A stretch of DNA of 60,240 nucleotides, the filler included, from Dugesia japonica (Eukaryota): NCBI GenBank assembly GCA_001938525.1. It is 5 parts of 5 records of this genome, joined end to end, with 100 filler letters (N's around TTAATTAATTAA, not from the genome) between each part and the next. Parts side by side here need not be neighbours in the genome. Positions count along the whole stretch, not along the records: positions 33,338 to 44,208 come from MQRL01571321.1; 4 more parts are not named here. The stretch is one strand, 5' to 3'. Both the position numbers and the translations under genes were made by a program. A model generated the notes under the pieces. It did no database searches and was not told the DNA's origin. It worked only from the letters and a program-made list of their open reading frames with translations. This document shows, piece by piece, positions 1 through 60,240 of this stretch. Within the stretch, counting starts at the first letter, position 1. The number at the start of each line of letters is the position of its first letter.

Positions 1-2622
1 TCGTACTTTCTCTAATACTGTTCTTAGTCTCTCGTTATGTTCTTCAAAATCTTTTCCAAAGATGAGAATGTCATATAAGTATATTACACATTTTTTAAAA
101 TTTTCTTCTCGTAAAATGAGATGCATTAATGTCTGAAACGTGGCGGGTGCTCCANACAATCCAAATGGCAATCTGTTAAATTCATATTGTCCTCTCCTAG
201 TTGCAAATGCTGTTTTTTCTTTATCATGTTCATTTAACTCAATATTGTAGTAACCACTTCATAAATCTAAAGCACTGAAATATCTTGCTTCTGATAATGA
301 TTCAAAAAGTTGCTGGTTGTCTGGAATTGGGTAAATAGGCCTTTTCGTTACTAAATTAAGTTTTCGATAATCAACGCATAGTCTTAAATAGCCGCTCTTC
401 TTTTGACAAATTACGATTGGTGATGACCATGGGATTGAGCTCTCTCGAACAATGCCATTGTTTTTTAATTCATTTATCATTCCATCAACATGACTTTCTA
501 AGTGAAGGGGGCTCGTCTCACTGGTTGTGCAATAGGTCTTGCATCAATTTAATCAATTTCATGCTTCTCCATTTTACAATGACCTATATCGTTTTGGTTT
601 CTACTGAAAACCTCCGCAAATTCCACAATAATATTTTTTATCTTCATTTTCTCAATACTATTTGTTGTATTCGCAGCTAAAGATTTTAAAATACATTGAA
701 CATGATCTGTATTTCCCTTTTCATACCTTTTAAAGACGTGTTCTTTGATGTGGTCTGTCTCTATTAGTGGTTCCACAGTACCCATTTTCGTGCTTTTAAA
801 TATCTTAATCTCTCGATTTTTATATTTTTTATTCTTATTGGTATTCTGCCATCCTCAGTTACATTTGAAATACTATTTGCCGCTAAAAGACCTCTATCTG
901 TCAACATATCTTTGTATGGACTAAATAAAAGATTATCTAAATTAAACACGTCACTATCAATTCTAGCTAAAACGTTTATTTCTTCTCTCGAACTCACTAC
1001 CACAGTTCTATCTAAAACTATTCTAATATTACAAATTTGAGCCCCCCTGTAATGGTTTGCATCAGCTTCTGGACTCTCAAAAGCTGAGCGTTCTAGTTTT
1101 CCGTCTCTCTTACTTTAGAGATAAACGGGATTGGTTCTTTATCTACAAAAATGCAGTCATTAGCTGGCATCACTGCAATATTCAGACTTTTCATTTCTTT
1201 AATGCCTATAATTANNNNNNNNNNNNNNNNNNNNNNNNNNNNNNNNNNNNNNNNNNNNNNNNNNNNNNNNNNNNNNNNTTTTAATATAGAATGACCAATT
1301 ACCTTTATATTTGACCCATTAGCACAATTTAACACTTTGTTGTATCGATATAGTTTGAGTCATTCTCTTTCTCAAAGTTTCTGGAATAGTTCACAGTCGA
1401 TAATACTTGATTCTGCTCTTGAATCAATGAATATCTTTTTTATGAATGAATGATCTTTATCTTCTATACAACCTCTAATAACTGATTTATTTGCCGCCGG
1501 TTCACTTCTGCTCTATGATATCATCGTTTTTGTAGCTCTATTTATTGGATTTGTTTTTCTTGATCCGTTGATGAATTGCTCAATTTGAATAAAATCGTCT
1601 GGATATTTTATTTCTGGTCTAGAATTTTTTATAGTTTTTCTTTTACTTGCTATTATTTTAAATACTCCGATTTCTTCCTCGGTTTTACTTTTATAATCAG
1701 TAATAATACTATCGTTTTCACAGGAGCTTTCATCATATTCGATTNNNNNNNNNNNNNNNNNNNNNNNNNNNNNNNNNNNNNNNNNNNNNNNNNNNNNNNN
1801 NNNNNNNNNNNNNNNNNNNNNNNNNNNNNNNNNNNNNNNNNNNNNNNNNNNNNNNNNNNNNNNNNNNNNNNNNNNNNNNNNNNNNNNNNNNNNNNNNNNN
1901 NNNNNNNNNNNNNNNNNNNNNNNNNNNNNNNNNNNNTTAAGATGATTTTTTATAACATGATTTTTTTCTATCTGTCTTATTTTATTTTCTAAATCGGATA
2001 TTCGTTTCTTAAAAATTTTTATTTCGTTGGATCTTTGACTGTCCATCTGATTGGTAATCTTTCTCACATAATAATTTTCTGACTTTTTGTCTTCTTTTTT
2101 ATTAAGATTAAACGCTTCTTCAAGTGATTTTGGTTTCATCAATTCAGTCGCTTTGGCAGCATTTCGATTATTTATCCCTTTTAAAAATATATTAATAAGA
2201 ATCCCTTCTCGTTCTATATCATCATGATCTTGCAATTGTTTCATGCCTGCAACTCGAACGGTCGTTAAATATTGGTGAATAGACATATTTTTCTGTCTGC
2301 AATTAAGCACATTAATTATTGGACTTACTTTGGTAGTTTTTGTGCGATATAATTTAATTAACTCCTGTTTAATCCAATCATAATTTGATATATTGTGTCT
2401 AAAATATGGAATTGATCTTAATTCTAACCTTGCATTTTCTTCCAAACTGTTCATCAATGTTTCAGATTTTTCCGTTGGGTTAGTTATGTTTTGATCTGTA
2501 AAAAACATCTCTATTTCCGATATATGATTATGGATATTTTCATTTATCTGGAATTGTTTGTGGAAATTCGTATTTCCTCGAAGGAATTTGAGAAATTCTT
2601 CCAAAACTGCTCTTGAGGCCAT
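1..2622 (-). mobile_element. Degenerate Ty3/Gypsy LTR retrotransposon: gag, protease and RT, truncated by window start
   Basis: Gag ORF 1513-2622 (CRQKNMSIHQYLTTVR...FLKGI). Protease-like IDSRAESSI near 1400-1430 and ANGSNIKVIG. RT motifs SPWSSPIV, LRLCVDYRKLN, YFSALDL, RLPFGxCGAPATFQ and YLYDILIFG (decayed YLDD). Stops and frameshifts throughout. Confidence 0.93.
1513..2622 (-). CDS. gag: Gypsy Gag polyprotein (gap-interrupted)
   Basis: 369-aa ORF from ATG 2622 with retrotransposon gag capsid-like motifs, directly followed by protease and RT. Confidence 0.8.
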   Translation of the reverse strand: MASRAVLEEFLKFLRGNTNFHKQFQINENIHNHISEIEMFFTDQNITNPTEKSETLMNSLEENARLELRSIPYFRHNISNYDWIKQELIKLYRTKTTKVSPIINVLNCRQKNMSIHQYLTTVRVAGMKQLQDHDDIEREGILINIFLKGINNRNAAKATELMKPKSLEEAFNLNKKEDKKSENYYVRKITNQMDSQRSNEIKIFKKRISDLENKIRQIEKNHVIKNHLXXXXXXXXXXXXXXXXXXXXXXXXXXXXXXXXXXXXXXXXXXXXXXXXXXXXXXXXXXXXXXXXXIEYDESSCENDSIITDYKSKTEEEIGVFKIIASKRKTIKNSRPEIKYPDDFIQIEQFINGSRKTNPINRATKTMIS

Positions 2623-2640
2623 GTTGTTTTATTATTTGTT

Positions 2641-3039
2641 TTAAATTTTTTCCATCAAATTTATTAAATCTGATTTGATGCTATCCACATATCCTTGAAA
2701 ATTCAAATTTTTAAGTCCATGTATTACGATGTTTCCTGATGAGAACACATTTACATATAAAGCATGGTATTGTACAAGCCCTAATGCAGAAAACCAACAA
2801 TTTATTATTTTAGTTAATTTATCCAAATTTATTGCAACTCCCGTATTATCAACAACTCTTATCGATTGTGGTTGTTTGTCTTTAATATCATAGGTTTTAC
2901 TGCCTTCCTTCACCCCTTTATTCTACTTTTTTCTGTTCTGAGGAATACAATTGTATACTTGTCACATGATTTACTCATAGCTCATTTTCTTTGTTACTTC
3001 TTTCGACACTTCACCCTTGTAATTAATATTGGTTATCAT
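2641..3039 (-). pseudogene. Degenerate TATA-binding-protein-like (two TBP-fold repeats) ORF upstream of gag
   Basis: Repeat 1 (stops, frameshifts): MITNINYKG...YTIVFLRTEKSRIKG. Repeat 2 (ORF 2641-2913): QSIRVVDNTGVAINLDKL...FSALGL...VNVFSSGNIVIHGLKN, compared with TBP QNMVGSCDVKFPIRLEGL and FAAVIM...ALIFSSGKMVCTGAKS. Confidence 0.65.
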
Positions 3040-3049
3040 AATTAATAAA

Positions 3050-3765
3050 ATGAAATGAACTTCAGGGGATCTATTGGGGATTTTGAGAATAAATTTAATG
3101 GGTTTGATAAAAAACAAACAGTGTACTAAATTTTGAAGAAATTAAAGAAAAAACAAGATGGAGAAATTATAAAATGATGGTGCAATTATAAAGGTGATTG
3201 TGAGAATATTTCTTACAACAACTAGCGATGTATCAGAAGTAGATAGAAAAAGTCTACTAAAGGATCTAAAGCCTTGTATTTATGTGATTCATTATAACTT
3301 GATTTTATGGATCAACCAAAATATCTTATTCCTGGTGTTAATGGGCACATTTGTTTGAAAGAGATTCTGCTAAAATTTATTTGAAATCCACAGCCAACAA
3401 ACCTACCCATATATTATTGGATGCAAAATTAATGGTTAGACGTGTACGTGTTGAACATTCAGATTTGATTGGTGATCAATTTGGATTAAAAAGCAAAATA
3501 TTTTTTATCCATAAAGAACCAAGGAAATCGTTGCAATTGCAATTAGCAAAGACGGTTAATGGTTTTATAAGGAACAAATCTTTGGTGATCGGCATTTACC
3601 TAATTTTATTCTAGTTGCATTCCAAAATGGAGATCAATTTAATATAGTTATGAATGTTCTGGTTGGAAAACAATTATCCATCTTTACACATGTTCTTACT
3701 CCAGATGTCGATATAAATAAGAGTCAATTGTTTTAACAAGGAAATTTGGGATTGGATGCTACACC
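3050..3765 (+). mobile_element. Polinton/Maverick major capsid protein (PY) remnant
   Basis: DFMDQPKYLIPGVN, FERDSAKxYL, LLDAKLMVRRVRVE, VLTPD and QGNL match the Polinton double-jelly-roll MCP pattern; frameshifted. Confidence 0.75.
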
Positions 3766-4399
3766 TTTAACATCACTGGCATATGTTATCATTTATAGAA
3801 TTGAAAATTGAAATTATCCAACTGGCTTTCTTTAAAACCCTTGTAACTTCCTTCTCGATTGAGCTATGATTTTCTAGTTTAAATTTTCGAAATCTATGAT
3901 GTTTTCTTGACCATAATTTTTTTATCTGCTGCTTTTTTCTTAATGGGAGGTCTTCGTTTTCTTGTGAAATTAATTTATTTTTATAATAAATCATTTTAAT
4001 TTGCATGATTTATTTAATTTAATTAATTCATTGTTTATTTTTATTTTCTTATGAATTAATTTTTAATTAGATAGCCATTTTTCGTTTTCAAACTGAAAAT
4101 TAATTTAATTTAGGCATTCCTTTCAATAAGTAATTCATTTAACTTATTTCTTCCTTCTTTAATTATTAATTTAATTTAATTTTTATTATTATTTAGTGTT
4201 ACATCCTTATTCCTTAATTTAAAGAAAATATTCCTAAATATAAAGAAAATATTCTTAAATAAAAAAAAATATATTTAAATATAAAGATAAAGGTTTAAGT
4301 AAAAAGAAAATAATTTCAAGTGTTAACAGAAAATATATGAATAACAAACAACAAATTTAAATAAAAAGGCAATAAAATTAATAAAGTTTATCTTTAATT

Positions 4400-6380
4400 A
4401 AAATAAATCCCCGCTTAAAGCACGATCAAGAAATCCTCGCTCAAAAAAAGATGCATAGTTTGCAGAAGTCCAGAACAAAGAAATTAAATAAGAGTTGTAA
4501 GGAAGTGATACAACATATCCAAAACAGCAAAAGACGAGAAATCACGTGTTGGACCTGTAATAAAATAGCTCATGCAAGAATAAATTGTCAAGAAAGAAAG
4601 GTGCTATGCTTGTGGATCTGAGCAACACTTAAGAAGATCCTGACTGAAAACTGGGATATTGGCAGAACAACAGTGGCAGAACATGAAATAATCACAAATG
4701 GAGAACCAAAAAATTTGAAACTATAGAGACAAGCAATCCATTTAGAGAATAAGATAGATGAAGCTACCAAGAATTTGTTTGACAATAGCATTATTAGGAA
4801 GTGTAATTCGCAAAAGAGCACTCCGTTAATATGTTTTTGGAGAAAAGAAAGAAAAAACGTTAGATTATGTGTAAACTTTAGAAAACTGAATGCAATCACA
4901 GAAAGACAGGCATTTCCAATGTAGAGAAAATACTAGACAATTTGTTTGGTGCAAGATATTTTAGTACTATTGATCTGAATAATGCTTAATATTAAGTTCC
5001 TTTACATGAAGAATAACATGAGAAAACAGCTTTTCTACAAACATTGTTAGTATTGTTTCACAAGAATGTCTTTTGGTATAGTTTCAGCATCTGGAATCTT
5101 TCAAGAATTAATGACAAACGATTTAGGACGATTAAGAAAAACGATGGTATATATGAATAATATTGATATTTTCAGAAGAAATTTTCAGCACTATAAAATA
5201 TTGGACAAACTTTTAAAAAATTGAAGAATCAGAATTGAGAATTAATCTGAAAAAATGCCATTTATTGTGAGCAGAGGTCAAATGTTTAGGACATGTTATA
5301 GACAAAATGCAGTTAGAACTAATCCAACAAAAATTGAAGCCATAAAAAATTTTGGAAGACCTAAAAGTGTGAAGAACTTGAGAACCTTTTTGGGTATATG
5401 CAATTATTATAGACGATTTATCAATAATTACTCATAGAAAGCTAGTAGTTTGGAAGTGCTAAATGGAAGTAATAATGCAAAACTTGAATGGTCTGATGGC
5501 TGTGACTAAACTTTTTTGAGATGAAAGAGACATTGGGAAAAATACCGATATTGAAATATCACAAAGAGGTTTGTACTGGACACTCATGCAAGTTTTGATA
5601 CCATCGAAGCAGTTTTATGGCAAATAAATGAAAGAGAACTAGAACAAGTCATTGCATGTGGATCACATGCAATGTCAGCTCATGAGAAAGGATATTGTAT
5701 AACAAAAAAAGAATTATTGGCTATTTAATATTTTTGTATCATTTTTAAACATTATTTGTATGGAAAAAGATTTTTGATGTGAACAGATCACAAGGAATTT
5801 ATGAAAAATACAAACAAGTCAATTAATCCACAATTGTAAACTTAGATGAAATTTCTTAGTAGTCTAGATATGGTTTTGGAATTTAGACAGGATGTGAACC
5901 ATACGAATGCAAGTATGCTGTCGAAAATGAATTTTGCTACAAACGCACAATTTTTAACATAAAAGGTAATTCAAAGGAAAGAAAATAAAAATGAGAACAA
6001 TTAATGGTATTACAGTTTAAAGGAAAAATTTATGGCCAAGCCACGGAGAATAAATTAAGCAGATAGAAACAAAAATAAAAAATCCAAGACGTTTTGATTA
6101 ATAGCAGATATAATAAAAATGAAAGACGTCAAAATATAGATTCCATCAAAAAAAGAAAATTCAGATGGTAATAGAAATACATAATTTATTGTTTCATGCA
6201 TGCACGGAAAAAAATGATAAATTATTTGAACAATGAATATGATATGGAAGAATTTATTGAAGCTGTATGAAAAGTAATTAAAACATATACAGCGTGTCAA
6301 ATAAACAAAGTAACAACAGTCAGAACAAAGTAGAAAACTATAAAGTTAAAGGCTAATGAAGCATATGAGGGTATTTATAT
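4400..6380 (+). mobile_element. Degenerate Gypsy element: gag zinc knuckle joined (protease deleted) to RT, RNase H and integrase N-terminus
   Basis: CWTCNKIAHARINC near 4548; RLCVNFRKLN; FLGICNYYRRFI; GYCITKKELLA; TDH; integrase HxG...CxxC remnant. Confidence 0.9.
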
Positions 6381-6384
6381 GTAT

Positions 6385-8140
6385 TTCTGTGAACATGAAG
6401 TCATACTGGATACAGATGTAAGCTGCAATACGATTAGTGCAGTATGATGACAAATGGACAACAATATACAAGAAACTGGGATAGCGTATAAAATAATACA
6501 ATGAATAACTACGAGTTGGGATATTGTATAACAAAAAAGGAACTTATGTCGATATTCTATTTTTGAAACCACTTCAGCCACTACAAACAGACCATTAAAT
6601 ATTACGTTTATGTTAACTACAAAGAAACCTATAATGGCACAGTTTAAAAATTGGATTAGACGTTGACTTACATTATCGTTAAGGCGACAAACATGGAAAT
6701 GCGGATTTTCTCTGAAGGCAGGCATGTGGCACATATGTACAGTGCCTGATAACACATGAAGATCCTATAGAAGGAAAATTAAAAACGAAACGTTTGAATA
6801 CAATAATAGAGATATCAAAATATCAGAGAGATAATAAAGATATATGAATATTACGAGAACAAATCAAAGATGGCCACAAAGAAAGATTTCAATCGATCAA
6901 CGGTCAGATATTAACACAAAATGGAAAGATGTGAATACCGACAGATAAAAAATTAGATATGATTAGAAAAATGCACCAGTTGCTAGAAAACACAGGAACA
7001 GATAAAGTTTCTAAATATATTATGGACTATTATGACATGACTAAGTTGTGGGGAAGTGTAAAGGAAATGGTGGACAGATGCGAAGCATGTCAGCAAGTGA
7101 AGGTGATAAGAACAAAAACTAAAGAAGAAACTATAAAATCCGAGTTGGCAAGGCCATTGTAAAGAATATATATATATTTATATATATTTATATAACCAGA
7201 AACTTTACAAAAAAAAGAAAAATATCGTGGTGGTTATCGATAAAAATTATAAATATTTATCATTGACAGCAACAACAAAACAAGATGAAGAGTGAATAAC
7301 TCGTGTATTAAGAGATAACTGGATATTAAAAGTAGGAGCTCCAAGATTGTGGAAAGATATTCGATAATATTGCAAATGAGATGAATATTAAACTATGTTT
7401 CTTAAGTCTTTATCCCCATAGTACGAATGAATAGTTAGAAAGGCAATTTCGGACTATCAGAGACTGGATTGGAGCATCAGTAGCAGAAAGAAACACAAAG
7501 AATTTGGCAGAAATTCTCCCAGAGATTGAATGTTCGATGAATGGGACTGTACAGAAAATAACAATTAAAAATCCGGTGATAAAGATATTTGGTAAAAAAA
7601 GCAGCAGAGAAAAGTGGTTTCCACTTCACAACTAGAGTCCGAGAAGGTAGACAATATACTGAAGGCTACGTACTCAACAAGGAGAACAATAGCCATTGAA
7701 GATGCAGTGCTTATCAAGGAGGAAACCAGAAATAAGGATCAGTGTCGTTTGATATGGAAAGAAATGTTGAAAAGATCAGAAGATTTATTAAAGAAGAAGG
7801 ATATGAGAATGATATTTGAGTTTTTTATTTTCAAACTTATATTTAAACTTTAATTTAAATTTTTTGGAGAAAATAATTAAAATAATTATTTGCTCATATT
7901 TGTTTGAAAATTAAAAGTTTTCTGATTCAGTTTTTCAATACGTATCAATATTGTATTAAATAAATTATTGATGATGAAAGTGTTTTTCTTGCTATTAATT
8001 CATATCTGAAGACTTTTTTTATTTAATAATTTGATATATATTATATAGTATTATATTAAAATTAATTACTGAAATATTTGAAATATTTTATATTAAAAAC
8101 AAAGTATATAAGAGATATAAAAAATAGAAGTAGAAAGTTA
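6385..8140 (+). mobile_element. Second Gypsy fragment: RNase H, integrase, polypurine tract and probable 3' LTR
   Basis: ILDTDVSCNTISAV, GYCITKKEL, HxxxxxxG...CEACQ (ORF 6959-7162), ERQFRTIRD; purine tract aaagaagaagga near 7790 followed by AT-rich LTR-like DNA. Confidence 0.85.
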
Positions 8141-8149
8141 TATATGTTG

Positions 8150-8760
8150 GGGTCATGTGTGATATGGCTCAAAAATTATATCACACACAACCCGCAAACT
8201 GGGATTTAAATACTCGTCCTGAAAGTATGTTGATGGCAGCCCCGGTGACTCTTGCAGGACATCAAGAGTGCATGAGCGTACCATCTGCGTATAGTTTTGG
8301 TTCATTTTCTGATGTCGACGATAGAAGTCGTAAAGAAGGAAAGTAAATAGTAATAATTATAATATTTTACATAACTATATACAGTGGTAAATGTTCGAGC
8401 TGACAAAGTAATCAAGAATTCAGTTGTCAAACATATCATTTTCGGATAAGTCTTTGAAGATTTTCTGTGTTTTCTGGGAGGAGAAACTGTCCCTCCGGTT
8501 ATACTCGATGTTTTGTCGGCGTAATTGCGTAATTTCAAACACCAACATATCTATTTTTTCTTGAAGAGCTTGACAGGCTCTTGACCAATTAGTTGTGGTG
8601 GCTAACTATTCATCAAAGCTAGCTTCTATTTGCACCTCTGCTCCCAAGGTTCAGCTTGGTCTGAACTGGAACAAGTGCTGGTTGTCCATATTCTGTGGTG
8701 CATTCTCGTCCATGTTTTAAAGCATAAGATTAAATCGTGCTTAATCTGGATTTCATTATT
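8150..8760 (-). mobile_element. Gag/aspartic protease remnant of an LTR retrotransposon
   Basis: Minus-strand PARVTGAAINILS (decayed DTGA motif) near 8220-8260, preceded by coiled-coil-like LQEKIDMLVFEITQLRR. Confidence 0.5.
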
Positions 8761-9539
8761 CGCTAATGAAATATGACGATAATGAAATATAACAAAGATT
8801 TTGGAAAAGTATTTTTTGCGTTGCTCTTATAATGCTGATAATTAAGTTTTAGTTTAATGTGATGAATAGAACAATAACTATAGTGAGGGTATTCATGATG
8901 AAAACATTAGCTTGAAAGATTAATAGTGCATTCATGTTCGTCTTATGAGTATTATAGTATGAATGGTAAGATATACTGAATGAATTGTAATATGGTTATA
9001 CCTATAGTTACCGTAATTTAATGTTGGCTTTATGTTACTGATAAGTTAATTAATTTATAAAACAAATGACACTAAGCTAAAAACATATAGGACATTATGA
9101 TAATGAATGAATAATAATAATTTATATTCTTAAAAATTTACCGGTAGTATTATAATAACAGTATTGGTTATTGATGAATGACAATGTATCTGATTTTAAT
9201 AATGCTAAATATAATTATATGTTTAAAAGACAATAGATCTAATGGTAATTATAGGGAAGATATTGATGACATGAGTAAGAGATAAATCTCGTAATGATAA
9301 CTATAATAATATCGATTACTAAACTAGGAGTAAAGCTAATATTAATAAAATGAATGTAATTTGAACTATAGTAATAATTCCTATCACTAAGTAATAATAT
9401 CAATGATGGTGACAAATACTAGCAACATTAATAATTTAAAAATAATAACAAAAATAATCTTGATAGTAATAACAAGATAGTAATCTTGATAGTAATAATC
9501 TCAAATCATTATTCTTATTAGCTATAGTAAAAGTATTCC

Positions 9540-9740
9540 TAATAATAGTAATAATAGTAATAATAATAACGAATAATAGTAGTAACCATAATGTCGATGA
9601 TAATAATTCAAAGTGGTAATGATACTAATGATACTAATAGTAATAATAATAATAACAATAATTATAATAATAGAAATAACAACAATAAAAAAAACAATAA
9701 AACTAATGACATCAATAAGAAAACGAACAACACGAATAAC

Positions 9741-9805
<65 letters not shown>
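9540..9805. repeat. (AAT)n microsatellite with degenerate flank
   Basis: Pure AAT run at about 9741-9805; AAT-derived sequence upstream. Confidence 0.95.
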
Positions 9806-9905
9806 NNNNNNNNNNNNNNNNNNNNNNNNNNNNNNNNNNNNNNNNNNNNTTAATTAATTAANNNNNNNNNNNNNNNNNNNNNNNNNNNNNNNNNNNNNNN
9901 NNNNN
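9806..9905. other. Artificial scaffold linker
   Basis: 44 N + TTAATTAATTAA (stops in all six frames) + 44 N. Confidence 0.97.
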
Positions 9906-12500
9906 CTCATCCAAAAGAAATTGAGTTATTGATATTATTTATTTTATGAAACATGGGTTGTAGTAGTAAAATAAATAATATTGAAATACAAGAATTTCAA
10001 TATTAATATTCAGATAACTCAATTTCTATTGGCGGAATTAATGGAGCCATGGTTTATCTTGATGACATTCTGATATTTACGAATAATAAATATCAACACT
10101 ATGAAGTCATTAAAAAAGTATTGATGGAAATAATGAAGGCTGGTTTAAGAATTAATCCAGAAAAGTGTCAGTTTCTTCCAAGCAAAATCAAGTTTCTTGG
10201 ACACATAATTAGTATGGATGGTGCCAGAACTGATCCGTTTAAAATAGAAGCAATAAGAATATTTGACAAACCTAACTGTGCGAAGAAGTTACGTAGTTTC
10301 TTGGGAATTAGGTAATTTTTACAGGAAGTTTATAGAAAACTTCGCAAGAAAGTCAAAGATATTAGAGCAGTTGTGTAGCGGACCAAGCAACAAGAAATTA
10401 GTAAAACTTATTTAATTATTATAAAGAAAAGTTTGATAATATTTTTAAAAACTTGATGAAAACCTAATTGAAAGTTGTTAAACGTTTATCAGAAATTGGT
10501 AGTTAGAAGAAAGAGACTGCCAATTTGAAAAATACTGATTTGAGTTTTTAAGATAATCGTAATGTTTATATTCGTTAAATTATGAATACAATTATTAAAT
10601 ATTAAATCAATGCACAAGACATGAGCATAAGTAATAGTTATAGATGATTGTGATGAATATATATTGAATGAACTAAAGATTAAAATCATAAAGGAACTCC
10701 AAAAACTAATTTAACATAACCTTAAGCTAAACCGAGAAAGTTTTGTAACAAAGAAATATATACCACTTAAATTAAACAAAACTGTTTTGAAGAGTTCTCA
10801 AATCTCTAAAGAATGCACTAATATTATGCTTTCCAGACATAAACAAAGAATTTATATTAGATACAGATTCCAGTTTTGATACAATCGGAGCAGTATTGTC
10901 ACAGATTGATAAAGAAGTAAAATAAAGAGTTGTTGCCTATGGATCATACTCAATGACGAGTCATGAAAATGGATATTGCATTACACGAAAAGAGTTATTG
11001 GCTGTTAATTATTTTGTATGCATTTCAAACATTATTTGTAAGGTAGAAGATTTACTCTTAGAAGAAATCATAAAGCTCTAACGTTCATGATTACGACAAA
11101 GAAACCAATTACGTCGCAATTCCAGACATGGATTGGAATAATATGAGTAGTTTAGACATGGTTTTGGAATATAGAATGGTAATGCAGATATATCATCTAT
11201 ATCAAGAATTGAGGTATGTGTACAATGTGAAATGTCACATAAAGAAGCTAAGAAAAGGAAGATTAAAACGAGAATACTGAACATAATTGAAATAGAAAAA
11301 GAAGATCATTTAAACATTTCTAAGGAAACAGATTTGATCAAGAAAATGAAAATTCCGGATGACAAACTACATGAAACAATACTAGAAATACACAAATTAT
11401 TATGTCAGAAGGTGAAAAGGTGAAAAGGTGAAAAAGTGTACGAATATATAAGAAACAAATATATTGCAAATAATTTGTGGAGCCAAATACAGAAAATAGT
11501 TTATAGTTGTGAAATTTGTCAGAAGACCAAAGTANTGGCAACAGCAACTAAAGAGAAGACAAAGAGTTTAGAAGCTACCAATTTATTTGAAGTGAGATTT
11601 ACAGATATGTGTGGGCCAATGGGGGAAACAAGTGGGCAGAAAAAATACATTCTTGGAATAATCGACCAGTACAGTAAATATTTGGTTCTTACACCATTGT
11701 TTAGACAAAAAGAGAAGACAGAAAAAGAAAAGAAAAGCTATTTTTGAAAAGTGGATATTGAGATTTGGATGTCCAAGAGAGATAAAATTAGATTGTGTGG
11801 AATCAGAGTTATGAGAGAGTTTGCACTGAAGCTAGATATTAAACTTTGCTTTTCGAGTACCTATTATCATAATGCAAACGGACAAATTGAAAGACAGTTC
11901 AGGACAATTCGAGATTTAATTAATGCAAAATTTCAGGAAAGAAAGACAACAGATTGGGCAGATAGAATTAACAATTAACCGGAAATAAAATTAACAATGA
12001 ACACAACAAAGCAGAAGACAACTGGAAAGAGGAAGACAGTTTTTGGAAAGAAAATAAGCAGAGAAAAGTGGTACGAGTCAGACGTTTCAAGTAGAACTAA
12101 TGAAAACATTTCAGGCGTGATTACTAAAAGAAAAATGTAAGTGGTAGATGTTGTACTCATCAAGATAGAAACAAGAAATAAAAATCAAGACTTTATCGAA
12201 TAATTGAGAAAATTCATGAACGGCGGTATGTGGTACAAGGATAAAATGAAAGTTTCTTAAGAAGGGGGATATGAGAAAATAATTATTAATTAATAATCTC
12301 ATCCAATGAAATTGAGTTATCTGAATATTAATATTGAAATTCTTGTATTTCAATATGATTTATTTTATGAAACATGGGTTGTAGTAGTAAAATAAATTAT
12401 GTCTAAAAATATTAATTATGATATGCAAAATCAATTACCAATTGAAGATTTACCTAACAATTTGAATTGTTTATCAATTATTAATTAATTTTTTTAATTT
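9906..12500 (+). mobile_element. Degenerate Gypsy pol (RT, RNase H, integrase) with PPT, 3' LTR and a rearranged LTR piece at the left end
   Basis: VYLDDILIF, INPEKCQF, FLGHIIS, FILDTDSSFDTIGAVLSQ, CEICQK, IDQYSKY, NGQIERQFRTI; PPT gaaggggga near 12261; LTR sequence 12298-12400 recurs at 9906-10030. Confidence 0.92.
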
Positions 12501-13060
12501 TAAAAAAGACATATTAATAAATAATAAAATAAAAAATTAATAAAATAACTATACAATACAAATTTAATACTATAAATTTATTATATATTATAAATTATTA
12601 ATTTCAAAATTTTTCAGCAATTTAATGTTAAAATTTAATAGATTTTATAAATAATTTTAAATTTATTATTCATATATTTAATAATTTTTTTAATTTTGTA
12701 TTTAATATTAAAAATTTTCAACTCAACATACAAAAAATTCAAATCCGTTGTTTAAAACAATCTCAGTTACAATTTTCGAATTGCTGGTAAACTGGTTTTT
12801 TAAACAGTTTTGTTTGTATTAAAAGGATTTTAGTACACTTAAAAAACTTATATTTATTCGAGTCCAAAAAAGGTTCGCATTAAGGGGTTGTTTGTACTAA
12901 CCTGGTGTGAAAAGTATGTTATTCGAAGAAAATATGGTAAATCTCCATAATTTTATATAAAAATTCTAATAATTTCTTAATAAGTTTAGCATAATAATTT
13001 GTAAATTTTTATTTAGTACTCTTGATAATTGAAGTTTTCTATTTTTCTGAATAAATTTAG

Positions 13061-13534
13061 AACTTTTTCTCTTCGATGCCCGTTATTAAAACAAATTCTG
13101 GTCAAACCTGCACTATTGTAACACTGGAGTCAAAACCACGAAAATCGAAATCTGCTCATTTAAGAAAACAAATAAGAGTTATTAAAAATCCTTATGTGAC
13201 TGAAGAAGAGGAGCTAAAGCGATGTTTGTTAAATAATTATTACAGTGGAAATTTAGTAATTTCAAATGAAACTAATATGTCAGAGAAATACCATTCGACA
13301 AATGATCAATTTAGTGGAAATTATAATAAAAAAAAAGATGAATGTAAAATAGACTCAGAAGACGAAAATATTTCTGATGATAAATCCACTGAATATAATT
13401 ACGTAGAGGATAAATTAAATGTTAATAATTTACTCCTGGATTCAGATTTGGATTCATACAGTAGATTTTTATTTCCTGCTTTCTTTTTATTGTACAATTG
13501 TTTTTATTGGTTATATTATCTGGTATTTACGTAA
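13061..13534 (+). CDS. Terminal exon of a Cys-loop ligand-gated anion channel subunit (GABA-A/glycine/GluCl-like): intracellular loop plus TM4
   Basis: In-frame acceptor ataaatttag at 13060; open frame ending LDSYSRFLFPAFFLLYNCFYWLYYLVFT* (DxxSRxxFPxxFxxxNxxYW motif); AATAAA near 13627. Confidence 0.85.
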   Translation, partial: NFFSSMPVIKTNSGQTCTIVTLESKPRKSKSAHLRKQIRVIKNPYVTEEEELKRCLLNNYYSGNLVISNETNMSEKYHSTNDQFSGNYNKKKDECKIDSEDENISDDKSTEYNYVEDKLNVNNLLLDSDLDSYSRFLFPAFFLLYNCFYWLYYLVFT

Positions 13535-14399
13535 TTCTGCTTTCATGAATTGATAATTGTTGATTTATATTTTATAAAATTTCCTTTTTATTTTATTTTT
13601 AATCAATAGATGTGATTTTATTTTTCAATAAAATACCTTTGTTTGTTTGAAATATTTTAAAATTTCACCCATTCTTTCACCGTGCATCTAATTCTTTTTA
13701 TACACGTTAGATACGTTCCACGAAGATTCGCGTAAAAAAAGACGTAGATGTAAATTTAATGTATCAAATGAATCCATAAAATGAAAATATTAATTACCGT
13801 TTATTTAATTCAATAAAATTTATAAGTGCATTTTTTATAACTTCTCACTTTAAATATTAAATTTAAACTGCTTAACCGCACATTACTTTAACCAAAACTT
13901 ATGGGAAATAAATTTGGAAAATTCCCTGTATAAGAGTGTCCTTGATTTTTTGTATCACACGATTTAGTATTTATTTCTAGAAAAGTAAAAAAAAAAAAAN
14001 NNNNNNNNNNNNNNNNNNNNNNNNNNNNNNNNNNNNNNNNNNNNNNNNNNNNNNNNNNNNNNNNNNNNNNNNNNNNNNNNNNNNNNNNNNNNNNNNNNNN
14101 NNNNNNNNNNNNNNNNNNNNNNNNNNNNNNNNNNNNNNNNNCTTTGTTTAACAATAGCATGAATTAATGAAATTTAATTTGAAGTAACCTTTAACATTAT
14201 TTTTGTTTTTATATTGGTAAATGGGTGTCTGACCAATTTTGGGTGTATGGTAGAAAAGAGATTTGAAATTATTGTTACAGAGAATGATTTTGATTTTTAT
14301 AATATATATTATTAATATTAGCAGCATTATTATAGGTACTATGATATTTTATTTGTGATTGTTTTTAGTATTAATATTATTATAAGTTTTTATTATGAT

Positions 14400-14585
14400 C
14401 AAGATTTTATTGTAAAATGATTACTGTTATTATTACTAGGAATTATTATTATTATAATTATTATTATTATTATTAGTATTATTATTTTTATTATAATTAT
14501 TTTCTTTTATTACTATTTTTATTATTATTATTATTTTTTATTAATATTTTTATTATAATTATTATTATTATCATTATTAGTATTA
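14400..14585. repeat. Degenerate (ATT)n microsatellite
   Basis: ATT-rich low-complexity run. Confidence 0.85.
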
Positions 14586-15369
14586 AAATATTGAAATCAG
14601 AAAGAAAGATAAAGAAGATCAGAAACAGAAAATTGAAGAAGTAAATAAATATAATCACAGAAGCTTATTTGCATCGAAAAAATAGTTTTGAAGATTGGAA
14701 AATAAAAAATTGAAATATCGAAATAGATATTTTTGAATTTTAAAAGATTTTGGAGATCGAGAATCATACTTTAGAATCATGAATAAAGTAGAGAAATTGT
14801 GTAATCTCAAATTTAAATGGTGAAGTAGAATGTTTGTGAAAAGATGAATTTCAGAAGATTTTGGAGTGGTAAGAAGTTTTGTATTTCGAAGAGAAGGAGT
14901 TTTATATTTTAGGCAGAAAATCTTTGGACTATATATATTGTTGAGATGAAGATACGGAAGAGTGGAAGAAATTTTGTATTTTGAAGAATTTCATTTTGTT
15001 GTTTTATTAAAATCACATTTAGTCGAGAAATGCAGGAAAGGTATTGGACAGGTAAAGTAAAATTTATTATAACTATTCAATGGAATGAACGGAGATGGGG
15101 GCGATTGAATAATAATTATACCCATCAGTTACAGGAAGTTAACTATCAAATCACCAATTTGAACCATGTTAAAGGTGTCAAAGATCATGGAGTTGATCTT
15201 AGANAATAGAGCCAGTCAGTAGGTTTGAATCTGAAAACTGATCACCTTTTATGAGGAAAACTGGAATGACTGTCTAATGGCGAAGATTAACGAAACAATT
15301 TAAACTTATAGAAAGCTATCTCAAGTTAAAAATGTTTATTGTTTTGACAATAGGTATTTCTTTGGAATT

Positions 15370-15600
15370 TCAATGTGAGCTGCACCGCTGCGCATAAACG
15401 GCGTGGGAGCTCGGAATTCTATCGAATTCATCTTTTGAGGCCGGAAAAAAGTTTTCGTGGTAGAAACAACGATATGCAACGGCAGTAATGAGTGGAAGAT
15501 ATTTCTTTTGGACCGACCATCCAGGCAGTTTGGTTGGTGTATGGATAGCAAGTAGTTCTCTCTTACGAATTTACTGTTCGACGTTTGTCTAGGGTTTTAA
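15370..15600 (+). mobile_element. Gypsy RNase H remnant
   Basis: GVGA, QRYAT, GRYFFWTDH and YEFTV motifs across frameshifts. Confidence 0.55.
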
Positions 15601-15839
15601 GATTTGAGAAATGTCTTTTTAAGTCTGAGATTGGATCATCCCGAAACCAGATGCAAGTAATCTTAACTGACCGCAAAACATTTCAGTGCTGACAAGAAGA
15701 TACATTGGTAGGATACATATATAGCCTATTTGAATAGCAAAAACTCGAATTATTTTTGGAATGATTTTAGAATTATTTTTTTATTGTGTAATTATTTTAC
15801 GGAATTTTGGAGTTTCCAGGCAAGGTGGTATCGATTATG

Positions 15840-16450
15840 TTATTAAGCTTTGTTAATGTTAGCATGAGTAATTCACAATCATTGAATTATCGAAAGTATT
15901 GGTGGAAATATAGCTATGAAAGATAAAATAAATGAAGGAGTTATAATCGAAGCATTTATAAACGGATTGAAAATGCAGACGTGAAGAGACATATGCATTT
16001 AACCGCAAACAGTGGAGTTTCAGCGAGAGTTTGGCATAATGTCGACGCACTACAACCAAAAGTGGGTAAAGTTTTTCAAATAGAAGAAAAAGATGAAGAG
16101 ACTACAAGTACTCTGAAGGTATCCAATTTTATACCAAGATTTCAGCCATTACTGAAGTCATTATCAGCTGGAAATACGATTGTACAAAGGAATAATTTTA
16201 AATCGAATAATAATAATAACAAACTAGTGAACTGGCAACCATCATCAAATATGACTTGTTATAATTGTGAAAAACTTAGACATCGAGAGAGAGAGTGCAA
16301 ATCTAGATCACCAGTAAAAACAAGAAATATTTGTACAATAGGTCAAAATCCCAGGCCGCAGTGCAGAAAGTTGCTTCCAGAACAGGCCACCAGTCTGTTA
16401 TATATGTAATAAGACGGGACATTGCTTCAGAAATGGCGGTAATAATTCGA
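15840..16450 (+). mobile_element. Retrotransposon gag remnant with CCHC zinc knuckles
   Basis: CYNCEKLRHREREC (ORF 15981-16409) and CYICNKTGH near 16395. Confidence 0.7.
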
Positions 16451-16949
16451 ACTATACTCATTTTAATTCAAAACNGAATTTAAACCCGACATGTGAAAGA
16501 TTTATTAAAGACGAGACCGACTACAAGAGCATTAGCAGAAAAACCCAAATTTATGGCAAGGTGGCGTTCTAAAAAATAATGGGAAACTTAATCAAAAGTT
16601 GCAGCAAAAACAGAAATGCAACTATCGGAAAGCTCATATTGTACAGAGAGTGAAAAAGAAGGGACATAAACTCAAGAAGATGACGAAGTTTTGATAACTC
16701 AAGTAGAGCGTTAAACAGAAAAAGGAACAAAAACTCAAAGAAATGAAGAATCTTAAAATTGGAATCTAAAAACAGAACAATATTACCAACGAAAGGAGTA
16801 TTGTCCGATTAAACAATAGAAAGGCGTAATGATAAAAGTAATAGACAACAATGTTATCTGTGTGGAAAGTACGCACATTTGGAAATAATGTTGGTTTAAA
16901 GAAAGATAAAAAAATTTAAATTTTTCTATTATTTAAATAACATTCCAGA

Positions 16950-19400
16950 TCCCTAAAAAACATTACCATAAAAAACATTTTTCTACTAGAAACACGGGGA
17001 ATATTTATAAACAGTAACGTAATATTACCAAATATGATGAAATTTTTAAATTCCCAACTAAATGCATTAGGATTAAGTTTCGTTACATCACTTATCCCTG
17101 GGAGTACTGAATGTGTGCTGTTTAAGACAGCTACTATCCCTCTACTAGTAGGGTAATTCTCTACCTGCTTGATTATTATTACACATGGAAAAAATTGCAA
17201 AAAAATCAGGATTCATTATTTAGTTTTCGTCAAATTTTTTGACAATCAAGAATTTTGCTTTGTTATTAATTGTAACAGTTATTTCATTTGATATATTTTT
17301 TGATGATATGTATTGAAATTTAGATTTGCTATATAATGGAAATGTTTGATAAACAAAAATAAAATCTAACAATGCTACTTCCTACTGACCATACATATAA
17401 ATTGGATTTTAAAGCTCAACAATGAATTTATTAGTATTATTATCTGGATGAATAAAAGGACAGCTATTACTCGGCAAAAGTGTAAAATAATTACTTGATT
17501 TCATCTTAATTTTTTTCTTGATTGACTATTTGTCATACTAATATCCAACTTGGCTTTTCATATCCATGCCAGTTTACATGGTATTGTTTATTTTTACTGA
17601 TTTCAACAAAGGTAAACTAACATTTCCTACAACTATAGGGTCAACAAGACTACTTTAGATGAACATTTATTGAAGTAACTTTGCTGATGTTCCTATTGAA
17701 ACACTCCATCACTCCAATTACTGTTGAATTTCTTGATAAATAGTGAAGCTGATTTCTTTGAGATTCTCACATGATCACACTTCATATTTTGGTCTTTTAC
17801 TTGCTTTTGAATGTTTTCGCGATAATCATAACTTCAATTGATTGTTTGAACTTACATCAACCGGTGTTGCTCCATTTATTCCCTTATGGCCGGAATGATT
17901 GTAACTGTGAACAAGTTTCGTTAAAACATTTATCCAAGCCTTATTACCAACATGAACAAAGTATTTTTTCAAAGAATCACCCAATTTATGAATAAATCTC
18001 TATACATATGAAGCTTTATACTGTGAGAATACACTATGATGGGTTATTTTTAAATGATTAATAAGTTGTTTCACTTTGTAATTATAAAATTCTTTACCTA
18101 AATCCGTATTTAAATTATCTGGATATACATTTTAAAACATTTTTAAACATTGACTTGATTGCTGGTTTCATATCATTAGCAGATTTTGATTTAACTGCAA
18201 CACCTCTTGCAAATATATTGAGTACATTGATACATGTCAAAATATACTTGTAACCTTTATTAATATTTGAATATGGAATCATCTTTATTAGATGCATTTG
18301 CTATAAATCGTCAATACCATATGTTTTATACGCTCTTATTGGAAATCCAACATCGGCTTGTTNGGACTGAATGTTAATTNACTCGATAACCATTTTTGTC
18401 TTTCTTTTTGACTGCTGGGGTTTCTGGATCCGTTCATATTGTCTTTAATTTTCCCATTACAACAATTTGATGCAAATTTCAGGCCAAATGATTGCAATAC
18501 GCCCATTGTTTATTAAAATATTACTCTAAAGTGGTCATTGAGTTAAGCTTAATGTACCTAATGCATGTGGTAGTCATACTGCTATAAAGCCGCCTCCTTG
18601 ATTATTCATTGCTACTTGTCTCATCAATTTCATATTTTTTGTATTTTTTAATGTTTTTTCAATGCTTTTATTTTAGCTTCGCTCAAATTTACATTACTGC
18701 AAACAATATTTACAATAATCACAAGTAAATCATGTATAACATACGGTAGGAAAGATTTTAATGATTTTGATGATTTAATCAAGGCAGTTAATTCAGAATA
18801 ATTCTTTCTAATTTCATTTTTATTTCAATAAAACATACATAGCAACGAATGGTTTATAATGATATCCATTTTCCATTCATCATTTTCAGTTTCTTTCCGC
18901 TAGTTTTGAAAGTTTTTTAAACATATTTAATTGCTTTTTCTTATTTACCAATTTTTTCTTATGTGATAGCTTCTTATGGGAATTTTTCATATATGCTTGT
19001 TTCTTCTTTTTTTCACAGCAGGCTTTTTTGTTGTTTAACAACATTAGCATCAGTAACTGAATCAACTACATTTTTTTAAAATTTTGTCATTTTATATAAT
19101 ATTAAGAAAATTACCTTTTTTATACACAGTTATACCATCAAGACTTAAAATATCAGTTGTCACTCTATAGTCATCTGGACTTGTTGTGTAAAGTCAAGAA
19201 ATAAATATCTATGGGAAATTTCTGTTGCATCTTGAAATGATTTAATCAAAAATCTTTTGTTATTTGGATATGCTTGCCTTGCTAGAAAATCCACAACAGT
19301 CTGATCTCTAGTATTTTTTAAAGAAGATTGCATTAATATGAATTCAGAGCAATATTACCGACATTTTTTTATTGTATTGACACTGATGATTTTATGTATG
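16950..19400 (-). mobile_element. Polinton/Maverick remnant: packaging ATPase, small QxGG protein, integrase, minor capsid (penton), cysteine protease
   Basis: ATPase C-terminus FKNTRDQTVVDFLARQAYP...FQDATE (about 19150-19330); NQGGGFI (about 18590); integrase GIDDL...KMIPYSNINKGYKYILTCINV (about 17520-18400); penton N-terminus YFTLLPSNS...PDNNTNKFIVEL*NPIYMYGQ*EVAL (about 17360-17500); protease-like AVLNSTHSVLPG (about 17090-17200). Confidence 0.85.
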
Positions 19401-19629
19401 AATTCATTTTAGAATTGAAAATCGAGTTTGCNTGTAATAGAAACAAGATTCACAATGAGATTTTAAAAAACTTCATACTTACAGCAGCTGAACAATAGGA
19501 AAATTAGTTCGTAATGTTTTATTAATAAATTTTATTTTGGAAAATTGATTTTTATTTTATAAATATTTTTCATGATTTTAAAAAGTTTTTTATAAGAATT
19601 AGATAAAAAAAAATAAAAATATTTATTAT

Positions 19630-20300
19630 TGCAATAAGAGGGCAACACAGCTGTAAGACAGCTTCAACCCACAAGCATCCAAAAATCACGTGCCTGAAAA
19701 TTTTATACGACTCAAATCACTAAAATATGCATATAACTCACTTTTGCAACATGAAAGATTCACGACTAAAACACACAAACACATCCTAAGGACTTAAACT
19801 TTCCGAAAAAAAGTCACGAACCAAAAGCATATATAATGCACGAAGAATAATCTAAAAAAACTGTCTCCACACTTTGAAAACCATGATTTTCAAATATTCA
19901 TACGCACACATCAGAAAAATATAACCAATACCTTTTTCAATTCCCCTTTTTTTCCTCTACCCTTTAATAACAATAACCACCCCATAAACATTATTTTTCA
20001 TTCTTCTATACTACTTAATAACTTATAACCCTTAAACCACAAAAAATAAATCAATCACCCAAAAAATCAATACCACATAAAGCCAATCACCTTCCCCCAC
20101 TCACACTCTTTCCAAAAAACAAACTCCGATCCAAATCCCACAAAAATTCACCATTCAATACTCCTTTATCCAAAAAGTACGATAACCAATTATGCTCACA
20201 AATCTGGAACTTACTGGTCCATTTTTACTCATAGTTACCTTTGATAACATATATAACACATATTCAGAACAACTCCATCATCAAACACTCAACAACACAC
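19630..20300 (+). mobile_element. Highly decayed Gypsy integrase C-terminal remnant
   Basis: EGN...FN, YAYNS and GPF-like motifs in the expected order. Confidence 0.4.
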
Positions 20301-20609
20301 ATTTACACACATCTTTTGACTTTGTTTCGTTTTTTCAAAACATGCCACACACACAATACCACCAACTTCAATACTCTCAATACCCCAAATACCTACTGAA
20401 GAAAAAAATCATAAAAAAATTAAAAATTCCCACAAAAATACCCCATGAGTTTAAACCACATTTAAAAAAATTTCGAATTTGATACTATCAAAACATTTGA
20501 TCAGATCAAAAATCTGATCCGATTAAAATTCATAAATCAATAAATCCACGATAATCTATGGCACAACTTTCCAGATCAGTTACCTATTCTTGCTAGGAGG
20601 GTGATCTGA

Positions 20610-22100
20610 TTAGTAAAGAAGTGGTTATTGGCAAATAGAAATTGAAGAAGCTGATAAAGAAAAGACTGCATTTTCAGCAGAAAAAGATTTGTATCAATTT
20701 ATAAGAATGCCATTTGGATTAAGAAATTTACCAGCATCTTCCAGAGATGTATGGATTTTTTAACTCATGGGTTACCGCAATTTATTGCGTATATTGATGA
20801 TTTATTAATATTTTCGACAACGTTTGATGCACATTTAACGGATCCTAGGAAAGTGTTTGTGATAGTGAGAAAATGGAAATGGAAGGTGAAACTTACAAAA
20901 TGTAAATGAGCCGAAAATCAGGTATCATACTTGAGCCATAAAATATCAGAAAACGGAAAACTATCAGATCCAAGAAATATTGAAAAAATAAAGAATCTTC
21001 CAGTACCGAAAATCGTAAATGATGTAAAAATATTTATGGGAATGGTAAATTACTATAGAAAGTTAATAAAAGGATTTGCCACAATTGTAAATTCGATACA
21101 ATCCTTAGTAAAACTAAATTTTACATTCTAGTGAGGTTTATAACAGTAACAGCGTTTGAAATTATTCGGGATAAATTAACGACAGCAGCTATATTAGTAC
21201 AACCATATTTTAAGAAGTCATTTATAATAGCAGAAGATGCAAGTGGGTATGCAATGTAGACAGTATTGTGTTAATTAGATGAAGAAGACCGAGAAAGAGT
21301 TATTGGATATTTCAGCAAAACTTTTCAAGGAGCAGACAAGAACTACAGTACTACAGTACTACAGAACGAGAAATTTTGGCTATAATAAAAGCAGTGAAAC
21401 ATTTTAATCAATTGATATTAGAACATCAATTGACTATATATACAGATCACCAGTCATCACCAATGATTCGACAGAAAACCATTACAAATAAATCGAATTG
21501 TAAGATGGGTCTTAAATTACAGGAATATGCATCGTTGGTAAAATTTAAAACGGGAAAAGCTAATGCTAATGCAGATTTTTTGTCGAGAGTTAAATTTGAT
21601 GAAGATAAGGAAAAGCCTACTGAAAAAGAGATCGGAAATAAAATGGTTATCGATAAAAAATAGCTAATGAATCAGGAAGTGCGGACATTATATTTAATTT
21701 TGGATGAAGATAAAGATTTAAATGGACTAAAGAAAATGACAAAGAAGTAAAAATGACCACAGAATATCTATAACATTTAGATTTAAGTAAAACTGACTGT
21801 AAAAAAAGCCATTAAAATACCCGTCAAGAAACGTGGAGAAAGACACGAATATGTAAAAGGATGGTTGATGATGAAAGAAGGAAGGCAAAGTTTATTAGTG
21901 ATCCCTAAGTGTTGACGGACTAAAATATTAGAACAATATCACAATAGATTATTTGGCGGAGATATGTCAGCAAAGAAGACGGAATCGAAATTGCGAGCGA
22001 AATATTATTGACCACATTTTACTACCTGTGTTAGAGATTGTGTAAATCGGAGTAAAGTTTGTTCGACAAGAAGGGGCACTGACAAGAAGTCAAAGAATCA
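20610..22100 (+). mobile_element. Degenerate Gypsy pol (RT, RNase H, integrase zinc finger)
   Basis: KEKTAF, RMPFGL, AYIDDLLIFS, FMGMVNYYRK, EDASGYA, YTDHQ, GKANANADFLSR. Confidence 0.9.
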
Positions 22101-22329
22101 TTACATAAGATATATTACTATGAATATAAAGATGTCGATAAATTAAATAAAGATAAATTATTTAACTGTAGTAATCATAATTGTAAGTAATAAAAATACA
22201 AATTTACTAAATGAATAAAAATATAAATTGACAGATAGCAGTTTTATATTAATTTTTAATGATGCTCAAATGAATATCGCACACATCCAACAGTATTTTT
22301 TGTATCATTATAATGTATATCTACAATTT

Positions 22330-22595
22330 AGATTCTAAATGTTTATACGATTTCAAATATGTTAAAATAGTACCATGATAAATTTACGAACTAAACCAGA
22401 CAACTATTAAGTTATATAAACGTGTTAATACAGAAAAAGGTATTAAAAGAATCAAATATCGTAAATCATTTTAAAAATTATGAGAAGTCATTCACATAAA
22501 TGATTCCGTGGTCAAATGCCGATAATTAAAATATAAATGAAGTAATTAAATACTATAGAAAAAAGAGTAATAGGGTATAACCCAGATTTCAGACA
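22330..22595 (+). mobile_element. Possible Penelope GIY-YIG endonuclease remnant
   Basis: LYDFKY...QTTIKLYKRV...ESNIVNHF pattern; heavily decayed. Confidence 0.35.
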
Positions 22596-22695
22596 NNNNN
22601 NNNNNNNNNNNNNNNNNNNNNNNNNNNNNNNNNNNNNNNTTAATTAATTAANNNNNNNNNNNNNNNNNNNNNNNNNNNNNNNNNNNNNNNNNNNN
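22596..22695. other. Artificial scaffold linker
   Basis: 44 N + TTAATTAATTAA + 44 N. Confidence 0.97.
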
Positions 22696-22850
22696 ACTTT
22701 GATTCATTTCTTTAATTTTGTCTCCCTATTTAACTTTTTTCCTTTTCTTTTAATGTGGTCTGTCACCAGTGAGGCACAAGAGTTTGTGTAAGATTGACAC
22801 TTCCGTTTGACACCATTCCTACTTTTTTTACATGTTTCCTAAATTTGACC
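22696..22850. repeat. 155-bp direct duplicate of 24654-24808
   Basis: Near-identical sequence actttgattcatttc...atttgacc at both positions. Confidence 0.95.
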
Positions 22851-23329
22851 GAGTAAAAATGTCTAAGTAACAAAAATACATTTTACATTAATTTTTTTAA
22901 AATATAAATAATAAATTTTTGGATCAAATTGTAAAAGGGTTATGAAAATGTAGCAATAAAAACCATTACAAAAACTAAACGCATCCTTGAGTACAAAAAG
23001 AGAAAGCACCTTGGAAAAATTGTAATCTAAAATGATTTTTAAGAAAAAAAAACATTAATTTTAAAAAAAAACATTTTTAAAAAAATAATTTTATTGAATA
23101 TCAAAATGCATTTCTCAAGTAATCTATCTGTATTTTGTAGTGATTAATGTAAAGAGAATAAAATCTTTAATTGAATAGAATAAATAACGAGACAAAGATG
23201 AACGAAGAAAGAAAATGGCGTGTTAGCAAAAGCAAAGATGATGAGCAAAACAAAGCCATAAAATAAACTCTCGAGTGATTATGTCATCATTATAGAAAAT
23301 CCAAGCGTCAACAGCGTAATAATGACAAG

Positions 23330-23823
23330 TTGAAGAGAGATTATTACAATTATTACTAGCAGCGTTTCAATCAAGCTAAACAGGAGATATACTTTACGCA
23401 AATGAAGCATTACACATATGGTTCCAAGCAAAGAAAGTCTACCATTCAAAACGAAACGACATCAATTTCTAGTGATGCTAGCATATGAGATAAAAATTAA
23501 TAGAGTGCAAGGATAATCGATTGATCAAGTTGGAGTTTATTTGCCAAAAAGTTGTATGTTACCTTCACTAGATGTCGCAACCATGAAAATTTAAAAGTGC
23601 TCATTACCAATTCTCTCTATCAAGAAACAATTTTAAATGATAATCACTCATACATCAAAAATGTTGTTATTTATGAAATATTGAATTTTAAAAAAATCTT
23701 TTTAGTTTATTTTTATATATTTTAAATCCTTAAAATTTAGTGTATTATTTTCAGATCATTATGAAATTTTTAGATTACTAAAATTTCATTTACAAACCGT
23801 CATTTTTAACTGGTGATACCTAG
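23330..23823 (+). mobile_element. Helitron 3' end (Pif1 helicase C-terminus, hairpin remnant, CTAG terminus)
   Basis: LPFKTKRHQFLVMLAYEIKINRVQG*SIDQVGVYLP...LYVTFTR...KNVV; imperfect hairpin, then CTAG at 23820-23823 followed by T. Confidence 0.8.
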
Positions 23824-23974
23824 TTTGTTTAATAATGTATGTATGGTTTTTATTTAATATATAAAAAAATCGGAGAACATTTATTTATTTATCTTCTCAA
23901 CGCCATATATACCAACAATTACAACAAGTTATAACAGCAATTAATCAAACATTATTAATTTATTACATCTTAAA

Positions 23975-24042
23975 TGGAGGTCTCCCTAGAACTTGAGGCC
24001 CTAGGCTTAAGTCTATTTAGTCGATAGGTAAATCCGGCTCTG
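23975..24042. mobile_element. hAT (Tip100-like) nonautonomous element end
   Basis: GC-rich terminus ...taaatccggctctg (reverse CAGAGCCGGATTTA). Confidence 0.55.
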
Positions 24043-24224
24043 ATTGTCAGCAAAGATATATAGCAGAAATGTTTCAAATTTCACTGAGTTCAGTAAATAC
24101 TATTCTTGAAAAAGCTAATACTATAATGAAGATTAAAGAACAAAATTACAAATCACAGCAGATATTGAAAACAANNNNNNNNNNNNNNNNNNNNNNNNNN
24201 NNNNNNNNNNNNNNNNNNNNNNNN

Positions 24225-24287
<63 letters not shown>
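24225..24287. repeat. (AAT)n microsatellite
   Basis: Pure AAT run beside a gap. Confidence 0.95.
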
Positions 24288-25699
24288 TGTGAGGCATAAG
24301 TACCTCAGAATTTGCTAAATATTCATCAAACATAATTACAAAAAATTATTTATAAAAGTTTATTAAATTACAATAATTTTCACAAAGGTACAACATATTT
24401 GTTATAAATAAATTTTACAATTTAAGAATGTACAATAAAATATTACACTTAAAATAAATATCGGAATTGAAAATATTTTACTACTTACAATTACAAAAAT
24501 TTACAAAATACAGAAAATATAAATTCCACGAATTATTTACGGTTTCTAAATTTTTTCAGTTATTCTCTAATATCCACTATTATTCAATTTCAAATTATTG
24601 CTACAAAAAACTATATTCCCGCTCAAATTTTTTGTTCTCTGACAATGTGCACAACTTTGATTCATTTCTTTAATTTTGTCTCCCTATTTAACTTTTTTCC
24701 TTTTCTTTTAATGTGGNCTGTCACCAGCGAGGCACAAGAGTTTGTGTAAGATTGACACTTCCGTTTGACACCATTCCTACTTTTTTTACATTTTTCCTCA
24801 ATTTGACCTCAATTGTTGGTTGTATATCTTTAAAAAAAGATACAATTTGAGCTCAAAATCGTTTTCCGGTGAAAGTGATTTTGTTTATATAACTGAAATA
24901 GATAAATTTAAAGAAATAGAAATATAATAAAATTACTTCATATGAAAGAAAATGTATGAGACTGGACTATGTTTTAATTCAGTAAAAGAAACGCCAAAAA
25001 TCGCCAAATTCATGCTTGAACAAATACTAACGTTTATTTTACTTAATAATGATGTTTTTTCAAATTTTTTTCAAGGTGCGTTTAATTTTATAATGATTCT
25101 TATTGTTACACTTTCGTAATTTTTTTATTAACAAATTGTAATAATAATAAATTATTTTATTATTATAAAATAAAAATATTAATTATTCAGTTTTTAGCAA
25201 CAAATAATTTTTTATTTCAAATAATTATTTAACAAGCAAATATCAAAGTTGCTGTTCTTTTATTTTCAATATTTCTGCATAGCCTTCTTCAGGCACTGTT
25301 CTTATTACAAACTTTGGCAGATTCTAAATAAATCTCAATAAAATCAATTTTCATTCNATTTCAATTGTAATATAGAATTAGATGAACATTTTCTCGGTTA
25401 ATTTCTGCAAAGCATTCTGATAAATCTATTTGAAAAATTGTTTTCTTATTGTTTAATTTGATCGTTATTTTTTTTAAACGAACAATAATTTTTTTTCTGT
25501 CAAGCTGTTCATTAATAAGGAGGTTGACAAAATGTATAAATTTTTATTTAAAAAATAGTTTTATTACTTAAAAAACAGGTATTGTTAATCTAAAATTATT
25601 ATGAATATTATTCAAAAATTCTTAAATTCAAGCATTTTTAGCTTTACTGCTTTTTGCGGGGTTGCATCTCCTCTAATATCATTAATATTAATTCAACGA

Positions 25700-25772
25700 G
25701 AAATATGTTGCAACCCTAGCAAAGTGCCACCCCGGGGGAGCACCCCTTTTGCACCACGACGCTACGCCACTG
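25700..25772. mobile_element. hAT-like MITE end
   Basis: ...gctacgccactg (reverse CAGTGGCGTAGC) preceded by GC-rich subterminal motifs. Confidence 0.55.
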
Positions 25773-26718
25773 GTTTAAAGTTAATATCTTCATTTAAACA
25801 ATTTATTAAAATTAAAAATTTTATTGTGTTTAATAAATCAAATATTGATTAGATAAAAACAATATTAGCTTGAAAAAAATAATAATTCTGCTATCATGAT
25901 ATCTTTAAAAGAAAAGCACCATTAGAGAAACACTTTAAACCACCTGTAAGTTTCATGTTCCAGTCTTTGTTAAAATGACACAACAACTAAAATCTGAATT
26001 GAATTACTAATAAGATTTAATGGAAAGAAAAGATTTTTAAAAGTTCAAATATTGTTCTTTTCTCTGCTATATTAAAAGAAATTTAAGTTTTATATATTTG
26101 CGTTTAAATAAGTTCTCATAAATGTGCTAATTGCTTAGTAAATGGCGTGTTTATACAAATTTTTCAAAATGAATTTACAAAAAAAAATATTTAACTGAAA
26201 TAAATGAGGTTTGAAGTGGTTAAATTATATTATTTTATAAGTATCACAAATGGTTATTATTTTTAATTCTTTAATTTTTAAAATTAAAATTTACGCTAAC
26301 TAAATCGAATTAAGATTTAGAAAATTTGGACAATCATAATTGTAATCAAAATGTTAATTTTGAACATCAAAATTTTGAAATTTTATTATTAGGTACACAA
26401 AATTCTTCCCATTAAATTGAAAGTCTTATTTTTTATCTAACCTTTTCTTTGTTTCAACCATATATACGCGCTCCGTGTCTATTAATCCGCACATTGTTTT
26501 TAAATAGTTCCCGGCTCAACAAAATCTTTTTACGTTTGTTAGATAAGAAGAAAGTGATGTTGAACTTCTAATGTAATAAAATTGGAATTTTGTGTACAGT
26601 GAACAGGAAATCTCAAAATGTATTGAGCAGTTAAACGATTAAAAACCTGTGATTTGGCCTGATTTCATCGACTGGAATTAACTGAAAACTTGACGATTCT
26701 GATTATTTACCTACAATT

Positions 26719-26720
<2 letters not shown>

Positions 26721-26785
<65 letters not shown>

Positions 26786-26902
26786 NNNNNNNNNNNNNNN
26801 NNNNNNNNNNNNNNNNNNNNNNNNNNNNNNNNNNNNNNNNNNNNNNNNNNNNNNNNNNNNNNNNNNNNNNNNNNNNNNNNNNNNNNNNNNNNNNNNNNNN
26901 NN

Positions 26903-26970
<68 letters not shown>
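26721..26970. repeat. (ATT)n microsatellite spanning a gap
   Basis: Pure ATT runs on both sides of the N block. Confidence 0.95.
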
Positions 26971-27399
26971 TATGTAAATTTAAATACATTTGTTTCAATA
27001 ATATGATATAACGTGGACAAATGTTTTCAATAAATAAATATTTTAAGTGTTTAACTGTTATTAATGCAGATCGATAAGAAAAATGTTGTAAAAGGAGACC
27101 ACGCAAAAAATGTTATTGCTGTAACGAGACAAAAACAGAAATTTATTTTCGACGCTCTACTAAAGAAAACTTTATAGTTGATCAATTGAAATAATAAGAA
27201 GTATGATGGTAAGGATGCATTGGATGATTTAAAATAGTTCAACGATTTTAATTGGCTTAGTATTTTTGATTTATTGTTGTCGAGTGAAGGTAATGGAGTC
27301 AAGATGGAGGAAGCCAAGAAATGGTTTATAAACACATTTACATTCAATAAAAATCGTTTTCGGAGCCGATTTTGAAACTAGTAATATTTAGACAGGGAT

Positions 27400-27750
27400 C
27401 TTCAAAAATCGTGTAATAATGTAGTAGCCCTAGTTATAAGAAAAATATGTACATGGAAATGAACTTGACAATAATAGAACAAGAGATCTTTACGAAAAAC
27501 ACACATTACAATAAAACAATAAAACAAGTTTGTTCACGATCATGACTACTTTACCGGAAAATATTTCGGAGCTGAATGCAATCATTGCAACTTATCACTC
27601 AAGATTAGAATAGAATTACCTGTTGTTTTTTATAACTTAAAATGTTATGATTCACCTCACATCATCAAATCTGCGTTTTACCAATTTCCACATTGGGATC
27701 TCAATCCAATCGCACAAACAACTGAAAGGTTTTTGGCAATTTTCGCANNN
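27400..27750 (+). mobile_element. Polinton protein-primed DNA polymerase B remnant
   Basis: HDHDYFTGKYFGAECNHCNLSLK...LPVVFYNLKCYDSPHIIK matches the DHCHxTGxYRGxAHxxCN...PVxFHNxxGYD pattern of pPolB. Confidence 0.8.
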
Positions 27751-27984
27751 NNTGGAAGTCGTGTTCTAAAATGAAAAGAGTTTTTAAAGTGAGCCAATGC
27801 AAAATTTGTTTTAAAAGAATTAATAATAATTCAATTTAATTAGAATTTTATAACAAGATGGACCAATGAATATTTTAGTTTTCGGCATCACATTCTCGAA
27901 TTTTCAGAATGGAATAATCCAATTCTTATTAAATTTTGCCTTAGTAGCAATCCAATTTTCTAATCGTAAAAATAAAAAAAGTCA

Positions 27985-28017
27985 ATTCCTGACGAAGACA
28001 AAGTCGAAAAATCGAAT
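27985..28017 (+). ncRNA. Minimal type I hammerhead ribozyme motif (Penelope-associated)
   Basis: attc-CTGACGA-a-GAC aaa GTC-GAAA-aa-TC-gaat: conserved core, 3-bp stem II, stem I attc/gaat, vestigial stem III. Confidence 0.6.
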
Positions 28018-28224
28018 CAATCTAAAAAAAAACATAAATATTTCAAAAGCCTTGCCACGATTTGATTTTCAATACGTTTGTTATATTCGTCGTCGTGAAA
28101 AATTAAAATACATTATAAACTAGTTATTGTATATCGCTTATTCTAAAAATTATTCGTTTATAAAAATGTTGTATAATTATTAAAAATAGTCTAAAAACAT
28201 GATAAAGCCATATATTACTAAATA

Positions 28225-28610
28225 AATAATTGAACACCATTTTTTTAAAATATTTATTAGTTTCGATCAATTTTCACGGAATAACCCCTCATCATCATTC
28301 AACTCAAGATTATTAAAACAAATTATTCACAAAGTTTAAATAATTATATAATTTCAATTATGCAATCTCAATAAATAACCAATAAATTAATTTTAAGAGC
28401 GATGTTGAATCCGTCAACTAAAAATTAATTTTAGTATTTAATTCTCTTATCGACAAAGCTTCAAACATAAAGCTCCGAATAATTATTAAGTCCACTGCAC
28501 AATATCAGAAAACTACTGGTTTTATAAATTTTCTTCGATGCTCAACAATATTACTATTTCCACAATTTCGACTATGCTCTTTATAGGTCTTTATCAACCA
28601 TCTTTAACGT
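28225..28610 (-). mobile_element. Penelope-like element 3' end (GIY-YIG C-terminus plus pseudo-LTR)
   Basis: Minus-strand KEHSRNCGNSNIVEH...FEALSIRELNTKINF*LTDSTSLLKL; inverted relative to 31335-31550. Confidence 0.7.
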
Positions 28611-28614
28611 GGTG

Positions 28615-31334
28615 GAGGCCTCTCCAATACCTACAATAACAAAACGAAAGCAAAACTCATAAAAAATATCTATGATAGAATAGAACATTCTAAACTCTAC
28701 TAAAACATCTACTCATCTATCTAAATATGACATTGAAAAATTCTACAGCCTCAAATCCATTGAGTACCCTGATACAGACAGGTACTCTTCTCTTCTATCA
28801 AACGAGGCCCGGTCTTTGAATTCAAGCAAGTCTCTTCTGAAACCATAACCAAAATCCTCAGGAAGACCAAAAACTCTTGCCCGGGTATCAGCAATGTCAC
28901 CTACAACAACATTCGGCATTGTGATCCTAAAGGTTAACTTCTGAGCACCCTTTTAAACAAGATTATTATCTCTGGGGATATTTCAGCAAGGTGGAAAGAA
29001 TTCAACTCTTCTCATTTCTAAGCCGCACAAGGATGACAATTATAGTAGCATTGAATCTTGGAAACTTATCGCTTCTTTTGAATGTATCTTTAAATTGTTC
29101 ACCTCATGTCTTACTGATTAGATCTCTTCCATGACAGTCATCAACAGTCTCATCTACCATCTTCAGAAAGGCAGCGATACTAGCGATGGCTGCGCCGCGC
29201 ATATTAGCATTCTTTGATCTATTCTTGAAGAAAACTTTTCCAAAATGGGGGACAATGCTTTTTAAATAGCCTTCCTCAATATATCTGATGCTTTTGAGTC
29301 TATTCCCATTCAACATATTGCTGGCATCCTTACTACTATGAAAATGAGACACTCATTTATAGATCTCATTCTTGGTCTATACTCTGAGTGTTCTTCACTT
29401 TATTCCTNCTCCAACATCACAACAACTCCTATCAAAATCAATAGAGGAGTTCGTCAGGGTTGTCCACTTTCAATGTTATTATTCAACATTGGTCTCAACC
29501 TTATTCTCAATGAGATATCAAAAATAGAAGGATTTGGTGTCTACATTGGGGATCAGAAAGTCAAATATATGGCATACGCTGATGATATCGCCATCTTTGC
29601 TCCAGCCACGATGATCTTCAGTGTATGGTAAATTTGGCAAACCATTGGGTCAAGTGGAGCCATAAAAAAAATTTAGCGTGGCAAATGTGGATATCTTACC
29701 AACGATATGTGCGAGAACAACTCTATCACAACTGACTTGCACCTTATTCTTTTTGTCCATAATGACAAGAGTTATAGATATCTTGGAGTCGAAATTAATC
29801 ATAATTCAAAGAACTGCCCTACTGAAGTTCTCGAGAAAATGATCAGCAATTTTCGTATTATTATCGATTCAATTATCTTGCCATGATAGAGGATCAATGT
29901 ATACAAATTTTTTTAACACTTGTGGCTTATCTTCTCATTCCGGAATCACAACATTCCTACTATTCAGCTAGATAACCCGGAAAATAAGAATTATATTGAT
30001 CGACAGCTCCGACAAATAATCAAAAAAGACATCCTTCACATAAGTATTAGAACAACGAATGCCTACCTATAAACTTTCATAGATCTTGGAGGTATAGGTC
30101 TTATTTCTTGCAGAGACGAGTATGCTGTTCACGCAATTTCTTAAGCCTTTAAAGAAACCTGGTCTGATAATACCGCTGCAAAGATTGCCAGATATAGCCT
30201 TAAAAAAGCTATTATGAAAAGCAAAAAATCAATTGATTATGTTTAGTGAAGAAAGCACTTGACTGGCTCAATGAAGGTAAATATGAATCTGAAATTAAAG
30301 TCTACTGGACAAAAAATCAGAAGCAACATCCAATATTTGGCAAAAATTGCAAGATAACTGTTGCTTTTAGTCACTTCGAAAAGAAAATATGCTTTCAATT
30401 CAGTTATTTACATAAATCAATCATACTTCTTCCAGATGCAGCATGACTGTCTTCTCTGAAGTTGTACGAACTCATCGGACTATTTCAACTCCTGGACGGA
30501 TCAAAAAATGACAGGCTATTCAGCAAGCTCTCTTTCATTGTGCAAAACCTTCAACCAAATCCTCCACAATGGTGCAATTTCAATCTCTTATTGGAAATTT
30601 ATGCACAGTGCGAGAACTAACTCATTACCAGCCAATGATCGTTTGAGTAAACCTGTGGAGGATCGCAATTTTCGGCATTGAACATCAGCTCCAGAAACTC
30701 AGATGCACATTTCTTTTGGTGCAAACATAACCAATACTATCTTCAAAAGACACATAATGCAATCCTTCAATTAGTCTTTGAGACAATTTCTTTTGAGAAA
30801 CCTTTTCTCGATATTATTAAAGATTCTTCTTGTGGTCTCTCTAAAATCAATCTTCGGGTCGATCTTCAAATCGAAATCAGTCCAAAAAGATCTTCTGGTT
30901 AGTAGACATCAAAACACCTTATGATGTCAAAAACCGGATGGATAGAATAAGATTAAAAAATAAAGAATACTACAAAGAGCTTCAATCAGAAATCACATCG
31001 CATCTTCCTGATTCTGAAGTCATTCTCAAAAACCATTGACGTAGGTTGTTTGGGCACCTGGTCTCCTGAGAATNATTATATTTTGAGAAATATCGGACTT
31101 TGCTTGACTGCAATCAAAACTGTAAAAAGTGATTGTATCATATCTAACATCAAATAGAGCAATGAAAACTGGAAAGCTCATAACACGTACTCAATGAGCG
31201 AAGAGAATCCGGCTATAATATAAACTTTAAAAAATGAACTGATCATCCATTAAAATTTATAAACTGATTAAGTCTTGTAATTTCTGGCTTTTGCCATTTT
31301 GTGATACTCGAAAATAAATCTTTATTTTATCATC
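28615..31334 (+). mobile_element. 5'-truncated degenerate non-LTR retrotransposon, RLE type (NeSL/R5-like)
   Basis: RT: KNSCPG, QKG...DGC, AFLNISDAFESIP, RGVRQGCPLSMLLFN, MAYADDI, YRYLG, GGIGL. C-terminus: WKFMHSARTNSL, ETQMHI, THNAIL, LRVDL, VDIKTPYD, GCLGTW. AATAAA near 31313. Confidence 0.9.
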
Positions 31335-31550
31335 AATCCTAAAATTAATGTTCATTTGACGGATTCAACATCGCTCTTAAAATTATTTTATTGATTATTT
31401 ATTGAGATTGCATAATTGAAATTATAATCATTTAAACTTTGAAAATACATTGTTTTAATATTCTTTAGTTCTCTGATGATGAGGGGTTATTCCGTGGAAA
31501 TTAATCGCTATTAATAAATATTTTAAAAAATGGTGCTCTATTATTTATTT
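31335..31550 (+). mobile_element. Penelope-like 3' end / pseudo-LTR with hammerhead-like core
   Basis: NPKINVHLTDSTSLLKLFY*; CTGATGA...GAAA at 31473-31500; inverted repeat of about 28225-28440. Confidence 0.7.
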
Positions 31551-33237
31551 AAAAAAACTACCATTCTTTTTTTGAATTTTTTTATAGTATTACTTTCAAT
31601 TATTTTTTTAAATATATTGACTTTGATTACATTAACTAAATTTTATTAACTTTTAATTAATTATTTTTTTTATTCAATATTTTCGATTTTTATCAATTTT
31701 ATAAAAAACTTTGTTTTAAATGTAGTTGACAAACATGATTTTATTTAATACCACGGCTTGATATTAGTTTGCAAATGTAATATATAATATAAATATTAAT
31801 ATAAGCAAAAGAAAATCACCATAGAAATTATGACTCTACAAAATTAATATTTAATTTAGTGAAATTATTGATTACTTATTATTTATTATCTTATCGATTT
31901 TATTTTTAATCTAATGAAATAATCAAAATATCTCTTTTCATTCAACATTTTCCTCTTTTATTGAGAGAAGTAACAAATAATAAATCTGAACTGAATACTT
32001 AAAATAAAATATTTCAATTTAATAAATAAATTAAAATAAAACCAAAACAATTTCTAATGAAATTGAAAAAACCATAAAGAATAAAATTTAATATATTACT
32101 ACCGAAAATATTAATCAGTAATAAAAACTTAAAAATAGAAATTATTAAATTTAAACAAAAAAAAATCATTGCAACTTAAAATATTTTACATCATGCTTTT
32201 CGTTTAGATTATCTAATTCACCAGTTGAGATTTACAATAATTATACGATGAGAAAATCAATAAGATTAATCCGGTTCTAAAACCGTATGGTCTTATTATA
32301 TGTCTATAAGAAATAAGGGGAAAAAAATTAAGAGTTAAATAAACAAAAATCTAAAATTTCTCAAAATCGAAAATTATGATGCTAATTAATTATTTTGAAA
32401 CAAATATGTGGTCATAATTAGTTATTATTAGTTGATGTATTTTGTAGTAAAATGAATTTTCTAGAGTTTTGTTTCTTAGTTTTTTTTTTTCTAATTTTTA
32501 ATATTTTAATCGAAATGACTTATTTTGCGGAATTACAGAGTTTGAAGAAGCATTAACTGAAATAATTCATTTGGACTTACCATCTTCATCCTATACTAAG
32601 TGGTCTTAGTTAGCCATGCATTTCGGGAAGCACGCAATCGAATCTACTCAACTTTAATACGAGAAATACAACCTGTTATGCCTCAATCAATGGGACTCAA
32701 TGACAGTGAACTGAATGAATTTATTTTAGTGCTATGCCACTATTCTATGACAAATGAATCAAATAATTTGATCAAAAATTGCATCAACTCATTTACAAAT
32801 TCAGTTTTTTTTTGGTATTTTCAAAAATAAATTTAAATTAATTTAATTAATATTATTTTTTTATAATTTATTCCAATGATTATTTATATATAAATTCAAT
32901 TTAATTAGGTAGACATTTGTTTGTTGTTTTTTTAAAAATTTACTGAAATTTTTTTACATATTGGATTATTCAATATTCATCTCCATTAATGATTTTTAAA
33001 AAAATTGATTTTCAATTATATGCTTCAAAAAATGAAATATTCAATACTTTTTTAGAAATGATTTTCTCTATTTTTTGTATCAAAAAATTAAGATTATTTT
33101 CATATCTTTGTAAAAATAAAATTACATGTTTCGTTAATAAAATATAATTGTTTTGTGGGATTTATTTTAACTATTTTAGTAAATTAGGATTTCTATTAAT
33201 TTCGTTAGATATGCAAAAAAATTAATAATAATAATAA

Positions 33238-33337
33238 NNNNNNNNNNNNNNNNNNNNNNNNNNNNNNNNNNNNNNNNNNNNTTAATTAATTAANNNNNNN
33301 NNNNNNNNNNNNNNNNNNNNNNNNNNNNNNNNNNNNN
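33238..33337. other. Artificial scaffold linker
   Basis: 44 N + TTAATTAATTAA + 44 N. Confidence 0.97.
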
Positions 33338-33688
33338 TTTTTATTTTAGCATTAATTTAGAATATTTTATTAATTTTTTTAAATAATTAATTTAATTTAA
33401 TCTAGGCACAATACGCGATATCCATCGCGTACGCGTAGTTGCTTTATTTGCACTACTCACAGTATCTAAACATACCGTTAACAAATCTATAGATCAATAT
33501 ATTTCAGGAACTTGAACGCGCTACTATACCAGCTTTACGGGCCATGAACTAATCAATAGATCAATTTTCCATCTTTTAAGAACATATAACTTAAGTAGTA
33601 ATTCCAAAACTGTAACCTTAATTATTATAATATTTAATGTAAAATATTTTTATTTAGATAGAAACGTTTTGCTTTTTATGGTAAAGTA

Positions 33689-34979
33689 TTAGGTAGTTGC
33701 ATTAATTCTCGCTGTTTTTTAATAATAAGAAATGTAAATAAAAAATCCAAATAAATTAATTTTTACTTAACATCTCATTCAAAGTAGCGTTTATTATTGC
33801 TAATAACATTTTCCCACGTTTCTGGCAACAAATGAATTTCACGATAAAAAAAATTTCTTCCTTGGAATTTACCCAATAGTCAAGCTATTTCTGGACATCA
33901 TAATGATTGTTGAAGTGCTGTTCACAAAGGCAATGTCGTATTGAGCGAAAAAGGTGGTAATCACTTGGTCCGATACCTGGTGATTATGACGAGTTTGGTA
34001 AAACTTCCCATTCGAATTCTTATATCGTATTCCTCATTAAAATCGAAGTGTGGAGTCAAGCATTATCATTCAGTAACAACGCCGACACATGTCTATTGGA
34101 ATAGTCTGGCCGTTTTTCGTGCAATGCTTGCCTCAATTTTATTAATTATTGTTGATAACGCCGACCATTAACTGTTTCACTTTGTTAAGAAGCTCAAAAT
34201 AAATAATCCCCTTTTGATTCCAATAAATGGATAAAATCACCTTGTTTCCATGCAAGTCTCGTTTTGATGCTGCTTTTACAGGTTGACCAGGCTTCACCCA
34301 TAGTTTTCTTAGTTTCGGATTTCCATAAAGAAATCCATTTTTCATCACAAGTAACAATGCAATGTAAAAAGGACTTTTCCTTTGTCTGTAGAGCAGTGTC
34401 TGACAAATGTCTAATAATTTTGTGATATCTGCTTCTTTCAATTGATGAGGCAACCATTTATCAACTTTCTGTTTGTATCCAATGGTTTTTAATCATCTGC
34501 TTATGGTAGATTTATTTACATTAATGATTTCTGACTTTGTTTCAACTGTTTCGGATCGATCTTTGATCAACAATTTTTCCAAATCTTCAACTGAAAAGTG
34601 CTTTGGTTGACCTGGACGTTGTTTATCCTGCAAATCAAAGTCATCCATTTTGAATTGCCGAAACCATTCTCGACATCATGTTTCAGATAGAGCATGGTTG
34701 CCATAAGCTTCTGAAAGCATCATATGACTTTCTGCAGCAATTCTTTTGAGATGAAAACAAAAAAGCAACGCCTCCCGCAAATTTGCGTTTTGAAATAAAA
34801 CTAGTCATATTAAATGGATCGGTTTTCGTTTGTGTACAACTTAACTAAATAATATACCATTATTTTAACATTCAAATATTAATACTTAACAAATCTTAGC
34901 GATTGATTTAAATTAATGCTGAAATATTTAAGAAGTTAGTTAATTAAAACAAACAGCGATAATTACTGCAACTAACTAA
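33689..34979 (-). mobile_element. Full-length decayed mariner transposon (Mos1/mauritiana-like), about 1.29 kb
   Basis: TIRs ttaggtagttgcattaattctcgctgttt and aaacagcgataattactgcaactaactaa; TA on the left. Transposase from ATG 34808: LREALLFCFHLK, REWFRQFK, IVTCDEKW, DNA, DYHLF. Confidence 0.93.
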
Positions 34980-35589
34980 CAGAAATATTTCTAAAATATA
35001 TTAAAAATCAAGAAAACAAGCGAAAAGATAAAACATTTTTGTGTAAACATTGTGCAAAAAATTATAAAATTAACTTAAACAAATTTTTACGAGACACATT
35101 GATTGACATATCAAAAGAAACGAGCGTTAAACGCTCAGCACGATTCAATTAAGCATTTTCAAAAATATTTAATATTGACAAAGTTATGCTAGATTAAAGA
35201 TTTTTGGTGGCTTTGACTTTGTTTATTTTAATGATTTACAAAATATATTATATGTCGTTAAACGAAGAGAACGAAGAGTACATTAAGGAATATATTTTAT
35301 TTATTGTAATTGATTTAATATCAAATGAATAAAAATCATTTGAATATTTAAAAATTTAGTTAACCAAGTATTTTATAAATTATGTAATTAATTGAATTAA
35401 ACTACTGGAAAATCAGCAGTAGAGAAAATTTTTGGCAAAATATTTTTGAAAATTTTTTTCATCTTGATCAATAATTAAACTAAAATTGCTGTAAAATTAA
35501 TAAAAAAATTTAGCAAACCTTTCGAAAAATATAAATAATAATTTGGTTAACTTTTCAAAACTTTAAACAAAATAAATATATCAAGCGAA

Positions 35590-36010
35590 ACATCGCTACT
35601 ATAAGGGCTTTCACCACTATAAGCCACAATCGCCGATATAAGCGCACTTAAAGCTATAAATAGCACTATCGCCCCAATCGGCACTGTTAACGCTATCACG
35701 GCTTTACGGCACAATTGCCACCATAAGCGCCATAACCGCTTTAAGCAACAATCGTAACTATAGGCTGTAAAAAATCAAACAATAATTATCAAATTAATTA
35801 ATCATAAGCATTAGTAAGCCCCACTCCAAGCTCCACCACTAGAAGCTATAATTGCCACAATTAACGAAATTCCCGCAATAAGCAACAATCGCCACTATAC
35901 GCAGTCTTAGCGCTATGACATCTATATGCACAAATGTCACTATAAGCGCTCTTAACGCTTTCAGTGCTATAATAACTATTAGAGCAGAATAACTATTATA
36001 ATGACGCTTT
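35590..36010. repeat. Degenerate 9-bp-period repeat array (two blocks)
   Basis: Units such as gccactata, agcgctata, accgcttta; blocks at about 35590-35765 and 35835-36010. Confidence 0.7.
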
Positions 36011-36014
36011 ATAT

Positions 36015-36994
36015 AGTAGGGTAAAACTAACATGTCTCACAAAGGTCTAAGCCCAGCTCACGTTCCCTATTAATGGGTGAACAATTCAACGCTTTGCGAA
36101 TTCTGCTTGGCAATGATAGGAAGAGCTGACATCTAAGGATCAGAAAAGCGACGTCGCTATGAACGCTTGGTCACCACAAGCCAGTGGTGGGGCTTCCGCC
36201 ACCGAAGAGAGGTATTGAACTTAAGGAGTTCTACAGGAGTTCCCAGATAATGTCTCAACTGTATTCACACTTAAGTCTCCTCACCGCTCCTTTGACCTCT
36301 CGATCTTACAGCAGTCCAGGTCGAGAATGTCCATCTATGGTCTCTAGTTCCATAATTCAGCATTTCTTTTTTGCTATTTATAATCTTTTTACACCTTCTA
36401 TAGGGATATTTGAATGGCGTTCCTTTTAGCTCTCTTTCTTTTGTTTCTATAGATCATTCATTTTAGTAACTTTTCTGACATTTCTTGCTTTAAACTCTAA
36501 ATTAATCAAAATGATCGATAGGCCATGCATTCACTGTCAGTATTGGTACTGAAAATCAAAATCAAGAGAGCTTTTCCCCTTTTAGTCAAAATTAGGTTTC
36601 TGGGACATATGTTACCATTTGACAGATTTACCGCCCCAGTCAAACTCCCCACCTGACACTGTCCTCAGAACACTTCGACAGTAACCGAGGATTACCATCT
36701 TTTCTCCACAAATTAATTAACTTAAGTTAATTACACTGCATTACTGAGTAAGTAAAGAAACAATAAGCGTTTCACTTACGACTTGCGTCTCCAACTTATA
36801 CTACACCTCTAATGTTTCCCTACAAAGTCGAACTAGAGTCAAGCTGAACAGGGTCTTCTCTCCCCACTATATTTACCAAGCCCGTTACCTTGGCTGTAGT
36901 TTCGCTAGATAGTAGATAGGGACAGTAAGAATCTCGTTAATCCATTCATGCACGTCACTAATTAGATAACGAGGCATTCGGCTACCTGAAGAGA
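36015..36994 (-). rRNA. 28S rRNA: 28S (LSU) rDNA pseudogene fragment, domains IV-V, interrupted at 36186-36465
   Basis: Reverse complements of conserved LSU motifs: agtagggtaaaactaac, cccagctcacgttccc, ccgccccagtcaaactcccc, gaatctcgttaatccattcatg, gaggcattcggctacc; many substitutions and deletions. Confidence 0.96.
36186..36465 (-). mobile_element. 280-bp insertion at the 28S peptidyl-transferase centre, probably the 3' end of a 5'-truncated non-LTR retrotransposon
   Basis: Replaces about 8-10 nt (CAGGGATA) of the conserved GTTACCACAGGGATAACTGG; minus-strand frame 36453-36271 with a decayed C2H2 finger; 85-nt 3' UTR ending in a GC-rich hairpin. Confidence 0.7.
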
Positions 36995-38110
36995 ACAAAG
37001 AACCAAAAGGAACCAGTGGCGATTAATATAAAATATTAATCAAACTGATTCAAGGAGTACAGTAGAGGTAGAGCTGACCAAGTAGCAATCGAATTTCAAC
37101 CCAAGGCTAAGACTTGTAACTTGAATATTTCTTTCTCTATCATTCATGTATTTCGCTTATTTTTTAGCATGATCAATATATTTGTACCAAACTTCAGCTG
37201 AGATTTTAATAGTTGCAGAGCAGCAAAGAATAGCAATTTTGTCAAAGTCAGAGCTAAGAAAACCAATACTATGGAGCAATGTTCTATTAGGTTGATACCA
37301 AGAACCAATCACTCCAACAATATAGGTGTTCAGAGAACAATTCCATTTGCTACCTAGCTGAATATTGGCACGATCAATGATTTCTTTATATTTTTCCAAT
37401 TTTATTTCATGATTACCTTTAAAGCCGATATCAGTGTCAAATGGTGATTTAACATCAATAACAATATATTATTTTTTTGATTAATTTATCATTTGAATAT
37501 CAGATCTAAACTTAGAAGTATCTTGTTTTGGAATACCTTCTCTAATAATTTCCCAATCGTTTTCTATAAGACGAAGGCTATAGTAGAGAATATCCAAAAT
37601 AGTGTCATGTCTCTGGTTGATTAATCTATTAACTTTGATGCAAACACAAACGACATGAGATGCCGTTTCTAAATTCATTTTGCAACTTTAGCACAATTGA
37701 AAGCTTTTAGAATGACATTTTTGCCTTGTGAACAAAATACCAGTCATTGGCATTCAAGATTTATCCATTTATGAATAACCTGTTGAATTTACTATCGTTT
37801 GAAATATTGTTGGCACAAAGACCAGCACTAGGTTGATTAGTCCATTTGGTAAAATATTCATTTTTGTAGCAATTGTATAAATATTCACAAATTTCATTAC
37901 TATTCACTTCAAAGAATCGGTCTTGCACTTTAAAACTGAATTAAGAAACAAGAAGATCAGTCTCTTCATTGATTGCACCAAAGTAAGAGATATTCATTTC
38001 TCTCAAATATTCGATAGCTTTTGCAATTTTATACCACCAGGTTTTACATTTGATATTTCTGACATCATTAAGAGTTTTCAGTAATCAGGTACTCGATTAA
38101 TATTAATGAT
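36995..38110 (-). mobile_element. R5-like (NeSL clade) 28S-targeting non-LTR retrotransposon, 3' portion
   Basis: CCHC/RLE motifs ETASHVVCVC...RHDTIL...FRSDI...IDVKSPFD...KY...VGVIGSW; 3' junction 8-10 bp upstream of the R2 site AAGG/TAGC, same orientation as the rRNA. Confidence 0.88.
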
Positions 38111-38179
38111 TTTCTTTTAAATATTTTGAATTAATGTGTCATACATATATATATATATATATTCGATGAAAACATTTAC

Positions 38180-38830
38180 TGTTGACATGGAACGTTTGCA
38201 TAGATTGAAGGGAATAATTCTTTATAGAGCTCCCTAACGGTTCAAATGGAAGAATGCAGTAATGTATTGTGCTTTTCTTACAATAGGAGCCGGGGCGAAG
38301 AAAAGTTATTTGAAATATTGTATAGAATTTCAGTTTTCTATTTTTGGCATTATGATTAATGCTATTAAAAGACAGATGTCGGATATGCGTAGAGCGTGTG
38401 AAAAGTATAACTCTAGTGAATATGTGTGGCTATATATCGACGATGAAGGAACCTATTGGATAGATTTGCGGAGGTCCGAGTAATGATGACAAAACTTCAC
38501 AGACAATCCGAGATGCAGCAGCTTCAATTTAAACAGAATTGAGGATGTTGAAACTCCAGATTACTATAAAGGAAAGAGCGAGATAGTCGTTATTAGTTCA
38601 GCGAGATAAGGCAAACGAGGTATGTGGCGCAAATATTCATGATCTGACAACTTGACTTTATGTTCAAGTGAATTAATATCGGTGTTTGTTTAGTCACTGT
38701 TGCGAGTGACAACCAAGGCGGTTCGAACTGCCCCACTTTAACCTTGCTGTCAAATAGAAAGCTTGGTATAGTTGGACGCGGAATGTTATGGTGGACATGA
38801 TGGTGCATTGATATTTGTTATCCTATGTAC
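38180..38830 (-). mobile_element. Decayed coding-like segment, possibly Helitron Rep N-terminal region
   Basis: Higher GC than flanks; PSFLFDSKVKVGQFEPP loosely resembles CCxxGKVxLxxxxPP. Confidence 0.25.
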
Positions 38831-39097
38831 TCGTAAGAAGTTATTAAATATTTAAAGCCTATACAGCCGCCATTTTTAAAAACACAGTTAGAACACCAAG
38901 AACATTACCTATATTTACCCAAATGATTTAAAGATCTACTTTCATAAATTGCTTGATTTTCTCAAAATTTTTTTAATAAAAAAAAATTTCTTCCTTTTAT
39001 TTTCAAAATTGGGATTTTCACTTTTAATCAATCATGATTACAATTTATAAAATTAATTATAACGCTTTCGTTTTAATTTGTTTTTTAAAATATTTTT

Positions 39098-39320
39098 CAA
39101 GGTCATATTTTAAAAAGTAGGTCAAAGCCAAATTTTTAAAAGTAGGTAAAGGTCGTATTTTCAAATGTAGGTCAAGTACACTTTTTAAAAGTAAGTCAAG
39201 GTCGTATTTTTAAATGTAGGTCAGTGTCATATTTTTAAAAGTAGAAAACGCCATATTTTTGAAATTGTCAAGTACATTTTTTAAAAGTAGGTCAAGGTCA
39301 TATTTTTGAAATTTAGGTAA
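39098..39320. repeat. Minisatellite, about 25-bp unit, about 9 copies
   Basis: Consensus caaggtcatatttttaaaagtaggt repeated head-to-tail with no unique spacers. Confidence 0.9.
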
Positions 39321-40849
39321 ATATTTATTTTTCTCACGCTTTAAGTCTAGACCTCTTTCTTCACCATATGATATTATCAGCATATGAAGTTAATTTTTCT
39401 GTTTGGTTTAACAATTATAATTATCAATTATTATTATATTATCAACTAATAAAAATTAATAATATAATCAAACCAGACAACATCAATAAAATCAATGTAA
39501 ATCTAATCACTGATCGACTTCATGCTGAGATTAATCTGTAAGCAGATCATTATGAATCCTCTTTTTTATTATTATTGCTCCATCGCTATATCGATTCTAT
39601 GAGTCATTTAGTAGTTTATCAAGAGATTCGATATTGATCCATTTAAGCAGAAATATTTCAGCATTTTATAGAAATCAATCAGTGAAATTANNNNNNNNNN
39701 NNNNNNNNNNNNNNNNNNNNNNNNNNNNNNNNNNNNNNNNAAAATTAAATCATTATTTTTTTCTTCCGATCAGATATACTGTTAGAGTCTATCTGTACTT
39801 GAAAAGGAAAATTCCTCTCAAGCCATTCTTTCGTTTGCTGATTATTTACTATCAATAAAACATAATAATATCCAACTACATTATAGAAACAATACCTTCT
39901 TCATTTGATCTTTCTTTCACAAAATATCGTTTTGTACTTGTTTTGTCGAATCGATGGTCCATAGCTAAGGAGCTGTTGGTATAAATGATAAATTAAAGAC
40001 ATATTAGTAAAATGAAAATTTTTAAAGGTAATTAATAAAGCTCAAGTTTTTACCATCTGATTTACTATAAATTACAGTCATAAAAGAACTTTATTAATTA
40101 TAAATAACATATTCTCAAATTTACCGGATGTTATATTTTATTCACTTCAAATACTACAAAATTATTTTAATTATTTTAAACACAATTTATTTAAACATTA
40201 TAAAAATTGAATATTTTCAGAAATTATTTTATCTCGAATATTAAAAACAGGAAATTAATTGAGGCATTAGACAAAGATTAAAATACAAAGTAATTTGATT
40301 CATAATAAGGTGATATAGGTTTCATATCATTTTAAACTAAACCAATAATTACTTGAGATACATTCCAATTTAAAATAATTAAATTCCAAAACGACGTCAA
40401 TTATTAACAGCCATATAATTTTATTCCAATCAATATGCTACACGTTAAATAAAGATTGATAGAGTAAGTAATATCGATGAGATACTGATGACTGATCCGC
40501 TGATTTGGAGAGTAATGTAATTAATTTGGAAATGGTTGAAATACAAGAAAATTGTTTTATAATAATGCAATCAGATTACATAACGACCATATAACTACAA
40601 GGTGACTTAGATTTCATAAATCCTTTAACTAAATCCATAATTACTTGAGATAACCTCACTAGATATCTTTATTCAACGTCCCCAGAATAAATCCTAGTAA
40701 TAAAAGTCAAATTTAAATAAATGTATAAGCCTGACAAATTTAGAAATACTACCTCTATTATATTTACATAGTCTTTGATAATTAGAGTTGTAATTATGTA
40801 AAGAAATAACAAATTATAAATATTCAGTTTGGAACAAGCAAATCAAATC

Positions 40850-41345
40850 AGTTTACCTCAGTCAGATGCAACACCGATCGACAAGAAAGTTGCGATTGTT
40901 GTAAAGTTAATCCAAACACTCAAGTCATCAGATGAAATAGAAACGTGATTCAATTTATTAAAAGTGCAATTTGTTAATGGTCAAACCGATGCAAAGTAGC
41001 TGCGGCATTGTCGCCAATACATCAGTAAACATCTTAGGGAAAACATAAATAAACATTTTAATATTGAATGTGAAGAGTAAACATTGGCCAAGTAGTAATA
41101 ATAGAAATAGCACGTTACAAAGAGATTTCCTATATACAAAATGCGAATTTATGGAAAATATAATAAATTTGAAAGAACACACAAAGAACTGCTCTAAAGG
41201 CCCAATTATGTGCGATAAGTGTAATGCACTGATATTTAAACTCGATGAAGAAGAGCATTTTAGAGGATCATTCCCCATGACAGAAATAGTATATGTAGAT
41301 TGTAACCGAAAGAATAACCAAATATTTCAATATTTTAAAGATCAC
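40850..41345 (+). pseudogene. TRAF-type zinc-finger gene remnant
   Basis: KHFNIECE...KCEFMENIINLKEHTKNCSKGPIMCDKCNA...EEH...P...V...C...KDH (HxxxC...CxxC repeats); internal stops. Confidence 0.6.
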
Positions 41346-41349
41346 CTCA

Positions 41350-41712
41350 GGTTCTTCACCACCACATCAATAGCTTACAACATTCTGTAAATCTGTTATT
41401 ACAAGTCTCGCTTTCAAAAGCTAATTTCGATCTCTGTCGATATCTGTCAGCTTTCTTCAATGTTTTCACATATTATTCCATTAAATCTTCATGAAGCATA
41501 CATGTTACCAAGCGCTCCTGATCTTTCTTGTTAACGATATTCTTTGCCTCAAAGTATATTTCACACCGTTTAATAAACTTCTATAGATCATCGCCTCTGC
41601 AAAATATTTTTGGCAACAATCTTTCTGTGATCACATTGGTGTTTGCCGCTGCCTGCATGTTATATGAGTTTGAAGTACCCATCGCATCATCAATATCAAA
41701 ACTCAATTCCAT
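41350..41712 (-). mobile_element. Gypsy gag N-terminal remnant
   Basis: LLPKIFCRGDDL*KFIKRCEIYFEAKNI...LHEDL, typical retrotransposon gag N-terminal pattern. Confidence 0.55.
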
Positions 41713-42429
41713 AGAAAATTTATTCACAAAATCAAAATATAAATATTAATTTGCTTTTTTCAAGAAAAACTTAAAAATTCATATTCAAAGCAAAAAATAT
41801 CAAATATCAGCATTATGTAAAATATATTCTAATTTAAATTTTTATTAATGTCAAATTTTAAAATACAAAAAAAACACATTTCACTTACAATATTTTATTC
41901 TCTGTTTTATTTAAAATTTTATTTATTTTCTTTTATCTTATTTAAAATTTATTTAATGTCAAATTTAAAAATATAGTAAAAAACATTTCATTGACAATAT
42001 TTTATATTTTATTCAATTTTAAATTTTATATCCTTTATGTTATCTGAAATTTTAATAATTAAACATACATTAAAAAATATATTTTATTGACAAACCAAAA
42101 TTTGAAAATTTTAAGAATATTAACAAAATTACAAAAAGTTATTTAGTTATTTATATAAATATTGAAAATGATAATTTATCTATTTATAAATTATTTTATA
42201 ATACAAATTGAAATATTTTTTAAAAAACTGATTCCAATTAATTTCGGTCAAAACATAAAAAATTCAAATATGCTTCGAAAAACTATAGTACATAATTTAC
42301 TTTCGTTTTGGGTAAATTACTTGGATTTATCACAAATCCTTTTAATATTCAACAAATTCATTTATTAAATAATCAATCCATATAATTTTTAGCCATATTA
42401 CCCATGACCCAAACACACACATACGCATA

Positions 42430-43400
42430 TATCGAGTTTTGGCGATATACAGGGATATATCCATTTCATTTAGTGGGATAAAATGTAGATTTTTTTTTCA
42501 TAAAATGTTTCTCTGTAAAATTTTATAGTTCACTTAATTTAATCGATGCAACTAGAATTTCAAAAGTTATCTTCGGGTTTTATTAATGAAGTTTTAACGA
42601 GGTATTTAAATGAAATTTTGGCGTACCGATAAGAAAATTAGTTTTGAAAGAGTTTTTAGAGTTGAAAAGAAATTCGGACGCATTAAATATTAAAATATTA
42701 AGATAAAATTTTTAAATTAAAAAGTTTCTGATCTTGTGAATAAAATTAAGTTTTTGGGGATTCGAAACCTGTAGATAAAATTTTAAAGTATAATCCAATG
42801 AGTAAATTTACTAACACAACAAACTCACATTAATGAATAATGAAAACAATATTAAATATAATTTGATAAATAATGATGTGTATATAGATAGAAGTTTTTA
42901 AAGATTTTATAAAAGAGAGAATATGTATCCAAAAGTTTAGAAATCGAGTACAAGGAGATAAAGAAACCGTAGGTGAATATTTTTATGATTTAAAGAAATT
43001 AGCAAAAATGGCCTTCGGAAAAGGTGATCATGTAGAACATGTTGTAGAAGATTAATTCTTGAGTGGTATACATAATTATACAAAATCGGCTTTAATTACT
43101 GTTGAGTACCAAAATAATGATGAATTAATGATAAAAGCTCGAAGAATAGAAGCAAATAATAATCATAAGACACATGAAAAACAAATATATGCAATAGAAA
43201 ACATGAATAAAAGAGAATCATCTCAATGGAAACGATAATTATTATTCTAATGAAATATATGATGAAGATGATTACGGAAGAAATTAAAATCATATAAGCT
43301 ATTATTAATGTAATGATACTTTAGGAAGAAATTATAATAATTGATATTCAAGTCCGGAAAGGAGCTGGAATAGTGGTAATTATAATAATCAATGTGTTGA
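42430..43400 (+). mobile_element. Gypsy 5' leader and gag remnant
   Basis: PBS-like tggcgatatacaggga near 42440; FRNRVQGDKETVGEYFYDLKKLAKMAF...FLSGI. Confidence 0.7.
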
Positions 43401-43414
43401 ATACGCACCTCATT

Positions 43415-44135
43415 AATAATACTTTCTTCTTTTGTATTTATTACAAAAAAATAACTGAAAACAATTAAAGATCTTAAGAATAAAATATATTATAAATATA
43501 ATTATTGTTTACAAATAAATTACAACTTAATTAAATTACAAATCAAATACAATCAAATAGTAAAACTTTATAAAAATGTACAAAATTTACTTTCTTATCA
43601 AATATTCTCCAAATCAAAATTTCGCCATAACTTTTCAAAAACTAAAATATTCAAACAATCTAAAGAATTCTCCTTTTAAAAACTTTTTAAAAGTTCCTCT
43701 TATATTCCTCTCATTTAAGAATTTTTTAATTTTTTCTATATTTCTCTCGATCTTCTTGCCGTTCCCCGCTTCTAGAACATATCTTCTCTCATGAACTTTT
43801 CCAATGACTTGATATGGTCCTACAAATCTGTCCTGATTCTTATCTCTGACTTCTGCTTTGATTAAAATTCGATCATCTATTTTGAACTTTCTTTTTATTT
43901 GAATTTGTCTCCTCTCTTTAGCATCACCGGTACGTTGATCCGTATACCATCTTTCTCTACTAATATGTTTTCCAAATACTAATTGAGCAGGACTCATTTG
44001 TGTAGTCTTTTGTTTCGTTGAGTTTATTGCAAATTCTATTTCTGGTAGAATATCTGCCCAGTCTGTTGTCCATCTTTCGTTCATTGTAGCCGTCAACCAT
44101 TCTCGTATAGTACGAAACTTTCTCTCGATCTGGAC
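43415..44135 (-). mobile_element. Gypsy integrase C-terminus plus probable 3' LTR
   Basis: IERKFRTIREWL...DWADILPEIEFAINST...SPAQLVFG...FVGPYQV; purine tract near 43705-43715. Confidence 0.9.
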
Positions 44136-44208
44136 AGTAGGTAGATAGTAGCGCACTAGATCACCCCCCCCCCGCTGACGAAGAAAAAATAGAGCTGTGA
44201 TGATGAGT

Positions 44209-44308
44209 NNNNNNNNNNNNNNNNNNNNNNNNNNNNNNNNNNNNNNNNNNNNTTAATTAATTAANNNNNNNNNNNNNNNNNNNNNNNNNNNNNNNNNNNN
44301 NNNNNNNN
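44209..44308. other. Artificial scaffold linker
   Basis: 44 N + TTAATTAATTAA + 44 N. Confidence 0.97.

Positions 44309-44373
<65 letters not shown>
44309..44373. repeat. (AAT)n microsatellite
   Basis: Pure AAT run at scaffold start. Confidence 0.95.
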
Positions 44374-44376
<3 letters not shown>

Positions 44377-45079
44377 TTACGATCTTGATGGATTATTTTT
44401 TTCATATATTTATTAAATGTTTTTTTTAATATATAATTATTTAATTCAATTATTTTTATTTATACTGAAGTATACATAATTCTTTTTTAAAATTCGTTTC
44501 TTAAAACTTTTTCGAAATTAATTTTTAAATAACCCGATATTTATAATTCTAAAATACGTATAACATGTTAAATTTTTGTTTGAATTAATAAATAAACATT
44601 AAATCTTTACCAGTTTCAATCGATTTCTTATTAGCTAAAATTAATCTGACTAATAATTTGACTTTATTAAACAGATGAGGAAATTATTTTTCTTTAATTT
44701 ACTTGATATTTCGTTANNNNNNNNNNNNNNNNNNNNNNNNNNNNNNNNNNNNNNNNNNNNNNNNNNNNNNNNNNNNNNNNNNNNNNNNNNNNNNNNNNNN
44801 NNNNNNNNNNNNNNNNNNNNNNNNNNTGAACATGACTATAATGAGAAAGTAAAATGATTAACAATTTATTGAATTCATTTGAATTTGAGGAAACTATTTT
44901 GTTTGTGAAATTAATTTATTTATCATTAAAATCAAGATTTCAAACTGTTATTTTTTTATTTCGACTTTGATATCGGTTCAATTGGGAATTTAGGAATTTT
45001 GGTCCTTGTTATTCTGGTATAAAATAAGATTCTTTTTCAGATCGGTTTCAAACGATTTATATTTCAATATAAATTTTAA

Positions 45080-45860
45080 CAAAAATACAGAATACAAAAA
45101 TACCTTTGTATTTTCGATTAAACAAACCAAGACAAAACATTTGGGGTCCCAAATGCATTTGGGATAGAAGAAATATATGCAATAAGAAAAATGTCACTTA
45201 TAAATAACATGCACCATTTGTCAAGAAACATGCAGAACTATCCGAACAAGAATTAAGGAACATCTCAAAGAGAAAGTAAGTGAAGTCTTCAAACACTTTC
45301 AACACAAACATAAAATTTCACCAGAACAACATCACATAACATGGAAAACACTAGGAACAGGCTACATTTCCATTCTTCATAGGAAAAAGCATGAATTACT
45401 AATTAAAGAAGATAAATATAAAATCAATGTAATTTATTATAATTAAAATTAAAATAATTAATACTAATAAAAATTAAAATGAATTAAAATTTAGTAAAAT
45501 AAATTAATTCAAAGAAAATTACTATTGTAAAAATAAATATTGAATAAATAAAAAACGTCAATTCCTAACGAAGACAAAGCGAAAAATAATAATTGTTATC
45601 AAAAACAAAAAAACTTTGATTGAAGCTTTTATTTTAATGAATTCCAAAAATACAGAGAACCTAAAAACGCAAAAAACTATTATCGAACAAGAATTAAGAA
45701 ACACCTCAAGCAAAAAGAAAGTGAATCACTTAACAAAAACCAGAAAAAATCATATAACATGGCAAATACTAGGAACAGTCTACACTACACAGAAAGAAAC
45801 ATGAAGAATCACTAATTAAATAAGATACATATAAAATCAGTGTAATATATAATTATTAAA
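45080..45860 (+). mobile_element. Penelope-like GIY-YIG remnant with partial tandem duplication and decayed hammerhead
   Basis: ICNKKNV...YKITCTICQE...RTIRTRIKEHL...SEVFKHF...ITWKTLG; C-terminal part repeated at about 45680-45850; ctaacgaagacaaagcgaaa at 45565-45584. Confidence 0.78.
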
Positions 45861-47619
45861 TAAATTAACCAATTACAATTCAACGAAAACAATAAATTCC
45901 AATTATTTTCTATTACTATAATTAACTTTAAATAAATTAAAAAGTTAAATAAAGAAAACAAAACAACAAATAACAAATTATAAAAAATATAAGAAAAACA
46001 ACATTTTGATCACTGCTTTTAATTTAATGAAAAGTCAAATACGATCAATGATTAAGTCCAAGAATTATTTTTTTGGAATAATTTTATCAGTAATTGTAAA
46101 AGTATTATTTATTGACATTTATTTACTTATAATACAATAAGTATTTGAAAGAATAAATTATAAACAAATAAATAAAAATTTTAAAATAGAATATTTAATG
46201 TAATCGTAAATCAGGATATTAGTACCAATTCACATTATATCAACACAAAAACAAACCCAAATTGTTTTCTCTTAACACGGAGTAGGAACAACTAGAGTAA
46301 AAAATTTAATATAAAAAGTAATAAAGCGGAAAGTACAATTAACGCGTGTTTTTGAACATGTAACCAACCGAAATAAACCGATAAATTTTCAGTTCAGCTC
46401 TAGTCTTTGTTCAAACATAAATATTACAATATTTTTGATTTTCGGTTTATGCTTCAGTTCCAGTTTGAAGCCTTAATGAAAATTTTGATAAATACATTCA
46501 ATACATACATAAAAGTCAATTTCTGAGAAGACAGTCGAAAATTCGTAATATTATTAAGAACTAAAAAACAAATAAAATATTTAAAAAAAATATTTTGATC
46601 AAAGTTTTTAATTTAATGAAATAAATTCAGTAAAATACTCATGTTTGATGATAACAAATTTTTATAAGTTACTTTTTTGAATTCTTACTGAAATTATTTC
46701 TATTTTTCTTTAAACATGATGCGATTTAAACAAAAACTTATATATTTAGATATACTAGAAAAGGCTATCTGTATGTTGATTTTTTATTACGCATGTATAA
46801 CTACTTTAGGCATGAAAATTTTATTAGAAAATGCGCTCTTGGTTAAAAACGAAAATTCTAAATTCTAAATATTTCAAGATTTTAAAAACTTTTTTTTAAA
46901 AAAAATTAGAAAAAAGGTTATTTAAAATTGAATTATTACTATTGATTAATGCGAACCTTTTGATGCAAAATTAGATAGAAACTCTAACATTCATGAAAAT
47001 TAATCTCAATATTTTAGGCATGTTGCATTATTTATTATAAAGTTCCTTATCAAATATTTGTATTTTCTTGTTTTTTTTGTATTTACACTTTAATCAATAA
47101 TTTGTTTCTTGAAAATAATCGATTAAAATTTCATATTTGTTTCCTGTTCAATGATAAATTTATATTTTAAAGAAAGAATGTTTTGACAATTTAATAAATG
47201 AATTTGAAATAAAAATTACAACTTGTTTTATTGATTTTAAAATTAGAACTAAGAATTTATATTAGATTTATCTTATATTAAAATATTGTAGGGTTTAATT
47301 ATAATTATTATTTAACCAATCAGAACTGATTATGTGTTTCAAATTTTTCAACTTAGTTTTCATAGTTTTAATTAATGAAGATTAATCTCAGATTATTAAT
47401 TAAAGTTATAATATATGTCTATGAATTCATGAAATTTTAATATTAAAAAAATTGATAATATCATTATCCATTCCCAACCCGATCATATTGAGTTGTCGAA
47501 GACCTAAATAAGTGAAAATCTGTGAGTGTAATGTCTGGAGAATAAGTGAAACAGAGCAGTACTTCCCAACCCAACTCCAAACACTTTTTATCTAGTAAAA
47601 AAGGGATACAAAGGTAATG

Positions 47620-48337
47620 TTTCAATGTAACCTTCCGATTGCCTAGTGCTGGAACTTTTCTTTTAATTTGTTTGTTTAATTAATCTTATTACAAACAATA
47701 CTTTTAGTTGGTAGAAGTTAATAAAACAAAATTCTTTATTAGTCCCACAAAAACCAGAGTTTAACGTTTTTCGAATGAAGACCAGCTTTCGTGGTAGTTA
47801 ATGAAGACCCTTTTCGCTTTTTCCAAATTTTATTTCTGCTAAACATTATTATAAATGATTTATTTCTTATCCTCTGTCATTATTTGCTAAAAAAATGATT
47901 CCGCCTCGTTACGTTTATAAAGTATGTCGTTGATGTTGATGCAATCCATCAAGTTCTTTTCACTTGAATCCACACACACACACATATATATATTTAGAAA
48001 TACATAAACGGTTTATATATCCAAGCTTCGATAAATGCTCATAGATATATTTTTGGTATATTTTACATTTCTGCTAATTCACGTAATGTATTGTGGGGAT
48101 TATTCTCGACAAGTATTTTGATCTCATCTTCATCAGTGGTACTGGCTTGACCCAGATTTTTTTAATAGTCAAGTTTCAAATCACCAGCCTTAAACTTAGC
48201 AAACCACATCCAAACAGTTCTCTCAGATAAAACATTTTTTCCATAAATAAAGTATATATTTCTGCTTGTATGACATTTTTACCTTTCCATTAAAAGAAAT
48301 GCATCAAATACCTATAATAAATTTTATTTTCTTCCAT
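47620..48337 (-). mobile_element. Mariner transposase fragment (mellifera-like)
   Basis: MEENKIYYRYLMHFF...LSERTVWMWFAKFKAGD...LVENNPHNTLRELAE...KRNE. Confidence 0.8.
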
Positions 48338-48859
48338 ATTCACATGTGTCATTTACTTTTTAGAATATGTATAAAAAATAAATAAATGAAAATAACAATA
48401 TTCCTCAAAGTTTAAAATTAGGCGTTTGGCAAACCTAAGTAAACTAATACAATTAATAAAATTAATTTATAATTTTTTAGTAATATTGTAATTGAATATA
48501 ATTTAATAAATATATTAACCATAGGTCTATGTCAGTCCTAAACTTAAACTGTAACCATAAAAAGTTAGAATATAGTTTCTTTGTTAGTTTACAGCCGAAA
48601 TATGTCGACCATTTCCATGTATAGAGTTAAAAGTGCATATCTCGAGTAGAATTATAGTTCAACTTATAAACATTATTTTATTGAATAACATATAATGATT
48701 AATTACACTAAGTTAGCATATATATATATATAAAACCTGAATAAGTATATATGTATAAGATAATTCAAATGCAATTAAAGCCAGAAGGTTCTGCTTCATC
48801 GTTCAGGATATTTCCTTATTTATATTTATTTTAATGAAAGATTTAACTTCAAATACGTA

Positions 48860-50161
48860 TCAGGTCTAGTAATAATTAATGTCTTTTTTAATGATAAAGA
48901 TTGCTAATATTTATTAATTAAATAAACTACAAAACACAAAATATTTTCATATTAATAGAAAATGTTAATGTTCAAAAATATATTTTTGTTTTAATTTATC
49001 ATAATATGACTTCTAGAGAATGGTGTATGAAATGCATGATAAAAATTGTATGCTCTATGAACTTCAGTTAGGAGGAAAACAATGGATGCAACTAAAAATA
49101 TTTGCAATGCACTTAGTAAAGGCGTTGTTAGCAATCGTGAATGTCAACGTTAGTTCAAAAGGTATGGGAATGAATACTTATCATTAAATGATGAAGATAG
49201 TCAAGGCCGTGTGTCAAACCTTTATGAGAAAGCACTGGAAACAATTCGGTTTCAAAATTCACAAAAGCAACACAACAGAAGCTTGCTACAACATTGAATT
49301 GCTCTAGAAAACTATTTGTAATCATATCATTACTTGGTAAAGTGCAAAAACTTGGATAGTGGATTCTACATGAACTCTCAAAAAACAACAAAAATCAAAG
49401 GGTTGTTATTTGCACTTCTCTCTTGTCCAGACAAAAGTGTTTGCTCTTTTTGGAACAAATTGTGACCGGAAATGAAAATGGTTATTATACATAAAGTTAA
49501 AGAGAAGACACNNNNNNNNNNNNNNNNNNNNNNNNNNNNNNNNNNNNNNNNNNNAATGTCGAGTGTATGCTAGAATTTCAAAGGGATAATTTATTTTGAG
49601 CTGTTGTTAAACAATAAAACTCTCACTACTGATTTTTATTGCCAATAATTGGAGAGGTTATATCAAGTTTTAAAACAAAAAACCAGCACTCGTCAATCGA
49701 AAAAACTTAATATTGCAACACGACAAAGCTCGGCCACATACAGTATTTGTGACTTCATATAAATTATGACAGTTGGGATTGGAGTTTCTTCTTCATCCTG
49801 CATTCTTTCTCTACTTCCTTTTCTTCGTTCTTTTTAAAAATCTTTAACCGGAAAAGGATTTGACAAAAAGTATATAAATTATGTTCTGGCCAACTTTTTT
49901 CAGTCAACACAGTCGGAATTTTACAATTTCGGATTTAAAAACCTTTAAAAAAACACGATGGGCAGAAGTCATATAAAATAATAACATTTATATTTTATAT
50001 ATAATTTTTATATATATAATTTTTTTTTATATATATATTTTATATAACATTTATAACATTTATATATTAATTTTTTTTATTAATTAAATGTTTATAAAAA
50101 TCGAATTTAGTTATTGATAGATGTATGTTATAAAAACGACATTAATCATTACTTGACCCAA
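48860..50161 (+). mobile_element. Full-length decayed mariner transposon, about 1.30 kb
   Basis: TIRs tcaggtctagtaataattaatgtc and gacattaatcattacttgacccaa with TA on both sides; MLYELQLG, WILHEL, IVTGNE, FELL, LQHDKARPH. Confidence 0.92.
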
Positions 50162-51126
50162 TAATAATATTTAAAAGAATTTCTACCGAAATTAACAAAA
50201 TCAATTAATAATAATTATTAAAAGCATGACAAACAAAAGTTTATGATAAATACTTGAAGTCGTTAGTTACGACAAGTTGTTTTATAAGTTAATTTTTCAA
50301 CAATCGAAGATATTTTATAATTAATTTAAATTTATTTCGTATTATATGTATATACTGTCTGATTAATTTCATTTTAAAGATATAATTTAATTTTCTTTAC
50401 CTCTATCCAGCCAGAATTTCATGCCGACAGAAAACATTTACAAGATGTCGATTAAGATTTTCAAGTGGGTTATTATAATGAAAACAAATTATTCTTAAAT
50501 TTCTTACAAAACTTGGTTTCATTTTCATCAATTTTAAACTTTAAAAAAACATTTAGTTTTATTCATACTTTATTAATATTTATCATTTACCCACTTTTGA
50601 CCAATATTTTGGTCGATTCTTTTTATTCAAGATAACATTTTCTTAACTAATCCTAAGATCTTTTTGTTGAACTTTAATTCGTATTAAGTTTTCAAAAAAT
50701 TTGATGGTTGGCAACCTTTCTTTGGCGGCGTACCAATTTTTGAAATTAAATGGAATTGTATGTTAAAAAGTGTTTCTACAGCGTTGCATATTAGTACAAA
50801 GATAACTGAAGAATTTTAAAAAGTGTAAATTTATTTGTAAAAATGTATTTAAAAAAAAGTTTCTTTTTAATAAATACCACAAAAATAATAAAAATACATC
50901 AAATAAAATACAAATAAAATTTTTCTTTAATTAATTGAATTTAAATTATTAAATTATTTTAATTAATTAATTGTCGGAATAAGTAAATTGTATAACACGA
51001 ATAAAATTAATTTAAAAATTTAAACGAACAATGAATATTTGTCATCAAAATTGAAAGTAATAATAATATTAATTAAAACTAAAACTAAATTTCATGTACT
51101 AAAAGTGGCTGACCGTTGCTTTAGAC

Positions 51127-51200
51127 CAGTGGTTCCCAAACTTATTTGGTCTACCGCTCCCCTTTTAGTAAAAATATTACTCTTCGCTCCTCTTCGATGT
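51127..51200. mobile_element. hAT-Charlie-like TIR end
   Basis: cagtggttcccaaactt; a similar end (ggttggcaacctt) lies near 50705. Confidence 0.5.
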
Positions 51201-51410
51201 TGCCACTCATCTACAATTTCGTTATTTTCAAGTCTAGATTCTTTTAATTCATTAAAGACTTTCTCTGAATACTTGCTGCTTGAATAATCTTGGTTTATGC
51301 TAATAATTCTTTGTATTTCTTTTCTTCTGAAGGTCCATGTGCTGTAATATGGCTTTTTGCACTTTAGTGGTCTTGACAATACTCTTTCTTCAAAATTTTT
51401 CAATTGTGAT

Positions 51411-53401
51411 TGTGAGTATCGATTCATTAATTTCAAATATCTGAGATTTTTTTAATTTTTATATATAATATTAAAATTGGTTTTTTAAAAATACAAATGA
51501 ATTGAATAAAGTCTATATATTATATTAGACAAAATTATGAAATTATACAAATTATTTTGTAAACTTATGTTAAAAAATAATTGTAAAAAAAAGTATTTCA
51601 AAATTTTAAATTATGTCATAGACAAGTTCGAACCGATCCAATAAAAATTGAAGCGATAAAAAATTTCGGAAGACCTAAATGTTTGAAGAACTTGAAAAGC
51701 TTTTTGGGAATATGCAATTACTATAGACGGTTTATCAATAATTACTCAAAGAAAGCTANNNNNNNNNNNNNNNNNNNNNGAAGTAATAATACAAAACTTG
51801 TGTGGTCGGAAAGTTGTGATAAAGCTTTTAATGAAATGAAAGAGGCATTAACAAAAGCACCGATATTGAGTTTTCCCAATATCAAAAAGATGTTTGTACT
51901 AGATACAGATGCGAGCTTTGATGCCATCGGAGCATTTTTATCGCAAATAGAATGAAGAGGTGTAGAACAAGTTATTGCATATGGGTCACATGCAATGTCA
52001 GTTCATGAAAAGGGATATTGTATAACAAGAAAAGAATTATTGGCTATTTACTATTTTGTAACCATTTTAAACATTATTTGTATGGAAAAAGATTTTTGGT
52101 GAGAACAAAATATGGCACAATATGAGAACAAAATATGGATCTCATCAGAAAAGAAAATTCAAATGGTAAAAGAAATCCATAAAAACAAAAGAAAAAAAAA
52201 TATGGATCCCATCAGAAAAGAAAATTCAAATGGTAAAAGAAATACATAATTTATTGGTGCACGCAGGCAAGGAAAAATTCATAAATTTTTTGAAAAACGA
52301 ATATGATATGGAAGAGTTAAGAGAAACTGTGTCAAAAGTAATTAAAGAATGTACAGCAGGCCAAATTAACAAAGTAACAACAGTTAGAACAAAATAGAAA
52401 AACTATAAAATTAAAGGCTAATGAACCATTTGAAAGTATTTATATTGATATCTGTGGGCCTTTCCAAGAAACTNNNNNNNNNNNNNNNNNNNNNNNNNNN
52501 NNNNNNNNNNNNNNNNNNNNNNNTTAGCAGATACATTTGCTTAACAGCCCTAGTTAAACAAGATGAGTAATCAATAAAGAAAACGATTATGGATAAACGG
52601 ATACCATGATATGGGGCTCCGAATGAGATACATATAGATTGTGAGAGATCTTCGAATCGAAAGCCTTCAAAGAAATGGCAGATTCAATGAATATAACGAT
52701 TTGCTTGTCAAGTCCATATCATCATAATACAAACAGAATAGTAGAACGTCAATTCAGAACGATCAGAGATTACATCAATACAACATTATAAGATAAAAAG
52801 AATAAAAATTGGGCAGAGTTAATACCAGAAATCGAAAATACTTTTGAAAATACTTTTCGAAAAGACTTTGGGCATAAGTCCAGCAAAAGTGATATTCGGC
52901 AGGAAGATACAAAGAGAACAATGGTTCAATAATGGAGAAAAGAAGGAAGAATCTGAAGAATTGACACCAACAAAGAGGCATTTTGTAGTTGGAGACAAGG
53001 TGCTAATCAAGGCAGTAAACAGATCAAAAGACAAAGAAAGATACACAGGTCCTTACGAGGTGATTAAACAGATTCATGAAAGACGATACCTGCTGAGGAG
53101 TTCAAAAGGCACGATGATTGAAAAAAATGTGTAAAAAAATAAAAATATTTTAAAGATGGGGATGTGAGTATCGATTCATGAATTTCAAATATCTGAGATT
53201 TTTTAATTTTATATATAATATTAAAATTAGTTTTTAAAAAATACAAATTAATTGAATAAAGTTTATATATTATATTAGACAAAATTATGAAATTATAAAA
53301 ATAATTTTGTAAAAGTTAGGTTTTAAAAATAATAAAGGTATTTTAAAATTAAAGTCAATATTTATATTATGTTAAATTATAAAATTATAAAAATTATTTG
53401 G
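51411..53401 (+). mobile_element. Internally deleted Gypsy element with two LTR copies
   Basis: Direct repeats starting tgtgagtatcgattca at 51411 and 53163; PPT aaagatgggga before the 3' copy; FLGICNYYRRF, LDTDASFDAIGA, HAG, VERQFRTI, YTGPYEV. Confidence 0.92.
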
Positions 53402-53719
53402 NNNNNNNNNNNNNNNNNNNNNNNNNNNNNNNNNNNNNNNNNNNNNNTTAAAAAATCAACATTTTTGAAAAATATTTTAAGATTTCTCAGATTATTTGTT
53501 TGAAATTTGTGAATTGTTATTTCATATTGTTAATTTAAATAAAAGAGTTGTAATAATCAATAAAAAATTTATGGAAATTTGTGAGACTTTAAATTTAACT
53601 AATAGTGATAACACAGCTTCGATACTATTGTATGATGCGTTTATATCTAATATTGATTGTCAATGTGCTATTGGTAGTGCAAGGACTTCTGGCGTTATGA
53701 AACAGTTCTTTAACACTGC

Positions 53720-55020
53720 CTTTGATAGTTTTGTCTAATTAAATTTGTTATTATATTTTAATATTGACGTTAGATGTTCTGAAATTACTGCATAATCTTT
53801 TATAAATTTTCTGTAGTTTCAAATTTCAAAATTAAAGGAAGACCTGTAATTCCTTTTTACATCTTGTTAATTGTCACTTTCTAATACTTTCGATTTTGTT
53901 TGTATCAGTCTTTAAACCTTTCTTTGTCATGACGTATCTTATATATTATACCTCTTTCTGCAAGAATCTGCCTTTATCTGATGATAACTTTAAACACACT
54001 TCTTTAATACATTCTAAAACCATATGAAGTCTTTCGTTGTGTTCTTCAATTGTTTTCCAAAAAATCAGTACATCGTAAAGGTAAATAACATCAGTACAAT
54101 CGATTCAATTTTCTTTTCTCAACACCATGCTTATTAATCTTTGAAAAGTTGCAGGAACTCCATGCAATCCGATTGGTATTCTAATAAATTCAAATTATCA
54201 CAATCTTACGCTGAAAGCCTTTTTTCTCTATTTTTTCTTATACAGGTAACTGATGATAGCCACTAGAAAGATCTATTATTAAAAATTATGCTGATCCCCT
54301 ATCGCTATTAAAGATCTCTTCATATAATAGTAAAGTAAATATTAGTTTGGCTACCTTTGCATTTAGTGCCCCGTAATTAAAACGCATTCGTAAATCTCCA
54401 TTCATTTTCTTTACCATCGCAATTAAAAAGTTCCATGTTAATGTACTTAGTCGTATAATACCTTCTTTCAATATCACATCTATGATTTTATTTAAATCTT
54501 GTTCTTAGCCTCTGGGAATTATTCTGATCTTAAATCATATTAGTTTATTATTTGTTGCATCAATCTGGTGCTCGATTAAATTTGTTTCTCCGATATCCAT
54601 TTTGTATCAGCTGAACACATCTTCATGTCTTAGAACAATAATCTTAAATCTATTATCTTCATAATCATCACTTAAATCCACTTTAATTGAATTTTCAATA
54701 CGTCCGATAATTTTGTCGACTTTATTTTTCACATATCGCTTTTGTAAAATTATAATTAACTTCATTTCTGTATCTTCTATTGGCATTCTTTCAACATACC
54801 CTAATACTGTTCCAGTGTGCAAAATCTTGTTACAACCTTTGAACATTTACACTTTTATTAACACATTGCCGTTTTCACGTTTTAATAAATAATCCGATAC
54901 CATCCAAATAAATAATCTATCAAATATTCTTTCTTTATCTCCCACAGAAAAAAAAAACGATTCATCGCCGTTTTGTAACTTTCTATTATTTTCATTGAAA
55001 ATTACTCATCTAATAAAATA
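53720..55020 (-). mobile_element. Degenerate Gypsy RT remnant
   Basis: DIGETNLIEHQI, LRMRFNYGALN, DLSSGYHQ, IPIGLHGVPATFQR, YLYDVLIF. Confidence 0.85.
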
Positions 55021-55469
55021 ATCTCCAATATCACTAGTTAGATAATAGCGCATTGGGTCACCTTTCTCTCACTGGAAAAGTGAGCTAGTAATTCGAAATT
55101 TTTATTTTAGTAAGAAATTTTTAAAAAATCTTTCGGTGCAAAATTTTTTAAATTGGTTCGATAATTTTTACAAATATTTTAAATTTTTGAAAAAACAGAG
55201 TACTTTTATTCTGTTCGATGGAATTTAGTACTTATGCACGTAGAATGTACATGTGTTTTTTATGCTATTTTCAATTAATTGTGTCGAATATGTTAATCAA
55301 TATTCATAAAACACTTTTAGCACTCAACCACAATCTTGTTTTATTGATTTTCACTTTTTTCAATCGAAAAAGTTGCTTACGAGATGGACCATAATTATGC
55401 CTATGCATTGTCAATAAATCTTTTGGCATAAAGTGCATTTTTCTCGATATAAAAGGTAGTAAGTGCACT

Positions 55470-56470
55470 ATCTCAGCTGATGAGTTATCGCATATTTCAA
55501 AAATATTGTTTCAGCTATTCCATTTATAGTCCGATTATGACAAACTTGGTATCNCTGGATACACAATTAGATGACATCCATTACTATAAAATGTTAAAGT
55601 CACAAAATGAATATCAATATTTGACAAAAAGTAATTTTACGAAAAACATTACGATTATTAATTAAACTTTTAAAACTAGCTAATCAGATGATCTTGTAAA
55701 AAAAAATTGTATGTTATTATTGTTATATAGTTATATTGCTATTATTATATAGAATAAATATTTTTAAATTGTACAAAATGTTTAATACTAATGCCACGCG
55801 CATGCTATACGCATGCAATGCACAGGCTACACTCTTGCTATACACACATAATGCTAATTTAAAAATAAAAGAATTAAATTTACCTAATTTAAACAAAATA
55901 AATCGATATTAGTACTTTAAAGAAAGTATAAGTAGTTTTTAATTCTCTATCGGTTTTTATAAAAAATGCATTGCTGTAATTGAAAAATTTCTTTTTATCC
56001 ATTTTCTGATAATTATGTTTTAATATCATTACGTATCCAACGATACCTTACTTGACTCAATCGGACCATAATTACAAATATTAGAATAATTCTTTCATAA
56101 AATTTATGGTAAAAAAGTTAATTAAAACAATAAAATTGGTAAAAAAAGAAACCTTTAAATTTTGACATCAAAACAAATGAAATCAATAATAGTCCTTTAA
56201 GTAATGTCTAGATAGTGTTTAATTCTCTATCAAATGGTATTAAAAACTCTAAAACTTTAATGAAAAAATTTTACTGTTGACCATTGTTAAAAATATTTTA
56301 AACAGTTTTTGTCAAATATTGATTCAAGTATTGATTTTGTTACTTTTAAAATATTATATTAATATGTATTGTCTAAATATGTATTCAACAATACCAAGTT
56401 TGTCACAATTTGGACGATAAAGTGAAGAATTGGAACAACTATTTCGCAAATGCTCGGTAACTCATCAGCT
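55470..56470. repeat. Imperfect long inverted repeat (fold-back / nonautonomous DNA transposon)
   Basis: cagctgatgagttatcg...tgacaaacttggtat (about 55474-55551) is the reverse complement of ataccaagtttgtcac...ggtaactcatcagct (about 56391-56470). Confidence 0.7.
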
Positions 56471-56499
56471 AAGTTCTTTAGACAATACTTCTGCTTTCA

Positions 56500-57500
56500 T
56501 CACAAAACAATTAATCTCCATTGTATCTCTTTTGAATATTAGCAGATTTTTTAAATCTTTCAAAATCTCTTTTTCTTTATGAAAGTTATGCATTGGTCTG
56601 CTAAATTTTTGCATGGTCTTGATGTATTTTTTATATATTTTTCGTAAAAATTTAATAGGTTTTGTAAAAAGTTGTATAAATTCTTTGTATTAATTTTATG
56701 CAATTTTTACTAAGTTGTTGCATTTCGTACATGTTTTACATTTAATTGATATAAATATTTGTCTTTTTCTTATATGTTGTTGTAACTGTATAAGTTTTAT
56801 TAGAAATTGGTATAATTTGTATTTTCTTTCTTTGAATGAATGAAGAACATTGAATAAATTTGGTTCCTGTATGAAACTATATTGATTTCTTATGTAAAAT
56901 TACAGTGGTTTCTAGTATCTAATTATATTAGCTTCTTGCATGATATAATAATGGTTTCTAATATGAAACTTTTAATATTAAAAGAATGAAAACTATAGAG
57001 TCTATAGTATAGACATTTTGATAAAATATTCCTTCTTTGTATATGTGTGTATATGTTTCTGAATGAAATACATATATGATGATACATACATGCGAATGAG
57101 ATATATGTGTAAGCAAAACAAAGAACATGAGTTATAAATGATAATATTTTTATAATATTTCTTTTTATAATATTTCTGTGAATAATTTGATGAAATAAGC
57201 ACATATTTATAGTTGTGTCACAGTAAACCTATTAAAATTCTTTTGGCATATTACTTATTATACTTTTAATACCGGATGTTTATAGTATGATGGGTTCATA
57301 CTTTATTAATGATATCTTAGGTTTTGCTCCATTTCTATTAATGTAATTGTAATATTTTCCCAAATTTTTCGGTTTGTATTTGTTCATAGGTCTTGAGGAT
57401 TCTGCTTTGTTCAATCAATTTTCAAAAATCATATTAATATTACCATTCTCCATTTTCTAGGTTTCAATATCAAAATTGTCGATATTACTTAATTCAATTT
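56500..57500 (-). mobile_element. Highly decayed Penelope-like RT/GIY-YIG remnant
   Basis: FDIET...ENG, YKPKNLGKYYNY (YRKPTxTG-like), CKTC. Confidence 0.4.
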
Positions 57501-57559
57501 CACTAGCAAATTGTAGTCTCTCAGACAATTAATCGTAATAAGTGATACAACTCTGTATG

Positions 57560-58490
57560 AGATTTCTAACAGCTTAACAATTACAAGTCGGAGAATGATT
57601 GATATTTGGTATCGTTTTTGGCCTTAAATAAACTTTAATTGTATAGTTAGTTTAATGTTGATAGTAACCTACTAATATTTAGCATCATGGTAAAACCATG
57701 ATTACACTATATTAAAAATACTTGAAACCTTAATATAGTATCCACATGGAAGATACTATATGTACCTTTGAGCAATCATAAAAGAGGTTGACTCATACAA
57801 TCACATTTTGTCAGAGAACCTTTCTCCAATCAGGAGCTGACTGTACGGCGGTTGAGTGATACACTGTCATATGTCATTGAAGAATGAGCTGATTAAATGA
57901 CAACACGCAGACACTGCGACAACTTTCAGAGATAAACAGAAAGAGCTTAGGAAAGTAATTTATGTGCAATTCTTGTAATAAAGCGATCTCATTGATTGAT
58001 CACACGAAGTACCATTAGAAGTGGAAAAACTTGAAATTAATTTCATGCAATCGTCATCTAAAAAAACGATTGAATATAATGATCATGTGACATGACCGCT
58101 TTTCAATGATGGATATATGAAACGATAAGATGTTAAAATGAACAGAAGTAGCCAAAATTACCGTCAAATTAATTCGTAACAAAAATAAAGGTATTCACTG
58201 ACAACTGAATATCCTATGTGTAACCATCAAACCGAGCTTTTAAGGATATATACAGCCATATCTCGTACAAAATTTGTTAGATGAATTACAACTTTTTGAA
58301 AAGCAAAAGCAAACAAACGTATTAGATAACAAATACTTTCAAAAACGTATGTACAAGATAAATCATGAAGAAACAGGGAGCATTTGGACATCATTTTATT
58401 TACTCATTAATGGAGCTTGTAATCTGGGATAGTTTCACAACTGAGAGTTTAAGAACTTACTTTTAAAAAATCGAACTAGTAGTTTTCTAG
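57560..58490 (+). mobile_element. Possible Pif1/RecD-like helicase remnant (Helitron-like)
   Basis: IYTAISRTK (YVALSR-like) near 58250; CTAG near 58487; very decayed. Confidence 0.3.
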
Positions 58491-59073
58491 TCGTAAATTA
58501 AATTATTAGATGATTAAGAATTTTTCAAAACACAACTGCTTATATAATTTTTTATCGGAATCTTGTTTTTCGAAAATTTAACTATTCTAATTGGCTTCAC
58601 AATTGAACATCAAAACGTAATAAATAAACTTGGATAAATATTATAGTTATAATACGAAGTAAAATTTAACAGAGATTATTAACTACTGTAATATCAAAAT
58701 CAATATAAGAATCGTGAAAAATAATATGAGAATTTGCAATTTTACAATATTAAAGCTACAATAAATTTCTTATTAAAAATTATACTAAAACATATATATA
58801 TTTATAATTTAACAATCTTGATGATCAATTTTAAGTTTCCGAATAATTTTGAAGATTAAAAAGTTGTTTTATTAAACATTTTACATCTAATGACAAATTA
58901 TAAATGTTCTAATTTACTATTTACGTAAATTTTTACTATTATAATTTTTATTTACCACTTTAAAAATTTAGTTTCATTTGCCATTAAATTATTGAAAGTA
59001 TCATAAAAATAACAGATTGAGATTAAACCCAATCCAAATTTTTCTTTCAAAAGAAATTTCATTGAAAATAAAT

Positions 59074-59430
59074 TATTATGTCTACAAGCTTGACTTTGCC
59101 GTTTGTATTTATTATAATTTTAGTTAAATACAATTTAATTAATGTAAATTATATTGTTGTTTAAATAATATACAATCTAAGCGCTATCTATAACAATGTA
59201 AGAAATTGTAAACACGTTTTCAAACAATTTAATTTTTGTTGTTTAAGATGACAGAATTTGTTCCTGAAAATCAACATATGCGAGAAGCATTGCTTTTCTT
59301 ATTTCATTTGAAGAAAAATGCTAGTGATGGGCATAAATTAATTTTAGAGGCTTATGTTTGCTTATGGCAAACATGCTTTAGCCGAAAGAACTTGTCGTAA
59401 CTGGTTTATTTACTTCAAGTCCGGTAAATT
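59074..59430 (+). mobile_element. Mariner 5' fragment (Mos1-like)
   Basis: TIR-like tatgtctacaagcttgactttgccgttt; MTEFVPENQHMREALLFLFHLKKNA...HALAERTCRNWF. Confidence 0.85.
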
Positions 59431-60240
59431 ATAAACGCACAATTAGTATCAACAGTTGTATAATCAATAGCATCATTAAGACTCATGATTCAATTAATGA
59501 ATTAATTGAACAATTATCTAATTTATCTTCATTATAATAAGAAAAAAACTATTTTTAAAATGTTTTAAGTGAAATTAATTAAAATTATCAACCAGTAAAA
59601 AGTGGTTAAAATAATTATTTTAGGGAAAACTATTGGTTTATGCTTTGTTTGTTTGAATTTTAGTAAATAAATTGTATCAGAAACTAATAGCATTCTTATT
59701 TAAAATAATTTGTTTTCAGACGATTTTCCTAACAGTTATCATTAAATAAAATACTAAATAAACAAAATTTATATTTCAAATTTCTACCGTATCATGTTAA
59801 TTAAATTAATTAGTATTAATAAGATTGAATCAAAATAAATCAAAAAAAAATAGATGTTTTTAGGAATCCTTAAATATTGTTTATTCCAATTAAATTTAAT
59901 TTTTAAAATAATTATTTAATTGTTTGTTTTAATTCAGATCATGTTTGAAAATTATTTATACAATAAATTGCTTTTTTAAAAATTGAATGTTTGTAAAATT
60001 ATTTAAATATACTTTATAAATTTTGTATATATTATAATTAGTTTATTTAAATTTAGATTTTCCAAGGAGAGGTGTAAATGGTAAATTAAATTTTTATTTA
60101 TCAAAATTATAAATAAGAATATTTTTGATATTATTTAAAAAGATTTAGTTTACATTTTACTAAAAAGAAAATCAAAACTGAAAAATAATACATCAAAGGA
60201 ATAGGAATTATATTGTCTTATTTTACCCATGATTATTTTA

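Follow-up and report, generated by a model that had tools for sequence, protein, structure and literature searches.

Retroelements specific for the 28S rRNA gene are the closest described counterparts of the locus analyzed here. In the R2, R4, R5, R9, and LIN elements, the open reading frame (ORF) ends in a CCHC motif and a PD-(D/E)xK restriction-like endonuclease. R1, RT, and R6 are 28S-specific insect elements of the AP-endonuclease type, the Anopheles RT site included. A 5' truncation, an exact 3' end, a target deletion, and sense orientation are usual for non-LTR elements that reside in rDNA. Within the flatworm R5/LIN lineage, target specificity has diversified (Kojima and Jurka 2015, PMC4640811), and the families LIN9_SM, LIN24_SM, and LIN26_SM of Schmidtea mediterranea are 28S-specific (PMC4640811; repeated in Kojima et al. 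2016, PMC5035012). In the partly legible, machine-read S6 Fig of the earlier paper, the flank of one LIN family runs through ...AAGCCAGTTATCCCTGTGGTAA, the antisense of the 28S stretch considered below (PMC4640811). C2H2 fingers are known from another retroelement group, the L1Tc/ingi elements of trypanosomes, which carry a C-terminal C2H2 nucleic-acid chaperone domain (PMC5814959).

The window, by which we mean the whole stretch of DNA analyzed, comprises 60,240 nucleotides (filler included) of the Dugesia japonica assembly GCA_001938525.1. The piece of interest (positions 33,338 to 44,208, from MQRL01571321.1) includes an N run at 39691-39740. On its minus strand, the eukaryotic LSU rRNA model of Rfam gave a gathering-threshold match at 36011-36872, and 28S homology was readable from ~36995 down to ~36011 (model ~2263-3000). 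Within this homology lies an insert that the original prediction had described as an unrecognized element. The main features are as follows.

36996..37928, perhaps to ~38110 (5' bound uncertain), minus strand: R2/R5-like remnant, 5'-truncated and decayed, assigned by recognized motifs
36466..36995, minus strand: upstream 28S segment (Rfam model ~2263-2794), bearing mutations at conserved positions
36186..36465, minus strand, rRNA-sense: foreign insert of 280 nt, without a counterpart in the Rfam LSU model, both flanks matching the model
36011..36185, minus strand: 28S downstream of the insert (Rfam model ~2805-3000)

The automatic Rfam alignment was smeared around the insert; the junctions were read from the model consensus (...GUCAGAAAAGUUACCAcAGGGAUAACUGGCuUGUGG..., eukaryotic LSU rRNA) set beside the window in rRNA sense. 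In this comparison, 280 bases between ...GTTAC and ACTGG... interrupt the 28S. The upstream 28S ends in ...GTCAGAAAAGTTAC (last base 36466), and the downstream 28S restarts with ACTGGCTTGTGG (first base 36185). A break in the conserved 28S with 8 to 10 nt lost at the 5' junction had been predicted, as had an insert 3' end abutting ACTGG; both were recovered, and the loss amounts to 10 model bases (CAcAGGGAUA). The ACTGG start is what we take to be the equivalent of E. coli A2451 in 23S numbering. Target duplication, terminal inverted repeats, and an A-run or poly(A) were all absent from the insert.

The reading frame quoted in the prediction is present in rRNA sense, open for 60 codons (36453-36274) and followed by a stop at 36273-36271. 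The ORF remnant as a whole is broken, with two in-frame stops besides the terminal one, substitutions at 2 of the 4 zinc-ligand positions, and a missing 5' part. Behind it lies the 85-nt tail without poly(A) that had also been predicted, running from 36270 to 36186 without an A-run and ending in the expected hairpin. The coding and noncoding parts of the insert are divided as follows.

36271..36465, minus strand: finger ORF remnant from the 5' junction to the terminal stop, defined by frame translation and homology to the protein P0001 (below)
36337..36408, minus strand: decayed C2H2 finger, from the alignment with P0001, in which the spacing is C-x4-C-x12-H-x4-H
36186..36270, minus strand: 85-nt noncoding tail without poly(A), the last 18 nt of which (36186-36203) form a GC-rich hairpin

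The terminal hairpin (7 bp within 18 nt, GC-rich) has a folding energy of -8.3 kcal/mol, a value matched by 6 of 21,572 18-nt windows of the piece (29% G+C; top 0.03%), indicating that the hairpin at the 3' junction is a genuine local structure. Over its full 85 nt, the tail is no more stably folded than shuffles of it (z = 0.66), and its similarity to the flanking 28S is at the level of shuffles. Two other element types were considered and rejected. A Helitron, suggested by the 3' hairpin, is at odds with the loss of target bases and with the lack of the terminal motifs expected of such elements; for a piggyBac or Pokey-type element, there is neither a TTAA duplication nor inverted repeats. 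A relic of a group I intron and a 5' end bearing a ribozyme are likewise not supported: for the insert alone, Rfam returned no ribozyme or intron family, the only match being a chance one to IMES-2 (E 0.88).

The 28S sequence around the insert is itself defective. The fragment ends ~400 model positions short of the 28S 3' end, and at least 8 near-invariant model positions are substituted within the 175-nt downstream flank, with similar changes in the upstream flank. The sarcin-ricin loop (sought with a 14-nt pattern that we presume to represent it) was not found anywhere in the piece, and the piece likewise lacks the 28S stretch immediately upstream of the R2/R5 region. Judged from its sequence, the host 28S copy is dead, a mutated and isolated fragment that has the appearance of an rDNA orphon or of a unit with extensive deletions.

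At its upstream end, the fragment meets the R2/R5-like remnant at TCTCTT.AGGTAGCC, a junction that presumably precedes the classical R2 position by a few bases. The insert had been placed about 520 nt downstream of the R5 site, in good agreement with the ~530 nt measured here (36995 to 36466). In the remnant, a CCHC-like motif is followed by a restriction-like endonuclease region, an arrangement that we take to be an R2/R5-type end. This element carries at least four in-frame stops, at least one frameshift, and an untranslated end of ~160 nt. It gave no Pfam or PDB match, and a word-index protein search with an 80-aa piece of it, which covered proteins of similar length only, was blank. Similarity between the insert and the remnant is at shuffle level, and hence the two are unrelated. 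Because the host 28S is dead and carries this second element, the insertion took place either within an rDNA unit that was silenced or once the fragment had left the array.

These surroundings are relevant to one alternative origin, in which a fragment of a dispersed element without site specificity, or filler taken up when a break was repaired by end joining, landed by chance in a 28S copy that was already dead, its position at the catalytic center being coincidental. We regard such an event as rather unlikely. It would fit the isolated, truncated, and heavily substituted 28S fragment, the missing upstream 28S and sarcin-ricin loop, and the abundance of transposon remnants in the piece, and end joining with filler, too, leaves a small deletion and no target duplication. 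However, the sense orientation, the highly conserved location, and a hairpin placed exactly at the 3' junction are traits of rDNA-specific elements. Moreover, rDNA units that already carry one R-type element commonly gain further ones, and the R2/R5-like remnant is such an element.

To place the coding part of the insert, the 60 residues of the window frame were scored against 1.84 billion representative proteins at a cutoff of E 0.001. Two proteins passed, P0001 and P0002, and the latter was disregarded as a low-complexity repeat protein. P0001 (120 aa) aligned without gaps at 22 of 49 identical residues (45%; E 1.6e-5) and is the sole significant relative among these representatives. The original prediction was of a C2H2 finger in which tyrosine replaces two of the zinc ligands, and P0001 bears this out: the two Tyr columns of the window finger are occupied by Cys and His, giving the spacing C-x4-C-x12-H-x4-H. 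P0001 thereby has the two Cys and two His of a classical C2H2 finger within the usual C-x2-4-C-x12-H-x3-5-H spacing, while in the window copy two of these four residues are replaced. Around the first His, a run of nine columns is identical in the two sequences save for that one residue. The ligands present in P0001 and this nearly identical run indicate that the window finger is real but decayed. On this alignment, we consider it a genuine C2H2 finger with 2 of its 4 ligands substituted.

Past the finger, conservation extends over ~8 more residues, reaching a basic stretch before it fades, and the distance from the finger to the ORF stop is 24 residues in the window and ~31 in P0001. At the other end, P0001 extends 59 residues beyond the window frame on the N-terminal side. 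Since its ORF reaches that much further 5', the window copy is 5'-truncated. Profile and structure searches placed neither sequence in a known family. The Pfam zf-C2H2 family stayed below the reporting level for both the window copy and P0001, and Pfam returned nothing specific for the finger frame, P0001, or the neighboring ORFs. When the 60-aa frame and P0001 were used in word-index protein searches, again over proteins of similar length only, nothing but P0001 itself was recovered. A PDB search listed GLI, TFIIIA, and ZNF410 at nonsignificant values (E 0.5 to 3). Fingers of the GLI/TFIIIA type share with the P0001 finger the C-x4-C-x12-H-x4-H spacing and an F/Y-x-C lead-in. When the PDB was searched with P0001 and with a two-sequence profile, no R2 or other element protein was found. 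The AlphaFold model of P0001 was unusable (pLDDT 35.8).

P0001 was found on one contig only, L001, a 905-nt Logan contig from run SRR33002330, and its protein cluster has this single member on this single contig. The 44% G+C of L001 indicates that it comes from a genome different from that of the window. Its first ~205 nt are closed in all frames. There follow ~220 codons with three readable C2H2 fingers, the last of which is the relative of the window finger; like the window frame, this stretch is damaged, with three in-frame stops and at least one frameshift. No rRNA match, reverse transcriptase (RT), or endonuclease was found across the 905 nt. In this contig, the finger is therefore part of a small ORF with three fingers that follows a noncoding stretch; it does not form the tail of a long RT-endonuclease ORF.

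That the finger derives from a small C2H2 host gene, as a retro-copy or a captured fragment, is very improbable in our estimation. The frame does consist of a finger and a basic tail only, and RT is linked to it in neither copy, as might be expected of such a gene. Nevertheless, the insert lacks poly(A), the 1.84 billion representatives include no intact orthologue, and the only relative, P0001 on L001, is itself broken. With both copies broken and no intact orthologue in large protein libraries, a mobile element is a better fit than a conserved host gene would be.

The organization of L001 also raises the question of whether the insert is an internally deleted element of the R2/R5/LIN type, in which a 5' piece was joined to the 3' end, the finger coming from the N-terminal DNA-binding region and the stop being a product of decay. 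The fingers of L001 stand just behind a noncoding leader, as in R2, NeSL, and Utopia-type proteins with one to three fingers (PMC4640811), and with both copies decayed the stops may not be natural ones. This origin would call for an internal deletion in addition to the 5' truncation, and thus for two events, and would leave unexplained the similar finger-to-stop distance in the two copies and the fading of conservation into a basic tail instead of a Myb-like domain. Neither the solved R2 proteins in the PDB nor the neighboring R2/R5-like remnant shows similarity to the insert. Taken together, these points make an internal deletion quite improbable.

Compared with the described 28S-specific elements, the insert agrees in the manner of insertion and differs in what it encodes. 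With R2, R4, R5, R9, and LIN it shares a site in the conserved 28S core, rRNA-sense orientation, a 5'-truncated ORF, a small target deletion (10 nt here), and a 3' end without poly(A). In contrast to the CCHC motif and PD-(D/E)xK restriction-like endonuclease that end the ORF of those elements, the insert has a C2H2 finger and a basic tail; its last 60 codons contain no CCHC and endonuclease end, and Pfam and PDB returned nothing for them. An R2/R4/R5-type picture is opposed both by this ORF tail and by L001, in which the finger ORF is small and stands behind ~205 nt closed in all frames. To our knowledge, the ORF end of the insert is unlike that of any described rDNA-specific element, and no R-element known to us ends in a finger ORF of its own. 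By description, R1, RT, and R6 resemble the insert in their sense orientation and in a 28S position that is downstream of the R2/R1 sites. L1Tc and the insert are alike in layout only, both having a C2H2 finger with basic stretches at the coding 3' end (PMC5814959). L1Tc, however, has C-x2-C spacing, where the relative of the insert has C-x4-C, together with a long AP-endonuclease/RT/RNase H ORF, and it is not rDNA-specific.

The LIN family of S6 Fig (PMC4640811) lies closest to the insert in position, its junction being ~4 nt from the 5' junction of the insert as far as the partly legible figure can be read. In that figure, the family apparently has antisense 28S flanks and a duplication of ~55 bp; the insert, by contrast, is in sense orientation with a 10-nt loss. 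Neither LIN terminus, as machine-read from the figure, occurs in the window with up to three mismatches, a comparison in which the species may differ. Given the absent termini and the differences in orientation and junction type, the insert is probably distinct from the LIN family as the legible part of the figure presents it, and the comparison is provisional. The description of the element as unrecognized is upheld to the extent that the LIN termini legible in the figure are absent from the window, and it is weakened by the published 28S-specific LIN families of planarians, one of which has flanks here according to that figure. Since the flanks of that family, as far as the figure is legible, fall in the same 28S stretch, a flatworm retroelement using this neighborhood is not new in kind.

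Our preferred explanation, at about even odds, is that the insert is the 3' end of an old, decayed, 5'-truncated retroelement relic of an uncharacterized family. Its origin by reverse transcription would be suggested by its sense orientation, its 5' truncation, the target bases lost, and a 3' end that looks exact. In such an element, the finger frame would have been followed by the 85-nt untranslated end closed by the GC-rich hairpin, and the finger protein may have had a nucleic-acid-binding role, by analogy with the C2H2 chaperone domain of L1Tc (PMC5814959). Diverse 28S-specific elements of flatworms provide a precedent (PMC4640811, PMC5035012). The sense orientation, the highly conserved position, the 5' truncation, the small target loss, the 3' hairpin, and the R-type neighbor argue for a target-primed, possibly site-directed insertion. 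The lack of RT and endonuclease, the unusual ORF end, the noncoding leader of L001, and the single copy in dead, transposon-rich DNA argue against it. The predicted identity of the insert as the 5'-truncated 3' end of a retroelement thus stands in part: the sequence is foreign, in sense orientation, associated with target loss, and cut 5' relative to P0001, but neither the insert nor L001 supplied an RT or endonuclease. In the insert, where Pfam found none, the available length is too short for an RT.

Further copies were sought in the piece and beyond. A repeat search found no second copy of the insert within the piece, and exact look-ups of four window ORFs, in a collection that seems not to include the source genome, gave no match on record and no second copy. 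Among metagenome contigs, a scan with the back-translated finger gave 147 pattern matches, none of which was confirmed, and the exact 20-mer of the 3' junction gave three matches only, all by chance (L002, L003, and L004). No second copy at the same site was therefore seen in the metagenome contigs, a result that also favors the chance landing considered above. True specificity of the insert family for this 28S site is possible but doubtful. The three contigs with the chance 20-mer are bacterial-looking (56 to 58% G+C) and unrelated to the insert; in them, the 20-mer falls within what seems to be one conserved bacterial gene.

If the family is site-specific, the catalytic-center loop of the large rRNA would be a new target among the few rDNA niches of retroelements. 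A finger ORF at the 3' end would add an unusual architecture, and the family would bear on the diversification of target specificity in the flatworm R5/LIN radiation. The fullest form of this idea is an undescribed lineage of rDNA-specific retroelements that inserts in sense orientation at the peptidyl-transferase-center loop of the 28S (A2451 equivalent), ends, unlike any described R-element, in a small multi-finger ORF of its own, and has relatives in at least one other organism; we consider it unlikely. In such a lineage, the multi-finger ORF would perhaps encode a chaperone or target-binding protein. As it stands, the insert is one decayed fragment in dead rDNA, and its value is mainly that of a lead and of an annotation of the locus.

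The remainder of the piece contains several other elements and repeats. Immediately past the 28S fragment, on its truncated 3' side, at 35591-35905, are four copies of an irregular 56-nt direct repeat (64 to 100% identity to the reference copy), which may represent spacer-like repeats or a satellite. A mariner-type transposase remnant extends over several short ORFs at 34142-34648 on the minus strand (Pfam Transposase_1, E 8.9e-14). At 43635-44156, also on the minus strand, a 173-codon ORF resembles the C-terminal part of a Ty3/gypsy-type integrase, its sole support being a weak match to Pfam SH3_Tf2-1 (E 0.0099). On the plus strand, a 108-codon ORF at 41064-41390 has a weak match to a TRAF-type zinc finger (E 0.066) and may be a host exon or a chance reading frame. 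Tandem repeats were observed at 39097-39318 (25/49-nt period, ~9 and 4.5 copies, respectively) and at 41828-42045 (107- to 108-nt unit, two copies).
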